A stretch of DNA of 64,000 nt, from the sequence record NC_024124.2. One strand, written 5' to 3'. The position numbers and the translations under genes are program-made. The notes under the pieces were generated by a model, which made no database searches, was not told where the DNA came from, and saw only the letters and a program-made list of their open reading frames with translations. Below are positions 1 to 64,000 of the stretch, piece by piece (positions within the stretch are counted from its first letter, which is position 1; every line of letters begins with the position of its first letter). The stretch comes from Escherichia phage vB_EcoM_JS09.

Positions 1-330
1 TGCAACGGTACAATTACCCTTGATGAGGCTGAAAAGCTATTTAATGAAGACGTTGATAAAGCCGTCCGCGGAATCTTGGGTAATGCTAAACTTAAACCGG
101 TATATGATTCTTTAGATGCAGTTCGTCGATGTGCATTGGTCAATATGGTCTTCCAAATGGGTGTAGCAGGTGTAGCTGGTTTTACTAATTCTCTTCGTAT
201 GCTTCAACAAAAACGTTGGGATGAAGCGGCAGTAAATCTAGCCCAATCTAAATGGTATCGTCAGACACCTAATCGCGCGAAACGCGTAATCTCAACATTT
301 AAAACAGGAACTTGGAAAGCGTATATATGA
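1..330 (+). CDS. e: Lysozyme (endolysin), C-terminal part; 5' end outside window
   Basis: Frame-1 translation from nt 1 (...[27 protein letters not shown]...[14 protein letters not shown]) matches recalled T4 lysozyme C-terminus; stop 328-330. Confidence 0.9.
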
Positions 331-608
331 AAACATATAGTGAATTTTTATCAGAATCTATTCTTAACGAAGCTACTGACACATTTGCGACTAAGCTAGG
401 TGCAGCTTTGGTTGAAGCTGAAAGTCTATTAGCACGTATTTCTGAACTTGCTAGTAAGATAGATACTCGCAAATTTGAGCGCACCAGTGATATCGTTAAG
501 CTTGAAGCATTGTTGCGTATGTGCGATAAGCCAGAAGAAATCGCTAAGAACGGCTCGCTGATGAAACAACGTCTTGAAAAATATATTTCAGGCGCTTCAG
601 AAAAATAG
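327..608 (+). CDS. Internal-protein-like (capsid-targeting-type leader MKTYSEF...)
   Basis: N-terminus [10 protein letters not shown] resembles the conserved leader of T4 internal proteins; ATG overlaps e stop (ATATGA); position between e and denV. Confidence 0.55.
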
Positions 609-666
609 TGTTTACTTCCTCCAATGGTTTTGATACTATACATTCATCAACTACTTGGAGGAAATT

Positions 667-1080
667 ATGACTCGTATCAATTTAACACTTGTTTCTGAAC
701 TGGCCGACCAACATCTTATGGCTGAGTATCGTGAATTACCACGCGTATTTGGTGCAGTCCGTAAACATGTTCAAAACGGTAAACGTGTAAAGGATTTTAA
801 AATCTCTCCAACATTTATCTTAGGCACAGGTCACGTAACATTCTTTTACGACAAACTCGAATTTTTACGTTTACGCCAAATCGAGCTAATCGCTGAATGC
901 TTGAAACGTGGTTTCAAAATCAAGGACACGACTGTCCAGGATATTTCCGACATCCCTGCCGAATTTTGTAATAATTATGTCCCGTCCGAAGCGTCCATTG
1001 CGATAAGTCAAGCACGCTTAGATGAAAAAATTGCTCAACGTCCGACTTGGTACAAATACTATGGTAAATCAATTTACTAA
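667..1080 (+). CDS. denV: Endonuclease V (pyrimidine-dimer DNA glycosylase)
   Basis: 138-aa product [34 protein letters not shown]... matches recalled T4 DenV; SD ggagg upstream. Confidence 0.9.
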
Positions 1081-1086
1081 GGAAAA

Positions 1087-1203
1087 ATGAAAATGTATCA
1101 AGAATTTATCATTGAAGCAGAGGCCAAAGGTCCTAAAGTAGATGTTGACGATATTGGATATGATTTTAACAACTTCGGAATTATTTCTGGCGGTAAAGCT
1201 TAA
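1087..1203 (+). CDS. Small internal-protein-like peptide (38 aa) with MKMYQEFIIEA leader
   Basis: Short ORF not in six-frame track; leader resembles IP family; SD aagga upstream. Confidence 0.35.
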   Translation: MKMYQEFIIEAEAKGPKVDVDDIGYDFNNFGIISGGKA

Positions 1204-1266
1204 ACGGTTTACGCTTAAGTATTAATATGGTATAATTGCTCTATCAAAACAAACAAGGAAACAAAA

Positions 1267-1581
1267 ATGAAAACGTATAAAGAATTTATTGCAGAATCCG
1301 CCAACCAACGCGTTGAAGGTGGTTATATTTGGATTGAACAAGTTGAGCCACCGAGCCGCACTTCTACAGGTAAATGGAAAATTACTGTTGATGGTCCTGG
1401 TGGTAAACGTAGGACTCTTAAAGAAATTAACGGGTACTATGAAGAAGCTCTTTCGGATGCAGGAACTTACATGATGCAAATCATGATTAAAAACCCTGAA
1501 AACCGTTTTGCAGCTAAAGTCTTCCGCCGTATTGGTAATAAACTTTATGATGCATATTCTAAAAACTTCCCTAAAGAATAA
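1267..1581 (+). CDS. Internal-protein-like (leader MKTYKEFIAES)
   Basis: Conserved IP-type leader; SD aaggaa; T4 ipII/ipIII occupy this neighbourhood. Confidence 0.6.
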   Translation: MKTYKEFIAESANQRVEGGYIWIEQVEPPSRTSTGKWKITVDGPGGKRRTLKEINGYYEEALSDAGTYMMQIMIKNPENRFAAKVFRRIGNKLYDAYSKNFPKE

Positions 1582-1607
1582 CATAAATTAAAACAATAGG
1601 AAAAAAA

Positions 1608-1910
1608 ATGAAAACATATCAAGAATTTATTACTGAAGCGCGAGTGAGTGCAGGTAAATTAGAAGCCGCTATAAATAAAAAGGCCCATTCATTTCATGAT
1701 TTGTCCGATAAAGACCGTAAGAAACTTGTAAGCCTTTATATTGACAAAGAGCGTATTCTCGCTCTTCCTGGCGCTAATGAAGGTAAACAGGCCAAGCCTT
1801 TGAATGCTGTCGAAAAGAAAATTGATAACTTTGCTTCTAAATTCGGTATGTCTATGGATGACCTTCAGCAAGCGGCTATCGAAGCAGCTAAAGTAATTAA
1901 AGGTAAATAA
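1608..1910 (+). CDS. Internal-protein-like (leader MKTYQEFITEA)
   Basis: Conserved IP-type leader; SD aggaaa; basic lysine-rich product. Confidence 0.6.
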   Translation: MKTYQEFITEARVSAGKLEAAINKKAHSFHDLSDKDRKKLVSLYIDKERILALPGANEGKQAKPLNAVEKKIDNFASKFGMSMDDLQQAAIEAAKVIKGK

Positions 1911-1967
1911 CAGTTTACTTTCTCCTAGAATTGTGATAGTATATTCATAATTACTTGGATGGGTAAA

Positions 1968-2096
1968 ATGACTTATATTAATTTGACTTTAGTATCTAAA
2001 TTTGCTGATCAACATTTAATCGCCGAATACTGTGAATTGCCACGTGTTTTTGGTATAATTCGTAAACACGTGGCAAAAATATTTACATTCAAATAA
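1968..2096 (+). pseudogene. Truncated second copy of denV 5' end (42 codons)
   Basis: [34 protein letters not shown] then diverges and stops; paralogous to 667-780 with its own promoter-like cassette. Confidence 0.6.
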
Positions 2097-2239
2097 AATG
2101 GGAACAACCTGGACCTCATGATTCTATGAGGGATTCCCGCCAACCTGTAATAAGGTCGAGCCCAAGTGCGGTAATGGGTAAATACAGAAATGGACAATTC
2201 ATGCGCCATGGAATGGCCCCCAACCTTAAGAGAAATAAT

Positions 2240-2779
2240 ATGAGAACATTTTTAACTGGACCTTATCTATCCCTGATGAATGCTTTTACACACCATTCTG
2301 ATGCTAGAGTAGAAGAAATTTGTAAGAACGGTTATGCCCCACCATTTGAAGACGTACTCAAGCAGTACTGTACACTTCGTTTAGACGGCGGCAGACAATC
2401 AGGTAAATCGACCGCAGTAACTAATTTTGCTGTTAATTGGCTGTATGACGGTGGAACAGTTATTGTTCTTTCTAATACTTCAGCTTATTCTAAAATTTCT
2501 GCTGGCAACATTGAAAAAGAATTTTCTCGTTATTCTAGCGACGATATTCGATTCCGTTTATTTACTGATTCTGTCCGTAGTTTTATTGGCAATGAAGGTT
2601 CTAAATTCCGTGGATTAACGCTTTCTCGTATTCTGTATATAATTGACGAGCCTATTAAAGCTCCTGATATGGATAAGATTTACAACATACATATTAAAAC
2701 AGTCCAACACTGTTGCAAAAGCAAATATTGCATCGGCGGTATTGCTCGTCCTCAATTTTTTGTGATTGGAATGCAATGA
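2240..2779 (+). CDS. P-loop NTPase-like protein (start uncertain)
   Basis: Walker A GGRQSGKST and Walker B-like ILYIIDEP in ORF 2126-2779; ATG 2240 chosen as first start with weak SD. Confidence 0.4.
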   Translation: MRTFLTGPYLSLMNAFTHHSDARVEEICKNGYAPPFEDVLKQYCTLRLDGGRQSGKSTAVTNFAVNWLYDGGTVIVLSNTSAYSKISAGNIEKEFSRYSSDDIRFRLFTDSVRSFIGNEGSKFRGLTLSRILYIIDEPIKAPDMDKIYNIHIKTVQHCCKSKYCIGGIARPQFFVIGMQ

Positions 2780-3084
2780 TGACCACTATTGAAGTTTTTG
2801 AGTATTGTTATAACAGCCCAGTATGCAATAAAAGGGCTCTTGTAGAAAATTACGAGATCTACCATTTTAAACCTAAACGATATTGTTTGACTAAAGGTCC
2901 GTTCGCAGGTCAGCAGGTTCTTTGTACTGCTCCTAATGCACGGTTGATGACTAGTATTCCGCATTTCAAAATGGAATTTATTGATGGGCCGTTTAAGGGA
3001 TTAATCACTCAAAGTTTAATGGCGTTTAATTCCGTCCCATTTTTGATTAAAGAAAAAACTTGGATAAATTTATTTTCTAATTGA
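2776..3084 (+). CDS. Hypothetical protein
   Basis: ORF in frame with ATGATGA overlap to upstream stop; Cys-containing 102 aa. Confidence 0.35.
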   Translation: MMTTIEVFEYCYNSPVCNKRALVENYEIYHFKPKRYCLTKGPFAGQQVLCTAPNARLMTSIPHFKMEFIDGPFKGLITQSLMAFNSVPFLIKEKTWINLFSN

Positions 3085-3090
3085 GGTTAT

Positions 3091-3453
3091 ATGAAAGCAT
3101 ATCAAATTCTTGAAGGTGCGCATAAAGGCACTATTTATTTTGAAGACGGTACTCAGGCCCGGATTATTGTCTCTAAGACTTTTAAAGAAGACGCTATTGT
3201 AGACCCGGAAATTTTCTACGGTTTGAATGCCCGTGAAATTGAAATTGAACATCAACCTAAAGTTAAAATTGAAGGTGGTCAACACCTGAACGTTAACGTT
3301 CTGCGTCGTGAAACTCTGGAAGATGCAGTTAAGCATCCGGAAAAATATCCTCAGCTGACCATCCGTGTATCCGGTTATGCAGTTCGCTTTAACTCTCTGA
3401 CTCCAGAACAGCAGCGCGACGTTATCGCTCGTACCTTTACTGAGAGTCTATAA
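3091..3453 (+). CDS. Autonomous glycyl-radical cofactor (GrcA/YfiD-like)
   Basis: C-terminal [25 protein letters not shown] is the glycyl-radical signature of PFL/GrcA; T4 is known to encode a YfiD-like protein. Confidence 0.75.
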
Positions 3454-3677
3454 TGGCTAAATTGATTATAGAAGGGTCTGAAGATGTTTTAAAATGTTTT
3501 GCCGCCTGGTTTAGTTGCTCAGGCGAGCAATCATTCACTGAAGCATTTAGAATGGGTGATATTACCGGAAACTATCCGACAACTGATATCACTGTACGTG
3601 GATATGGTATTAATGAGCCTATCCAATTGGTCGAATATGACCTTGCCACCGATGAGGAAATTCCTTATGTCGATTGA
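3453..3677 (+). CDS. Hypothetical protein
   Basis: 74-aa ORF, TAATG-type coupling to upstream gene. Confidence 0.4.
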   Translation: MAKLIIEGSEDVLKCFAAWFSCSGEQSFTEAFRMGDITGNYPTTDITVRGYGINEPIQLVEYDLATDEEIPYVD

Positions 3678-3933
3678 AGATATTAAAGGTTACAAACCGC
3701 ACACCGATGACAAAATCGGCAAAGTGAACGCTATTAAAGATGCCGAAGTCCGTCTTGGATTGATGTTTGATGCTCTGATTGAAGAAGCATATATCTTGAA
3801 AGAAAATGAAACAGAGCAACAAACCAAAGAAGATATGGATGCAGTGCAGGCTCTTAAGTACGCTAAGCAACATCTAAAAGAAGCCAGCATGTGGGCGTGT
3901 CGTGCAGTATTTCGACCTGAGGAAAAATACTAA
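3667..3933 (+). CDS. Hypothetical protein
   Basis: In-frame ATG at 3667 inside ORF 3499-3933, overlapping upstream stop; 88 aa. Confidence 0.4.
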   Translation: MSIEDIKGYKPHTDDKIGKVNAIKDAEVRLGLMFDALIEEAYILKENETEQQTKEDMDAVQALKYAKQHLKEASMWACRAVFRPEEKY

Positions 3934-4148
3934 TGGCTTCTACTATTACTGGGTTATTGGACTTTCAAGAAAAGGTCAACAAAATTTGTAGTGAATACTT
4001 AAAGTATCTTGAAGAAGACCTTGAAGATTGTAAGGAAGAAGGCGAAGAAGACTATGCTGACCAGCGCCGACGCCAAATCGAAGAGATGAGGCATTTCGCC
4101 GATATGGTATCTAAAGAATCTTGGGCTTTAACTCCATTTTATCAATAA
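3933..4148 (+). CDS. Hypothetical acidic protein
   Basis: 71-aa ORF, ATG overlaps upstream stop. Confidence 0.4.
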   Translation: MASTITGLLDFQEKVNKICSEYLKYLEEDLEDCKEEGEEDYADQRRRQIEEMRHFADMVSKESWALTPFYQ

Positions 4149-4152
4149 AGTA

Positions 4153-4202
4153 GTTTACTTCTCCTCTAGTTGTGTTACTATAGACCTTGTCAACTAGAGG
4201 AG
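4153..4202 (+). promoter_or_regulatory. Early promoter with flanking inverted repeat (PeSL-like cassette) upstream of regB
   Basis: GTTTAC -35, TACTAT -10; arms CTCCTCTAGTTG / CAACTAGAGGAG, the second containing the SD. Confidence 0.55.
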
Positions 4203-4209
4203 AAACCAA

Positions 4210-4668
4210 ATGACTATCAATTCGGAAGTTTTTATCCGCCGTAATAAACTCCGTCGAATCTTTGAAACGGAGTTCCGCAAAATAAATGCCGGTATAAAAG
4301 ATGCTGCAAAGTCTCTTGGACTACCAGGCTTTCATATCAAGTATTCTCAACATCTCTTAGATCGTGCCATCCAGAGAGAAATAGATGAGAATTACGTTTT
4401 TGAATTATTTCATAAAGTAAAAAATCATGTTAAAGAAGTTGCAGAATTTTTATCAATGCCGGCACGTCCAGATGTTGATGAAGATTTTGTCGAAGGTGTC
4501 GAATATCGCCCAGGCCGTTTAGAAATAACTGATGGAAATCTTTGGTTAGGACTTACAGTTTGTCGCGAAAATCCAGCATTCAAAATGAAGACTCTTCAAT
4601 GTAGAATGGCTATTATTAACAGTAAACGACTACCAGGAAAAGCTTCTAAAGCAGTGATTAAAATCTAG
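4210..4668 (+). CDS. regB: Sequence-specific endoribonuclease RegB
   Basis: MTINSEVFIRRNKLRR...KYSQHLLDRAIQREID...RPGRLEITDGNLWLG matches recalled T4 RegB; SD gaggag. Confidence 0.85.
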   Translation: MTINSEVFIRRNKLRRIFETEFRKINAGIKDAAKSLGLPGFHIKYSQHLLDRAIQREIDENYVFELFHKVKNHVKEVAEFLSMPARPDVDEDFVEGVEYRPGRLEITDGNLWLGLTVCRENPAFKMKTLQCRMAIINSKRLPGKASKAVIKI

Positions 4669-4676
4669 AGGTAAAC

Positions 4677-5219
4677 ATGAGAAAAGCACTACTCGCTGGT
4701 CTATTTGCTCTTTCGTTATCAGCACATAGCTCCGAGCATACTTTTAGTAATGTCCAACTCGATAACTTGAATTATGCTTATCAGTTTGGGGAACAGTTTT
4801 CTAAGGACGGAAAATTTAAAACGCATGAAAATATGCATAAGAAAGGACTTGGATACATAATGGCCGCAATACTATGGCAGGAATCATCTGCTGGTATTAA
4901 TCTTAAAGATAAGAAAGGTCACCATGCGTATGGAATGTTCCAAAACTATCTACCAACAATGAGGGCAAGAATTAACCAGCTTGGTTATAATATGACTGAT
5001 GCCCAAATTAAGAAAATGCTATCTAAGCGGTCTAATTCAACCAGATGGGCTTATATCGAATTTTCTTATTGGTTAAATATACATAATGGGGATATAAGAA
5101 AAGCTATATCCTCATACAATGCGGGATGGAAGACAAGTGCTGGAAGTAAATATGCTTCTGAAGTCCTAGAAAAGGCTAATTACCTTAAATCAAATAAACT
5201 ACTGGAAATAAAAGAATGA
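4677..5219 (+). CDS. Secreted lytic-transglycosylase-like protein (SLT-type motifs)
   Basis: Signal peptide MRKALLAGLFALSLSAHS; motifs WQESSAG, GMFQ, SYNAGW resemble SLT domain. Confidence 0.55.
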   Translation: MRKALLAGLFALSLSAHSSEHTFSNVQLDNLNYAYQFGEQFSKDGKFKTHENMHKKGLGYIMAAILWQESSAGINLKDKKGHHAYGMFQNYLPTMRARINQLGYNMTDAQIKKMLSKRSNSTRWAYIEFSYWLNIHNGDIRKAISSYNAGWKTSAGSKYASEVLEKANYLKSNKLLEIKE

Positions 5220-5563
5220 CCAAAGTGTTGGCTTTAATAGTTGGCTTGGTTTCATTTAACGCTCTTGCTAATACTACATATACTGATGTAACGGAGTATA
5301 CAAACAGAACGGCGTCTGATTATTGTGGTAAAAGTCAAGAGTGTAAAGTAGATTTTTCACAAAAATTGTTATATGCGTATAAAGACGGAGAAAAAGATGG
5401 GGCGTCTAGTAGGTTCAAGGCGTCTACCTTAATTAAAAGATACTATAAAAAATGGCAAATATTAGAATGCTCGGTGGCGGAACCTAAAGATAAGGCAGCA
5501 TGCAATTCTATGGTGGACCGTCTAGTTGACTCTTATAATAGAGGACTTGCAGCAAGTGATTAA
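5216..5563 (+). CDS. Secreted/periplasmic hypothetical protein
   Basis: N-terminal signal-like MTKVLALIVGLVSFNALA; ATGA overlap with upstream gene. Confidence 0.45.
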   Translation: MTKVLALIVGLVSFNALANTTYTDVTEYTNRTASDYCGKSQECKVDFSQKLLYAYKDGEKDGASSRFKASTLIKRYYKKWQILECSVAEPKDKAACNSMVDRLVDSYNRGLAASD

Positions 5564-6023
5564 AAACTATATCAAGGGCGATATTGTCGCCCTGTTTTCT
5601 AAAGGTAATAATATTGCTCATGGGTGTAATTGTTTTCATACAATGGGCGCCGGTGTAGCAGGCCAATTAGCAAAGGCTTATCCAAAAATTTTAGAAGCCG
5701 ATAAACTTCAAACCGAATTCGGAGACAAGTCTAAACTCGGGACTTATTCGGTTTATGAAAAATATTTTAAGACCCATAAAGCTTATTGCTTTAATCTTTA
5801 TACGCAGTTTGAGCCGGGACCTAATTTTGAGTACTATGCTTTAATGAATTGTATAATAGAATTAAATGAATTCGGAAAGAATAAGATAACAAAGCCTGTA
5901 ATTTATATGCCAAGAATTGGTGCAGGTATCGGTGGCGGAAACTGGGATGTCATCGAAGAGATTTTAGACACATATTCCACTAAACTAGAAATTGTGATTG
6001 TTGATTGGGAACCATTATTATGA
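5556..6023 (+). CDS. Macrodomain protein (TARG1/DarG-like ADP-ribose hydrolase fold); start uncertain
   Basis: HGCNCFHTMGAGVAGQL and MPRIGAGIGGGNWDVI resemble TARG1-type macrodomain motifs; ORF opens at TTG 5526, GTG 5556 chosen after SD gagga. Confidence 0.55.
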   Translation: MIKNYIKGDIVALFSKGNNIAHGCNCFHTMGAGVAGQLAKAYPKILEADKLQTEFGDKSKLGTYSVYEKYFKTHKAYCFNLYTQFEPGPNFEYYALMNCIIELNEFGKNKITKPVIYMPRIGAGIGGGNWDVIEEILDTYSTKLEIVIVDWEPLL

Positions 6024-6232
6024 ATATACATTATCCACATCCATATGACCCAAAGAATAAGGCAGTAATTATTCGTCAATGGGAACGCATTTGTCGTACC
6101 AAATGTCCAATTAATAGTCCACACGATGTAGATAAAGACTACATCGGAACATTCGTTGAATATACCTTTATTGATAAGAAAGGCCGTAAACAACATGTAG
6201 AAGAATATTGCTTAAAGGTGACATGGTTATGA
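6020..6232 (+). CDS. Hypothetical protein
   Basis: 70-aa ORF, ATG overlaps upstream stop (TTATGA). Confidence 0.4.
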   Translation: MNIHYPHPYDPKNKAVIIRQWERICRTKCPINSPHDVDKDYIGTFVEYTFIDKKGRKQHVEEYCLKVTWL

Positions 6233-6435
6233 GTCAAACAAAAATTCTTACAGGTGCTAAATGCGAAAAATGCGAATGGCCTGTAGTTTTTGCTTTATGC
6301 AATGACGAAATGGCTTGTGATTTTGATTATTGGTGTTACTGTTCGAACAAAGGTTGTAGCAATCATAAAGGTGAAGGGTTTTACTCAGGATTTTACCCTT
6401 ACCCGGATTTTGTTAAAGAAGGTGAACCTAAATGA
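6229..6435 (+). CDS. Cys-rich small protein (putative metal-binding)
   Basis: CEKCEW...CNDEMAC...WCYCSNKGC pattern; ATGA overlap. Confidence 0.45.
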   Translation: MSQTKILTGAKCEKCEWPVVFALCNDEMACDFDYWCYCSNKGCSNHKGEGFYSGFYPYPDFVKEGEPK

Positions 6436-6614
6436 AATTAACTAAAGAAGAGAAAGCTAAACTGTTCGAACTTATCCATGACCTATTGGATGAGCAAGCA
6501 GCCACCAATGCGTACGATGAATATGCTCCTTTGACGGATGAAGAATATCAAACATTGTTGGAATCATTTGACAGGAAAGAACAAGAACTCATTGACTACG
6601 TGAATTCACTATAA
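6432..6614 (+). CDS. Hypothetical acidic protein
   Basis: 60-aa ORF with ATGA coupling. Confidence 0.4.
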   Translation: MKLTKEEKAKLFELIHDLLDEQAATNAYDEYAPLTDEEYQTLLESFDRKEQELIDYVNSL

Positions 6615-6623
6615 GGGACTCTT

Positions 6624-7205
6624 ATGGCTAGTTTAATTTTTACATATGCCGCTATGAACGCTGGTAAGTCTGCTTCATTACTTACTGCCGCACATAACTA
6701 TAAAGAACGTGGCATGGGTGTATTAGTTCTTAAACCGGCTATTGATACTCGCGATTCAAAAGGTGAAATAGTCTCTCGTATTGGTATTCGTCAGGACGCC
6801 AATATAATTACAAAAGACATGGATATCTTTGAATTCTATAAATGGGCTGCAGCACAAAAGGATATTCATTGTGTATTTGTTGACGAAGCTCAATTCTTAA
6901 CTACTGAAAAGGTGTATCAACTTAGTCGTATTGTTGACGTATACAATGTGCCGGTAATGGCATATGGACTACGAACAGATTTTAAAGGTAATCTATTTGA
7001 AGGTTCTCAAGCATTAATGGCTATTGCCGATAAGCTTGTTGAACTTAAAGGTGTCTGTCATTGTGGTAAAAAGGCCACAATGGTAGCTAGAGTCACGGAA
7101 GACGGACTTCCAATTACAGATGGCAGTCAAATTGAAATTGGTGATACCGATAGATATGTGTCATTATGCCGGAAGCATTGGAATGATTTGACAGGGTTGT
7201 TATAA
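6624..7205 (+). CDS. tk: Thymidine kinase
   Basis: MASLIFTYAAMNAGKSASLL... P-loop, C-terminal CHCGKKAT zinc motif; matches recalled T4 Tk. Confidence 0.9.
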   Translation: MASLIFTYAAMNAGKSASLLTAAHNYKERGMGVLVLKPAIDTRDSKGEIVSRIGIRQDANIITKDMDIFEFYKWAAAQKDIHCVFVDEAQFLTTEKVYQLSRIVDVYNVPVMAYGLRTDFKGNLFEGSQALMAIADKLVELKGVCHCGKKATMVARVTEDGLPITDGSQIEIGDTDRYVSLCRKHWNDLTGLL

Positions 7206-7208
7206 ATA
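7201..7208 (+). promoter_or_regulatory. Late-promoter-like TATAAATA
   Basis: Exact TATAAATA about 25 nt upstream of ATG 7233. Confidence 0.4.
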
Positions 7209-7232
7209 CTAATATCTAACCAAGAGGTATAT

Positions 7233-7445
7233 ATGCAGCAATTAAACGAAAGACAACTTCGTAATCTTACTGTAACCCAATTGGATGAAATCCGAAGAGA
7301 ATTAGGACATTCTATTTCTCATTTAAACGAGGATATCCGTCAAACTGGTTCTAAAGCTGATTATACACGCAAGCGCAAGCTGGAAAAATACCTCACAGAT
7401 GTTAAGGCCGTCCAAAGGCGAAAAATAAATACTGGCCAAAATTAA
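7233..7445 (+). CDS. Hypothetical protein
   Basis: 70-aa ORF; SD agagg; TATAAATA late-promoter-like motif upstream. Confidence 0.45.
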
Positions 7446-7457
7446 CAGGAGGCCTAT

Positions 7458-7760
7458 ATGGCCTTAAGAGCGATAGCTGTCATGGCGATGCTGGGGTTTT
7501 TTGCAGCAACAACTCCTATCGTTGGTACTGCATATATCGACCCATATTTTGATAACTTTATGGAATCAGGGATTAAAAACGTATATACTTTGTTTGAAAT
7601 TCAAAATGTCGAGAATTCTGAAAAATTCTATAAGTATATGGCAAAGCATTACAAAAATAGCCCCTGTGATGATGCATTTGAATGTCATGAACAAGGCATA
7701 AAAACTGCCAGACAATTTGCCGAGTTCATGAAAATAAAATTAGAGCCTACATCTATCTAA
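7458..7760 (+). CDS. rI: Lysis-inhibition regulator RI-like periplasmic protein
   Basis: MALRAIAVMAMLGFFAA... DPYFDNFMESGIKNVYTLFE... resembles recalled T4 RI; signal-anchor N-terminus; terminator follows. Confidence 0.8.
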   Translation: MALRAIAVMAMLGFFAATTPIVGTAYIDPYFDNFMESGIKNVYTLFEIQNVENSEKFYKYMAKHYKNSPCDDAFECHEQGIKTARQFAEFMKIKLEPTSI

Positions 7761-7766
7761 TTTACT

Positions 7767-7796
7767 AGCCCCTTCCTTACGGTTGGGGCTTTTTTG
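7767..7796 (+). terminator. Rho-independent terminator after rI
   Basis: AGCCCC...GGGGCT stem followed by TTTTTT. Confidence 0.6.
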
Positions 7797-7861
7797 CATT
7801 TAGCAGTTTACTTCTCCTCAGGTTGTGTTATAGTAGTCCTTACTTACTAGAGGAGAACGTT

Positions 7862-8041
7862 ATGTCACGTAAAGAAAAAATTTCTAAGTTAATGTTTTTG
7901 ATTGAAGAGTACGCTAATGCTGTATCTGATTGGGAAAATGCTCATGGTTGCGAAGATGGAGACATCGACATTAACAGAGCTATGAAAAAGATGACCGATG
8001 CCCACACCGAATTGCAAATGTATGTTAACGAGATTATGTGA
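7862..8041 (+). CDS. Hypothetical protein
   Basis: ATG 7862 with SD gaggag inside ORF 7823-8041. Confidence 0.4.
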   Translation: MSRKEKISKLMFLIEEYANAVSDWENAHGCEDGDIDINRAMKKMTDAHTELQMYVNEIM

Positions 8042-8048
8042 GGATATT

Positions 8049-8213
8049 ATGCTTTACGATTATACTGGAAAATCTGAAGACGGTGTACTTGAACTTTTAC
8101 CTGAAAGCGCTGAAGATGATATGGTAGTGATGTTTTGTGTTGGTTGTCAATCAATGCGTGATGAAATTTTTAAACGTGAACCAAGAAACTGTTGGCACAG
8201 GAGCATGAGATGA
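8049..8213 (+). CDS. Small protein, paralogue of 8305-8520
   Basis: MLYDYTGKSEDGVLELLPE vs MLYDPSGNFENGVIVLEPE N-termini; SD gagga. Confidence 0.4.
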   Translation: MLYDYTGKSEDGVLELLPESAEDDMVVMFCVGCQSMRDEIFKREPRNCWHRSMR

Positions 8214-8304
8214 TTTATTATCTTGAACCTTGGGCTTGGTTAACAATGGCTGTAGGACCTGTTTTAATTGGTTTATTCTTTTCATGGTTAGCGAGGAAAC
8301 TGTA

Positions 8305-8520
8305 ATGTTATATGACCCAAGCGGCAATTTTGAAAATGGTGTGATTGTTCTGGAGCCTGAGCATCCAGTTGGTGACGTATACCGCCCAGTTGAAGTATGC
8401 GAATGTAATTTTGTTAAAGGTAATACTGGCGGAATTTCCATTGAGCAAGACGATGATGTTATTTACCTGGATGCAAGCCAAGTAGAAGCTCTTTATAGCA
8501 TTTTAAAACACAATCGGTAG
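8305..8520 (+). CDS. Small protein, paralogue of 8049-8213
   Basis: Shared N-terminal motif; ATG 8305 inside ORF 8230-8520. Confidence 0.4.
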   Translation: MLYDPSGNFENGVIVLEPEHPVGDVYRPVEVCECNFVKGNTGGISIEQDDDVIYLDASQVEALYSILKHNR

Positions 8521-8558
8521 TTTACAACTTGGTAGGACTATGTTATAGTAGTCCTACC
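8520..8558 (+). promoter_or_regulatory. PeSL-like early promoter cassette
   Basis: GTTTAC then GGTAGGACT-atgttatagt-AGTCCTACC inverted repeat. Confidence 0.5.
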
Positions 8559-8684
8559 AAAACAAATGGAGAACAAAATGAAACTTTTGCTTATCGTTTA
8601 TGTTATAGTACAATACAATTATCCAATGTTTACTTATAACATGGTAAATGGCATAGTGAATCTTATTGAAACGAGTATGGTAAA

Positions 8685-8864
8685 ATGACACGTGAACAAG
8701 CTAATAAATTGATGGACCTTATCCATGACTTACGTGAAGCCGATTCAGATTTGAATAATGTAGCTTATCATGCGGTAAATGATAACGGAGACTTTTATGA
8801 AAATCAGGTTGACGCTTGCCAGAATGCTTTGGTGAATTTTGTTGAAACTTTAATTGGTGAATAA
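8685..8864 (+). CDS. Hypothetical acidic protein (59 aa)
   Basis: ORF below track size cut-off; ATGA overlap with preceding 36-codon ORF 8578-8688. Confidence 0.3.
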   Translation: MTREQANKLMDLIHDLREADSDLNNVAYHAVNDNGDFYENQVDACQNALVNFVETLIGE

Positions 8865-8865
8865 T

Positions 8866-9396
8866 ATGAAAACCGTAATTGAAACAACCGAGTTGTTTGG
8901 TGATTTATGTATCGAAAAACGTGGGTATGTGTATGTTCTGACACAAGAAGATGATGCTGCTACTATTCTTCCTATGGAACTGGACAAGATTTTGAAACTC
9001 AATCCACCAGGCCATGCATCTGTAATTAACATTGATGAAGACCTTCAAGTTCGTTTTTATCACGGACTTTATAGTGGGGTTAATATCGAAACTGAAGACG
9101 AATGTTTTTCTATTAATAATTGGAAAACATTCGTCACTAAAGTGAAAGAATTCATGGAATCTGAAACAGCCAAAAAGGCCAAACTTCAATGGGCTAAATG
9201 TCGTAATGCTTTTATTACAAATCAGGACCGCCCTGACTATACAACAGTCCTAGGCGTTAATCCTTCTTATGAAGATGGTGATGTCGTAGTTATTCGTCAA
9301 ATTGACGACCTTCGTCAACATATCGTTACATTAGACAAAGATGAAGCAGTTGCTCTTAAAGCTTATCTTGATTCTATTATCCCGACTTTGAAATAA
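8866..9396 (+). CDS. Hypothetical protein
   Basis: ATG 8866 inside ORF 8854-9396; 176 aa. Confidence 0.5.
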   Translation: MKTVIETTELFGDLCIEKRGYVYVLTQEDDAATILPMELDKILKLNPPGHASVINIDEDLQVRFYHGLYSGVNIETEDECFSINNWKTFVTKVKEFMESETAKKAKLQWAKCRNAFITNQDRPDYTTVLGVNPSYEDGDVVVIRQIDDLRQHIVTLDKDEAVALKAYLDSIIPTLK

Positions 9397-9405
9397 GGAA
9401 TTATT

Positions 9406-9879
9406 ATGATTATCAATGAAAACTCTTGGCACTTTAAAATTTATGCCATGTTCAATAGTACATGGAATCGTCCGAAAACGTTGTGTGCTTATTTTTGGAA
9501 AACGTTTATTCCGGTATTAGCTGTTTCAATTGTTGGATTTGCAACTTTAGCAGGTGCCGCAATCATTGGCCAAGAAATTTTAACTAAGTTCTTTGTCTTT
9601 AGTAGTTTATGGACATTAGTTCCTGCTTCAATTGGTATAGGCATTTTAACAATATCAGTAATGGTTCTTATTGCTGTCGGGTTGGTAATTGGTCCGTCTT
9701 GGTTGTTAGACAAATATAACGACAGAAAATATTATAAAGAAATTGAGCTCATTGCGCAAAACCAAGAACGAATTAAAAATGGACTTGAGCCTATTGAACG
9801 TAAGAAATCATTAATAGGCGAATACCTTAAAGCTCGTAAAGAAAAAGTCTGTCCTACTCTTGAATATAAGGCTAAATGA
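9406..9879 (+). CDS. Integral membrane protein
   Basis: Three hydrophobic helices (IPVLAVSIVGFATLAGAAII..., VFSSLWTLVPASIGIGILTISVMVLIAVGLVIG). Confidence 0.5.
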   Translation: MIINENSWHFKIYAMFNSTWNRPKTLCAYFWKTFIPVLAVSIVGFATLAGAAIIGQEILTKFFVFSSLWTLVPASIGIGILTISVMVLIAVGLVIGPSWLLDKYNDRKYYKEIELIAQNQERIKNGLEPIERKKSLIGEYLKARKEKVCPTLEYKAK

Positions 9880-10865
9880 TGAAAACGATTGTTAAGGCTT
9901 ACTTTGGTAGCCACCTTTATGGAACGTCTACTCCTGAATCTGACGTCGATTTTAAAGAAATTTATGTCCCTCATGCTCGTGATATCTTGACCGGTAACGT
10001 TAAAGAACATATGAGCAAGAACACGAATAACACATCTTCTAAGAACACAAAAGACGACGTGGACCATGAGTTGTATAGTCTCAAATATTTCTTTAAACTA
10101 GCTGCGGATGGTGAAACCGTCGCATTAGACATGCTTCACACTCCACAAAGTCTAGTAGTTAAATCTGATTTGCCTGATGTATGGAAGTATATTCAAGATA
10201 ACAGGTCTCGTTTCTATACCACTAACATGAAATCTTATTTAGGGTATGTCCGTAAGCAAGCTTCCAAATACGGTGTCAAGGGTTCTCGACTGGCTGTTCT
10301 TCGACAAGCCCTTAAACGTTCTAATGAATGGGGACAATACTTTGATAATGGTGCAGTAATTCGTTTATCACATATGAAGAATGTTCTGCCTGTAGGTGAA
10401 TTTGCTTCGTGGGTTGAAACCGAAAACGAGAAAACAGGTAAGCAAACATTCTATAATCTGTTAGACCGTAAATTCCAAGATACGTTAACCAATAAAGAGT
10501 TCAATGCCATCCTGGTTAAACTGGAAGAGAACTATGGTGAACGTGCTCGTAAGGCAGAAGCTAACGAAGGTATTGACTGGAAAGCATTGAGTCATGCATG
10601 CCGTGGTGGACTTCAATTATTGGAAATTTACAAAACCGGTGACTTGGTTTACCCACTTCAGGATGCTCCATTTATTCTCGATGTTAAGCTTGGTAAACAT
10701 ACGTTTAAAACTGTACAAGAATTCCTGGAAGACATTGTTGACCAGGTAGAACAAGCATCAGAACAAGCCGCTAAGAACGGTATGCAACAAAAAGTAGATA
10801 TGAGTTTCTGGGATGATTTCCTTGAGCAAGTCTATCTCGAAAATCATAATTCTTACTATAAATAA
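9876..10865 (+). CDS. Pol-beta-superfamily nucleotidyltransferase-like protein
   Basis: N-terminal GSHLYGTSTPESDVDF resembles GS...[DE]x[DE] NTase motif; ATGATGA coupling. Confidence 0.45.
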   Translation: MMKTIVKAYFGSHLYGTSTPESDVDFKEIYVPHARDILTGNVKEHMSKNTNNTSSKNTKDDVDHELYSLKYFFKLAADGETVALDMLHTPQSLVVKSDLPDVWKYIQDNRSRFYTTNMKSYLGYVRKQASKYGVKGSRLAVLRQALKRSNEWGQYFDNGAVIRLSHMKNVLPVGEFASWVETENEKTGKQTFYNLLDRKFQDTLTNKEFNAILVKLEENYGERARKAEANEGIDWKALSHACRGGLQLLEIYKTGDLVYPLQDAPFILDVKLGKHTFKTVQEFLEDIVDQVEQASEQAAKNGMQQKVDMSFWDDFLEQVYLENHNSYYK

Positions 10866-10896
10866 GTAGATAAATAACTCTTAACTTGAGGTAAAT

Positions 10897-11163
10897 ATGA
10901 AAAAATTAGTAATTGGTTTATTCGCAGTAATGATGGCATTCTCTGTTGGTGCTACCACAGGTACAGGAGCCGGTGGTAACCAGTCTTCTGGGCCTTCCAA
11001 CGGTTCGGTAAATGCATCACATTCTCAGGGTATTGAGAATATCAAATCAAGCTATATTAATAGCACGGCCGGACAAGCAACTGAAGCATGGTCAAAGGGA
11101 CGAGTAGTTACTCGCTCCGTATTCTGTGATATGCCTAATTATGTTGCTAAGTGCGATAAGTAA
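10897..11163 (+). CDS. Secreted Gly/Ser-rich small protein
   Basis: Signal peptide MKKLVIGLFAVMMAFSVGA; hairpin downstream. Confidence 0.5.
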   Translation: MKKLVIGLFAVMMAFSVGATTGTGAGGNQSSGPSNGSVNASHSQGIENIKSSYINSTAGQATEAWSKGRVVTRSVFCDMPNYVAKCDK

Positions 11164-11168
11164 ATGCG

Positions 11169-11184
11169 GGGACCTTCGGGTCCC
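11169..11184 (+). terminator. CUUCGG-tetraloop hairpin (terminator-like)
   Basis: GGGACC-TTCG-GGTCCC; weak T tract. Confidence 0.4.
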
Positions 11185-11282
11185 TTTAGGGGGTTAAAAT
11201 ATTTTTAAAAAAGTAGTGTACATGCTTTTAGGATATGTTATTATAGACCTATCGAAACGAAATGAGTAAATTGGAGAATAAA

Positions 11283-12263
11283 ATGTTCAACGTTCAAATC
11301 AAAAAAGGTATCTATCGTAATAACGAAATCTCTGGTTCTTATGTTGCCACAAAGACCTGGTTCCCGGCAAAGCTTAATCCTGAATGTTCCCACTTAGGTG
11401 ATGGTAAAATTTTCGTTATGATTGATGGTTCTGAACGTGGAGTATGGGTCTTCAAATCAGACATCGTAATGGAAGGAGTTGAGACGTCACCAGTTGCAGT
11501 TGTTGAAAGCACTGAAGATATGAAAACTCGTATCAACAAACGCTTTAAAGTAATGAACATGATGACGAATGGCATTATCGATGGCAAAATTCGTTCACTC
11601 ATTATTTCAGGTGCAGCTGGTATTGGTAAGACGTATTCTCTGGATAAAGCACTTAATAATGCTAATGATAATGGTTTCATCAAATACAAAAGCATTAATG
11701 GTAAAATCTCCGGTATTGGCCTTTACGAACAACTTTGGCTCAACCGTGATGCAGACAGCGTTCTCTTAATCGACGACGTTGACGTATTCTCAGATATGGA
11801 CATCTTGAACCTTCTTAAAGCAGCATTAGATACTGGAGATAAACGCAAAGTTTGCTGGAGCACTGCGTCATCTTATCTCGATGATAAGGGTATTGATAAA
11901 GAATTTGAGTTTGAAGGTACTATCGTTTTCATTACAAACGTTGATATCGATAAAGAGTTAGAACGCGGTTCGAAACTTGCCCCACACCTTCAAGCTTTAG
12001 TATCTCGTTCAGTGTATCTCGACCTCGGAGTACACTCTAATGAAGAGATTATGGTTCGAGTTGAAGATGTAATATTATCTACTGACATGATGCAGAAACG
12101 TGGTCTGACTGATGCAGAAACGTATAAAGCATTGTCCTGGATGAAGGCTAACGTATCTCGTCTTCGCAATGTATCATTACGTACGGCTCTTTATGTAGCA
12201 GATTTTATTTCAACTGATAAAGATGGTTGGGAGGAAATCTCTGAAGTAACTTTACTGAAATAA
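11283..12263 (+). CDS. AAA+ ATPase-like protein
   Basis: Walker A GAAGIGKTY, Walker B LLIDDVDVF; ATG 11283 with SD ggag. Confidence 0.65.
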   Translation: MFNVQIKKGIYRNNEISGSYVATKTWFPAKLNPECSHLGDGKIFVMIDGSERGVWVFKSDIVMEGVETSPVAVVESTEDMKTRINKRFKVMNMMTNGIIDGKIRSLIISGAAGIGKTYSLDKALNNANDNGFIKYKSINGKISGIGLYEQLWLNRDADSVLLIDDVDVFSDMDILNLLKAALDTGDKRKVCWSTASSYLDDKGIDKEFEFEGTIVFITNVDIDKELERGSKLAPHLQALVSRSVYLDLGVHSNEEIMVRVEDVILSTDMMQKRGLTDAETYKALSWMKANVSRLRNVSLRTALYVADFISTDKDGWEEISEVTLLK

Positions 12264-12401
12264 TCTTATAGGAAGTTCTGAGGTAACAAAAGCCATAAAG
12301 ATGAATAATCATATGGCTTACCTCAAAGAAGGACACCAGGAACCTACTGAGGGCATAGAAATATTTAAAAATAATGATGTACAAATCAAAGAGGATATGT
12401 T

Positions 12402-12689
12402 ATGGATTTTATGCAAAAAATTAAAGCCGCAGTCGAACTCTATGCTCATCGTATGGTTAGTTCTACAATGCAATATAGCGAGGAGGTTCGCCAGGACTCT
12501 TCCTTGAAAGGAAAAACTAAAGCCTTAATTACCTTAGATTGTTTGCAAAAGAATGCCATAGAGATGCTCCAGTACGACAAGGGTGTATATAAGAAAGAAC
12601 AGGAAGAGAAACTTAAATCTGAAAAATTACAAAAAATCCCGAAGTCTGTTTGGTTCAGTGGAAAAAATACCGAAAAAAGTTTCTTTTAG
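12402..12689 (+). CDS. Hypothetical protein
   Basis: SD agagga before ATG; lysine-rich 95 aa. Confidence 0.4.
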   Translation: MDFMQKIKAAVELYAHRMVSSTMQYSEEVRQDSSLKGKTKALITLDCLQKNAIEMLQYDKGVYKKEQEEKLKSEKLQKIPKSVWFSGKNTEKSFF

Positions 12690-12691
12690 TT

Positions 12692-12740
12692 GTTTACAAG
12701 GTCTATGATTATGTTATTATAGACCTATCAACTACTGGAG
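12692..12740 (+). promoter_or_regulatory. PeSL-like early promoter cassette
   Basis: GTTTAC, AGGTCTAT...ATAGACCT inverted repeat, shares TGTTATTATAGACCTATCAACTACTGGAG with the 45802 copy. Confidence 0.5.
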
Positions 12741-12747
12741 GTAAAAC

Positions 12748-13275
12748 ATGAACGCTAAAGATATTTTCAACCTGGTAAATTATAACGACGGTAAATTTAA
12801 ATCTGAAGCACAAAGCAAGTTCTTTAATGACGTTGCTTATGGTAACGAGATTACCGTAGACGGAGGTCAGATTTTCAAATCTCGCTGGAATTGGATTGCT
12901 ATCATCGATTCAGTTGGAATTGTGGAAGTCTACAAAAACACTAACAAAAAACGTACATTATTCTGGTCTCGTGAAACTAACGAGCAGTACAAAAAGGATA
13001 AAGCATCTCGTTTATCCAAAGTAACCCAGGAAGATATCGAGTTTATCAAGAAAGATATCGAGATGTACGAAAATTTAATCGCTGAAGACCAGGCAGTACT
13101 CGATAAGTTTGATGAAATTAAAGCTTCTCGTGAAATCCCTGACTTCATGAAAGAAACAGTAAACGAACGATACGCTCTCACTTCAGAACGTATTGCAAAC
13201 TATACAAAACAGAAAGCAGAACGTATTAGTACTCTTCGGAAATTTGAAGAACGTTTAAAGACGGTTCACGCATAA
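12748..13275 (+). CDS. Hypothetical protein
   Basis: SD ggagg; promoter cassette upstream. Confidence 0.5.
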   Translation: MNAKDIFNLVNYNDGKFKSEAQSKFFNDVAYGNEITVDGGQIFKSRWNWIAIIDSVGIVEVYKNTNKKRTLFWSRETNEQYKKDKASRLSKVTQEDIEFIKKDIEMYENLIAEDQAVLDKFDEIKASREIPDFMKETVNERYALTSERIANYTKQKAERISTLRKFEERLKTVHA

Positions 13276-13277
13276 AC

Positions 13278-13302
13278 GCTTTACCCAAGGACGGGTTATA
13301 AT
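13278..13302 (+). promoter_or_regulatory. Promoter cassette (GCTTTAC ... TATAAT)
   Basis: GCTTTACCCAAGGACGGGTTATAAT, related to the CCAAGGATGG family. Confidence 0.4.
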
Positions 13303-13337
13303 GGTTTTGAGTTCCAATTCAATCTGAGGAAATAGTT

Positions 13338-14333
13338 ATGAGCATTACATCTGATGCGGTAAAACATGAAATTAACGGTTTATGTGCTTCACAGATTAAA
13401 GTGTGGTTTAAAGACCATAATGATCGCAGAGCACTTAATTATGAGCAAATTGCTATCCAAGTTCATCAATTATTGACTAGTAAATTTGATTTTCATATGC
13501 CGTCTGAAATCTATACTAATCTACCGCGAGCGCTTATTAAAGCGTGTAAAGGTTACGGAAAATCAATGGCCGATGGAATCTTCAGCGCGCTGAATAAACT
13601 TAACGTTCTGTCGATGATTAACTCTAATAACATCCTGCGTAATCTAGGACGTACTGATTTGTTCGGTCGTGAACAGTGTAAAATGCCTTTGAAATGGATT
13701 GTTGCTCATCTTAACGAGAACCAAACACGTTTTATGGCCGTATCAGCACGCTTACAAATGGGCCTAGATCGTCAGATGAACTTTAAAACTCATCCACGTT
13801 ATTCAGGTTCAACAGACTTTTATAAATGTGAGCTTCAAAAGGTTGCAGGTAAAACTGTCTTAGTAGTTCGTGTAACGTTTGAAGGACGACGTCAAGGATA
13901 TTTTGACCTAATCGGCTCTGGTCTTAAACATTGTGGATTTATTGACGAAGTTGTTATAAAGCGAGACGGCATTGGATATCGTATTGGATATGTTTGTACT
14001 CTTAAAGAAGAGATTTCAGGTCCAGCACCAGGACTAAAAGACGTTAGATATAAAGACGAGCTCGTTGAAGAAATAAAAGAAGTTGAATATGATATCAACC
14101 AAGAAGATGCTCTTAAAGACCTTATTGATGAACTAAACCAAGACGTTATTCCGGTTCAAAAATTTGAATCAAAACATGCTGAGCAAATCAAATACTTTGA
14201 AGCTTTGATTAACGAACTTAATGTAACTATTCAACAGACTGATGATGAAATCTCACGATTAGCAGGCTTAAACGGTAAAAATAAAACAGAACGAGCTAAT
14301 CTTATTCAAGTAGTAAAACTTCTTAAGGAATGA
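13338..14333 (+). CDS. Hypothetical protein with C-terminal coiled-coil
   Basis: 331 aa; SD gagga; cassette GCTTTAC..TATAAT upstream. Confidence 0.5.
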   Translation: MSITSDAVKHEINGLCASQIKVWFKDHNDRRALNYEQIAIQVHQLLTSKFDFHMPSEIYTNLPRALIKACKGYGKSMADGIFSALNKLNVLSMINSNNILRNLGRTDLFGREQCKMPLKWIVAHLNENQTRFMAVSARLQMGLDRQMNFKTHPRYSGSTDFYKCELQKVAGKTVLVVRVTFEGRRQGYFDLIGSGLKHCGFIDEVVIKRDGIGYRIGYVCTLKEEISGPAPGLKDVRYKDELVEEIKEVEYDINQEDALKDLIDELNQDVIPVQKFESKHAEQIKYFEALINELNVTIQQTDDEISRLAGLNGKNKTERANLIQVVKLLKE

Positions 14334-14362
14334 TGTACAACCAAGGATGGTTGGAGTATAAT
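14334..14362 (+). promoter_or_regulatory. Repeated promoter cassette, CCAAGGATGGTTGGAGTATAAT family
   Basis: TGTACAACCAAGGATGGTTGGAGTATAAT; near-identical copies at 15329, 57193, 57752. Confidence 0.55.
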
Positions 14363-14388
14363 AAATTTTTCAACATGAGGAATATAAA

Positions 14389-15324
14389 ATGGCTTCTATT
14401 ACACGTAGAGAACTTATCAAAGAATTTACCTCGAACGCATATACCCCAGGTCCTAATCCTATCCGTATGCCTGTAAAGACTCCTGAAGAGATTGAGGAAA
14501 TCTGTTCATATTATGGGATTACTTCTCGTAAGTTTACTCAATTTGAATGCGTTACTAACACACCCGTTAAAGAGTTCATTAAAAATGGTGAGTTCAGCCG
14601 TTTATTAGCCAAACAGAAACTTCGTAATTTTTGTATTGGCGGTGAAGGACAATATTTCGCTAAGCAGTTCAGGAATAACCTTAACAATCTGATGGCCATT
14701 GCTTCTCGTATTCGTCCTCAAGCAATTAACATGAAACATTTGAAATATACTTACGATAAGTTAGAAATCATGGTTATCAGTGAGAACGAGTTCACTCTTA
14801 CGTATAAACCTAAGAATGATAACGTTGCTCGTGTATTCCACCAAGCGTTGGAAGTGTTAGGTGATAATATCCACCAGATTAAAGCAATTTATTCTCGTGA
14901 GCTTAATATTATCAACCCTATCAAGAATAAGGGCCATATCGCTATCCAGGCTCGTGTATCTATTGGTAAAAAGGTTCCTGCGCCATGGTGGCACAAAGAC
15001 TCTGAATACTATCAAAATCTTAAAAAGGAAAATGCCACGTTCGAAGCGTCAATTACTACAACCCCAATTGGCAATGCTGAAGTTCAAGGTGCATATTTTA
15101 CTGCTCCATCTATATACACTTCACCGTCGACTAAACTGGAAATCTCTAACGGTCTTCTTCCTGCCGAAGATTACCATTACAATCAAATCAAGGCCACTAT
15201 GGACAAACTGTCTGTTGAACTTGACAAAGCACAAGCTAAGCTTCGTGATGCTCAAAGTGTTGTAACGAATCTCCAGTTGCAGTATTCTAAACTTTTTAAC
15301 GCAATGAATGCATTAAAATCATAA
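14389..15324 (+). CDS. Hypothetical protein with C-terminal coiled-coil
   Basis: 311 aa; preceded by CCAAGGATGGTTGGAGTATAAT cassette. Confidence 0.5.
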   Translation: MASITRRELIKEFTSNAYTPGPNPIRMPVKTPEEIEEICSYYGITSRKFTQFECVTNTPVKEFIKNGEFSRLLAKQKLRNFCIGGEGQYFAKQFRNNLNNLMAIASRIRPQAINMKHLKYTYDKLEIMVISENEFTLTYKPKNDNVARVFHQALEVLGDNIHQIKAIYSRELNIINPIKNKGHIAIQARVSIGKKVPAPWWHKDSEYYQNLKKENATFEASITTTPIGNAEVQGAYFTAPSIYTSPSTKLEISNGLLPAEDYHYNQIKATMDKLSVELDKAQAKLRDAQSVVTNLQLQYSKLFNAMNALKS

Positions 15325-15328
15325 AATA

Positions 15329-15358
15329 GTTTACAACCAAGGATGGTTGGAGTATAAT
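15329..15358 (+). promoter_or_regulatory. Repeated promoter cassette, CCAAGGATGGTTGGAGTATAAT family
   Basis: GTTTACAACCAAGGATGGTTGGAGTATAAT. Confidence 0.55.
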
Positions 15359-15386
15359 GAATCTATCTTAACGAGAGGAAAATATT

Positions 15387-16337
15387 ATGACACGTTCACA
15401 TTACATTGATTATTTTGCAGGTCTTATCGCTAACGTTCATGCTCAGCGCGCTACTGGTGCACTAGGATTTGATGTTCCACACCGAGATGTAGTAAGTGGT
15501 ATTCTTCGAGATTTTGGCACATACACAGGTCAAGAAAATCATATCTGTAAAGATACTCAGAATGCGTATTCTCATTCATTAGGGACACTGCTTCATTGGT
15601 TCAAACGTTCTCGTTTATTATCTTCTACTGTGGCTCGTGATAACATTAAAAACTTTATGAAGCCGAGCTTTATTAAATCTGTGACATCTAAAACTGATTT
15701 GGTTGAATTTACTATTATTAACGATGTTAAAAAGACTCATTTGGCTGATTGGTTATCTACCATTCCTGAAACTAAATTTGCTGATAAATTTGCTTGTGAA
15801 TTCAATAACCAAGTGAATATGCTTTTTAAACATTCACGTAAATTATTCACAGGCGGTGATGGTCGTACAAATAAAGTTCATGTTAAAGATTGGGTTACTG
15901 CAGTATTCAAACCAACTGGTAATGGTAACGCATCATTGTCAATTGATATCCAGGTTCCTTATTACTACTCACGTAATCTCGGTACCATGAAAGCCGAAGA
16001 AATTAATAAGCGCAACAAAACCGTTCGTTCGCTGTCTTATAAACTTCGTATGATGTTACAGACTATGGATGTTGTTGAAATGTTCAGCGAAACTGAAGAT
16101 AATGGTTCAATGTTATTCAGTTCTCGTATTCAAATTAAGCTGAAGAACCCTAATACGTATAAACCTAAGCCTATTAAAGAGCCTAAAGCAGAAAAAGTTG
16201 ATAACTTAAGAGAAGAACGCGAATATCTCAAATCTCGTCTGAAAGAAGTCGAAGCCCAGATTGCAGAACAAACTAAATCGTTAAAAGCTCTGAATGCGAA
16301 AGCGGATGGCTTACGAAATGCCATTGAGGTGTTATAA
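15387..16337 (+). CDS. Hypothetical protein with C-terminal coiled-coil
   Basis: 316 aa; preceded by GTTTAC..CCAAGGATGGTTGGAGTATAAT cassette. Confidence 0.5.
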   Translation: MTRSHYIDYFAGLIANVHAQRATGALGFDVPHRDVVSGILRDFGTYTGQENHICKDTQNAYSHSLGTLLHWFKRSRLLSSTVARDNIKNFMKPSFIKSVTSKTDLVEFTIINDVKKTHLADWLSTIPETKFADKFACEFNNQVNMLFKHSRKLFTGGDGRTNKVHVKDWVTAVFKPTGNGNASLSIDIQVPYYYSRNLGTMKAEEINKRNKTVRSLSYKLRMMLQTMDVVEMFSETEDNGSMLFSSRIQIKLKNPNTYKPKPIKEPKAEKVDNLREEREYLKSRLKEVEAQIAEQTKSLKALNAKADGLRNAIEVL

Positions 16338-16642
16338 TGAAACTACGTCTTTTAGAGGATATTGATATGAGCACTAATCATGGCTTGGTTAAGTTTATTG
16401 ACGATAGTTCAAAGATTGAATTTGTTCAGCGAGATAAAATCCACGGTGAAGAAGAGTTCGTTCCTCCGGCATGGAACGAAATAATGAAAATGGTTGAACG
16501 ACGTGAAAATGCTGCCAAATCGGCAGCAAAACATCCATGTCCGGAATGTGGAACTATCCAAGTCCAACTGGTTAACTGGACCACTGATAACTTGAAATTG
16601 AAATGCCGTAAATGCTTCCACAAATTTGAGAGAACATTATAA
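16337..16642 (+). CDS. Zinc-ribbon small protein
   Basis: CPECG...CRKC pairs; TAATG coupling. Confidence 0.5.
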   Translation: MKLRLLEDIDMSTNHGLVKFIDDSSKIEFVQRDKIHGEEEFVPPAWNEIMKMVERRENAAKSAAKHPCPECGTIQVQLVNWTTDNLKLKCRKCFHKFERTL

Positions 16643-17055
16643 TGAGATATAGCCTTCGTTGTTTTATCGCAGCTTTAGTTTTTGCTATTATTCCATTCAT
16701 TTGGAACAGCCAGAATACTTACATGGAAACTAAAGTAATTCCTGTGGAGGTAGTGGAATTAATCTCAGGCCAATCTACAGGAAAATATTCTAAATTAGAA
16801 TTTATTGCAGTCTATAAAGATGAGCAAGGACGAGTTTTTGACAGGCGTGTATCGCCATCGTTTTATACGCTTCTGAATAAAGGTGATACGATAGCTATAG
16901 AAATTCGTGAGATGGATATCAAACAAACTACTAAAGATAACTTGATTTGGTTCTTTGGTACAGTGTTGTTGGTTTCTATCTGTATCACAGGTTTTATTAC
17001 ATGTATTGTATTTGGCATTGCATATTTAATCGATGAAAGGAAAAATAATGTTTAA
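16642..17055 (+). CDS. Membrane protein
   Basis: Hydrophobic N- and C-terminal helices; TAATG coupling. Confidence 0.5.
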   Translation: MRYSLRCFIAALVFAIIPFIWNSQNTYMETKVIPVEVVELISGQSTGKYSKLEFIAVYKDEQGRVFDRRVSPSFYTLLNKGDTIAIEIREMDIKQTTKDNLIWFFGTVLLVSICITGFITCIVFGIAYLIDERKNNV

Positions 17056-17311
17056 AGTGTACGGGTACGACTCTACTATTCATAAATGCATTTATTGCGA
17101 TAATGCGAAACGATTGCTGACTGTTAAGAAACAGCCATTCGAATTCATTAATGTTATGCCAGAAAAAGGTGTTTTTGATGATGAGAAAATTGCTGAGCTT
17201 CTGGTTAAGCTTGGACGTGAATCACAAGTCGGATTGACTATGCCTCAAGTGTTTGCTCCTGATGGAACTTCGATCGGTGGCTTTGACCAACTACGAGAAT
17301 ATTTTAAATGA
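17048..17311 (+). CDS. nrdC: Glutaredoxin/thioredoxin NrdC
   Basis: MFKVYGYDSTIHKCIYCDNAKRLL... matches recalled T4 NrdC; in-frame ATG 17048 of ORF 17033-17311. Confidence 0.85.
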   Translation: MFKVYGYDSTIHKCIYCDNAKRLLTVKKQPFEFINVMPEKGVFDDEKIAELLVKLGRESQVGLTMPQVFAPDGTSIGGFDQLREYFK

Positions 17312-17664
17312 CATATTCATTAAATCTTAAAGATTTCCAAGATGTATACGAAGTTTGTGCCAATGAACTTGGTCCTGATGCTCCAACTATTATTGAAGTT
17401 TTAAATGTGCTCCCTTCATCATTAGCTTACGAAGCCAAATCATGGGGTTGGAGCGACACTGTCGTTCGTGATGACCTTTACGTCCTGATGAACGATATGA
17501 TGGTTAAAAAGGCAGAACCGGTTGCACCAATGGTTACCATTACCGTTGAAGAATATAATCGCCTGCAAGCCATTGAAGAGCTTCTGTGGAACATTGAATG
17601 TGACCTGCCGTCAGGGCTAGAATCCTGGATTGATTATGAAGAGCTCAATAAACTCCGGGGTTAA
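17308..17664 (+). CDS. Hypothetical protein
   Basis: 118-aa ORF with ATGA coupling. Confidence 0.5.
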   Translation: MTYSLNLKDFQDVYEVCANELGPDAPTIIEVLNVLPSSLAYEAKSWGWSDTVVRDDLYVLMNDMMVKKAEPVAPMVTITVEEYNRLQAIEELLWNIECDLPSGLESWIDYEELNKLRG

Positions 17665-17792
17665 ACCGTGGTATTCGGCTCGATGGGAGACAGTCGAGCC
17701 AGACGTCGAAACAGTTTACAATGACGAAGAAACGTGTTATGATGAACCTTCAATAAATGAATTAATTGATATGGAAATGGGAAGAGATTATT

Positions 17793-17963
17793 ATGCAAGT
17801 TAAATTATTATACCGTTTATTAAAAAATGGCAAGCATGATTGGTATTTGCTTATTAAAACCGATCCGAATTTTTTCTCTGGACAACCATTTACAGTTCGT
17901 CCTACTAAACGTCAGCTTCGCAAAGCTAAACGTTCTCATCGTAACTTTTATAGAGAATATTGA
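17793..17963 (+). CDS. Small basic protein, RPTKRQ-motif family
   Basis: C-terminal FTVRPTKRQLRKAKRSHRNFY; SD gggaagag. Confidence 0.45.
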   Translation: MQVKLLYRLLKNGKHDWYLLIKTDPNFFSGQPFTVRPTKRQLRKAKRSHRNFYREY

Positions 17964-17964
17964 T

Positions 17965-18378
17965 ATGAATATTTCTGAAACTCGCGGTAAATGGTTCAAG
18001 ATTGTTAAAGAAGACGAAGAACTCCAAGATAAGTTTCCTGAATTAAAGAAAGATACGATCATCAAGGTAATTGGTACTACTACCGAAGATGGTTATGGCG
18101 ACCATGGCATTATCGAAGTGATGTTGAACACAGGTGAGAAACTTTGCATCTATGACCGTGATACTTCTCTTTGGTGCTTCTGGGAATCCCATTCAATAGA
18201 TGAACTCGAAGAAATTGACCAAGTAGTTTGTGATGGTGGACTTGGCGAATTCGAAGGTGAACGTATTTCTTATGCTTTAGCTAAATTAGCCGCCCAAGAA
18301 AATAATGACGGTTATGAAGGTAATCTGATGCAAGCCGCAGCGGAATACATTGAATATTTAGAAAGACGTTTAAGTTAA
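17965..18378 (+). CDS. Hypothetical acidic protein
   Basis: ATG 17965 inside ORF 17827-18378. Confidence 0.45.
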   Translation: MNISETRGKWFKIVKEDEELQDKFPELKKDTIIKVIGTTTEDGYGDHGIIEVMLNTGEKLCIYDRDTSLWCFWESHSIDELEEIDQVVCDGGLGEFEGERISYALAKLAAQENNDGYEGNLMQAAAEYIEYLERRLS

Positions 18379-18387
18379 GGGCTTATT

Positions 18388-18567
18388 ATGAAAACTGCAT
18401 TATTTTTTGGCGAAAGAACAAACGGTCAAAAATCTTGGAAATTTGTTATAATTGGTGCTCCAAACAATCCGAACATGAGGACTTCAATCATTTCGGTAAC
18501 ACGTCCTACTAAAAGAATGATTCGCCAATACAAACGTTTCCATCGTGACTTTTATAACATTTATTAA
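18388..18567 (+). CDS. Small basic protein, RPTKRQ-motif family
   Basis: 59-aa ORF (not in track) ending SVTRPTKRMIRQYKRFHRDFY; SD aaggg. Confidence 0.45.
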   Translation: MKTALFFGERTNGQKSWKFVIIGAPNNPNMRTSIISVTRPTKRMIRQYKRFHRDFYNIY

Positions 18568-18569
18568 AT

Positions 18570-18577
18570 TATAAATA
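18570..18577 (+). promoter_or_regulatory. Late promoter TATAAATA upstream of gene 49
   Basis: Exact TATAAATA; followed by inverted repeat ACCCTTA...TAAGGGT; T4 gene 49 is known to have late expression. Confidence 0.55.
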
Positions 18578-18605
18578 CCCTTATCTAATATGGTAAGGGT
18601 TTATT

Positions 18606-19079
18606 ATGTTATTATCTGGCAAATTATACAAAGAAGAAAAACAAAAATTTTATGATGCACAGAATGGTAAGTGTCCTATTTGCCACCGTGAATTAGACCC
18701 TGATGTTCAAGGTAACCATCTTGACCACGACCATGAATTAAACGGGCCAAAAGCCGGTAGAGTTCGTGGATTACTCTGTAATCTGTGCAACGCAGCAGAA
18801 GGCCAAATGAAGCATAAGTTCAACCGTTCCGGTCTTAAAGGACGTGATGTCGACTACCTCGAATGGCTTGAAGCTCTTCTTGCTTATTTGAAACAAGATT
18901 ATTCTGATAATAATATCCATCCTAATTTTGTTCCAGACAAAACTAAAGAGTTCTCAAGACTAGGTAAAGAGGAAATGATGGCTGAGATGCTTCAAAGAGG
19001 ATTTGAATATAATGAATCTGATACCAAAACACAATTAATAGCTTCATTCAAAAAGCAGCTTAGAAAGAGTTTAAAATGA
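18606..19079 (+). CDS. 49: Endonuclease VII (Holliday-junction resolvase)
   Basis: MLLSGKLYKEEKQKFYDAQNGKCPICHREL...HLDHDHELNGPKAG matches recalled T4 gp49; TATAAATA upstream. Confidence 0.9.
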   Translation: MLLSGKLYKEEKQKFYDAQNGKCPICHRELDPDVQGNHLDHDHELNGPKAGRVRGLLCNLCNAAEGQMKHKFNRSGLKGRDVDYLEWLEALLAYLKQDYSDNNIHPNFVPDKTKEFSRLGKEEMMAEMLQRGFEYNESDTKTQLIASFKKQLRKSLK

Positions 19080-20893
19080 AAATTGAAAAAGAAATTGAAG
19101 GATTAATTCATAAAACTAATAAAGATCTTTTGAACGAGAATGCTAATAAAGATTCTCGTGTTTTTCCAACTCAACGGGACCTTATGGCTGGTATTGTGTC
19201 TAAGCACATTGCCAAAAATATGGTCCCGTCTTTTATTATGAAAGCACATGAAAGCGGAATTATCCATTTCCATGATATTGATTATTCCCCTGCTCTTCCA
19301 TTTACTAATTGCTGTTTAGTAGATTTAAAAGGAATGCTTGAAAACGGGTTTAAGCTAGGTAATGCTCAAATTGAAACGCCTAAATCGATTGGTGTTGCTA
19401 CTGCAATTATGGCACAAATTACCGCACAGGTTGCTTCACATCAGTACGGCGGAACGACTTTTGCTAATGTAGATAAAGTACTTTCTCCTTATGTTAAACG
19501 CACCTATGCAAAACATATTGAGGATGCAGAAAAATGGCAAATCGCTGATGCGTTGAATTATGCCCAATCTAAAACAGAAAAAGACGTATACGATGCATTT
19601 CAAGCTTATGAGTATGAAGTAAATACTCTTTTTAGCTCAAACGGTCAAACGCCTTTTGTAACAATTACATTTGGTACTGGAACTGACTGGACTGAACGAA
19701 TTATTCAGAAAGCAATTCTTAAAAACCGCATTAAAGGCCTTGGTCGTGATGGAATAACTCCTATTTTCCCTAAACTTGTTATGTTCATTGAAGAGGGTGT
19801 CAATCTTTATAAAGACGACCCGAACTATGATATTAAGCAGCTTGCTCTAGAGTGTGCAAGCAAAAGAATGTATCCTGATATTATTTCAGTTAAGAACAAT
19901 AAAGCTATCACTGGTTCATCTATTCCTGTTTCTCCAATGGGTTGTCGTAGTTTCTTGAGTGTATGGAAAGATTCGACTGGAAATGAAATTCTTGATGGAC
20001 GTAATAATCTTGGTGTTGTAACACTGAATCTTCCTCGTATTGCGTTAGATTCTTATATTGGAACACAATTCAATGAACAGAAATTTGTTGAGCTATTTAA
20101 TGAACGAATGGATCTGTGTTTTGAAGCCTTGATGTGTAGAATTAGTTCTTTAAAGGGTGTTAAAGCAACTGTTGCTCCTATTCTTTACCAAGAAGGTGCA
20201 TTCGGGGTTCGTCTTAAACCTGATGACGATATAATTGAGTTATTTAAAAACGGTAGAAGTTCAGTGTCCTTAGGATACATTGGTATTCACGAATTGAATA
20301 TTCTTGTCGGTCGTGATATTGGACAAGAAATTTTAACTAAAATGAATGCTCATCTTAAGCAGTGGACTGAAAGAACCGGTTTTGCTTTTAGCTTGTATTC
20401 TACTCCTGCTGAAAACCTGTGCTATCGCTTCTGTAAACTTGATACCGAGAAATATGGAAGTGTAAAAGATGTTACTGATAAAGGCTGGTACACTAATAGT
20501 TTCCATGTTTCAGTAGAAGAAAATATCACTCCGTTTGAAAAGATTTCTCGCGAAGCCCCATATCATTTCATTGCGACTGGCGGACATATTTCTTATGTTG
20601 AACTTCCTGATATGAAAAATAACCTAAAAGGTCTTGAGGCTGTATGGGATTATGCTGCACAACATTTAGATTATTTTGGTGTTAATATGCCAGTAGATAA
20701 ATGTTTTACATGTGGAAGTACTCATGAAATGACTCCTACTGAAACCGGATTTGTTTGTTCTATTTGTGGAGAAACTGACCCTAAAAAGATGAACACCATA
20801 AGAAGAACATGCGGTTATCTTGGAAATCCTAACGAACGCGGATTTAATCTCGGCAAAAATAAAGAAATCATGCATAGGGTTAAACACCAATGA
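19076..20893 (+). CDS. nrdD: Anaerobic ribonucleoside-triphosphate reductase
   Basis: 605 aa uninterrupted; C-terminal glycyl-radical and Cys-rich region; matches recalled T4 NrdD. Confidence 0.95.
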   Translation: MKIEKEIEGLIHKTNKDLLNENANKDSRVFPTQRDLMAGIVSKHIAKNMVPSFIMKAHESGIIHFHDIDYSPALPFTNCCLVDLKGMLENGFKLGNAQIETPKSIGVATAIMAQITAQVASHQYGGTTFANVDKVLSPYVKRTYAKHIEDAEKWQIADALNYAQSKTEKDVYDAFQAYEYEVNTLFSSNGQTPFVTITFGTGTDWTERIIQKAILKNRIKGLGRDGITPIFPKLVMFIEEGVNLYKDDPNYDIKQLALECASKRMYPDIISVKNNKAITGSSIPVSPMGCRSFLSVWKDSTGNEILDGRNNLGVVTLNLPRIALDSYIGTQFNEQKFVELFNERMDLCFEALMCRISSLKGVKATVAPILYQEGAFGVRLKPDDDIIELFKNGRSSVSLGYIGIHELNILVGRDIGQEILTKMNAHLKQWTERTGFAFSLYSTPAENLCYRFCKLDTEKYGSVKDVTDKGWYTNSFHVSVEENITPFEKISREAPYHFIATGGHISYVELPDMKNNLKGLEAVWDYAAQHLDYFGVNMPVDKCFTCGSTHEMTPTETGFVCSICGETDPKKMNTIRRTCGYLGNPNERGFNLGKNKEIMHRVKHQ

Positions 20894-21360
20894 ATTATGA
20901 TAGATTTTATCCTTGCGATTTTGTGAATGGCCCTGGTTGCAGGGTCGTTCTTTTCGTTACAGGTTGTTTGCATAAATGCGAAGGGTGTTATAATAAATCA
21001 ACATGGAACGCTAGAAATGGTATTCCATTCACGGGTGAAACACTAGAGCAATTAATTGAATGTTTGAATAATGATTATATAGAAGGATTAACTATAACTG
21101 GAGGAGACCCTCTCTATCCCGATAACAGAGATGTTGTTCATTGCATTGCTCAAACAGTAAAAAATCTTTATCCCAATAAAAGCATTTGGTTGTGGACAGG
21201 ATATAAGTTTGAAGATATTAAACAACTAGAAATGCTTAAATATGTTGATGTTATTATTGATGGGAAGTATGAGAAAAATCTTCCGACTAAAAAGATGTGG
21301 CGAGGATCAGATAATCAGCGACTTTGGTCAAATACCGATGGGGTGTGGAAACATGATTAA
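20890..21360 (+). CDS. nrdG: Anaerobic RNR activating protein (radical SAM)
   Basis: CDFVNGPGCRVVLFVTGCLHKCEGCYN radical-SAM cluster motif; ATGA coupling to nrdD. Confidence 0.9.
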   Translation: MNYDRFYPCDFVNGPGCRVVLFVTGCLHKCEGCYNKSTWNARNGIPFTGETLEQLIECLNNDYIEGLTITGGDPLYPDNRDVVHCIAQTVKNLYPNKSIWLWTGYKFEDIKQLEMLKYVDVIIDGKYEKNLPTKKMWRGSDNQRLWSNTDGVWKHD

Positions 21361-21470
21361 ATTGAATTACATTATGGATACTATAAATGATATGATTTTT
21401 CGTTTTGGTCCAGAATTTTATTCGCAGTATAGTTTGGTGTTTATCAATGCTTAGTTAATTAAGGGTAAAT

Positions 21471-21686
21471 ATGTATAAATTTCGTAAAGGTTTAGCTGAT
21501 TTTCTTACAACTGTAACGTTCTTTTTGTTTATGGCAGTTGGAGCTATTTTTCTTATTCCTTTTACTGTTGTATTTTTCTTGATTAGTTTAATTTCTCCGG
21601 AAAAGGGTTTATCCTCCAGCGAATTCAATGAACGTTTGGACAAAATTACTAATAAACTGAATTCTGTTCTTGATAAAAAGGCTTAA
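21471..21686 (+). CDS. Small membrane protein
   Basis: Hydrophobic core TVTFFLFMAVGAIFLIPFTVVFFLISLI. Confidence 0.4.
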   Translation: MYKFRKGLADFLTTVTFFLFMAVGAIFLIPFTVVFFLISLISPEKGLSSSEFNERLDKITNKLNSVLDKKA

Positions 21687-21688
21687 TT

Positions 21689-22006
21689 ATGATTAGTTTT
21701 GAGCGGTATGTGGTAGAGAGTTGGAAAGGTTTTGATATGTTCGGTAATGACTATTATTTTTACGAATGTAATCTAAATCCTAGTTTTTGGGCTGGACGTG
21801 AACGAGATCTCGAAGAAATTAATGCTCGTGCCGAATTGTTAGGTGAACTGCCTACGGTTTATTTTACCTTTGATGAATCTGGATTTGTTATCCAGGTTTA
21901 TTTTCCTGAAGAAAACTCTGGTGAGGATTCTGTTAATCCTCCTTATTGGGCTTACCAAGGAATTATTTCTCGTGGAACAAAACTCGAACTTAAAGAACAA
22001 GATTGA
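21689..22006 (+). CDS. Hypothetical protein
   Basis: 105-aa ORF. Confidence 0.45.
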   Translation: MISFERYVVESWKGFDMFGNDYYFYECNLNPSFWAGRERDLEEINARAELLGELPTVYFTFDESGFVIQVYFPEENSGEDSVNPPYWAYQGIISRGTKLELKEQD

Positions 22007-22295
22007 AATTTATGGCATCCCTGAAGAAGTAGGACGTTGTCCAGGATGTTATACTGTTACAAAACTTTTAAAGGAGCTCAATGCTCCTTATACATTTTAT
22101 AAAGTCCTCACTAATAATGGTAAGATTGAATACGACCGTCCTTTAATCGTATCTCTTGCTAAACGTGCAGGATTCACTTCACTTAATATTCGTTATCCTG
22201 TCATATTTTTAAATGATAAGAAACAAAAGAATATTGCAGAGTTTAAAAAGTCCTTGATTTCATTAGGATACGACTCTGATATCATAGAAGATTGA
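21972..22295 (+). CDS. Glutaredoxin-like protein (NrdH-like), non-ATG start inferred
   Basis: KIEIYGIPEEVGRCPGCYTVTKLL has a redox CPGC motif; no ATG near domain start, GTG 21972 is nearest candidate; overlaps upstream ORF. Confidence 0.45.
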   Translation: MEQNSNLKNKIEIYGIPEEVGRCPGCYTVTKLLKELNAPYTFYKVLTNNGKIEYDRPLIVSLAKRAGFTSLNIRYPVIFLNDKKQKNIAEFKKSLISLGYDSDIIED

Positions 22296-22320
22296 CCAGG
22301 TGCCGCCTGGTCTTCTTTAT
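22294..22320 (+). terminator. Terminator-like hairpin after nrdH-like gene
   Basis: GACCAGG-tgccg-CCTGGTC then T-rich tract. Confidence 0.45.
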
Positions 22321-22460
22321 CTCATTTCTAATATAATCCATTGGAATCTTCACTTCACTATCTCCTTGTGCCCCTCTCAAATCGAAAATATTTTCATAAA
22401 ACAGTTTACATCCTCAATAGATGTGTTAAGATTAAACCATCTACTATAGAGGAAAATAAA

Positions 22461-22643
22461 ATGACAATTGAAGATAAAGAAATTAAGGTCGACCAGTACT
22501 ATTCTGTCAACGGTAATGCAGTACAGATAACCAGAGTTTCAAGCCTGGATGTTTGGTACCGTTCAATCAAATATCCAGAAATTGGTGAAATGCTTTGTGA
22601 CCGTGGTATCTTCTGTTCAATTGCGAAGGAAATTAAGCCATGA
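22461..22643 (+). CDS. Hypothetical protein
   Basis: ATG 22461 with SD agagga inside ORF 22341-22643. Confidence 0.4.
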   Translation: MTIEDKEIKVDQYYSVNGNAVQITRVSSLDVWYRSIKYPEIGEMLCDRGIFCSIAKEIKP

Positions 22644-22888
22644 TTAGTTTAGATTCAAAGAAAGTTGTTCTAACCCTTAAAGTTAATGATGAGCGTCCAG
22701 TATTCGTTACCATTTCCGATTTGCATGTTGAAATTGCTAATGGCGTCCATACTTATCAAACGTCTAAAACACATTGGGACTATATCCCAATGTTGACGCT
22801 TACTCAGCGTTTAGAATCAATCGGTCTTAAAGACCTTTCAGTAAGTGAAGTGAATTTTATCAAACGCATTGTATCAATCAACCTCTGA
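22640..22888 (+). CDS. Hypothetical protein
   Basis: ATGA coupling; 82 aa. Confidence 0.45.
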   Translation: MISLDSKKVVLTLKVNDERPVFVTISDLHVEIANGVHTYQTSKTHWDYIPMLTLTQRLESIGLKDLSVSEVNFIKRIVSINL

Positions 22889-22895
22889 GGTACTT

Positions 22896-23189
22896 ATGGG
22901 TAAAACGTATCGTCGTAAAGATTTGAAAGTTCGTGATTACGACTATTTTGGTAAACGTAAAGCTCCTGACGGTGTTAGCCACAAAGACATGGTTGAAAAC
23001 ATTTTCCGCTCAGATAAATGGAAACGTATGAAAGGCGTTGATTCCGAAGTCAAGAACGAAATGAATCGACAACTTCGCAAAGAAGTTCGTAAGTTGAAAA
23101 AAGATGTTTACAGTAAAGAAGATTATGATTATAATACTTCTCATACTGAAGCCAAACGTAAAGCTAACGAATGTTATCGTTACAGTTGA
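22896..23189 (+). CDS. Hypothetical basic protein
   Basis: ATG 22896 (MGKTYRRKDLK...) inside ORF 22869-23189. Confidence 0.45.
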   Translation: MGKTYRRKDLKVRDYDYFGKRKAPDGVSHKDMVENIFRSDKWKRMKGVDSEVKNEMNRQLRKEVRKLKKDVYSKEDYDYNTSHTEAKRKANECYRYS

Positions 23190-23196
23190 GGAAATT

Positions 23197-23331
23197 ATGA
23201 ATATCAAACGAATGCTTTTTAAGCAGGGATTATATACTTTAAATGTTAATCCAAAGGGTGATACAACTAAATGGTCTGTAAATGACTGGATTAAGTTCAT
23301 CGATGAAAATGGGACGTGGAACACAAAATGA
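23197..23331 (+). CDS. Small hypothetical protein
   Basis: ATG 23197 after SD gagga; 44 aa. Confidence 0.3.
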   Translation: MNIKRMLFKQGLYTLNVNPKGDTTKWSVNDWIKFIDENGTWNTK

Positions 23332-23528
23332 ATCCTGAAAATATTGTGTCATGGCAACTTCGTGAAGAACGTGCCGAATTCTTTGCCAATATGAAACTCA
23401 ACGGCGTTGAGGACGAAGACTTTTTACGTTGGTTCTGGATTTACAAATACAAAGAATGCCAGCACGCTGTACTACTGACTTGTGCAGCTATGTATGAAGG
23501 CTGGAAAGGCGCTAAAAAGTTCGGTTAA
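23328..23528 (+). CDS. Hypothetical protein
   Basis: ATGA coupling. Confidence 0.4.
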   Translation: MNPENIVSWQLREERAEFFANMKLNGVEDEDFLRWFWIYKYKECQHAVLLTCAAMYEGWKGAKKFG

Positions 23529-23530
23529 TA

Positions 23531-23570
23531 ATGTACAACGATAGGAAGACGTGTTATTATCTTCCTATCG
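23531..23570 (+). promoter_or_regulatory. PeSL-like cassette (TGTACA variant)
   Basis: TGTACA then ACGATAGGAAGA-cgtgttattat-TCTTCCTATCGT inverted repeat. Confidence 0.45.
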
Positions 23571-23591
23571 TCTTAAAATGAGGAAAATATC

Positions 23592-23831
23592 ATGGAACAA
23601 GAATTAGACGTTATTACATCGAAAAAACGTCTTGAAGTCGTAGTGAATGGCTCAACTATTAAGTTTGTATATGACACTTTAACTGATGCTATTACCGTTA
23701 GTTGTGGCGGAAAGGCTTTTAGTCTAGATTCTACTGAAAACAAATACCCGTTCTATAAAGGTATCTTTGATATGGGTGTTGATATCAGTGTTCGTCAAGC
23801 AAACTATTTACATTATCTTATCACGAAATAA
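23592..23831 (+). CDS. Hypothetical protein
   Basis: SD gagga; promoter/stem-loop cassette upstream. Confidence 0.45.
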   Translation: MEQELDVITSKKRLEVVVNGSTIKFVYDTLTDAITVSCGGKAFSLDSTENKYPFYKGIFDMGVDISVRQANYLHYLITK

Positions 23832-23897
23832 TGCATAAACTCTTGGGAGCAGAGTATAATGCTCTCATTGGATAATAAAATAACCGAGGAAAATAAT

Positions 23898-24230
23898 ATG
23901 TCTACTAAAATCAAAAACGTAGTTAATTCTTTCGCTTTCGATAAAGTTGTTGCTCTTCTGGAATCTGGCAATATTGTTACTCCTCAAGTTCTTGACGCGT
24001 GGGAATTCCGTCTTTATGAAATCATGCAAAAACACGATCAGAAAATTGGACGTAATTCTATTCGTGAAATTCTAGTACAATATATTCTTTCTGAATTTGA
24101 CGTTGCTGCATTTGGTGTTGAATCTAAAGCTTATCAGAAACATGAAATCTCTGAAAAGACTATCCGTCGTATGAAAAATCAACGTAAGAAAAAATTCGTT
24201 GACCTGAAAATTGTTAAGGCGGTAAAATGA
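23898..24230 (+). CDS. Hypothetical protein
   Basis: ATG 23898 after SD gagga. Confidence 0.45.
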   Translation: MSTKIKNVVNSFAFDKVVALLESGNIVTPQVLDAWEFRLYEIMQKHDQKIGRNSIREILVQYILSEFDVAAFGVESKAYQKHEISEKTIRRMKNQRKKKFVDLKIVKAVK

Positions 24231-24454
24231 GCGTATTAACAGAAACTTTGATTAATGACCTGCGTTTAGCTGGTTACGAAGTTGGTACAAATAGCCTAGG
24301 TCTTTCTCAGATTGAAGGGCTTGGATTTATCCTAGAATATGAATTCAAACAATGGTGGCTATATGCTACGGCTGACGATGCGTTGAATATTGATTTCGTT
24401 GACCAATTTGATTCGCTGGATGCTGCTCTTGAAGCAGCAAAGGAACTAGAATGA
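24227..24454 (+). CDS. Hypothetical acidic protein
   Basis: ATGA coupling. Confidence 0.45.
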   Translation: MSVLTETLINDLRLAGYEVGTNSLGLSQIEGLGFILEYEFKQWWLYATADDALNIDFVDQFDSLDAALEAAKELE

Positions 24455-24720
24455 AATTAACTCGAATCAGTATAACTGAAGAAAAGCTGGGCGAATTTTA
24501 TGTTGACGAATACATGAAAGTCACGTATTTTCCATTCGTTAAAGGTGTTGGTTTTTGGGAAACTCATGTGTCTCAATTAAACGAAGGCGACTATAACGAA
24601 ACACATGAGAACTTTTTAGATTTTCTTTATAATGCCGGTCTTACTGAGCTTTATATCGATATCCATGAGTTCAAACGTTTAATGGAAAAAGTGTTTCAGG
24701 CTTATTGTTTGCTCCGATAG
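24451..24720 (+). CDS. Hypothetical protein
   Basis: ATGA coupling. Confidence 0.45.
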   Translation: MKLTRISITEEKLGEFYVDEYMKVTYFPFVKGVGFWETHVSQLNEGDYNETHENFLDFLYNAGLTELYIDIHEFKRLMEKVFQAYCLLR

Positions 24721-24792
24721 TATCTCGTGCTTTAAGATAGGTCTCTAAATATTATGATATAATAGACCTATGAATTGAGCTAAGAGGTACTT

Positions 24793-25350
24793 ATGACTGA
24801 ACAAAAACCTAAAAATAACTATGTGAATAATAAAGAGCTTCTCGCCGCTATAATCGAGTGGAAAAAGGAGCTCTTAAATAATAAAGACCCAAACAAAATT
24901 ATTCGTCAGAATGATACCATCGGTTTAGCAATTATGCTTATCGCCGAAGGCCTGTCCAAACGTTTCAACTTTTCAGGATATACCCAGTCTTGGAAGCAGG
25001 AGATGATTGCAGATGGGATTGAAGCCTCTATTAAGGGACTTCATAATTTCGACGAAACTAAGTACAATAACCCACATGCATACATAACTCGAGCTTGTTT
25101 TAATGCTTTTGTCCAACGTATCAAAAAAGAACGTAAGGAAGTTGCAAAGAAATATAGTTACTTCGTTCATAATGTCTACGACAGTCATGACGATGATATG
25201 GTAGCGTTGGTAGATGAAACGTTTATTCAAGACATCTACGATAAAATGACGCATTATGAAGAATCCGCTTATAAAGCTCCTGGGGCTGAAAAGAAGGAAG
25301 TTGTTAGCGATTCGCCTAGTTTGGATTTTTTATATGAGGATGACAATTGA
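24793..25350 (+). CDS. 55: Late-transcription sigma factor gp55
   Basis: 185 aa, [26 protein letters not shown]... matches recalled T4 gp55. Confidence 0.9.
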
Positions 25351-25549
25351 CATCTCTAACTACTTAGAAGAACCTTTTGACGAAGCAATCCCTTATTTGG
25401 TAAAACTGTTGGGTCGTGAATTTAAAATTAATTTTGACATCGACCCTTTGAACCCACATGACGTGTCATTTTCGATAAATGGGACTCCGGTTGAGTATGA
25501 GTTCTGTATTGAAGAGGATGGACGTTTTTATTTTAATTTAATGAGATAA
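25334..25549 (+). CDS. Hypothetical protein
   Basis: In-frame ATG near end of gene 55. Confidence 0.35.
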
Positions 25550-25550
25550 T

Positions 25551-25874
25551 ATGACTACCGAGATTATTGAAAATAAAGAAGCAGAAGATGCAGTAGCTAA
25601 AATGCTACAAGAAATCCAAAAGAAAAATGAAGCTGAAGCACGTAAAAAATCCGAAAAGATTCTTAAAAAGAATCGTTTTGAACTAAACCGTCTTTATGCT
25701 CATGCTCAAGAAGCAGCAATTCAAAACAACTTCGAAGCTTACGAATATGCTATTAAGAAATCTCGGGATATTCTACGACAACCATACAATGACAAGTTAA
25801 TTAAAATCCAGTGGGTTACTACTCGTCAGGCTATTGAGGACATCATTAATGGCGCTAGTTCAAACAAAGTTTAA
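25551..25874 (+). CDS. Hypothetical protein
   Basis: 107-aa lysine/glutamate-rich ORF. Confidence 0.45.
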   Translation: MTTEIIENKEAEDAVAKMLQEIQKKNEAEARKKSEKILKKNRFELNRLYAHAQEAAIQNNFEAYEYAIKKSRDILRQPYNDKLIKIQWVTTRQAIEDIINGASSNKV

Positions 25875-26055
25875 ACGTCTGAAGCTGAACGCAGGGTTCA
25901 CCCTTAAATTGGGAGGTCCTCTTTGTGTTAAAATTTCTGAAAAGGAATATCACGACGGTTCTATTACAGAAATTTGTCCGCCTATTGTAAAGGCAGACCC
26001 AAAACAACTCGTGTGGGTTGATTCATTTCAAGTTAAGAAATGGTGGAAACGATGA
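25849..26055 (+). CDS. Hypothetical protein
   Basis: ATG 25849 after SD gagga. Confidence 0.35.
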   Translation: MALVQTKFKRLKLNAGFTLKLGGPLCVKISEKEYHDGSITEICPPIVKADPKQLVWVDSFQVKKWWKR

Positions 26056-26094
26056 GAGAAATCGATTTAGGTATTTTCTGAGAGGTGATTATGC

Positions 26095-26268
26095 ATGACG
26101 AACGACCCGACCTCTGAAAATTTCGATAAAATCCGTAAAGGCAAAGCAGAAAGAATGAGACGTTTTAAAGAGTCTTATGATAAAGCTAAAGCCGAAGGAA
26201 CTATTACATACAAGCCCATTCGATTTAAAAGTTCAAATGAGCCTCTGTACGGTGTACTATGTGGATAG
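26095..26268 (+). CDS. Small basic protein (57 aa)
   Basis: SD gaggtg; not in track; terminator hairpin starts at its stop. Confidence 0.35.
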   Translation: MTNDPTSENFDKIRKGKAERMRRFKESYDKAKAEGTITYKPIRFKSSNEPLYGVLCG

Positions 26269-26291
26269 GAACTCTTCGGAGTTCCTTTTTT
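26268..26291 (+). terminator. Rho-independent terminator (CUUCGG hairpin + T6)
   Basis: GGAACTC-TTCG-GAGTTCC followed by TTTTTT. Confidence 0.65.
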
Positions 26292-26314
26292 GCTTTATAA
26301 ACGGATGATAGAAT
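26291..26314 (+). promoter_or_regulatory. Middle-promoter-like element (MotA box TGCTTTA + TAGAAT) upstream of gene 47
   Basis: TGCTTTA, 11-nt spacer, TAGAAT; directly after terminator hairpin. Confidence 0.5.
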
Positions 26315-26337
26315 GAATTAACTAATGAGGAAATAAT

Positions 26338-27357
26338 ATGAAAATTTTAAATTTAGGTGATTGGCATTTAGGTGTTAAAGCCGATGATGAGTGGGTTCAA
26401 TCCATTCAGTTGGATGGAATTAAACAAGCAATAGAATATTCTAAGAAAAACGGAATTACTACATGGATTCAATATGGCGATATTTTTGATGTGCGAAAAG
26501 CAATCACACATAAAACTATGGAATTCGCCCGTGAAATAGTTCAAATGCTTGATGATGCTGGTATTACACTACATACCGTTGTAGGAAACCATGATATGCA
26601 CTTTAAAAATACTTTAACTCCAAATGCTTCTACTGAGCTTTTGGCTAAATATCCTAATGTTAAAGTATATGATAAGCCTACTACAGTAGATTTTGACGGA
26701 TGTTTGATTGATTTAATTCCTTGGATGTGCGAAGAAAATACAGGTGAAATCTTAGAGCACATCAAGACTTCTTCTGCCGCTTATTGTGTTGGGCACTGGG
26801 AACTGAATGGCTTTTATTTCTATAAAGGAATGAAGTCTCATGGGCTTGAACCTGATTTCTTAAAGACCTATAAACAAGTCTGGTCCGGCCACTTCCACAC
26901 AATCTCTGAAGCTGCTAACGTCAAATATATTGGGACACCATGGACCCTTACTGCAGGCGATGAGAACGACCCGCGCGGATTCTGGGTATTTGACACTGAT
27001 GTTGAACGTATGGAATTTATTCCTAATGAAACAACATGGCATCGACGAATCACTTATCCATTTAAAGGCAAAATCAATTATTCTGATTATACTAATTTAG
27101 CCGTACGTGTTATAGTATCAGAAATTGATTCAGAGTTGACTAAGTTTGAATCTGAACTTGAAAAAGTAGTTCACTCTCTTCGTATGGTTTCTAAAGTTGA
27201 TAACAGTGTTGAATCTGATGACGACCAGGAAATCGAGATTAAATCACTTCAAGATATCATTAAAGAATATATTGACGCGATTCCAGATATCTCAGACGAA
27301 GACAGAGAAGCGCTGGTTAAATATTCCAACGAACTTTATATTGAGGCAACACAATGA
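26338..27357 (+). CDS. 47: Recombination endonuclease subunit gp47 (Mre11-like)
   Basis: Phosphoesterase motifs GDWHLG, GDIFD, GNHD; 339 aa as in T4. Confidence 0.9.
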   Translation: MKILNLGDWHLGVKADDEWVQSIQLDGIKQAIEYSKKNGITTWIQYGDIFDVRKAITHKTMEFAREIVQMLDDAGITLHTVVGNHDMHFKNTLTPNASTELLAKYPNVKVYDKPTTVDFDGCLIDLIPWMCEENTGEILEHIKTSSAAYCVGHWELNGFYFYKGMKSHGLEPDFLKTYKQVWSGHFHTISEAANVKYIGTPWTLTAGDENDPRGFWVFDTDVERMEFIPNETTWHRRITYPFKGKINYSDYTNLAVRVIVSEIDSELTKFESELEKVVHSLRMVSKVDNSVESDDDQEIEIKSLQDIIKEYIDAIPDISDEDREALVKYSNELYIEATQ

Positions 27358-27611
27358 CTTTAGATGAATTTAACAATGCTGGGCTCGGGCTTGAAGTTGA
27401 AATGGACGTTAAAGATGATGATGGATTCGAGAACACTATCAAGTATTGGATTGAACCATTACGTGTTGAAGGCAATGAAGTTAAAGCTGTTCATGTTTGT
27501 ACCGACTGGGCTATTGAATTTAGCTTTAATATAATGGACAACGATACTCCTGGCTCTATTCTTAAAATGGCTGAAGCGTGTATTGAGGATGCGTATAATG
27601 ACGAAGACTGA
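27354..27611 (+). CDS. Hypothetical acidic protein
   Basis: ATGA coupling. Confidence 0.45.
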   Translation: MTLDEFNNAGLGLEVEMDVKDDDGFENTIKYWIEPLRVEGNEVKAVHVCTDWAIEFSFNIMDNDTPGSILKMAEACIEDAYNDED

Positions 27612-27837
27612 TTATGAAATCCATCGTCATGAATTTAGTATTGGTGACGGTTATATTGGTATCGTTGAATGGACTGAGAATTGCGAGGAATCAACTCCTC
27701 GTTTCTTTGGAACAATGTATGTTACCTGTGAGTACGCACCAGGTGTTGTTATGTATGCAGAACTAGATGAATATTTTGCTGATAGAGATGACATGTTAAA
27801 ATATGTAGAGGACTTCATTCGAAGAGAATACATATGA
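27598..27837 (+). CDS. Hypothetical protein
   Basis: ATG 27598 after SD gagga. Confidence 0.4.
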   Translation: MTKTDYEIHRHEFSIGDGYIGIVEWTENCEESTPRFFGTMYVTCEYAPGVVMYAELDEYFADRDDMLKYVEDFIRREYI

Positions 27838-29522
27838 AATCATTTAAATTAAATCGTGTTCGTTATCAAAACATCATGTCGGTAGGTGGGAATCCTATTG
27901 ATATCCAATTAGATAAAGTCCAAAAGACATTAATCACTGGTAAAAATGGCGGCGGTAAATCTACGATGTTAGAAGCCATTACTTTCGGACTTTTCGGTAA
28001 ACCATTTCGTGATGTTAAGAAAGGGCAAATCATTAATAGCACGAACAAGAAAGAGCTCTTAGTTGAGCTTTGGATGGAATTCGATGGTAAAAAATACTTC
28101 ATTAAACGTGGCCAAAAGCCCAATATTTTCGAAATCTCCGTTGACGGTGTTCGTCTTGATGAATCTGCCAGCAGTCGTGACTTCCAAGAAGAATTTGAAC
28201 GTAGCATCGGAATGTCATACGCGTCTTTTAAACAAATCGTTGTGCTTGGGACGGCAGGGTATACCCCTTTCATGGCTCTTAGCACCCCTGCTCGTAGAAA
28301 ACTTGTCGAAGACCTTTTAGAAGTCGGCACGCTCGCTGAAATGGATAAAATCAATAAGTCTCAAGTTCGAGAACTTAATTCCCAGGGACAAGTTCTCGAT
28401 GCCAAGAAAGATGGTGTTATCCAACAAATTAAGATTTATAACGAGAATATCGAACGTCAAAAGAAATTATCCGGTGATAATGTAGCGCGTCTACAGAATA
28501 TGTATGACGACCTAGCCAAAGAAGCTCGTTCATTAAAAGCAGAAATCGAAGAAGCTAATGAGCGGCTACTTAATATCGTTCTTGATGAAGACCCTACTGA
28601 GGCATTCAACAAGATAGGACAAGAAGCATTCTTGATTAAATCTAAAATTGACTCATATAACAAAGTTATTAAGATGTATCATGATGGTGGTACATGTCCT
28701 ACTTGTGCATCACAGTTGCACCAGGGTGATCCTATTGTCTCTAAGATTACCGATAAGCTTCATGAATGTAATCACTCATTCGAGCAACTTACATGTCACA
28801 GAGATAATCTGAGTGTCCTAGTGGACGAATATAGAGCTAATGTTAAGACTAAACAGGACCTTGCATCTGATATTCGTACCAAGAAACAAGCAATGATTGC
28901 CACTATTGATAAAGCTAAGAAAGTTAAAGCTGCAATAGAACAAGCCTCGGCGGAATTTATCGACCACGCTGATGAGATAGCTTTGCTTCAAAAAGAACTT
29001 GATAAAATCATTAAAACAAAATCAGATATCGTTCTTGAAAAATACCATCGTGGTATTATCACAGATATGTTAAAAGATTCCGGTATTAAAGGTGCTATCA
29101 TTAAAAAATATGTGCCTCTGTTCAACAAGCAGATTAACTATTATCTTAAAATCATGGAAGCTGATTACGTGTTTTCTATTGATGAAGAATTCAATGAATC
29201 TATAAAATCACGTGGCCGTGAAGATTTTAGTTATGCTTCATTTAGTCAAGGTGAAAAAGCACGTATCGATATCGCATTGTTGTTTACATGGCGAGATATT
29301 GCTGAAAAGGTCTCTGGTGTTAAAATCAACACTCTGATTCTTGATGAGGTTTTTGATGGTGCTGTTGATTCTGAGGCTGTTAAGGCTATAGATACCATTC
29401 TTGGAAGTTTACAAAATACTAATGTGTTCATTATCTCTCATCGAGACCATGACCCTCAACGGTATGGACAACATCTTCAGATGAGCAAAGTTGGACGATT
29501 TACGGTAATGACTGTTTCATAA
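27834..29522 (+). CDS. 46: Recombination endonuclease subunit gp46 (Rad50-like)
   Basis: Walker A GKNGGGKST, central coiled-coil with CPTC zinc hook, C-terminal signature. Confidence 0.9.
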   Translation: MKSFKLNRVRYQNIMSVGGNPIDIQLDKVQKTLITGKNGGGKSTMLEAITFGLFGKPFRDVKKGQIINSTNKKELLVELWMEFDGKKYFIKRGQKPNIFEISVDGVRLDESASSRDFQEEFERSIGMSYASFKQIVVLGTAGYTPFMALSTPARRKLVEDLLEVGTLAEMDKINKSQVRELNSQGQVLDAKKDGVIQQIKIYNENIERQKKLSGDNVARLQNMYDDLAKEARSLKAEIEEANERLLNIVLDEDPTEAFNKIGQEAFLIKSKIDSYNKVIKMYHDGGTCPTCASQLHQGDPIVSKITDKLHECNHSFEQLTCHRDNLSVLVDEYRANVKTKQDLASDIRTKKQAMIATIDKAKKVKAAIEQASAEFIDHADEIALLQKELDKIIKTKSDIVLEKYHRGIITDMLKDSGIKGAIIKKYVPLFNKQINYYLKIMEADYVFSIDEEFNESIKSRGREDFSYASFSQGEKARIDIALLFTWRDIAEKVSGVKINTLILDEVFDGAVDSEAVKAIDTILGSLQNTNVFIISHRDHDPQRYGQHLQMSKVGRFTVMTVS

Positions 29523-29523
29523 A

Positions 29524-29558
29524 CGCTTTAACATGATGTGGTTATAATGACCACATCA
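29524..29558 (+). promoter_or_regulatory. Promoter with TATAAT inside an inverted repeat, upstream of 29577 gene
   Basis: CGCTTTA box, TGATGTGGT-TATAAT-GACCACATCA palindrome. Confidence 0.45.
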
Positions 29559-29576
29559 AATTAAATGGAGAACAAC

Positions 29577-29765
29577 ATGGAGTATTCAACTGGACAACAT
29601 CTTCTCGTTGTCCCTGAAATTAAAAAATATGTTTTGACCAATACGTTTTCAGGTGAAGAACATATTGTTACTGAACAAATGCTCAAATCTGCTTTTAAAG
29701 ATGAGTATAATAAAATAATGTCTAATCGCAATTCCGCATGGACAGTTACCGACTTCTACGAATAA
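29577..29765 (+). CDS. Hypothetical protein
   Basis: ATG 29577 after SD ggag. Confidence 0.45.
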   Translation: MEYSTGQHLLVVPEIKKYVLTNTFSGEEHIVTEQMLKSAFKDEYNKIMSNRNSAWTVTDFYE

Positions 29766-29777
29766 GAGAGAAATAAT

Positions 29778-30194
29778 ATGTTTACTACTGCTAAAGGTTT
29801 CACTGCTGCTGATCTGAAAGTTACTTCTATCCGTACTGACGCTAACCCACATAACCATAATCGTGTTCGTAAAGCATGGGTCCTGCATTGTGATGACGCA
29901 AGTGCTAAAAAACTCCAATCTTTGCCACAAGAAACTCGTTTTATGATTTACGGTTTTATTGATAACGATGTATCTGATATGTGGATTCATCTGATGCGTA
30001 AGCACTATAAAGATTCTATTGAAGCCGGCGGAAAAATCGTTCTTGATAAAGATGGTTCTGAGCGTCTGGAAGATCTCTACTGTGTTGATGCCGACGAACA
30101 ACTAATTGCAGCTGGCGAAATTGTTGCTTCTAAAATTCCAGAATATATTGAATCACTGCCTGAAGCTATTAAAAAGCAGATGGTTGCTGCATAA
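29778..30194 (+). CDS. rpbA: RNA-polymerase-binding protein RpbA-like (by position)
   Basis: Size and position immediately upstream of gene 45 as in T4; sequence identity not verified. Confidence 0.55.
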   Translation: MFTTAKGFTAADLKVTSIRTDANPHNHNRVRKAWVLHCDDASAKKLQSLPQETRFMIYGFIDNDVSDMWIHLMRKHYKDSIEAGGKIVLDKDGSERLEDLYCVDADEQLIAAGEIVASKIPEYIESLPEAIKKQMVAA

Positions 30195-30236
30195 TAAATT
30201 TGTTATAAACTTTGAATTGTCTTGAAAGGAAATAAA

Positions 30237-30923
30237 ATGAAACTGTCTAAAGATACTATCGCTATTCTGAAAAACTTTGCCTCTATTAACTCCGGCATTC
30301 TGCTGAGTCAAGGTAAATTTATTATGACTCGTGCAGTTAATGGCACCACTTATGCGGAAGCAAATATCTCTGATGAAATTGATTTTGACGTAGCACTTTA
30401 TGATTTGAATAGCTTCTTAAGCATTTTGAGTCTAGTGTCTGATGATGCTGAAATTTCAATGCACACTGATGGTAATATTAAAATTGCAGATACACGTTCC
30501 ACAGTTTATTGGCCTGCCGCTGACAAGAGCACCATTGTTTTTCCTAATAAACCAATTCAATTTCCAGTGGCTTCTGTGATTACTGAAATTAAAGCTGAAG
30601 ACCTTCAACAATTGCTTCGAGTTTCACGTGGTCTTCAGATTGATACAATTGCTATTACAAATAAAGATGGTAAAATTGTTATCAACGGCTATAATAAAGT
30701 TGAAGATTCTGGACTAACTCGTCCTAAGTATTCTTTGACTCTTACCGATTATGATGGTTCTAACAACTTTAACTTCGTAATCAATATGGCTAATATGAAA
30801 ATCCAGCCAGGTAACTATAAAGTAATGTTGTGGGGAGCTGGTGATAAAGTTGCAGCTAAGTTTGAAAGCTCTCAAGTAAGTTATGTTATTGCGATGGAAG
30901 CCGATTCTACTCACGACTTCTAA
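30237..30923 (+). CDS. 45: Sliding clamp gp45
   Basis: 228 aa, MKLSKDTIAILKNFASINSGILL... matches recalled T4 gp45. Confidence 0.9.
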   Translation: MKLSKDTIAILKNFASINSGILLSQGKFIMTRAVNGTTYAEANISDEIDFDVALYDLNSFLSILSLVSDDAEISMHTDGNIKIADTRSTVYWPAADKSTIVFPNKPIQFPVASVITEIKAEDLQQLLRVSRGLQIDTIAITNKDGKIVINGYNKVEDSGLTRPKYSLTLTDYDGSNNFNFVINMANMKIQPGNYKVMLWGAGDKVAAKFESSQVSYVIAMEADSTHDF

Positions 30924-30928
30924 GTCAA

Positions 30929-30953
30929 AGCTTTACGTTTATTGTGATACGAT
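30929..30953 (+). promoter_or_regulatory. Middle-promoter-like element upstream of gene 44
   Basis: AGCTTTA, 12-nt spacer, TACGAT; GGAGG...CCTCC hairpin in leader. Confidence 0.4.
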
Positions 30954-30998
30954 TATGGAGGAGAAATCCTCCAGTTTAATGATAATGAGGAAAATTAC

Positions 30999-31961
30999 AT
31001 GATTACTATCAATTCCAAAGAACACATTCTAGAACAGAAATATCGTCCTTCTTCCATTGACGAATGTATTCTGCCTGCGTATGACCATGAAACATTCAAG
31101 TCTTTAGTATCTAAAGGAAAACTTCCTCATATTATTTTACACTCTCCATCTCCTGGTACCGGTAAAACAACCGTAGCAAAAGCATTATGTAATGATATCA
31201 ATGCCGAAATGATGTTCGTCAACGGTTCTGATTGTAAGATTGATTTTGTGCGTGGTCCGTTAACTGCATTCGCTCGTTCAGTCTCAATGGAAGGCAAGCC
31301 TAAAGTTATTGTTATTGATGAATTTGACCGTAGTGGCCTCGCCGAATCACAACGTCACCTTCGTACATTCATGGAAGAATTCTCTAGTAACTGTTCTATT
31401 ATTATTACGGCTAACAACATCGATGGAATTATTGAACCATTACGTAGTCGTTGTCGAGTTATCGAATTCGGACGTCCAACCGAAGAAGATAAAATCTCGA
31501 TGATGAAGAAAATGATTCATCGTATGGTTGAAATCTGTAAGAATGAAAATATCGAAATCGCTGATATGAAAGTTGTTGCAGCTCTGGTTAAAAAGAACTT
31601 CCCGGACTTTCGTCGTACAATTGGACAATTAGACCAGTACTCGTCTAAAGGTGTTCTTGATGCAGGTATTTTGTCTATCGTAACTAATGACCGTGGCACA
31701 GTCTCTGATGTTATCGAAGCAATGAAGAACAAAGATATCAAACAGCTTCGTGCATTAGCTCCAAAATATGCCGCAGATTATTCATGGTTCATCGATAAAT
31801 TAGTTTCAGAATGTTATGACCAAGTTGCACCTGGTAAAAGTATTATTTCGCTTTATGAAATTGCAGGCGAAAACAATAAGTTTCATGGATTAGCAAGTAA
31901 TATTGAATTACATGTTATGTATATGCTTCTTCAACTGACCTGCGAACTGACTTGGAAATAA
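30999..31961 (+). CDS. 44: Clamp-loader large subunit gp44
   Basis: Walker [11 protein letters not shown], Walker B VIVIDEFD, sensor SRC motif. Confidence 0.9.
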
Positions 31962-31962
31962 T

Positions 31963-32526
31963 ATGAACTTATTCGATGATGACGTCCGGCTTAACGAGCA
32001 CCAAATTGCATGGAAGTCTAATGACGCTGATGCGATTCAAAAATGTGCTGATATGTTTAAAGAAAAACCTGAGAATGAATTCTTTAAAATCATTAATGCT
32101 ATTAATGAAAAGAAATCTATGTCAATTGCTCAGGTCGACTACTCAAAATTTATGGTTGAGAACTCATTATCCCAGTTCCCAGAATGTATGCCAGCTGTTT
32201 ACATGATGAACTTAGTCGGTTCTGAATTAAGTGATGAAGCGCACTTCAACTATATGATGGCGGCAATTCCGCGTGGTCGTCGATTCTCTAAATGGGCTAA
32301 ACTGGTTGAAGACACTTCAGAGTTACTAGTTATCAAACTGTTGATGAAACATTACACAATCAACATGAATGATGCTACTGAGTATAAGCGGCTCCTTGAA
32401 AAAAATAACAAGTTGCCAATAGTCCTTAAAGAACTGAAGGCCATGGTCACTGATGAGTTTCTCAAAGAAGTTACAAAAAATGTGAAAGAACAAAAACAAT
32501 TTAAAAAATTAGCATTGGAATGGTAA
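31963..32526 (+). CDS. 62: Clamp-loader small subunit gp62
   Basis: 187 aa, positioned between 44 and regA as in T4. Confidence 0.85.
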
Positions 32527-32528
32527 AA

Positions 32529-32897
32529 ATGATTGAAATTAAATTGAAGAACCCTGAAGATTTTCTGAAAGTCAAAGAGACTTTGACCCGTATGGGCATC
32601 GCTAATAACAAGGATAAAGTCCTTTACCAGTCTTGTCATATCCTCCAAAAGCAAGGTAAATATTACATCGTCCACTTTAAAGAAATGCTGCGTATGGACG
32701 GACGTCAGGTTGATATTGATGGTGAAGACTATCAGCGACGTGATTCGATTGCTCAGTTGCTTGAAGACTGGGGATTGATTGTTATTGAAGACTCTGCTCG
32801 TGAAGATCTATTTAGCCTGACTAATAACTTCCGTGTTATCTCTTTTAAACAGAAAGATGACTGGACTTTGAAAGCAAAATATACAATTGGTAATTAA
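32529..32897 (+). CDS. regA: Translational repressor RegA
   Basis: MIEIKLKNPEDFLKVKETLTRMGIANNKDKVLYQSCHILQKQGKYYIVHFKEML matches recalled T4 RegA. Confidence 0.9.
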   Translation: MIEIKLKNPEDFLKVKETLTRMGIANNKDKVLYQSCHILQKQGKYYIVHFKEMLRMDGRQVDIDGEDYQRRDSIAQLLEDWGLIVIEDSAREDLFSLTNNFRVISFKQKDDWTLKAKYTIGN

Positions 32898-32902
32898 AGC
32901 AA

Positions 32903-32920
32903 TGGGACTTCGGTCCCATT
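32903..32920 (+). terminator. CUUCGG hairpin downstream of regA / upstream of gene 43
   Basis: TGGGAC-TTCG-GTCCCA then TTTGG and TATAAT. Confidence 0.45.
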
Positions 32921-32978
32921 TGGAGTATAATAAGTTCATCAACAAACAAAAGACAATAACTCGTCTAAAGGAAATTAA

Positions 32979-35690
32979 ATGAAAGAATTTTACTTAACGG
33001 TTGAACAGATTGGTGATTCAATTTTTGAACGTTACATCGATTCTAACGGCCGTGAACGTACTCGTGAAGTAGAATATAAACCATCACTGTTTGCTCATTG
33101 TCCGGAAAGTCAGGCTACGAAATATTTCGATATCTACGGTAAGCCGTGTACTCGTAAGTTGTTCGCTAATATGCGTGATGCCTCACAATGGATTAAACGC
33201 ATGGAAGATATCGGACTTGAAGCACTTGGCATGGACGATTTCAAATTGGCGTATTTGTCTGACACTTATAACTATGAAATCAAATACGACCATACAAAAA
33301 TTCGTGTGGCTAACTTCGACATCGAAGTAACATCTCCGGATGGGTTCCCTGAGCCGTCACAAGCAAAACATCCTATTGATGCTATCACTCATTATGACTC
33401 AATTGACGACAGGTTCTACGTATTTGATCTATTGAATTCTCCATATGGTAATGTGGAAGAATGGTCTATCGAAATTGCAGCTAAGCTTCAAGAACAAGGT
33501 GGTGATGAAGTTCCATCCGAAATTATCGATAAAATCATTTATATGCCGTTCGATAACGAAAAAGAATTGTTGATGGAATATCTCAACTTCTGGCAACAGA
33601 AAACTCCTGTCATTTTGACTGGATGGAACGTTGAGTCATTTGATATTCCATATGTGTATAACCGAATCAAGAATATTTTTGGCGAATCTACTGCGAAACG
33701 TTTATCACCACATCGTAAAACTCGTGTTAAAGTTATCGAAAACATGTATGGTTCTCGTGAAATCATTACACTGTTCGGTATCTCTGTTCTTGATTACATT
33801 GACCTTTACAAAAAATTCTCTTTTACCAATCAACCGTCGTATTCTCTGGATTACATTTCAGAATTTGAATTGAACGTTGGTAAACTGAAATATGACGGCC
33901 CTATTTCTAAGCTTCGTGAAAGCAATCACCAACGATATATTTCTTATAACATTATCGACGTGTATCGTGTATTGCAAATTGATGCTAAGCGTCAGTTCAT
34001 CAACTTGAGTTTGGACATGGGTTATTATGCTAAGATACAGATTCAATCCGTGTTTAGCCCAATTAAAACATGGGATGCTATTATTTTTAATAGCCTTAAA
34101 GAACAAAACAAGGTGATTCCACAAGGTCGTTCTCACCCGGTTCAACCTTATCCTGGCGCTTTTGTTAAGGAACCTATTCCAAATCGATACAAATATGTAA
34201 TGAGTTTCGACCTTACATCTCTGTATCCAAGTATTATTCGCCAAGTGAATATTAGCCCAGAAACAATAGCAGGAACGTTTAAAGTAGCTCCACTGCATGA
34301 TTATATTAACGCAATCGCTGAACGTCCTTCAGATGTGTACAGTTGCTCTCCTAACGGCATGATGTATTATAAAGACCGTGATGGTGTAGTTCCAACTGAA
34401 ATCACTAAGGTCTTTAATCAACGTAAAGAACATAAAGGTTACATGCTTGCAGCTCAACGTAATGGTGAAATAATTAAAGAGGCATTGCATAATCCTAATC
34501 TTTCTGTTGACGAACCATTAGATGTTGATTATCGTTTCGACTTCAGTGATGAGATTAAAGAAAAGATTAAAAAGTTGTCTGCTAAATCTCTTAATGAAAT
34601 GTTGTTTAGAGCTCAACGTACTGAAGTTGCAGGTATGACTGCACAGATTAACCGTAAATTGCTCATCAACTCACTTTATGGTGCACTTGGAAACGTTTGG
34701 TTCCGTTATTATGATTTGCGTAATGCTACTGCAATCACAACATTTGGTCAAATGGCTTTACAGTGGATTGAACGTAAAGTTAATGAATATCTGAATGAAG
34801 TTTGTGGTACAGAAGGCGAAGCTTTCGTTCTTTATGGTGATACAGACTCTATTTACGTATCTGCTGATAAAATTATCGATAAGGTTGGTGAATCTAAATT
34901 CCGTGATACCAACCATTGGGTAGACTTCTTAGATAAGTTCGCTCGTGAACGTATGGAACCTGCTATTGATAGAGGTTTCCGTGAAATGTGCGAATACATG
35001 AACAATAAGCAACATTTGATGTTCATGGACCGAGAAGCTATCGCTGGGCCTCCGCTTGGTTCTAAAGGTATTGGCGGATTTTGGACTGGTAAGAAACGTT
35101 ATGCATTAAACGTGTGGGATATGGAAGGTACTCGTTACGCTGAGCCTAAACTCAAAATCATGGGTCTAGAGACTCAGAAATCTTCGACTCCTAAAGCAGT
35201 ACAGAAAGCTCTTAAAGAATGTATTCGTCGTATGCTTCAGGAAGGTGAAGAATCATTACAAGAATATTTTAAAGAGTTTGAAAAAGAATTCCGTCAATTG
35301 AATTATATTAGCATCGCGTCGGTATCTTCTGCGAATAACATTGCTAAATACGACGTCGGTGGATTCCCTGGTCCCAAATGCCCGTTCCATATTCGTGGAA
35401 TTCTGACGTATAACCGGGCTATCAAAGGTAATATCGATGCACCGCAAGTTGTAGAAGGTGAAAAAGTATATGTTCTGCCTTTACGTGAAGGAAACCCATT
35501 CGGTGATAAATGTATCGCATGGCCTTCTGGCACTGAAATCACAGATTTAATTAAAGACGACGTACTTCATTGGATGGACTACACTGTTCTCCTTGAGAAG
35601 ACATTTATTAAACCACTTGAAGGATTCACATCAGCAGCGAAACTCGATTACGAGAAGAAAGCATCTCTATTCGATATGTTCGATTTTTGA
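32979..35690 (+). CDS. 43: DNA polymerase gp43 (family B)
   Basis: 903 aa; exonuclease motif FDIEV, polymerase motifs DLTSLYPSII, KLLINSLYGALG, YGDTDS. Confidence 0.95.
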   Translation: MKEFYLTVEQIGDSIFERYIDSNGRERTREVEYKPSLFAHCPESQATKYFDIYGKPCTRKLFANMRDASQWIKRMEDIGLEALGMDDFKLAYLSDTYNYEIKYDHTKIRVANFDIEVTSPDGFPEPSQAKHPIDAITHYDSIDDRFYVFDLLNSPYGNVEEWSIEIAAKLQEQGGDEVPSEIIDKIIYMPFDNEKELLMEYLNFWQQKTPVILTGWNVESFDIPYVYNRIKNIFGESTAKRLSPHRKTRVKVIENMYGSREIITLFGISVLDYIDLYKKFSFTNQPSYSLDYISEFELNVGKLKYDGPISKLRESNHQRYISYNIIDVYRVLQIDAKRQFINLSLDMGYYAKIQIQSVFSPIKTWDAIIFNSLKEQNKVIPQGRSHPVQPYPGAFVKEPIPNRYKYVMSFDLTSLYPSIIRQVNISPETIAGTFKVAPLHDYINAIAERPSDVYSCSPNGMMYYKDRDGVVPTEITKVFNQRKEHKGYMLAAQRNGEIIKEALHNPNLSVDEPLDVDYRFDFSDEIKEKIKKLSAKSLNEMLFRAQRTEVAGMTAQINRKLLINSLYGALGNVWFRYYDLRNATAITTFGQMALQWIERKVNEYLNEVCGTEGEAFVLYGDTDSIYVSADKIIDKVGESKFRDTNHWVDFLDKFARERMEPAIDRGFREMCEYMNNKQHLMFMDREAIAGPPLGSKGIGGFWTGKKRYALNVWDMEGTRYAEPKLKIMGLETQKSSTPKAVQKALKECIRRMLQEGEESLQEYFKEFEKEFRQLNYISIASVSSANNIAKYDVGGFPGPKCPFHIRGILTYNRAIKGNIDAPQVVEGEKVYVLPLREGNPFGDKCIAWPSGTEITDLIKDDVLHWMDYTVLLEKTFIKPLEGFTSAAKLDYEKKASLFDMFDF

Positions 35691-35730
35691 TATAATGACA
35701 TGGACGGTAAACTAATTAAATGAGAGAAAT

Positions 35731-36366
35731 ATGAAAACTACTCCTATTACTATCGCTATTGACGCAATCATAAAACAAGCTTCTTCTTTGGCCGCTATGG
35801 CCAAAGTAATTAGTCAAAACCCTGCTCGTTATAATGCTATTCTAGAAACTCTTCGACGCCCTGGACTTAGTAATTATGAAAGTCGTGTAATTATTACAGG
35901 TGTTGGTAAGAACGCTAATATCGCAACTAAAGCTTCTGAGACATTTGCTTCACTCGGTATCCCGAGTATGTACTTGAACACCGGGCATTATTCTCACGGT
36001 GATGCAGGATTCATTGCGCCTAATGATGTGTTGATTCATATTAGTCGTTCTGGTAAAACTGAAGAAATGATAGGCGTGGCTAAGCATCTTAAAACGATTC
36101 GTCCGAACGTCAAACAGATTCTGTTGCATTGTAACCCAGACATTCCACAAGAAAATGAAGCCCTTTTTGATTACTCTTTCTGTACAGGCATCGCAGTAGA
36201 GGTTGATGAGAATTCTCTGGCTCCGACCATGTCCACTACATTGTTGTTAGCGCTTATCGATACTTTTGCTATCAACCTTTCGTCTGAGCGTGGATTTACC
36301 TCTAATGACTTCCTTAAGTTCCACCCTGGCGGTGCACTAGGTGCCATGTTACGAGGCGAACAATGA
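35731..36366 (+). CDS. SIS-domain sugar-phosphate isomerase (arabinose-5-phosphate-isomerase-like, KdsD/GutQ-type)
   Basis: ITGVGKNANIATKASETFASLGIPS...HGDAGFIAPNDVLIHISRSGKTEE...LAPTMSTT...HPGGALGAM mirrors the KdsD/GutQ SIS domain; no CBS domains. Confidence 0.75.
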   Translation: MKTTPITIAIDAIIKQASSLAAMAKVISQNPARYNAILETLRRPGLSNYESRVIITGVGKNANIATKASETFASLGIPSMYLNTGHYSHGDAGFIAPNDVLIHISRSGKTEEMIGVAKHLKTIRPNVKQILLHCNPDIPQENEALFDYSFCTGIAVEVDENSLAPTMSTTLLLALIDTFAINLSSERGFTSNDFLKFHPGGALGAMLRGEQ

Positions 36367-36506
36367 AAGCAATAACAATAGGACTTTTACTATTGATGCT
36401 TGTCATGACTATCTACTGGAGCTTAACGGCTCCAGTAATGATTCCAACACTTGTAATCGGATGGATTATGATTGGACTACAAGCAAAGTATGAATGCTTT
36501 AACTAG
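36363..36506 (+). CDS. Small hydrophobic membrane peptide (47 aa)
   Basis: MKAITIGLLLLMLVMTIYWSL...TLVIGWIMIGL; ATGA overlap with SIS gene; T4 imm lies at this locus. Confidence 0.35.
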   Translation: MKAITIGLLLLMLVMTIYWSLTAPVMIPTLVIGWIMIGLQAKYECFN

Positions 36507-36547
36507 AATAGTGTACAATACTCCTACTTACTAATGAGGACCACAAC

Positions 36548-38233
36548 ATGAAAAAAGCTGTTATTCTTGGTGCTGGACTGGCAACTCGTTTGTATCCAAT
36601 AACGCATCATATTCCTAAGGTGCTTGTTAACTATAAACAAGACACTATTCTGAGCAATTTGTATACAATTTATTCTGACCTTGGTGCAGATGAAATTATT
36701 GTAGTAGTTCATTCAAAATTTGCTGAAACTGTTCGAGCTTATTGTGAGCAAGAAGGGTTCAATGTGACTATTCGTACAGTTGATGAAGCATATGGTTCTG
36801 CTTATGCTCTTGCTAAATTACACAAAGATTTAGACGGCCATAATGTAATTGTTAACTGGTGTGATATTATTCCTGATTTTGGTTCATGGTCTTGGAATGT
36901 TAACGCAATCTATGTTAAGGGTGACGAATGTCGATATAATTTCGACGGTGAAAATATCACTAACGTAGGTTCAACAGGTGGTAATGTTGTAGGAATTTAT
37001 CAGTTCAAAGACTGGGAATTCTATATGGGTTCTACTGATGAGGAAATTCATGAATACTGCAAAGGACGTGATTTCGTAGAATTCCTTTACGGCAGCGCAT
37101 TCAATAAATCAGAGCTTATGAATCTAATTGATTTAGGTGATATGCCTAAACTTGAAAAAGCTCATGAAGTTCGTGAACTTAATCGTAGTTTTAATGCAGT
37201 TGAAATTGGTGAAGAAACTGTAACTAAATTCGCATTAACCGAACAGGGCCGAGCTCTTCAGAAAGATGAGATTTCATGGTATCTTAAAGTGAAATCAGAT
37301 TCAGTTCCTCAGTTAGTTTCTGTTAATGAAAATAACTTTGAAATGGAACGCATTAAAGGTAAGCCGGCATTTGAATATATTAAATCCAAATCGAGTCTTG
37401 CTCGTCCACAAATTGTTGATGCAATTTTAGACGCACTGAAATTCAGCACAGACACTTATTTTGTAAGTCCTGAAACTGTTCGTCGTGATTTCACTAAAGA
37501 ATTCTATACGAAAGTTATTGATCGTTGTGAAAGCATTCAACCATTGATTGATTCATTTGGTAAAATCACACATGTGAACTACACTAAGATTGGACGTCTG
37601 AAGCCAATGTTGAAACAAGCTTTAGAACACCTTATTCGTTATCATAACCGTTCTCAGGGACAGTACTCTGTTATTCATGGCGACCCGAACTTCAGTAATA
37701 CTATGATTACTGATAATGGTGAAGTCAAGTTTATCGACCCTCGCGGATATTTTGGCGAAACCAAGATTTATGGGCCAAAATTGTATGATGAAGCTAAAGT
37801 GCTTTATGCTGTTTCAGGTTATGATGAATTCAACGCTAATCCGACCTGGGGACAGTTTACTATTGATGAAACAACTTGTAATGTGACTATTAACATCAAT
37901 CCATTAGTTTACAAATATGGAAAGATGAGTTCGTTTAACGAGTATCATCATTTGGCTGTAGCAATTATCTGGATTGCATTAGGTGGTTATTTCAAGAATA
38001 ATCCACTTAAAGCGGTAGCCGCATATTATAAAGGTATGGAACTTCTGACTAAGCAATTACGTAACATGGGCCGTGTACTTCAGGACGGCTCTATTAGTTA
38101 TGACGTAGCAGAACCTGTAACGGCTACTCTGATTACAAAAAATCCTGGTAAATGGGTACTAACTGATAAAGAAACTGGTGTTTCCTATCGTCCAATCGGT
38201 GGCGATATCACTCATCAATGGGAACGAATCTAA
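36548..38233 (+). CDS. Bifunctional sugar-1-phosphate nucleotidyltransferase / kinase-like protein
   Basis: N-terminus MKKAVILGAGLATRLYPITHHIPKVLV is NTP-transferase-like; C-terminus VIHGDPNFSNTMITDNGEVKFIDPRGYFG resembles the APH/choline-kinase catalytic loop. Confidence 0.65.
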   Translation: MKKAVILGAGLATRLYPITHHIPKVLVNYKQDTILSNLYTIYSDLGADEIIVVVHSKFAETVRAYCEQEGFNVTIRTVDEAYGSAYALAKLHKDLDGHNVIVNWCDIIPDFGSWSWNVNAIYVKGDECRYNFDGENITNVGSTGGNVVGIYQFKDWEFYMGSTDEEIHEYCKGRDFVEFLYGSAFNKSELMNLIDLGDMPKLEKAHEVRELNRSFNAVEIGEETVTKFALTEQGRALQKDEISWYLKVKSDSVPQLVSVNENNFEMERIKGKPAFEYIKSKSSLARPQIVDAILDALKFSTDTYFVSPETVRRDFTKEFYTKVIDRCESIQPLIDSFGKITHVNYTKIGRLKPMLKQALEHLIRYHNRSQGQYSVIHGDPNFSNTMITDNGEVKFIDPRGYFGETKIYGPKLYDEAKVLYAVSGYDEFNANPTWGQFTIDETTCNVTININPLVYKYGKMSSFNEYHHLAVAIIWIALGGYFKNNPLKAVAAYYKGMELLTKQLRNMGRVLQDGSISYDVAEPVTATLITKNPGKWVLTDKETGVSYRPIGGDITHQWERI

Positions 38234-38619
38234 TGCACCGTGTAGAAAACATGCTTAATCTTTGTTTTGATGTCGATGATTGTATAACAGAGTGGAATAA
38301 CAATCGTGATTACGTGAACTTCAAACCAGACGTCGAAATGGTGACTGCCATTAATGCCCTGTATGATGCAGGGCATACAATAACGCTTTACACTGCTCGC
38401 GGTATGAAGTCAGTCGGTCCTGGTCGTATAGCAATTGACATTCTCCCAAGTCTGATTCAGAACTTGGCAAACATTGGATTGAAGTACCATAATTTGCTAA
38501 CACATAAACCAGTATATGATTGGATTATCGACGACAAAGCTATGCGTCCTGACGAATTCAAAGCTCTTATGAATAAAGGCGAATTCGAAACATTTAAATC
38601 ATATAAACCGAATCTATAA
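38233..38619 (+). CDS. HAD-superfamily phosphatase
   Basis: Motif I LCFDVDDCIT, motif II TLYTARG, motif III K...IIDDKA; TAATG coupling to upstream gene. Confidence 0.6.
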   Translation: MHRVENMLNLCFDVDDCITEWNNNRDYVNFKPDVEMVTAINALYDAGHTITLYTARGMKSVGPGRIAIDILPSLIQNLANIGLKYHNLLTHKPVYDWIIDDKAMRPDEFKALMNKGEFETFKSYKPNL

Positions 38620-38673
38620 TAATTTAAGTAAGACCTGCAAAAACCATCGCAACAATTAACGCGAGATGCAAAA

Positions 38674-39834
38674 ATGAATACCTTTAAAATCGGAACGAAT
38701 TTTGATTTAGCTCTTCTTGATAAAATCGTAGAGCTCAATAAAACTTATCCTAATAGCTTGATAAACGAAGTATACGGCTCTACAAGAGAAATGGCTTTTG
38801 TAGCAGCCAGACCTGATTTTAGGCTTCCTGACGTTGACAAAAAGATGTTAGAAGATTACGTTAAACGTTGTAACGAATTAGGTATTTGCTTTAACTATAC
38901 ACTCAACACGATAAATCCTGGTTCAAAAAGAGAACTAGTTGAGTGGAAGAAGAAAGCTATTCAGGATTATGTTCAGTATCTTTGGTCAATAGGCGTATGG
39001 CGTATTACTATCGCTAACCCTGTTGTTATGGAAATTGTTCGTGAAGTCAATAAAGACATTGAGATTGAAGTTTCAACAATTCTACATGTCGATGCTGTAA
39101 CTCAAATCAAATACTTGCATGACCAGTATAATATCAAAAAGGTCTGCTGTGGAATTCATAAGAACCGTTCAGTTTCTTTCCTGAAGCGTGCAGCAGAGTT
39201 TTGCAATAAGAACAATATAATATTTGAAGTTCTTGTAAATGAGTTCTGTTCTAATGCTGGTAAAGGGTATACAACACATTGTAGCTATCGTGACTCTTGC
39301 TATATTTTCCATAGTACTGATGTTACAGCTGATGATGCTAAATCCTTAAACGGATATCCTATGCAGCACTGTATTAAAGCTCGTGATACAGACCCATTTA
39401 ACTGGTTGAGAACTCGTTTTGTTCGCCCCCAAGATTTGAAACTTTATAATGATATTGGTATCACTCAATTTAAAGTTTCGGGACGTACAGGTAGCACCGA
39501 CTACATTTTGAAAGTTCTTGAAGCTTATGCTTCTGAAAAGTTTGAAGGTAATTTGTTGGAATTGTGGAAGCCTTTAGAGACCATTTTCACTCTTGAAAAT
39601 GAGACAGAGTTTTCACATACAGTAAATATTGAAACCTCTTTGTTAGATGGCTTTTTAGAAAAAAGGTGGTTCAGACATCCAGATTTCGATTGTGCTAATG
39701 AAATCTGCGGGACGACGTGTACATATTGTGAAAGATATTATAAACGTCAATTATCTAAAAACGGGTTAGCAGAAAACTCTATATCTATTATTGATATAAC
39801 TAACTCTGATGACGCTTTGAGGTACCCGGAATGA
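38674..39834 (+). CDS. Peptidase-U32-family protein (UbiU/RlhA/TrhP-like putative Fe-S enzyme)
   Basis: N-terminus IGTNFDLALLDKIV...EVYGSTREMAFVAARPDF, NPVVMEIVREVNKDIEIEVST and Cys cluster EVLVNEFCSNAGKGYTTHCSYRDSCY parallel U32 hallmarks. Confidence 0.6.
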   Translation: MNTFKIGTNFDLALLDKIVELNKTYPNSLINEVYGSTREMAFVAARPDFRLPDVDKKMLEDYVKRCNELGICFNYTLNTINPGSKRELVEWKKKAIQDYVQYLWSIGVWRITIANPVVMEIVREVNKDIEIEVSTILHVDAVTQIKYLHDQYNIKKVCCGIHKNRSVSFLKRAAEFCNKNNIIFEVLVNEFCSNAGKGYTTHCSYRDSCYIFHSTDVTADDAKSLNGYPMQHCIKARDTDPFNWLRTRFVRPQDLKLYNDIGITQFKVSGRTGSTDYILKVLEAYASEKFEGNLLELWKPLETIFTLENETEFSHTVNIETSLLDGFLEKRWFRHPDFDCANEICGTTCTYCERYYKRQLSKNGLAENSISIIDITNSDDALRYPE

Positions 39835-39992
39835 TTTCTAGAAAAACTTTTAACCACCAACTTAACGAAGAGATTTTGACTATGAAACTGAACACTAATG
39901 AACAAATTCTTAAAAAGGCCCTGATGGGCCTGTTTGAAACTAAAGCGGCTAAAGTGATTAAAGAAACCTGTTCAATTGGAATACTACGCTGA
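39831..39992 (+). CDS. Small hypothetical protein (53 aa)
   Basis: ATGA overlap with U32 gene; not in track. Confidence 0.3.
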   Translation: MISRKTFNHQLNEEILTMKLNTNEQILKKALMGLFETKAAKVIKETCSIGILR

Positions 39993-40070
39993 TGCATTTC
40001 TTCATAGTGTTCTTGGAAGTATCGATGCTGAAGCTTTACGTTATATCAACATTGTCAAGAAATTCAAATA

Positions 40071-40094
40071 AGCTTTACGAATTGAGTATATAAT
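40071..40094 (+). promoter_or_regulatory. Middle-promoter-like element upstream of gene 42
   Basis: AGCTTTA, 11-nt spacer, TATAAT. Confidence 0.4.
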
Positions 40095-40113
40095 AAATTG
40101 TATTGAGGTAAAC

Positions 40114-40830
40114 ATGGGAAAACATAACACAATGAAATATATCAAAGCCGCAGATTTTCAAACCGCATTTAAAGCAGTCAATCGTGAAATTTTAGAAAAC
40201 CCGGAATTCGTAACTGATTCTCGTATTGGACGTTGTAATGAAATTGGGTCTATGACAGTAGTTGTTGACACTCCATCATCATTCAAAATGACCGACCCAC
40301 GTATTAACCGCATCTCTTATGAATATGCCGAAGACTTCTGGAAGTTTATGATTTCTGGTGGTACCAACGCAGAAGAAGCGTTTAAGGCATATCCTAATGT
40401 CGCTAAATTTATTTCTAAACCAAAATCAGATGTTTTGCCGGCGAACTTCAACACTTTCTATGGTCCTCGCATTGCGGCCCAATTACCAGCTCTTCTAAAA
40501 GAACTTAAAGAGAAGCCTAACTCCCGAAGAGTTGTGTTCCAAATTCTAGAAAGTTCTGATCAGGCTTTGCTTGATTCAGACGAAACGCTTGAATATCCAT
40601 GTACTGACTCAGTGACTTATTATATTCGTGATGGTAAGCTTTATACCCACTGTCATATGCGTTCTCAGAACTGTGCTGTTGTTATGCAGTTGGATTTTTA
40701 TCTCCAAGGAAAATTACTTCATTATATCGCTAACGAATGTGGTGTAGAAGTTGGTGATTATACTCATACCATGGTAAGTGCCCATGTGTTTGAACGTGAT
40801 TTTGATTATGTTAAAGGATTCCTTGACTAA
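40114..40830 (+). CDS. 42: Thymidylate-synthase-fold pyrimidine hydroxymethylase (dCMP hydroxymethylase-like, divergent)
   Basis: Active-site-like EYPCTD, SRRVVFQI and MRSQNCAVVMQLDF segments; occupies gene 42 position between 43 and uvsX. Confidence 0.65.
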   Translation: MGKHNTMKYIKAADFQTAFKAVNREILENPEFVTDSRIGRCNEIGSMTVVVDTPSSFKMTDPRINRISYEYAEDFWKFMISGGTNAEEAFKAYPNVAKFISKPKSDVLPANFNTFYGPRIAAQLPALLKELKEKPNSRRVVFQILESSDQALLDSDETLEYPCTDSVTYYIRDGKLYTHCHMRSQNCAVVMQLDFYLQGKLLHYIANECGVEVGDYTHTMVSAHVFERDFDYVKGFLD

Positions 40831-41729
40831 TGGCTATTTTCCGCGTACCTATTTTGAGTATGCGGTCTTATGAAACTGGACAGTATGCTATCCTTAAGGA
40901 TGGCAACTTCCAACTTCATTTGCACCGTGCTAATCCAGGTGATGTGATTACATATCCACGTAATGCATCTGATATTAAAGAATGCGAACGTCTTTTTCCG
41001 GAATTTAAGTTTGTTCCATTATGGTATAAAGATAACGCGTATAACACTCGTAAATATTTCTGGTCTGAAAATGAATTTGTGGTTGATTCATTAATTGCTT
41101 ATTATGATTGTGATTTTCTAATCACAGATATCACTGGATATGATGGCGCTTTTGACGTAGAATTCAATTTCAATATCACTGCAGACCCTAATAAACCACG
41201 TTTTTATATTGATGAATTCTTAAAAACCGACATGTTGTCTGTTAATCGTTCACTTCAAACTACTGTGTTGAATGAACGTCAAAAAGAAGTGCTGGTTAAC
41301 GCAGGTGCAGATGGTAATAAGATTATCGTAACACAGAAAGTTATACGTCCTTCCGTCATGCAGCGTCTTGTAGGTGATTTGGCTCCTATTCATCTAGATG
41401 GTATTTTTCATCCATTTCGAATTAGTGACCCATGCTATCGTTTTGAACAAGTGGTTGAATGCGCAATTCAATTAGGTCAACCGCTTTATATAACTGATCC
41501 AAATAATAGTTTCGACAGAAATAAGTATCCTGAAGAAGCGCTGATTCGAATTTTTAATCCAACTAAAACTGAGTACTATCAAATTCTTAAAGGACGTCCG
41601 AAGATTCAATATTTCGAAAATCCTGAAGAAGTATTCCATCCAGGTCTTGGTGAGTTCATCTACTTTAATGCTTTAATTTCTTCGCCGTATAATATACCTA
41701 AATACGAAGATGTCGTAATCGAGGAATAA
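40830..41729 (+). CDS. Hypothetical protein at the T4 beta-glucosyltransferase locus
   Basis: 299 aa; TAATG coupling to gene 42; no resemblance to recalled T4 beta-gt. Confidence 0.5.
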   Translation: MAIFRVPILSMRSYETGQYAILKDGNFQLHLHRANPGDVITYPRNASDIKECERLFPEFKFVPLWYKDNAYNTRKYFWSENEFVVDSLIAYYDCDFLITDITGYDGAFDVEFNFNITADPNKPRFYIDEFLKTDMLSVNRSLQTTVLNERQKEVLVNAGADGNKIIVTQKVIRPSVMQRLVGDLAPIHLDGIFHPFRISDPCYRFEQVVECAIQLGQPLYITDPNNSFDRNKYPEEALIRIFNPTKTEYYQILKGRPKIQYFENPEEVFHPGLGEFIYFNALISSPYNIPKYEDVVIEE

Positions 41730-41730
41730 A

Positions 41731-42279
41731 ATGGCTAAAATTATTTTAGTAGATGGCCCGGATAATGCCGGTAAAACAACTTTCATTAATGACATAATGG
41801 AAATTAGTGAAAGATATGTAAAGATTGATTTCCCTAAACGAACAGTTGATGGACGTTTCGATGTTAAGTCTCGAAATGAAGTTGGCTGTTTCGAAACGAT
41901 GTTGAATTATTTAGACCCTACTAAGATTTATCTGTTAGACCGTGGATATATTAGTAACTGGGTTTATGGACGTATTCGACAAGATGTGGACTCGGTTCTT
42001 GACGTTTATGAACAGGATTATGTTCGTCTTTGCCAAAACCATGATGTGTTCACAATTATTTTAACACGTAACGAAATGACTGAAAGTTTTGAAGACGACC
42101 TTATTACTTTGTCTTCATTCGGTTTTAATACAGTCATTTCATATTTTGAAGAGTTTGCAATTCATAACAAAATCCAAACGTATCAATTACTTAATCATGA
42201 CGGTGCTAACAAAGTTATAGGATTTAATGCAAGCGAACGTAATTATTTGATTACAGAAATTATCAAATGGGCTCGTTAA
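41731..42279 (+). CDS. P-loop kinase-like protein
   Basis: Walker A VDGPDNAGKTT at N-terminus, 182 aa, NMP/sugar-kinase-like size; SD gagga. Confidence 0.5.
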   Translation: MAKIILVDGPDNAGKTTFINDIMEISERYVKIDFPKRTVDGRFDVKSRNEVGCFETMLNYLDPTKIYLLDRGYISNWVYGRIRQDVDSVLDVYEQDYVRLCQNHDVFTIILTRNEMTESFEDDLITLSSFGFNTVISYFEEFAIHNKIQTYQLLNHDGANKVIGFNASERNYLITEIIKWAR

Positions 42280-42301
42280 GAGCCTGTTTAAAGTTTTTAA
42301 A

Positions 42302-42326
42302 TGCTGTATAACCCTTAGTATATAAT
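42302..42326 (+). promoter_or_regulatory. Middle-promoter-like element upstream of uvsX
   Basis: TGCTGTA box variant, 12-nt spacer, TATAAT. Confidence 0.4.
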
Positions 42327-42379
42327 CGTCTTATCTTTTAAACATGAGTAAAATATAATGATGCCTATGGAAAAATACA

Positions 42380-43552
42380 ATGTCTGATTTAAAATCTCGT
42401 CTGATTAAAGCTTCTACTTCTAAAATGACTGCAGACTTGACTAAGTCTAAGCTGTTTAATAATCGTGATGAAGTCCCTACTCGTATTCCGATGTTGAATA
42501 TTGCATTAGGTGGTGCACTGAATGCAGGGTTGCAATCAGGCTTAACTATTTTTGCTGCTCCTTCTAAACACTTTAAAACGTTGTTTGGACTAACTATGGT
42601 TGCAGCATATATGAAGAAATATAAAGATGCAATCTGTTTGTTTTATGACTCAGAATTCGGTGCTTCAGAATCTTATTTTCGTTCAATGGGTGTTGATTTA
42701 GACCGTGTAGTTCATACGCCAATTCAGTCCGTCGAACAACTTAAAGTTGATATGACTAATCAGCTTGACGCGATTGAACGCGGTGATAAAGTTATTATCT
42801 TTATCGATTCAATCGGTAATACTGCATCTAAGAAAGAAACCGAAGATGCGTTGAACGAGAAAGTTGTAGGTGATATGTCTCGTGCTAAGGCACTTAAATC
42901 TCTTTTCCGTATTGTGACTCCTTATCTGACTATTAAAGATATTCCGTGTGTTGCAATTAACCATACCGCAATGGAAATTGGTGGATTGTATCCTAAAGAG
43001 ATTATGGGCGGTGGTACAGGTATTCTTTATTCTGCCAACACGGTATTTTTTATCTCTAAACGTCAGGTTAAAGAAGGTACAGAATTGACCGGTTATGACT
43101 TCACGTTGAAAGCAGAAAAATCTCGCACCGTTAAAGAAAAATCTACTTTCCCAATCACGGTTAATTTTGATGGTGGTATCGACCCATTCAGCGGCTTGCT
43201 AGAAATGGCAACCGAAATTGGTTTTGTAGTTAAGCCTAAAGCCGGTTGGTATGCTCGTGAATTCCTTGACGAAGAAACAGGTGAAATGATTCGTGAAGAG
43301 AAATCGTGGCGTGCTAAAGCTACTGATTGTGTAGAATTCTGGGGACCTTTGTTTAAACACAAACCTTTCCGAGATGCAATTGAAACTAAATATAAACTAG
43401 GTGCTATCTCTTCTATTAAAGAAGTTGATGATGCTGTTAACGACCTTATTAATTGCAAAGCAACAACTAAAGTTCCGGTTAAAACTTCTGATGCTCCGTC
43501 TGCAGCAGATATAGAAAACGACCTTGACGAAATGGAAGATTTCGATGAATAA
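42380..43552 (+). CDS. uvsX: Recombinase UvsX (RecA-like)
   Basis: MSDLKSRLIKASTSK... near-identical in pattern to recalled T4 UvsX; acidic C-terminus. Confidence 0.95.
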   Translation: MSDLKSRLIKASTSKMTADLTKSKLFNNRDEVPTRIPMLNIALGGALNAGLQSGLTIFAAPSKHFKTLFGLTMVAAYMKKYKDAICLFYDSEFGASESYFRSMGVDLDRVVHTPIQSVEQLKVDMTNQLDAIERGDKVIIFIDSIGNTASKKETEDALNEKVVGDMSRAKALKSLFRIVTPYLTIKDIPCVAINHTAMEIGGLYPKEIMGGGTGILYSANTVFFISKRQVKEGTELTGYDFTLKAEKSRTVKEKSTFPITVNFDGGIDPFSGLLEMATEIGFVVKPKAGWYAREFLDEETGEMIREEKSWRAKATDCVEFWGPLFKHKPFRDAIETKYKLGAISSIKEVDDAVNDLINCKATTKVPVKTSDAPSAADIENDLDEMEDFDE

Positions 43553-43886
43553 TCTCGATGATTTAAATCTAGAAATCGTTGATGAATCCCCTTCTTCGGA
43601 AGGGGAAGACATTCGCAAAGAACGAGTGTTTAATGAATCTCTTAAAATTATCCGTTCAGCAATGGAAAATGTCATTCAAGAGATTCTGATTACACTTGAA
43701 GATGGTTCTCATCATATAGTCTATATTACAAAACTAGACTGGGTTGATGGTAAAATCGTAATGGACTTTGCAGTTCTTGACCAGGACAGAAAAGCAGAAC
43801 TTGCACCGCATGTTGAAAAATGTGTTACAATGCAAGTACAACAAGCTTTTAATGAACGGACCAAGAAAAAATTTAAATTCTTTTAA
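43545..43886 (+). CDS. 40: Gene 40-like protein (by position)
   Basis: ATG 43545 overlapping uvsX end; lies between uvsX and 41 as T4 gene 40. Confidence 0.55.
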   Translation: MNNLDDLNLEIVDESPSSEGEDIRKERVFNESLKIIRSAMENVIQEILITLEDGSHHIVYITKLDWVDGKIVMDFAVLDQDRKAELAPHVEKCVTMQVQQAFNERTKKKFKFF

Positions 43887-43895
43887 GGAGTTATC

Positions 43896-45338
43896 GTGGT
43901 AGAAATTATTTTGTCTCATCTAGTATATGACCAGGCTTATTTTTCTAAGGTCTGGCCTTATATGGATTCTGAGTATTTTGAGCGTGGACCGGCAAAAAAT
44001 GTCTTTAAAATTATAAAGAGCCACGTTAACGAATATAATGCAATGCCGTCTATCAATGCGTTAAAGGTGGCTTTAGATAACAGTTCTTTAACTGAAGCCG
44101 AATATAAAGGAACTTCAGACCTAATTGAAAAATTGGCTGATACTCCTGAAGACCACGAATGGTTGGTTAAAGAAACTGAGAAATATGTCCAGCAAAAAGC
44201 GATGTATAATGCTACATCCAAAATCATTGAGATTCAGTCTAATGCTGAACTACCTCCAGAACAACGTAACAAGAAAATGCCTGATGTAGGAGCTATTCCT
44301 GATATTATGCGTCAAGCACTTTCAATTTCGTTTGATAGTTATGTTGGACATGACTGGATGGAAGACTATGAAGCCCGCTGGCTTTCTTATCTGAACAAAG
44401 CACGTAAGGTCCCGTTCAAATTAAACATTCTGAATAAAATCACTAAAGGTGGTGCTGAAACTGGTACACTGAATGTTTTAATGGCTGGTGTTAACGTTGG
44501 TAAATCTTTAGGCCTTTGTTCACTTGCTGCAGATTATCTTCAAACAGGTCATAATGTTCTTTATATTTCCATGGAAATGGCTGAAGAAGTTTGTGCTAAG
44601 CGTATAGATGCAAACATGCTTGACGTATCACTTGATGATATTGATGATGGTAACGTATCTTATGCCGAATATAAAGCCAAGATGGAAAAATGGCGTTCAA
44701 AAACAACATTAGGACGTTTAGTAGTTAAACAGTATCCTACTGGCGGAGCTAATGCTAATACATTCCGTGCGTTGCTTAATGAATTGAAACTCAAGAAGAA
44801 CTTTGTGCCATCTGTAATCATGGTTGATTACTTAGGTATTTGCGGGTCTTGTCGTATAAGAGTTTACACTGAAAATAGTTACACGTTAGTTAAAGCTATC
44901 GCAGAAGAACTTCGTGCATTAGCAGTAGAATCTGAAACAGTTCTATGGACTGCAGCTCAAGTAGGACGTGCAGCATGGGATGCTTCGGATATGAACATGA
45001 GCGATATTGCAGAATCAGCAGGTTTACCAGCAACAGCAGATTTCATGTTGGCCGTAATTGAAACCGAAGAACTTGCACAAGCTGAACAACAACTTATCAA
45101 ACAAATCAAATCACGATACGGCGATAAGAATAAGTGGAATAAATTCCTGATGGGCGTACGTAAAGGCAACCAGAAATGGATTGAGATTGAGCAAGAAGGC
45201 ATGAACACATCTAACACAGTAAATGAAAACGCAGGTGCTCAGATGCGCCAGGCAGAGGTGAATCGTACGGAACGCGTAGGTAAAGCCAAAGCAACACGTG
45301 CTGACCTAGATAGCTTAGCCAATGAGTTAAAATTTTAA
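43896..45338 (+). CDS. 41: Replicative helicase gp41 (DnaB-like)
   Basis: GTG start after SD aaggag; Walker A GVNVGKS; MVEIILSHLVYDQAYFSKVWPYMD N-terminus. Confidence 0.9.
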   Translation: MVEIILSHLVYDQAYFSKVWPYMDSEYFERGPAKNVFKIIKSHVNEYNAMPSINALKVALDNSSLTEAEYKGTSDLIEKLADTPEDHEWLVKETEKYVQQKAMYNATSKIIEIQSNAELPPEQRNKKMPDVGAIPDIMRQALSISFDSYVGHDWMEDYEARWLSYLNKARKVPFKLNILNKITKGGAETGTLNVLMAGVNVGKSLGLCSLAADYLQTGHNVLYISMEMAEEVCAKRIDANMLDVSLDDIDDGNVSYAEYKAKMEKWRSKTTLGRLVVKQYPTGGANANTFRALLNELKLKKNFVPSVIMVDYLGICGSCRIRVYTENSYTLVKAIAEELRALAVESETVLWTAAQVGRAAWDASDMNMSDIAESAGLPATADFMLAVIETEELAQAEQQLIKQIKSRYGDKNKWNKFLMGVRKGNQKWIEIEQEGMNTSNTVNENAGAQMRQAEVNRTERVGKAKATRADLDSLANELKF

Positions 45339-45344
45339 TAAAAA

Positions 45345-45363
45345 GGAGACTTCGGTCTCCTTT
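45345..45363 (+). terminator. CUUCGG hairpin terminator after gene 41
   Basis: GGAGAC-TTCG-GTCTCC then TTT. Confidence 0.5.
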
Positions 45364-45426
45364 CGGGGTTTACATCTTCCTCTAGGCATGATATGATGTA
45401 CTTACACCAACCAAGAGGAAAACATT

Positions 45427-45801
45427 ATGAATATGTCTCAGGCAATTTTTACTGCAATCACCGAAAACACAACTGTTGAAGTAGTTTCTCCGCTGGCAAC
45501 CTACGTTATTCTTGCTCCTAAAACTATTGTATCTCGTATGGAAAACATGGGCAAACGTATCGTACAAATTGTTGGAGCCGGAAATCAAAAACTTGATTAT
45601 CTGCGAACCATCAAAGCTTATGAACATTTCCAACTCGAAAAAGGTTCTCCTATCCAGGTAGAACTCGTAAATGGTGATATCGTTCGAGCAATGTTCCATC
45701 ATTTCTATGCATTGAATGACCCATCTAAAGCGGTTCGTTTAATTGCATACGACGCAAACCAAAACGAAATCAACGCAGATATATCTAAATTACGTTTTTA
45801 A
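45427..45801 (+). CDS. Hypothetical protein
   Basis: SD agagga; early promoter upstream. Confidence 0.5.
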   Translation: MNMSQAIFTAITENTTVEVVSPLATYVILAPKTIVSRMENMGKRIVQIVGAGNQKLDYLRTIKAYEHFQLEKGSPIQVELVNGDIVRAMFHHFYALNDPSKAVRLIAYDANQNEINADISKLRF

Positions 45802-45850
45802 GTTTACTTCTCCAGTAGTTGTGTTATTATAGACCTATCAACTACTGGAG
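45802..45850 (+). promoter_or_regulatory. PeSL-like early promoter cassette
   Basis: GTTTAC, TATTAT -10, arms TCTCCAGTAGTTG / CAACTACTGGAGA. Confidence 0.55.
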
Positions 45851-45856
45851 AACAAA

Positions 45857-46174
45857 ATGAAAACCATCGATTGTAAAGCAGAATTTAAGATTTTTTATCA
45901 CGGTTCAAGTAGTTCAGCTAACATCGAAAACATGCTTTGTCCTCCTGAAGAAACAGGAGTTCTGTCTGAAACAGGACGTAAGAAAAACTTGGATCGTGTA
46001 TTCTTTACCGAAGATATCGGTTTAGCAAAGATTTATGCAGGACGAGCAGCACGCTCTTATGGAGGTGAACCACGTCTCTATCGAGTAATTTCTCCGGTAG
46101 ATGTAGTTCAAATGAATAATACTAAAGGTGCTACAGTTTATCACGCTGAATGGGCATTTTGCGAGGAAATATGA
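45857..46174 (+). CDS. Small ART-fold-like protein (HGS motif, Tpt1/KptA-like)
   Basis: IFYHGSSSS...GRAARSYGGEPRLYRV resembles the catalytic half of Tpt1/KptA ADP-ribosyltransferase-fold proteins; weak. Confidence 0.35.
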   Translation: MKTIDCKAEFKIFYHGSSSSANIENMLCPPEETGVLSETGRKKNLDRVFFTEDIGLAKIYAGRAARSYGGEPRLYRVISPVDVVQMNNTKGATVYHAEWAFCEEI

Positions 46175-46362
46175 GCAAATTAACTAAAGTTACTTTTATT
46201 GGCTGGTTTAAAAATGATAATACGTTCACTAAAGATATCATGTTATCAGGTGACCGTGAAGAAATCGAGTGGGTTGCGGTACAACTTGCTGAAGTGAACA
46301 AAGCATTAGTTAAAGCATTTGTTAATGACGAGAAAGTTTTTGAAGCTGATTTCAGAGGATAA
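46171..46362 (+). CDS. Hypothetical protein
   Basis: ATG 46171 after SD gagga; ATGA overlap. Confidence 0.4.
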   Translation: MSKLTKVTFIGWFKNDNTFTKDIMLSGDREEIEWVAVQLAEVNKALVKAFVNDEKVFEADFRG

Positions 46363-46363
46363 T

Positions 46364-46576
46364 ATGTATTCAACTGTGTTTAAACCATCAACATACGAAT
46401 TTGCATCAACTACACAATGGAAAGCTCTTATTCTGGAAGGATGGGAACTAATGATGGACTGTGAAGCATCTGAAAAGTTTCCACACGGCAAAGTGGACTT
46501 CGTTAAATTTGCTGTACGTCCGACTAAACGACAGATTCGTCAAGAAAAACGCAAATTTCGCAAAAGTTTAAAATAG
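46364..46576 (+). CDS. Small basic protein, RPTKRQ-motif family
   Basis: C-terminal FAVRPTKRQIRQEKRKFRKSLK. Confidence 0.45.
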   Translation: MYSTVFKPSTYEFASTTQWKALILEGWELMMDCEASEKFPHGKVDFVKFAVRPTKRQIRQEKRKFRKSLK

Positions 46577-46636
46577 CTGTTTACAAGCACCACATACTGT
46601 GTTACTATCTTTCTATCAACTACAGAGGAAATTGAA

Positions 46637-47005
46637 ATGAAAAAATTAATCGCTTTAGCAATGGTATTTGGATTAACCGGATGTGGTGCCCATGGCTTTA
46701 TCCCTAATAACGTCGGCCAATTGATTTACAATCCGAATGTTAAACAGTACGACCAACCTAAAGTTGAAGTGGAAGACCCGGTTACTGTAGGTAATCGAAT
46801 GATTCAAGCTGATGCCCATGCTCAACGTTATCGTGACTCTGATACTGTAGCATTGTCAAAAGAACAACGCGTTAAAGAACATTGTCTACAGGCTACTGAA
46901 ATCGCATTCATTCGCTATGTTGAAACAACTGGTAAAGAGCCTACCCAGAAACAAATCGCGAATAACTACGTCCAGTGTATTGAACGTTTAAACAAATTTA
47001 ATTAA
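46637..47005 (+). CDS. Putative lipoprotein
   Basis: Signal peptide with lipobox MKKLIALAMVFGLTGC. Confidence 0.55.
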   Translation: MKKLIALAMVFGLTGCGAHGFIPNNVGQLIYNPNVKQYDQPKVEVEDPVTVGNRMIQADAHAQRYRDSDTVALSKEQRVKEHCLQATEIAFIRYVETTGKEPTQKQIANNYVQCIERLNKFN

Positions 47006-47066
47006 TTGGTTTACACCAAAGTTAAAACAAGATACTATAAACATAACAAATCAAGAGGAAATTAAC

Positions 47067-47315
47067 ATGGAATTATTCGTAGCTAGTTCAGTAGCAGTTT
47101 TAATCGCAGGTATTGGTTCAATCATCATTTACATGCTGCCTTGGGTAATCGCACTTATTCGTGGCACAAAAAGCACAACAGCAATCTTCTTTGTATCTTT
47201 ACTCTTTAACTGGACGATGGTTGGTTGGATTGGAACTTTAATTTGGTCTATCGTTGCCGAAAAGAAATCGGCTCAGCAGCCTCAACAAGTAATTATTATT
47301 CGCGAAAAAGAATAA
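47067..47315 (+). CDS. Small membrane protein (two helices)
   Basis: SVAVLIAGIGSIIIYMLPWVIALI and FFVSLLFNWTMVGWIGTLIWSIV. Confidence 0.5.
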   Translation: MELFVASSVAVLIAGIGSIIIYMLPWVIALIRGTKSTTAIFFVSLLFNWTMVGWIGTLIWSIVAEKKSAQQPQQVIIIREKE

Positions 47316-47378
47316 ACTTGTTTACATTATAGATGGACTATAGTATAGTAGTCCTATCAAATCAACTAAGGAGTTAAA

Positions 47379-47672
47379 ATGAAAAAGTTATCATTGGCAG
47401 CAATCTTACTTGCAGTATCATGTGCACCGGCTCCAGTTACGGCAGGTTATGATAAAGACCTCTGTGAGTGGTCAATGACTGCAAATCAAGAAGATGTTGA
47501 ACAACAAATCTTCTCTGATATCATGAACATCACTAAACGAGACCGTCCTAATATGGTTAATAAAGTTGTTGAACAACTTAAGTCTGGCGGTATCATGCAG
47601 TACAACTATGTTTTGTATTGTGACCCTAATTTCGATAACAAAGATATCGTAACCGAAATCACAGGTGAATAA
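47379..47672 (+). CDS. Putative lipoprotein / periplasmic protein
   Basis: Signal peptide MKKLSLAAILLAVSC; T4 spackle lies in this neighbourhood (identity not verified). Confidence 0.5.
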   Translation: MKKLSLAAILLAVSCAPAPVTAGYDKDLCEWSMTANQEDVEQQIFSDIMNITKRDRPNMVNKVVEQLKSGGIMQYNYVLYCDPNFDNKDIVTEITGE

Positions 47673-47673
47673 C

Positions 47674-48324
47674 ATGATTTATTACATGCACAAAAATGCG
47701 CCATTTAAATATGGTAAATTTCCTAATGCGCAATGTTATAATATAACGCCGAATGAAAATAATAACGGATATCATATTGGTGTAATTTTTGTAATTGTTA
47801 AAGATAACGAAATCGTTGCCTGGGCAGATTTTAAAGGTACAACATATGATGTTAATCCTGTGCCTTTCACATATTACAATATAATGGATTTGGCATATGA
47901 TTATAATTGGTTTAATCATGACGCGTTGGTTCATATTGAAGGTGTAGGATTTGACATCTCCTATTCTAGCTATTCATTATGTCCTATGAGCCGAGCTCAC
48001 GGTAAAGATGTATCATATCTTTCAATTCGGAAACGTGTAAACTTCAAACGTAGTACAGAGTATGTTGGTGGACTCTTTGTTAAAGATAATAAAATAACCC
48101 GTATTAGTTATCCTCTAAGTGTAGGTCAAAAAGATGTTGATGTTGATTTAGACTTAACTGAAAATAACATTAATCATATTGCTTCTGTATATTTTGATAT
48201 CGATGAAAAAATTGTAGTGTGTGGATACGAATTACCACCCGAAGAAAAGGCTGAAGCAATTGAAGTCGAATTAGAAATTTCTGTCGATGACCAAATATTT
48301 AATGCATTTATGAATCGAGGTTAA
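47674..48324 (+). CDS. Hypothetical protein
   Basis: ATG 47674 inside ORF 47665-48324. Confidence 0.5.
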   Translation: MIYYMHKNAPFKYGKFPNAQCYNITPNENNNGYHIGVIFVIVKDNEIVAWADFKGTTYDVNPVPFTYYNIMDLAYDYNWFNHDALVHIEGVGFDISYSSYSLCPMSRAHGKDVSYLSIRKRVNFKRSTEYVGGLFVKDNKITRISYPLSVGQKDVDVDLDLTENNINHIASVYFDIDEKIVVCGYELPPEEKAEAIEVELEISVDDQIFNAFMNRG

Positions 48325-48325
48325 A

Positions 48326-48523
48326 ATGACTACTGCAATTTGCACTGGTTCTAAAATTAGTGTTTTTACAAGTTTTGAAGATTATGAAGTTATTTCAAAA
48401 CACCAATGCCATATTAGCGTAAAAGCTAATGACGGTGTAATTTGGAATATTCCACAGTATGAAGGCACTACATATGAAGTCACAGATATAAATGGTGACA
48501 AAGCAATCTTTGTAATTGATTAA
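48326..48523 (+). CDS. Hypothetical protein
   Basis: 65-aa ORF, close coupling. Confidence 0.4.
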   Translation: MTTAICTGSKISVFTSFEDYEVISKHQCHISVKANDGVIWNIPQYEGTTYEVTDINGDKAIFVID

Positions 48524-48542
48524 ATATACTCAGGAGGTACCT

Positions 48543-49010
48543 ATGGGTATTATTAACACTGCAATAGATTCTGTTTACGCATATAAGTTTATTCGACTAA
48601 TGCAAAAACCTTTTACTGAATGGAAAGCATACGAAGCCAAAATCATCGATGAACGTGGAAGTGTTCTTAAACGTCCTTCCACTCCTGAAGAGAAAGCGGC
48701 TTATACACCTTTTCATGCTTCAGTTCGTTCAATGAAGCGAATGATGAGCACTGTTCCAGGTCTTAATGGAATGGCCTCAATGATGTCTGCCTGGAGTGCT
48801 GTAGCTTCACGCTATAACATTACGGAAGAACAGCAGAAAGAAATATTTAAAGAACTCCCTTTATTTGAGGATATGGTTGCTGGTGATTCAGGTGGCAGCC
48901 CTCAAGCTATTGCATCAGGAACAACTACAGGTGCAGTAGTAAATAAAGGTCCAGAACAAATTCCTTCCAAGAAAAGAAAGCGAATTAAAGTAAATATTAA
49001 TAAGTTGTGA
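48543..49010 (+). CDS. Hypothetical protein
   Basis: ATG 48543 after SD aggagg. Confidence 0.45.
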   Translation: MGIINTAIDSVYAYKFIRLMQKPFTEWKAYEAKIIDERGSVLKRPSTPEEKAAYTPFHASVRSMKRMMSTVPGLNGMASMMSAWSAVASRYNITEEQQKEIFKELPLFEDMVAGDSGGSPQAIASGTTTGAVVNKGPEQIPSKKRKRIKVNINKL

Positions 49011-49049
49011 TAAGATGGCCTTATTAATTTAAGGCCTCTGGAGAATACT

Positions 49050-50072
49050 ATGGCTGAATGGATAGATAATGAATTTGCTTATCGTGTGTTTTCTCACCTC
49101 CCTCGTTTTAGACAAATCAATAATTCAAGCACATTTAAATTAACGTTTCGTTGTCCAGTTTGTGGCGACTCCCAGACAGATGCAATGAAAGCTCGCGGTT
49201 GGTATTATGGCGGTACTCCTGGTAATGTACATTGCTATAACTGTCAATACCACAATACAATTTCCGGATACTTAAAAGAGTATGATGAAGAGCTTTATCG
49301 CGAATATCTAATGGAAGTTCGTAAAGAAAAAGCTAGAATGGAACCAAAGATTGAAAAGGTTCCTGAACATAAACCAGAACCGGAGAAAAAGACTATAAAT
49401 TCTTTGCCGTCTTGTTCTCGTCTGGACAAGTTGCCTGAAGAGCATCCTATTGTGAAATATGTTAAGTCTCGGTGTATTCCTAAAGAATCGTGGAACAGAT
49501 TATGGTTCACATTAGAATGGCCCAAATTGGTCAACAAGATTCAACCTGGTACGTATAAGAAAGAGATTCCTGAACCACGTTTAGTTATTCCTATTTTTAA
49601 TAAAGATGGGAAGGCCGAGTCATTCCAAGGACGTGCACTTCGTAAAGATGCTCCTCAGAAATATATCACTATTAAAGCGTTTGAGTCTGCAACAAAAATT
49701 TATGGTGTTGAACGTGTTAAGGAAGGGGACGTCTGGGTAATGGAAGGCCCTATTGATAGTTTATTCATACCCAATGCAATCGCTATTACAGGAGGCTCGA
49801 TAGATTTAGATGTGGTACCATTTAAAGAACGTCGGGTATGGGTAATGGATAATGAACCTAGGCATCCGGATACTATAGCTCGCATGAAGCGATTAGTTGA
49901 TGCAGGCGAACGTGTCATGTTCTGGGACCGAGCTCCATGGAGATCAAAGGATGTGAATGATATGGTAATGAAAGAAAATGCAACACCACAAGAAATTTTA
50001 GAATATATGAAACAGAATATTTCAAGTGGGTTGCATGCTAAAATGAGATTATCTCGTTATTCGAAGATTTAA
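49050..50072 (+). CDS. 61: DNA primase gp61
   Basis: Zinc ribbon CPVCGDSQTD...CYNCQYH and WIDNEFAYRVFSHLP N-terminus match recalled T4 gp61. Confidence 0.9.
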   Translation: MAEWIDNEFAYRVFSHLPRFRQINNSSTFKLTFRCPVCGDSQTDAMKARGWYYGGTPGNVHCYNCQYHNTISGYLKEYDEELYREYLMEVRKEKARMEPKIEKVPEHKPEPEKKTINSLPSCSRLDKLPEEHPIVKYVKSRCIPKESWNRLWFTLEWPKLVNKIQPGTYKKEIPEPRLVIPIFNKDGKAESFQGRALRKDAPQKYITIKAFESATKIYGVERVKEGDVWVMEGPIDSLFIPNAIAITGGSIDLDVVPFKERRVWVMDNEPRHPDTIARMKRLVDAGERVMFWDRAPWRSKDVNDMVMKENATPQEILEYMKQNISSGLHAKMRLSRYSKI

Positions 50073-50266
50073 ACAAGCCCTATAATAGCAAAGGCCAAAT
50101 CAACTACAGTATCCAATGGAACAGAAGGAACTATAATACCATTAGCAACTAATAATGGTGCGATACCGAAGTTCCATGAAATAATGCCACCTACAACTAT
50201 TGCGGCGATAGCAGTTTTCTTTTTATTGCCTTTAATAGCATTGATTAACGATGGAAGTTTAAACAT
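50069..50266 (-). CDS. Small hydrophobic membrane protein on opposite strand
   Basis: Strong SD TAAGGAG 7 nt before ATG on minus strand; AT-rich third positions; MFKLPSLINAIKG...AIAAIVVGGIISWNFGIAPLLVANGII. Confidence 0.5.
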   Translation of the reverse strand: MFKLPSLINAIKGNKKKTAIAAIVVGGIISWNFGIAPLLVANGIIVPSVPLDTVVDLAFAIIGLV

Positions 50267-50354
50267 AATATCTCCTTAGTTACCTATTATTTATTACGCT
50301 TTATAAAATTAATGTTAGAATTAACTCTCTTATACTGAATTGAAAGGAAAAATA

Positions 50355-50876
50355 ATGGCACACTTTAACGAATGTTCACAACTTATTTCTGGTGTTGATA
50401 AAGCAGAAGAAGCTTATTTTAATGCTCTGATTCACGAAGATAAAGACCCACTTCAGGTAATGCTTGATATGCAGAAATCTTTACAGGTTCGTTTGGCAAA
50501 TGACAAGCCTGAACATAACAAACATCCTGATGAATTGGCCACTGCAGGCGACGTTGTTGATTGGCTGCGTAATCAGAAAGATTATATTGATGATGAATTC
50601 CGTGAACTGCTGACTTCACTTGGTGGTATGAGCAATGGTGAAAAAGCCGCCAGCAGTGTATGGAAGCCGTGGAAAGCACAACATGCTGAATATCGTAATC
50701 GTCGTATCGATGAACTGTCTCCTGAAGACCAGCTTGAAATTAAATTTGAGATGATTGATATTCTGCACTTCGTTCTGAACATGTTCCAAGGTCTGGGTCT
50801 TTCTGCTGAAGAAATCTTTAAACTTTACTACTTGAAAAACCAACACAACTTTGAACGCCAGGATAATGGTTACTGA
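50355..50876 (+). CDS. 56: dCTP pyrophosphatase gp56
   Basis: MAHFNEC...DKDPLQVMLDMQ...SPEDQLEIKFE...AEEIFKLYYLKN matches recalled T4 gp56. Confidence 0.9.
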   Translation: MAHFNECSQLISGVDKAEEAYFNALIHEDKDPLQVMLDMQKSLQVRLANDKPEHNKHPDELATAGDVVDWLRNQKDYIDDEFRELLTSLGGMSNGEKAASSVWKPWKAQHAEYRNRRIDELSPEDQLEIKFEMIDILHFVLNMFQGLGLSAEEIFKLYYLKNQHNFERQDNGY

Positions 50877-50882
50877 TTAAGT

Positions 50883-50890
50883 TATAAATA
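50883..50890 (+). promoter_or_regulatory. Late promoter TATAAATA upstream of soc
   Basis: Exact TATAAATA about 30 nt before soc ATG; soc is a late capsid gene. Confidence 0.6.
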
Positions 50891-50921
50891 CACCTGTAAT
50901 TAAACAACAAAGGAGTTAATT

Positions 50922-51158
50922 ATGGGTGGTTACGTTAATATCAAAACCTTTACGCATCCTGCAGGTGAAGGCAAAGAAGTTAAAGGTATGGAAGTTTCTG
51001 TACCGTTTGAGATTTATTCAAACGAACATCGGATTGCAGATTCTCATTACCAAATCTTTCCATCAGAAAAGGCAGCTTATTCTGATGTCGTTTCTGATGC
51101 AGCAACTTGGAAAACTAAGAACGCAGCAATGTTTACCCCTACACCAGTAAGTGGTTAA
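50922..51158 (+). CDS. soc: Small outer capsid protein Soc
   Basis: GYVNIKTF...YQIFPSEKAAYS matches recalled T4 Soc; TATAAATA late promoter upstream. Confidence 0.85.
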   Translation: MGGYVNIKTFTHPAGEGKEVKGMEVSVPFEIYSNEHRIADSHYQIFPSEKAAYSDVVSDAATWKTKNAAMFTPTPVSG

Positions 51159-51166
51159 ATAATTTA

Positions 51167-51196
51167 AGGAATCCTTCGGGATTCCTTTTTTTTTTG
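51167..51196 (+). terminator. Rho-independent terminator after soc
   Basis: AGGAATCC-TTCG-GGATTCCT followed by 10 T residues. Confidence 0.75.
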
Positions 51197-51262
51197 TTTC
51201 TACAGTTTACAACCACTAAAAACTGTGTTAAGATATTATTACTTACTCAAGAGGAGAACAAT

Positions 51263-51490
51263 ATGTTAAATCGTTGGATTAAACCTAATAACACATTAGG
51301 TGCTTTGATTGCTCAAGAAGTTTCGTTGAAATATGGTCTTGGATATTATGACGACGTAGTCGTACACTCATTCATGATGGATGGTGAAGACGTCAAATTT
51401 AATGCCGAAATCCGTTGGGATGATGGTGGTGTTCGTTTTGTTCGAGGAACAATTAATGCTTACGATGCTGAAGAAGTTGTTTGCTGTTAA
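51263..51490 (+). CDS. Hypothetical protein
   Basis: ATG 51263 after SD gaggag; terminator + early promoter upstream. Confidence 0.4.
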   Translation: MLNRWIKPNNTLGALIAQEVSLKYGLGYYDDVVVHSFMMDGEDVKFNAEIRWDDGGVRFVRGTINAYDAEEVVCC

Positions 51491-51503
51491 ACCAGGCGAA
51501 GGT

Positions 51504-51692
51504 ATGATGCCTATTCCTGATACACGTGAAAAGGCTTGGGAATACATTGGTGACGGAATGATGGAAGAAGTTGTTCGTCCTAAGTCTGCTTCAAACTCTT
51601 CAAGTTATAATCATTCATACGTATCGTCTTGGCCCGGTGATTCTGGGTCAAGTTATTCTGATTGTGGTTCAAGCTCAGGGAGCTGCGAATGA
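51504..51692 (+). CDS. Ser-rich small protein
   Basis: In-frame ATG in ORF 51381-51692. Confidence 0.3.
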   Translation: MMPIPDTREKAWEYIGDGMMEEVVRPKSASNSSSYNHSYVSSWPGDSGSSYSDCGSSSGSCE

Positions 51693-51868
51693 ACAAGATA
51701 GTTAAATGGTTTAAAAGCTGGGACGATGGTGTCGGTCCAGAAGATTGGCTGGATGTTCTTGAAGAGAATATGGCTAAAGAATTCCAGAAACATGAAGAAA
51801 AGCTCGTCGAAGATGAAGGCGAACGTATTGTAAAACTTTATATGGGTGAACCATCGAGGAAATTATAA
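51689..51868 (+). CDS. Hypothetical protein
   Basis: ATGA coupling. Confidence 0.35.
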   Translation: MNKIVKWFKSWDDGVGPEDWLDVLEENMAKEFQKHEEKLVEDEGERIVKLYMGEPSRKL

Positions 51869-52332
51869 TGGATGCTATGCTATTTAAAATGTATTTGCTT
51901 GAAGCCAAGTCGTTTAAACATATACCAGTAGAAGATAAGACTCCACTAGAAATAGCTATTCTAATTAACAAAAGTCTAAATAATCCGCAATATATCGTAG
52001 AAGAATTCTGCAAATTGCAGATTCCTAAAGGTTACAAAATTCGTGTAGAGCGAGTTGGAGCTATTACTCGTTCTAAAAATTCTCCGTTTAGTCTTGAAGA
52101 AGGCATAAAGGACTTAGGTTATGAATCTACGGAAAATGCAGTTTATGTGAATCCTGAAAAGCGTTTAGACTTGTTTGAAAAGCGAGACCATAAGTATTTT
52201 GCCAAAAAATACTTTATTACATCATTAGCAGATTTAGTCCATTTGCAACGAGCTATTTGGAAATTTTTTAAGACAAAAGGTGTAGCGCTAGAAACATTCT
52301 CTGAACCTGCTAGTTTTTATCTAGGTGAATAA
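51868..52332 (+). CDS. Hypothetical protein
   Basis: TAATG coupling; 154 aa. Confidence 0.5.
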   Translation: MDAMLFKMYLLEAKSFKHIPVEDKTPLEIAILINKSLNNPQYIVEEFCKLQIPKGYKIRVERVGAITRSKNSPFSLEEGIKDLGYESTENAVYVNPEKRLDLFEKRDHKYFAKKYFITSLADLVHLQRAIWKFFKTKGVALETFSEPASFYLGE

Positions 52333-52333
52333 T

Positions 52334-52513
52334 ATGGACCTTATGAGTATGTTTGACGAGCCTGAAGTTGAGGCTCCTAAAGTGCATCGTAGTGAACTTA
52401 TTGATGAACTAGATAGTATTATACAACGACACGGCTTTAGTTTACCTGTTGAAGCCCTGAAAGACCTTGCATCTTATTATGACGACCCTCCACCATGGAG
52501 TCCTTGGAAATGA
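52334..52513 (+). CDS. Hypothetical acidic protein
   Basis: ATG 52334 inside ORF 52325-52513. Confidence 0.4.
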   Translation: MDLMSMFDEPEVEAPKVHRSELIDELDSIIQRHGFSLPVEALKDLASYYDDPPPWSPWK

Positions 52514-52729
52514 AAGAGAAATTGAAAGAGAAATTCTTACTAGAAATCAAGGAAAAAGACTTTGAGACATGGTATCGAATGGTGAAAGGGCTGACATTGC
52601 TTTTTAAAGCATCGTTATTCATGTTAGAACAACCTGGTCCTGATGGGCCTTTAGTAGGAAAGCTTAAAAAGTAGTTTACATTCCCTCCTCTCGTGTTATG
52701 ATAGGCTTATCTTTAAATGGAGGTCTATC

Positions 52730-53311
52730 ATGACATGTCAATCTGAACTTCAAGAACGCGAATACCTAACAAATCTGATTGATAGCAAATTCACCCGCCA
52801 AGAACAAAACATTCTCTGGGCCTGCACCGATTCTAAGGAAGACCCGGATTTCCACTATGAATTAGACCATCTTGTTCGTAAGCATATGACTTCTACAGTG
52901 CCAGTAGAACTCTACCGTGGTGTAACTCCAGAAGAAGTAGAACGTCTTTCCCTTCTTTCTGTGGGATGCCATTGGTCTCCTGGACGAGTAACATCGTTCA
53001 CAACTGATTTCAGTACAGCTCGTCAATTCTCCGGGAGATGGGAATATCAGACGTACACTATTCTTAGTCTCAGGAATGCTCCATTCATTTTTGATTACTA
53101 CCAAAACATGGTTAACATTGTACTTGCCGGAAAGAACCCTAAGCATGTTATGGAAGAAACGCGTGTTGACGTCCTAGATATGATTGAATCTGAACAAGAA
53201 TACATGGTCTCAGGTATCTCTAGATTTGAGATTGCGGAAATTGAAGAGTTAGAGTATGACCCTTTGTCTCGAGTATACAAAATCATTCACTTAAAGATGT
53301 TGAATTTTTAG
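52730..53311 (+). CDS. modB: ADP-ribosyltransferase, ModB-like (by position and R-S-E motifs)
   Basis: YRG, FTTDFSTA, EQEYMV motifs; tandem paralogue of next gene. Confidence 0.55.
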   Translation: MTCQSELQEREYLTNLIDSKFTRQEQNILWACTDSKEDPDFHYELDHLVRKHMTSTVPVELYRGVTPEEVERLSLLSVGCHWSPGRVTSFTTDFSTARQFSGRWEYQTYTILSLRNAPFIFDYYQNMVNIVLAGKNPKHVMEETRVDVLDMIESEQEYMVSGISRFEIAEIEELEYDPLSRVYKIIHLKMLNF

Positions 53312-53368
53312 TGTACAAACTCTACCTACGATGATACTATACTTTTATCAACCACAGGAGAAACCTAA

Positions 53369-53977
53369 ATGTTTATGCCGTATAACGAGTGTGAAATTGA
53401 AGAAATGGTTCGTCGTGCTCAAAACCCCGAATATCAAGATGTATTGCAGTACGAAATTGATAGTCAATTCAGCGACATTGAACAAAGTGTACTGTGGCAG
53501 TGTATGGAAAACAAGCCAGACTGTATTCAACAGGAGTTAAGTTCAATCGTTCGTAGAAATTGGACGTCTTCTGTTCCTGAGACAATGTATCGTGGAATCT
53601 CTAAGAAAACTATGGCCACACTCGATGATAAAGGTATTGGTAGTATTATTAAATTTGACAGAGTAATGAGCTTCAGCCCAGTGTTCGGTGTAGCACGTAA
53701 CTTTGCTTCGTATAATTTTTACGGAACATTTAATATGTTCTGCATCAAAGATGCACCATTTGCTTTCAACTTCCGTGAACATATGCTTAATATGATTCTG
53801 GCTGCACCATCTTGTGAGTTCAATGGAGCTTTCCCTGAAGCGACAAGACGGTCTAATGCTAGACTTATATCTGACGAATGTGAATTTATGCTCCCTATAG
53901 GGACTACACTGCATGTAGATTCTATTATTCAAGATGGACGTTATACAATCTGGAATCTGTCTATTGTCAGTTACTGA
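53369..53977 (+). CDS. modA: ADP-ribosyltransferase, ModA-like (by position and R-S-E motifs)
   Basis: YRG, SFSPVFG, ECEFML motifs; paralogous to 52730-53311. Confidence 0.55.
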   Translation: MFMPYNECEIEEMVRRAQNPEYQDVLQYEIDSQFSDIEQSVLWQCMENKPDCIQQELSSIVRRNWTSSVPETMYRGISKKTMATLDDKGIGSIIKFDRVMSFSPVFGVARNFASYNFYGTFNMFCIKDAPFAFNFREHMLNMILAAPSCEFNGAFPEATRRSNARLISDECEFMLPIGTTLHVDSIIQDGRYTIWNLSIVSY

Positions 53978-54129
53978 CTGAATTGGAATAACCGGATGGA
54001 ACTCAGAACCATTATAACACATAAAAAATTAAAGCATTTTATGAAAAAAGAGTGTACACTACCTGAGGGCATGATATTATAAGCTTATCAGCTAAATGAC
54101 CTAACGTCCGTAAGACAGAGGAAAATATT

Positions 54130-54876
54130 ATGTTGTCAAATAATAAAATTAACAAAATCAATCGTCGTCTTGACCACACCAGAGCTTCTGCGAAGAGACG
54201 CTCTAAGGATTTTAACTTAGACTTTAATTACCTTAAAAACATTCTTGATCAAAAGGTCTGCGCTTACTCAGGTGAATCTTTCAATAACTCTGTTGAAGGT
54301 GAGAAATTATCCTTAGAACGTTTTAATAACGATATCGGCTACATTAAAGGTAATGTTATCCCGGTTAAGAAAAAATATAACACGGCTCGTTCTGATTTAA
54401 CATTAGAAGAACTTATTGAGAAACGTGATGCCATTGCAAGACGTATCGCTAATCCTTCTGCCCGTAAAGTAGAGAAACTTAATCTCGACGAGAAGAAATG
54501 GGCCCAAATTAAAAAGGTTTATGGTACTATTTTAAAAATCCGAGCAAAACGTGAAAATCGTGTTAAGCATATGGCAAACATGATGAAAAATCAACCTTTA
54601 TCTAACGAATCTAAACTTAGAATTGTTGCTTTGAAAGCACGCATTAATGGCTCACATCAAGCAGAAGGCCATGAACTTACTAAACTCAACGTTCTTCTTA
54701 AAGGCTCTGACTGGAAAACTAAAACTAAATTAACTGACGCTGAATCGCTTTTCGATACATATGATAAAGTTATCCAAGGTCTGCAACGTTTTGAAAAGAT
54801 TGGTTTCATTGGTAAATTAAAATTGAAACGTGGCTTACCACTTAGCGCATCATTATTCCAACTGATTAAAGGTTAA
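54130..54876 (+). CDS. Basic hypothetical protein at T4 srd position
   Basis: 248 aa lysine/arginine-rich; lies between modA-like and dda; identity not verified. Confidence 0.4.
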   Translation: MLSNNKINKINRRLDHTRASAKRRSKDFNLDFNYLKNILDQKVCAYSGESFNNSVEGEKLSLERFNNDIGYIKGNVIPVKKKYNTARSDLTLEELIEKRDAIARRIANPSARKVEKLNLDEKKWAQIKKVYGTILKIRAKRENRVKHMANMMKNQPLSNESKLRIVALKARINGSHQAEGHELTKLNVLLKGSDWKTKTKLTDAESLFDTYDKVIQGLQRFEKIGFIGKLKLKRGLPLSASLFQLIKG

Positions 54877-54878
54877 TT

Positions 54879-55190
54879 ATGGTTTATGTATATGCAATAG
54901 TTTATCGAGATATGGAAGGATTTACTGTCCCGGTTCCACTTGATGAGCATCGTCCTGCAGTATTTTTTAGAAAGGATATTGCAGATAAAGTTTTCGATAC
55001 TTTGAAAACACAGTATAAAACAGATTTAAAAATGGGAGTTCTAAGAATGGTTGAAACTCCGCGTAAGTTCTGGTTTAATAAGCTTGAAATGAAACACGTT
55101 AAACTAGATGCGGAGACGCAAAGATTGTATCAACGAATCCTGGACACAGGCCGTATTGTTAGTATTCCAATTGCAGGGACTTTACGATGA
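54879..55190 (+). CDS. Hypothetical protein
   Basis: 103 aa; ATGA coupling to dda. Confidence 0.45.
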   Translation: MVYVYAIVYRDMEGFTVPVPLDEHRPAVFFRKDIADKVFDTLKTQYKTDLKMGVLRMVETPRKFWFNKLEMKHVKLDAETQRLYQRILDTGRIVSIPIAGTLR

Positions 55191-56500
55191 CATTTGATGA
55201 TTTGACTGAAGGCCAGAAAAACGCCTTCAACGTTGTTATGGAAGCTATTAAAGAAAAGAAACATCATGTAACTATTAATGGACCTGCTGGTACAGGTAAA
55301 ACAACCCTTACTAGATTCATCGTTGAAGCCCTTATTTCTTCTGGAGAATCAGGTATTATTTTAGCAGCCCCTACACATGCTGCTAAAAAGGTTCTAAGCA
55401 AACTTGCGGGTCAAGAAGCATCGACTATTCATAGCATTCTTAAAATCAACCCAACTACATACGAAGAAAACGTATTATTTGAACAGAAAAAGGTTCCAGA
55501 CTTAGCCTTGTGTCGTGTACTGTTATTTGATGAAGCGTCAATGTGCGACCGTTCTCTGTTTAAAATAATGTTAGCTAGTATCCCTAAATGGTGTACAGTA
55601 ATTGGAATCGGCGACCGATGCCAGATTCGTCCGGTAGACCCAGGCGAATCAACTGCGTATCTAAGTCCTTTCTTCACTCACAAAGACTTCGTGCAATGCA
55701 ACCTTACAGAAGTTAAACGTAGCAATGCACCAATTATTGATGTTGCGACTGATATTCGTAATGGCAAATGGATTTACGATAAAGTAGTTGATGGGCACGG
55801 TGTTCACGGATATACAGACCTTAAATCGTATATGATGAACTATTTTAACGTCGTTAAAACTCCTGAAGACCTTTTCGAAAATCGAATGATGGCATTCACA
55901 AATAAGTCAGTGGACAAGTTAAATTCAATTATTCGACGAAAACTTCTTGAAACAGAAAAACCATTTATTAAAGACGAAGTCATTGTTCTACAAGAGCCAT
56001 TTACTAAGACATATAAGCTAGATGGTAAAAATATGACCGAAATGCTTTTCAATAACGGCCAATTCGTTCGTATTCGAGATGCTGTAGAAACGTCTACATT
56101 CGTTAAAGCACGTGGCGTTTCAGGCGAATATATGATACGATACTGGAATCTTACAGTAGAAACATATGGGGATGATGAAGAATACATCCGCGAAGATATA
56201 AAGGTTATTTCTTCTGAAGAAGAGCTTTATAAATTCAATTTGTTTTTGGCTAAGACCGCAGAAACATACAAATTTTGGAATAAAGGTGGTAAAGCTCCAT
56301 GGAGCGAATTCTGGGATGCTAAACGTATGTTCACTAAGGTGAAGGCACTACCAGTATCAACCTTCCATAAGGCCCAGGGTATGTCTGTTGACACGGCCTT
56401 TGTTTATACACCGTGTATCCATTATGCCGATTCAGAATTAGCTAAACAGTTATTGTATGTCGGTACAACTCGTGGTCGTTTTGACGTCCATTTTATTTGA
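55187..56500 (+). CDS. dda: DNA helicase Dda (SF1)
   Basis: MTFDDLTEGQKNAFNVVMEAIKEKKHHVTINGPAGTGKTT matches recalled T4 Dda. Confidence 0.9.
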   Translation: MTFDDLTEGQKNAFNVVMEAIKEKKHHVTINGPAGTGKTTLTRFIVEALISSGESGIILAAPTHAAKKVLSKLAGQEASTIHSILKINPTTYEENVLFEQKKVPDLALCRVLLFDEASMCDRSLFKIMLASIPKWCTVIGIGDRCQIRPVDPGESTAYLSPFFTHKDFVQCNLTEVKRSNAPIIDVATDIRNGKWIYDKVVDGHGVHGYTDLKSYMMNYFNVVKTPEDLFENRMMAFTNKSVDKLNSIIRRKLLETEKPFIKDEVIVLQEPFTKTYKLDGKNMTEMLFNNGQFVRIRDAVETSTFVKARGVSGEYMIRYWNLTVETYGDDEEYIREDIKVISSEEELYKFNLFLAKTAETYKFWNKGGKAPWSEFWDAKRMFTKVKALPVSTFHKAQGMSVDTAFVYTPCIHYADSELAKQLLYVGTTRGRFDVHFI

Positions 56501-56509
56501 GAGAAAATT

Positions 56510-57187
56510 ATGAGCACTGATGTTATTATAGATTTTGAAACATTCGGCAATACATCAAAAGCGGCTGTTATTGACCTTGCGGTTATTGCATATAATTCCG
56601 ACCCTGAAGTTGTTGAATCATTTGAAGAACTTGTTCAACGAGGTAAGCGAATTAAATTTAATTTAGCTTCTCAGAAAGGGAAGCGAGTTTTCGCTAAATC
56701 CACTATGAAATGGTGGAAAGAACAATCAGCAGAAGCACGCAAAAACCTGGCTCCGTCTGAAGACGATGTCACTACGCTTGAAGGCATTAAAATCTTTTTA
56801 GATTATTGTCGAGCTAATAAAGTTGACCAATGGAAATCACAGATGTGGTGCCGTGGTATGAGCTTTGACTTCCCGATATTGGTCGATTTGATTCGTGACC
56901 TCTATCGTGATGAAGGTGTTCTTGAACCAGAGATTGATACTGATAAATTAGAACCGGTTAAATTCTGGGCTCAACGTGATATTCGTACGGCAATCGAAGC
57001 TTACTCGTTGACACGAGGATTAAGTATGTGTCCATTACCGATGGGTACGCTAAAAGGATTCGTTGCCCATGATAGTATTCATGATTGTGCTAAAGATATT
57101 TTGATGTTAAAATATGCTCAGCGTTATGCGCTTGGCCTTGAAGATGTCCCTGAGAATCCTGACCCGTTAAGTGTAAAACAGCGATAA
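56510..57187 (+). CDS. dexA: Exonuclease A (DEDD family)
   Basis: MSTDVIIDFETFG DEDD-type motif, 225 aa, next to dda. Confidence 0.85.
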   Translation: MSTDVIIDFETFGNTSKAAVIDLAVIAYNSDPEVVESFEELVQRGKRIKFNLASQKGKRVFAKSTMKWWKEQSAEARKNLAPSEDDVTTLEGIKIFLDYCRANKVDQWKSQMWCRGMSFDFPILVDLIRDLYRDEGVLEPEIDTDKLEPVKFWAQRDIRTAIEAYSLTRGLSMCPLPMGTLKGFVAHDSIHDCAKDILMLKYAQRYALGLEDVPENPDPLSVKQR

Positions 57188-57192
57188 AATCA

Positions 57193-57222
57193 GTTTACAA
57201 CCAAAGATGGTTGGAGTATAAT
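57193..57222 (+). promoter_or_regulatory. Repeated promoter cassette, CCAAGGATGGTTGGAGTATAAT family
   Basis: GTTTACAACCAAAGATGGTTGGAGTATAAT. Confidence 0.55.
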
Positions 57223-57253
57223 CTTTCCATCTTAACCAAACAGGAAAAACATT

Positions 57254-57748
57254 ATGAATATCGATACTACGGCTACTTACATCCTGAAAGACGAAAAACA
57301 AATCAACTGGTACGGTGCTTCAGTGCGAGCTTATGAAAAGTTTTGTGAAATTTTAGGTGCCACTCAAGGTAATAGTTTCACTATTGTTAACTTCATCAAA
57401 CAAGCTGAAGGCCCTTGGTTATTCTTAGAAATTAAAAATTCATATGGTACAATTTCTACTACTGCCATCCCAAGCACCGACTTTGAACTGTTGATTGAAG
57501 AAGCACCTGTTAAAGATGGTCTCCACTTTGATATGGATATCGTTTGTATGTACGGTACTCTGATTAAGCCTATTGAGCCTACTGATTTATTGTGTAAATA
57601 TGTTTCAATTCGACGCCCATTCGATGGTCCAGTAAATGGATGGGTAACTGACCAGTGGATTGAAGATGGGGTTGAACTTCTGAACGTTGTTCATGCCGGT
57701 GATTTTAGTGTAGTTCCACGTAGTGCTGTGGTTAATATTCTAAATTAA
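57254..57748 (+). CDS. Hypothetical protein, member of tandem paralogue triad
   Basis: C-terminal VTDQWIEDGVELLNVVHAGDFSVVP shared with next two genes. Confidence 0.5.
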   Translation: MNIDTTATYILKDEKQINWYGASVRAYEKFCEILGATQGNSFTIVNFIKQAEGPWLFLEIKNSYGTISTTAIPSTDFELLIEEAPVKDGLHFDMDIVCMYGTLIKPIEPTDLLCKYVSIRRPFDGPVNGWVTDQWIEDGVELLNVVHAGDFSVVPRSAVVNILN

Positions 57749-57751
57749 TGT

Positions 57752-57780
57752 TGTACATCCAAGGATGGATGGAGTATAAT
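57752..57780 (+). promoter_or_regulatory. Repeated promoter cassette, CCAAGGATGGTTGGAGTATAAT family
   Basis: TGTACATCCAAGGATGGATGGAGTATAAT. Confidence 0.55.
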
Positions 57781-57810
57781 GAATTCAACTTAAACAAAGA
57801 GAGAAAAATT

Positions 57811-58266
57811 ATGATTACTATTGGTGAAATTAAGCGTGTATCAATTGCATCCCGGTCTAAAGCCGCAGGTCGTCTGGTTGAAGTTATCGGACTTCGCACA
57901 AATGGCATGGGACGTATTAAAGAAGTTAAAGTTCGAATCATTCCTAGTTTTGGACGTCAGGATACTCAGTACGCTTACGTAAGTCCTAAATTCCTGGAAA
58001 CTCGTGTGAGCGCTCCATCTGCTTCTACTGAACCTAATGTACAGTTCAAATGGGCCTTGTGTAAAGGTGTTGAATTCCAGACTGATAAAGAATTTGACTT
58101 CATCGATGAATACGGTTATCCAAGCAAAACTGATACCATGTGTGGCTTCATTAGTGACCAATGGGTCGAAGATGGTGAAAAGTTATACAATATCGTATTC
58201 TTAGGTGACTTCCGAGTTGTTAAAGAATCTGAAATCACTCGCTATGTGTCTCCTCGTAAAGCTTAA
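57811..58266 (+). CDS. Hypothetical protein, member of tandem paralogue triad
   Basis: ISDQWVEDGEKLYNIVFLGDFRVV; ATG 57811 inside ORF 57748-58266. Confidence 0.5.
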   Translation: MITIGEIKRVSIASRSKAAGRLVEVIGLRTNGMGRIKEVKVRIIPSFGRQDTQYAYVSPKFLETRVSAPSASTEPNVQFKWALCKGVEFQTDKEFDFIDEYGYPSKTDTMCGFISDQWVEDGEKLYNIVFLGDFRVVKESEITRYVSPRKA

Positions 58267-58275
58267 GGAATTATT

Positions 58276-58695
58276 ATGAATATTGTAAATCTCTCTACAG
58301 GTGATTACGTATATGTATCTGTTGCTTCTCGCTCTAAAGTTGCCGGGAAGTTGGTAGAAGTTCTTTCTGTGAGTGATCCGGTTTTTGGTCGTAACCAAGT
58401 TAAAGTTCGTGATGCTAATGGTAATATTGGCTACGTCTCAAGCCAGTTCATTGAGCCGGAAGAACGTGCGTTCAAATGGAAACTGTGCAGGTCTGTTTTA
58501 GTTGTAAAAGACCATGAATTTACTATTGCTGCTGCAACTGACGGGTCTCCATGGACAACGAATCAAGTTGCTGGTTTTATTTCGGACCAATGGGTTGAAG
58601 ATGGTGTTAAGCTTTATAACATCGTTTTCGCTGGACAGTTCATGGTAGTTCCTGAGTTCCAAATCAAAAAATATTGTCCAGCATCTTTTGCATAA
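58276..58695 (+). CDS. Hypothetical protein, member of tandem paralogue triad
   Basis: ISDQWVEDGVKLYNIVFAGQFMVV; N-terminal VSVASRSKVAGKLVEV shared with 57811 gene. Confidence 0.5.
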   Translation: MNIVNLSTGDYVYVSVASRSKVAGKLVEVLSVSDPVFGRNQVKVRDANGNIGYVSSQFIEPEERAFKWKLCRSVLVVKDHEFTIAAATDGSPWTTNQVAGFISDQWVEDGVKLYNIVFAGQFMVVPEFQIKKYCPASFA

Positions 58696-58754
58696 AGTTG
58701 TTTACTTCTCCTCCGGTTTTGATATTATAACCATATCAACCAGAGGAGAATAAT

Positions 58755-59279
58755 ATGTTAGTTTACCGCGTAGAACGTAGTTTTTGTACTCAACGTGAAT
58801 CATTACCAGGAATTGCTATCAAAGACGGTAAAGCCGTCAGAATTTGGGAAACCTCTTGGAATAAAGAACCTCGTTCGCCATACGGTTGGTCGGGCACCGA
58901 CAACTCTGAAGAAACATGGGAGTTCCTTGATAAGCATGGAATACTCTCAGGTAACTTCTACCATCACGGCGACAACTATAATGTCCCTAATCGTCCTACA
59001 GTAAATGAAGACAAACTCCTTGAACAAAATATCTTAAGATACTATAGAATTGATTACACATTTGAATTGAGTGAAGATTGGGCTCAAGGGTTCTATTTTG
59101 GATTTGAAAGTGTTGACGCGGTTTATGCATGGTTTGATGACCAGGTGGATGTTGAACTCTTGAAAGCTAAAGGATACTACATCGCGGTCTATGAAGCACC
59201 TGATTTCATCCTCGGAAGTTGTCAATTAATGTTCAGACGTTCATTGGCAGAACAAGTTGATTTTATTTTGCTAAAATGA
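58755..59279 (+). CDS. Hypothetical protein
   Basis: SD agaggag; promoter cassette upstream. Confidence 0.5.
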   Translation: MLVYRVERSFCTQRESLPGIAIKDGKAVRIWETSWNKEPRSPYGWSGTDNSEETWEFLDKHGILSGNFYHHGDNYNVPNRPTVNEDKLLEQNILRYYRIDYTFELSEDWAQGFYFGFESVDAVYAWFDDQVDVELLKAKGYYIAVYEAPDFILGSCQLMFRRSLAEQVDFILLK

Positions 59280-59336
59280 TGTACAACAACTATGGTCTAT
59301 GATACTATAGACCTATCAAAACAAGAGGAGAATATT

Positions 59337-59564
59337 ATGAAACGTCAAATCATTAAAAACGTAACTACTGATTCAAACATCGATGAGTTTGAAGATGTTC
59401 TGTTTAATCCTGATTTAGTTGTTGTACAGAAAAACTGGACTGAATTTTTATGCTACACTGAAGTGGTTTACGTTTACGAAAAACTAGGCGATGAAATGCC
59501 TATCTATGGTATCTTCCGTGAAATCACTGAAAATGGTACAACTTATTGGAAGGAAACTTACTAA
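59337..59564 (+). CDS. Hypothetical protein
   Basis: ATG 59337 after SD agaggag. Confidence 0.45.
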
Positions 59565-59974
59565 TGGCTAATAAATTCCGCGTTAACTCATGGTACCAAT
59601 TTATAGATAAACGTGCCCAAGAAGAGTTTATTAAAGACCACACTGATAATGGGATTTATGCACGACGTCTTGGCATGGAACCATTTAAAGTATTAGATGT
59701 TGACCATCTTGGTCGTCCTACTAAAATTGTGACATCTACTGGCACGGTTGGATACGCAACAGGTGGTGATATCCTTGATGAAAACTTTATCTGGCTCTCC
59801 ACGAATGAAGCAGAGTTCTTTGACGAAGTTGAAAATCCATATCAAGCGTCCGAAGAGCAAGATTCTGGTGAACTTGAAGAATTGTCTGAATTTCCTGTGA
59901 TGACGATTACTATCGAAAATAATGACCAGGCATGGTCTTTGTATCAAATGTTGAAAGCACATTTTAAGGAATAA
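59564..59974 (+). CDS. Hypothetical protein
   Basis: TAATG coupling; 136 aa. Confidence 0.45.
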
Positions 59975-59976
59975 TA

Positions 59977-60156
59977 ATGCCGTTATACGACTATAAATGC
60001 CAATCTGAAGATTGTGGTCATGAATATGAAAAAATTAAAAGAATTTCTGAACGAGAAAACGATGTTTGCCCTGAATGTCATCGTCTGACTACTCGTCGGG
60101 TTTCTGCTCCTAAACATGTGAACGGTGGTTTTTACGACTTACTTAAGAAGGGTTAA
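59977..60156 (+). CDS. FmdB-type zinc-ribbon small protein (59 aa)
   Basis: MPLYDYKCQSEDCGHEYE...CPECH pattern; not in track. Confidence 0.4.
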   Translation: MPLYDYKCQSEDCGHEYEKIKRISERENDVCPECHRLTTRRVSAPKHVNGGFYDLLKKG

Positions 60157-60158
60157 TT

Positions 60159-60581
60159 ATGGCTTTTAAAGGTTTTGAAGTTGGTAAGAAATATCGTATT
60201 ATCAAAGGTCAAGAAGATAATTTCTTGAGAATTCTTAATACAACTGGTAAACGTCTTAACACTACTCTGCATACAGTTTTATTATCAAGAGATTTTATTG
60301 TAGAAGAGATGATTGGTTACGGTGTTTCAATGATTGCCGCTGAAACCGATGGACCTGGGCGTACAATCATTAGTATGCAAGGTGATATTCTGCTTTATGG
60401 TGCAGAATTTAAATTCTTTGAAGAAGTTCCGGAACCAGATACAGCTGTCGATTTCAAAAAAGGCTCTATAGAATTTGTTGATGGTTCGGTGATCGTATCA
60501 GGCGATGTGGTCATTACAGTTAAAAGTGAACAAGGGCGTTTGGCTGCAATTGATGCACTTCAGAAAATTAAATTTAAATAA
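60159..60581 (+). CDS. Hypothetical protein
   Basis: 140 aa; terminator hairpin downstream. Confidence 0.5.
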   Translation: MAFKGFEVGKKYRIIKGQEDNFLRILNTTGKRLNTTLHTVLLSRDFIVEEMIGYGVSMIAAETDGPGRTIISMQGDILLYGAEFKFFEEVPEPDTAVDFKKGSIEFVDGSVIVSGDVVITVKSEQGRLAAIDALQKIKFK

Positions 60582-60598
60582 GGGCTTCGGCCCTTTTT
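60581..60598 (+). terminator. Rho-independent terminator upstream of gene 39
   Basis: GGGC-TTCG-GCCC followed by TTTTT. Confidence 0.6.
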
Positions 60599-60622
60599 GC
60601 TTTAGATTTCGGATGATAGAAT
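60598..60622 (+). promoter_or_regulatory. Middle-promoter-like element upstream of gene 39
   Basis: TGCTTTA, 12-nt spacer, TAGAAT; near-identical to the gene 47 element. Confidence 0.5.
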
Positions 60623-60644
60623 ACCTTCATAACGAGGAGACAAC

Positions 60645-62462
60645 ATGATTAAAAATGAAATTAAGGTATTGTCAGATGTAGAACATATTAAGAAACGTAG
60701 TGGCATGTATATTGGTTCTTCGGCCAAAGAAGCCCACGAGCGTTTTTTGTTTGGTAAATATCAACAAGTTGAATATGTTCCTGGTCTGGTTAAATTAATC
60801 GATGAGATTATTGACAACTCGGTTGATGAAGCTATTCGTACATCATTTAAGTTTGCAAATAAAATCGATGTGCAAATTAAAAATAATCAAGTTTCGGTGG
60901 AAGATAACGGACGTGGTATTCCTCAAGGTTTAGTTACCGACCAAACAGGTGAACAAATTCCTGGGCCTGTAGCGGCCTGGACTATTCCAAAGGCTGGTGG
61001 TAACTTTGGTGATGACTCTGAACGCAAGACTGGCGGTATGAACGGCGTCGGGAGTAGTTTAACTAATATCTTCTCTACGTTGTTTACAGGCATAACGTCA
61101 GATGGCGAAAATGAAATCACTGTTAACTGTTCAAACGGAATGGAAAACAAATCGTGGTCTTCTAAGAAATCTAAAGGTAAAGGCACTAAAGTAATCTTCA
61201 CTCCTGATTTCTCTTCATTTGAAGAGCATAATTTATCTCAAATTTATTTAGATATTACTTTAGACCGACTTCAAACATTGGCAGTCGTTTATCCTGATAT
61301 CAAGTTCACATTTAATGGTAAAAAGGTTGATGGTAATTTTAAACGATTTGCTAAACAATTTGGCGAAGATAGCATCATTCAAGAAAATGATAAAGTCTCT
61401 ATAGCATTCACAACATCACCGGACGGCTTCCGTCATTTAACTTATGTGAATAACATCCATACTAAAAATGGTGGTCATCATGTTGAATGTGTAATGGATG
61501 ATATCTGCGAACATCTTTTGCCGGGTATTAAAAAGAAATATAAGGGTATTGAAGTCACTAAAGCTCGTGTTAAAGAATGTCTCACAATGTTGATGTTTAT
61601 TAGAGACATGAGCAACATGCGTTTTGATTCTCAGACTAAAGAACGTTTAACGTCAACGTATGGCGATATTCGTAATCATATCCAATTAGATGCTAAGAAA
61701 ATTGCTCAGGCACTTCTTAAAAACGAAGCCTTGATTATGCCTATTGTTGAAGCAGCATTAGCTCGTAAATTGGCAGCAGAAAAGGCTGCAGAAACTAAAG
61801 CAGCTAAAAAGGCAACTAAAGCTAAGGTTCATAAGCATATTAAAGCTAACCAATGTGGTAAAGATGCAGATACGACATTGTTTTTAACAGAAGGTGATTC
61901 GGCAATTGGTTATCTCATTGATGTTCGTGACCGTGAACTACACGGTGGATTCCCATTACGTGGTAAGGTGATGAATAGCTGGGGTATGTCATATGCCGAT
62001 ATGATGAAGAACAAAGAGCTCTTCGATATCTGTGCTATCACAGGTCTTATTCTTGGTGAAAAGGCAGAGAATACGAACTATCGTAATATTGCAATTATGA
62101 CCGATGCCGATCATGACGGTCTTGGAAGTATCTATCCGGCTTTGCTTGCTTTCTTTAGTAATTGGCCTGAATTGTTTGAACAAGGACGTATTCGCTTTGT
62201 TAAAACGCCTGTAATTATTGCACAAATTGGCAAAACTCAAAAATGGTTTTATACTGTAGCTGAGTATGAAGAAGTTAAAGATACACTGCCTAAGCATAGT
62301 ATTCGATACATCAAGGGATTAGGCTCCCTTGAAAAGTCAGAATATCGTGAAATGATTCAGAACCCTGTGTACGACGTAGTTAAACTTCCTGAAAATTGGA
62401 AAGAACTCTTTGAAATGTTGATGGGTGATGATTCAGAACTTCGTAAAGAATGGATGTCCTAA
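60645..62462 (+). CDS. 39: Type II DNA topoisomerase large (ATPase) subunit, unsplit 39/60 form
   Basis: GHKL ATPase motifs EVIDNSVDE, GRGIP, GGMNGVG; 605 aa without interruption. Confidence 0.9.
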   Translation: MIKNEIKVLSDVEHIKKRSGMYIGSSAKEAHERFLFGKYQQVEYVPGLVKLIDEIIDNSVDEAIRTSFKFANKIDVQIKNNQVSVEDNGRGIPQGLVTDQTGEQIPGPVAAWTIPKAGGNFGDDSERKTGGMNGVGSSLTNIFSTLFTGITSDGENEITVNCSNGMENKSWSSKKSKGKGTKVIFTPDFSSFEEHNLSQIYLDITLDRLQTLAVVYPDIKFTFNGKKVDGNFKRFAKQFGEDSIIQENDKVSIAFTTSPDGFRHLTYVNNIHTKNGGHHVECVMDDICEHLLPGIKKKYKGIEVTKARVKECLTMLMFIRDMSNMRFDSQTKERLTSTYGDIRNHIQLDAKKIAQALLKNEALIMPIVEAALARKLAAEKAAETKAAKKATKAKVHKHIKANQCGKDADTTLFLTEGDSAIGYLIDVRDRELHGGFPLRGKVMNSWGMSYADMMKNKELFDICAITGLILGEKAENTNYRNIAIMTDADHDGLGSIYPALLAFFSNWPELFEQGRIRFVKTPVIIAQIGKTQKWFYTVAEYEEVKDTLPKHSIRYIKGLGSLEKSEYREMIQNPVYDVVKLPENWKELFEMLMGDDSELRKEWMS

Positions 62463-62485
62463 GCTCCTTCGGGAGCTTCATTTTA
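62462..62485 (+). terminator. Terminator-like CUUCGG hairpin after gene 39
   Basis: AGCTCC-TTCG-GGAGCT then T-rich tract. Confidence 0.5.
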
Positions 62486-62504
62486 ATTTTAATAAGGCTT
62501 AATT

Positions 62505-63605
62505 ATGAAAGTTATGTTTATCCCATCTCGTGCAGTCCCATTTAATCCTGACCGTGTACAAGGTGGTCTTGAAGCAGTACATTTAAATGTGTTGAAATAT
62601 CTTGTGTCCATCGGTGCTGATATTGATTATATCGGTTTTGATAATGACACATTTGGTGATTGGAAGGTTAATCATCATCCTGTTGGTCATCTGACTAAAT
62701 TCAGTCTAGGTATGAGTTATACTATGGCTCGTAAGATTGTTGAACTAGCCGGCATCCATGAATACGATTTTGTTGTTACTATGGAACCGACTAAACTAAC
62801 CGTTCAGGCAATTAAAGACGCAGGTCTCTCTAAAGTTCATAAGAATTTTATGGCAACACCATTTGAACCGGTATCTCGTGGCATTGTTCAAATTTGGGAC
62901 CAGACTATTCAAATTCATAAGAATGGTGGTAAGAGTTATGCTCCTACTAAAGCCTTCCGTGAATTTGAACGCAAATATTGTTATATGACTTCAGGTTTGA
63001 CTGACAAAATTGATTACGATTATTGGCGAGCAAATCCGTTGTTTGAAGCCGAAGATTATCCGGTTATTTGTTTGAATGAGAAACCTGAAGTTCTTCCGGC
63101 GACGGATCTGATTATTAGTGCACAACGTTATGACACTAAAATGCGTCGTACTGATGTTGCTCTTGAAGCGATTAAAGCACTAGGCGAAAATGGTGCAGGA
63201 TACTGTCCAAGCAAATGGGCGCCACCAGCTAAATATCCTGTTATTATTGATGCTCCACACAGTGAAATCATGGAACGTCTTAAAACAGCTAAAGCACTTA
63301 TTAATACGTGTCCTGACACAGGTACGGTAGAGAATAGTTCTATTGAAGCCATCTCTAAAGGTGTCCCTGTAATCCAGTTAGTTTTTAAGGATTATCCTCA
63401 TGCGACATTTGAATACGACCCAGATACTGTGCGTGTAGAAATTGATTCCTCTACTCCTAAGAAAGAAGTAGTTGCGCTTTACACAAAAGCTGTATTAGAA
63501 TTCACTGACACATACGAAGCTCGAGTTAAACGTGCTGAAGCAGTATGGAAGAAGTATAATCGAGATGCAGTTGTTGCGATGTGGGATAAAATCTTCACAG
63601 CGTAA
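62505..63605 (+). CDS. GT-B-fold glycosyltransferase-like protein (candidate DNA sugar transferase)
   Basis: N-terminal MKVMFIPS...GGLEAV and C-terminal TVENSSIEAISKGVPVIQL resemble GT-B donor-binding motifs; lies where T4 carries gene 60/mobA. Confidence 0.55.
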   Translation: MKVMFIPSRAVPFNPDRVQGGLEAVHLNVLKYLVSIGADIDYIGFDNDTFGDWKVNHHPVGHLTKFSLGMSYTMARKIVELAGIHEYDFVVTMEPTKLTVQAIKDAGLSKVHKNFMATPFEPVSRGIVQIWDQTIQIHKNGGKSYAPTKAFREFERKYCYMTSGLTDKIDYDYWRANPLFEAEDYPVICLNEKPEVLPATDLIISAQRYDTKMRRTDVALEAIKALGENGAGYCPSKWAPPAKYPVIIDAPHSEIMERLKTAKALINTCPDTGTVENSSIEAISKGVPVIQLVFKDYPHATFEYDPDTVRVEIDSSTPKKEVVALYTKAVLEFTDTYEARVKRAEAVWKKYNRDAVVAMWDKIFTA

Positions 63606-63697
63606 ATCCTGAATAGCCTGAGGCACTATTACACATAAGATGATAGATTATATAGTCTTTAGTAATAGTGCCCTAGGAATCTACTGAAGAGAATATT

Positions 63698-63898
63698 ATG
63701 AGAACATATAACGTGGACTTGGAACTTTTTGATAAAGCTGTACTCCGGGAATTCCGGCTTATCCAAAGATTTTTTGATATCGAATCAGCAGAGTCCTTTA
63801 AAGAACGCTTTAAAGAAATTCGATATAAAATACAAACCGATACAGCTACTAAAGAAGAACTTCTTGAAGTAGCAGAAATTTTTAAACGTAACTTGTGA
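63698..63898 (+). CDS. Small hypothetical protein (rIIA.1 position)
   Basis: 66 aa, SD gaga; AT-rich third codon positions. Confidence 0.45.
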   Translation: MRTYNVDLELFDKAVLREFRLIQRFFDIESAESFKERFKEIRYKIQTDTATKEELLEVAEIFKRNL

Positions 63899-64000
63899 TG
63901 AGAGAAAAATCCAGTCAAGTCCTTTACGAGTACCAACAAAGTTTGAACGACGAGTATTACCGAATGCTCCTGCATCGCCATGTTCACCAAAACCGCCAGC

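Follow-up and report, generated by a model that had tools for sequence, protein, structure and literature searches.

A blunt non-collinear junction at the expected rIIA start of a Mosigvirus sequence

The 3' end of the window (the whole stretch of 64,000 nt that was analysed) appears to offer two coding strands at once. Comparison with related phages indicates that this ambiguity is a breakpoint, and not two competing readings of a single gene. The plus strand, read this way, codes as far as 63898, where rIIA.1 ends, and the minus strand codes from 63911, where an internal fragment of gene 12 (short tail fibre) begins; since each strand codes on one side of the join, an impression of strand ambiguity arises. 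The original observation is correct and its explanation ordinary: rIIA.1, the rIIA ribosome-binding spacer and the gp12 receptor-binding domain are all familiar components, and nothing at 63788-64000 points to a new gene or mechanism. The join itself is probably an artefact of assembly, cutting or layout of the sequence.

The features of the region are:

60645-62462, plus strand: gp39, topoisomerase II large subunit, 605 aa (from the ORF list)
62505-63605, plus strand: 366-aa ORF, homologue of RB69 ORF003c, used as synteny anchor (from the ORF list; full-length match to phrog_8302, E=6e-223)
63698-63898, plus strand: rIIA.1, a genuine CDS of 66 codons and a TGA (Pfam PF24210 T4_RIIA1, E=2.1e-30; phrog_1683, E=3.5e-34)
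63898-64000, plus strand: spurious frame, MREKSSQVLYEYQQ... (peptide MREKSSQVLYEYQQSLNDEYYRMLLHRHVHQNRQ), whose ATG at 63898 overlaps the rIIA.1 TGA; open to the window edge
63899-63910, plus strand: intact 12-nt spacer between rIIA.1 and rIIA, GAGAGAAAAAT, the last stretch collinear with relatives
63910/63911, no strand: non-collinear blunt junction
63788-63910, minus strand: non-coding continuation of the gp12 frame, IFLSSQVTFKNF...GLC, 41 codons, antisense to the spacer and rIIA.1
63911-64000, minus strand: internal gene 12 fragment, codons 449-478 of 527, from the receptor-binding domain, running in from beyond the window edge

Gene order up to the spacer

The window belongs to an RB69-like T-even phage of the genus Mosigvirus. 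When positions 62400-64000 were used as a megablast query, 166 phage records were matched, 152 with a query coverage of 80% or more, and the best Mosigvirus matches reached 99.0% identity. The alignment of every relative ends at query base 1511, which is window position 63910. On a larger scale, positions 66594 down to 2215 of MK327934 are collinear with window 1-63910, small indels aside, and position 2215 of that record is the base preceding the start codon of its first CDS, the 737-aa rIIA. Up to 63910, the gene order at the 3' end of the window is gp39, the ORF003c homologue, rIIA.1 and the spacer, all on the plus strand. Elsewhere in the window, three tandem plus-strand ORFs of like size (331, 311 and 316 aa) occupy 13338-16337, with C-termini that look coiled-coil-like by eye; the middle one, at 14389-15324, is without counterpart in MK327934, where two such ORFs occur.

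The 366-aa ORF at 62505-63605 has no Pfam match, and its PHROG family, phrog_8302, is one of unknown function. RB69 ORF003c is likewise 366 residues long and has been proposed to be an arabinosyl-hmC DNA transferase with a GT-B fold (PMC6024577). The agreement in length and position with RB69 ORF003c marks the window phage, through this putative transferase homologue, as a likely ara-hmC modifier. An identical 366-aa protein is encoded on at least 24 public contigs, with rIIA.1 and then rIIA downstream each time.

The comparator set consisted of 12 loci (L001 and L006-L016), 11 of which are contigs encoding a protein identical to the 366-aa protein or gp39 of the window. After the 12-nt spacer, all 12 carry the ATG of a 737-aa rIIA (phrog_612, E=1e-225), followed by rIIB. 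The 16-mer GTGATGAGAGAAAAAT is identical in every one of these loci, with ATGATTATTG directly after it; all 12 continue ATGATTATTGAAACGG from the end of the 16-mer, and the N-terminus of rIIA is nearly invariant at the DNA level. Ten independent contigs with the identical 366-aa protein share the order gp39, 366-aa ORF, rIIA.1, rIIA and rIIB at no more than 97.4% DNA identity to the window, and in these a distance of 306 nt separates the 366-aa gene from the rIIA start, which is thereby equivalent to window 63911. The identical gp39 was found on one contig only (Logan SRR27755818_20512), which has the canonical order and 98.95% DNA identity. One comparator (L007, ENA ERZ10407628 NODE_4) has at 5161-5958 an extra 265-aa ORF between gp39 and the ORF003c homologue; a faint NUMOD3 match suggests a homing endonuclease. 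This ORF is missing from the window and from the other comparators.

The rIIA.1 reading frame aligns with its family over essentially the full profile (residues 1-65 against positions 1-65 of 67 in PF24210), has a GC content by codon position of 0.49/0.27/0.25, and is also annotated as a CDS in MK327934. Within the spacer, GAGAG at 63900-63904 is Shine-Dalgarno-like and lies at a 6-nt spacing from the expected rIIA ATG; it would serve as the rIIA ribosome-binding site. In the intergenic region between the ORF003c homologue and rIIA.1, an inverted repeat at 63617-63677 has 16-nt arms (CCTGAGGCACTATTAC / GTAATAGTGCCCTAGG, 88% complementary) and a 29-nt loop. The sole sigma-70-like promoter match (63628-63656) lies within the repeat, which has no T-run terminator after it. 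A scan of 63500-64000 returned zero terminators and one promoter-like site, a yield not above that of shuffled sequences.

Two open frames and the missing rIIA

The first-pass annotation had described a plus-strand ATG at 63898, with GC-rich third positions, directly after the 66-codon ORF at 63698-63898. Both are present. The plus frame from that ATG has a GC content by codon position of 0.59/0.21/0.56, as compared to third-position values of 0.25-0.29 in three real genes nearby. In relatives, the equivalent ATG opens an ORF of 7 codons (MREKYDY, then a stop), and the rIIA ATG comes 13 nt further on. The expectation that rIIA should start here on the plus strand is borne out by synteny in all 12 comparator loci, with two corrections: the syntenic ATG would be at 63911 and not at 63898, and in the window rIIA is not there. 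Positions 63911-63913 read CCA, against ATG in each of the 12 comparators. The 34-aa plus peptide gave no BLASTP alignment with the 737-aa Mosigvirus rIIA at E<=100 and no Pfam or PHROG match. No tblastn match to rIIA was obtained anywhere in the window, and rIIB was likewise not found in it.

The minus frame, AGGFGEHGDAGAFGNTRRSNFVGTRKGLDWIFL... (AGGFGEHGDAGAFGNTRRSNFVGTRKGLDWIFLSS...GLC, then a stop), is open from 64000 down to 63788, with the stop at 63785-63787. It is present as first quoted, AT-rich third positions included, and the coding-like part is limited to its first 30 codons (63911-64000), where GC by position is 0.67/0.60/0.20, the typical coding pattern for this genome. The codons at 63788-63910 give 0.17/0.28/0.45, which is the reverse of that pattern.

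The 90 bases at 63911-64000 match gp12 in many Mosigvirus records at 98.9% identity (89/90 bases, E=4e-37); in DCP548 the 90-mer lies at 3001-3090 of the retrieved locus (L003), within the gp12 CDS at 2851-4434 on the minus strand. The peptide that they encode in the minus frame agrees with gp12 residues 449-478 at 29 of 30 positions (E=3e-20). The same fragment falls in frame within the receptor-binding domain family PF14928 (S_tail_recep_bd; E=7.3e-15, 55.5 bits against a cutoff of 23.8), covering profile positions 16-47 of 93. The complete domain (profile 1-93; gp12 residues 434-526) is absent, since the frame departs from gp12 after W478 and the last 49 residues are missing. After GLDW, real gp12 reads DNRSYFTNDGYEIDP (DNRSYFTNDG..., 49 more residues), whereas the window reads IFLSSQVTF.... 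The 90-mer is present once only in the window, and the rest of gp12 is not found elsewhere in the 64,000 nt. Among phage records, 337 match the 90-mer and none is 100% identical, the best being 98.9%; the exact 90-mer was not found in IMG/VR, JGI metagenome or GTDB genome contigs.

The sole difference from the best matches is C for T at window position 63978 (plus strand), in gp12 codon 456 on the minus strand, which replaces a conserved Asp with Gly (D456G) and turns the EHDDAG or EHDDLG of the references into EHGDAG. Either a genuine variant or an error close to a contig end could explain the difference. Gene 12 labels vary among Mosigvirus records, from 'long tail fiber proximal subunit', 'fibritin', 'tail collar fiber protein' and 'straight tail fiber' to 'hypothetical protein' (for example in MK327934 at 93229-94812, MT782071 and PQ516281), and rIIA is often annotated 'hypothetical protein' in public records.

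The strand question, which the sequence in view had been said to leave unsettled, is answered within it by the Pfam match of rIIA.1 to the left of 63910/63911 and the gp12 match to the right. Extending the frames past the window edge, with the closest gp12 as a proxy, closes the plus frame after 67 codons and would make the minus frame 519 aa long, consisting of gp12 residues 1-478 and 41 nonsense residues.

Two readings would nevertheless retain one of the frames as a whole gene. One, in which 63898 or 63911 is the plus-strand start of rIIA or of a divergent rIIA allele and the minus frame is accidental, draws on synteny only, rIIA following rIIA.1 in every relative. Against this stand the CCA at the start position, a plus peptide without rIIA similarity or family match, its third-position GC of 0.56, the near-identity of those same 90 bases to gp12 on the other strand, and the near-invariant rIIA N-terminus of the 12 comparators; the reading is refuted. 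The minus frame could instead be a real and complete gene, encoding a variant short tail fibre of ~519 aa in which the last 49 residues are swapped for a 41-residue tail (IFLSSQ...GLC). The frame is indeed open from the window edge to 63788, and the 519-aa ORF does form with the proxy extension. The tail, however, has the non-coding base composition given above and overlaps the Pfam-verified rIIA.1 on the opposite strand. It would also cut the PF14928 domain at profile position 47 of 93 and replace a C-terminal domain that is near-invariant between T4 and the lineage of the window, and no such gene occurs among 466 related phage records. A variant fibre of this kind is therefore highly improbable. 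On these codon and homology comparisons, the minus frame to the left of 63911 is chance read-through, and the plus ATG at 63898 is spurious, its frame being neither rIIA nor a gene.

Structure and origin of the join

Base-by-base alignment against both parental sequences places the break between T63910 and C63911:

rIIA-side reference: left of the break, ...GTGATGAGAGAAAAAT; right of the break, ATGATTATTG...
gp12-antisense reference: left of the break, ...CGGTTATC; right of the break, CCAGTCAAG...
Window: left of the break, ...GAGAGAAAAAT; right of the break, CCAGTCAAG...

Microhomology at the junction is 0 nt, with no base shared on either side. The left breakpoint coincides, to the base, with the position at which the rIIA start codon begins in relatives. 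The right breakpoint falls on a gp12 codon boundary (W478/D479), mid-domain in the receptor-binding region. Both sides of the junction find their best matches in the same lineage (mar005P1, DCP548), so that the join is intragenomic. They map to minus-strand positions 81510 and 5001 of DCP548, and their relative orientation is that of the normal genome. There, the gp12 piece lies ~76 kb further along from the rIIA start in the same relative orientation, so that the join amounts to ~76.5 kb deleted or an arc of ~92-94 kb closed.

The join was not recovered outside the window. Of 466 phage records partially matched by a junction-spanning 190-mer, none extends across its two halves, and every match to the left half stops at query base 100 (window 63910). 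A junction 34-mer was not found in IMG/VR viral, JGI metagenome or GTDB genome contigs, and neither PLSDB plasmids nor complete E. coli genomes yielded a match to a junction-spanning 400-mer. PQ561416.1 contains the 90-mer at 64657-64746, yet the match is limited to the gp12 part. The canonical Mosigvirus collinearity from rIIA.1 into rIIA is thus lost in the window, every alignment ending at 63910.

An artefact would account for both breakpoints. One possible course is that a linear partial contig of ~92-94 kb, starting CCAGTCAAGTCC... arbitrarily inside gp12, was cut at the rIIA gene boundary and then read as circular; alternative layouts would be two concatenated pieces, or a chimeric read or scaffold. 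The join would be reproduced only by circularisation or duplication of the arc that runs between gp12 codon 478 and the rIIA spacer, or by a mis-ordering of three blocks. A blunt join is the outcome expected of concatenation, wrap-around, scaffolding or chimeric ligation. Neither homologous recombination nor a de Bruijn or overlap mis-join is compatible with the lack of shared sequence; with 0 nt in common at the join and the 90-mer occurring once in the window, an origin through a shared repeat, whether by graph-type misassembly or by homologous recombination, was rejected. rIIA is the landmark gene by which depositors set the origin of T4-like records, and MK327934 and many other such records begin exactly on the rIIA boundary. 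The exact placement of the left breakpoint on that boundary favours a cut guided by annotation over a random break, for which the chance of landing on any start-codon boundary would be ~270/168,000, about 0.16%. The gp12 breakpoint, in the middle of a conserved domain, has the look of an arbitrary assembler start on a circularly permuted genome, and both sides have the same relative orientation, as they must if one linear contig was circularised.

Three further origins were considered and set aside. A plain re-origin of a complete circular genome at rIIA with wrap-around was rejected by reasoning, as the rIIA ATG would be restored after the spacer. Inversion of one of the two arcs was rejected likewise: the result would be gp12 in sense from codon 479, whereas the window has it in antisense from codon 478. 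An engineered rIIA replacement was rejected as unlikely, the insert being antisense and beginning mid-domain, not at a gene or cassette boundary.

The remaining explanation is a genuine rearrangement, either as a short ectopic gp12 fragment at the rIIA start of a viable rII-null phage or as a ~76-kb deletion, with gp12 codon 478 fused to the rIIA start, in a defective genome that accompanies wild type in propagation or sequencing. A blunt join without microhomology fits end-joining-type illegitimate recombination, and the single lineage and shared relative orientation on both sides are what a simple deletion gives. Since 90 nt of the window lie beyond the join, a short ectopic stretch of gp12 with further genome behind it would also fit. 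In addition, rII functions are dispensable on common laboratory hosts, as established by T4 genetics; a real rearrangement destroying the rIIA start would therefore be tolerated, and this counts against the artefact. Opposing a rearrangement are the absence of the junction from all 466 related phage records and from every contig collection searched, and the placement of the breakpoint to the base on the rIIA start-codon boundary, which would be improbable for a random break in vivo. The deletion version loses essential structural and packaging genes. By T4 gene order, a deletion of ~76 kb removes rIIA, rIIB, the long tail fibres, head, tail and terminase genes, gp13/wac and the end of gp12, and is not viable, which disfavours a real deletion. 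The ectopic version is without positive support. A genuine rearrangement is thus unlikely, and we similarly regard it as doubtful that the join is physically real at all, whether as a natural rII-null rearrangement or as a mini-genome of ~92-94 kb without the late structural genes from the gp12 C-terminus through rIIA. If the join were real, it would represent a natural rII-null or defective T-even genome made by homology-free joining, a modest curiosity.

Under the preferred explanation, an artefactual join, the practical value of the result is one of quality control: rIIA is lost and gp12 cut short at a non-collinear join that either lies in the source sequence or was spanned when the window was built. 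For annotation and comparative work, 63910/63911 should be treated as a break, with neither a chimeric 519-aa gp12-like ORF nor an rIIA start called there.

Comparison with known systems

The rIIA locus of RB69-like phages (gp39, ORF003c, rIIA.1, rIIA, rIIB) is matched by the window in its upstream synteny and in the intact rIIA ribosome-binding spacer. It differs from the start codon onward, where gp12 antisense sequence takes the place of rIIA and no rIIA sequence is found. The gp12 portion resembles T4-type gp12 (PF14928; structures 5iv5, 1ocy and 1pdi, which span the segment and whose T4 sequence reads ...HAGGFGEHDDLGAFGNTRRSNFVGTRKGLDWDNRSYFTNDGYEIDP...) in that the minus strand at 63911-64000 encodes residues nearly identical to those of Mosigvirus gp12, with T4 gp12 also close. 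In contrast to T4-type gp12, the window shows 30 codons, its frame exits at codon 478, and it carries the D456G substitution, which is missing from the references.

The join as a whole is most similar to the contig-end, circularisation and concatenation artefacts, and to the chimeric joins, of circularly permuted phage assemblies. It shares with them a blunt, homology-free junction between two parts of one genome in consistent orientation, seen in no other record. One breakpoint lies on the gene boundary used as record origin and the other is arbitrary within a conserved gene, a combination that suggests an artefact of the same kind here.
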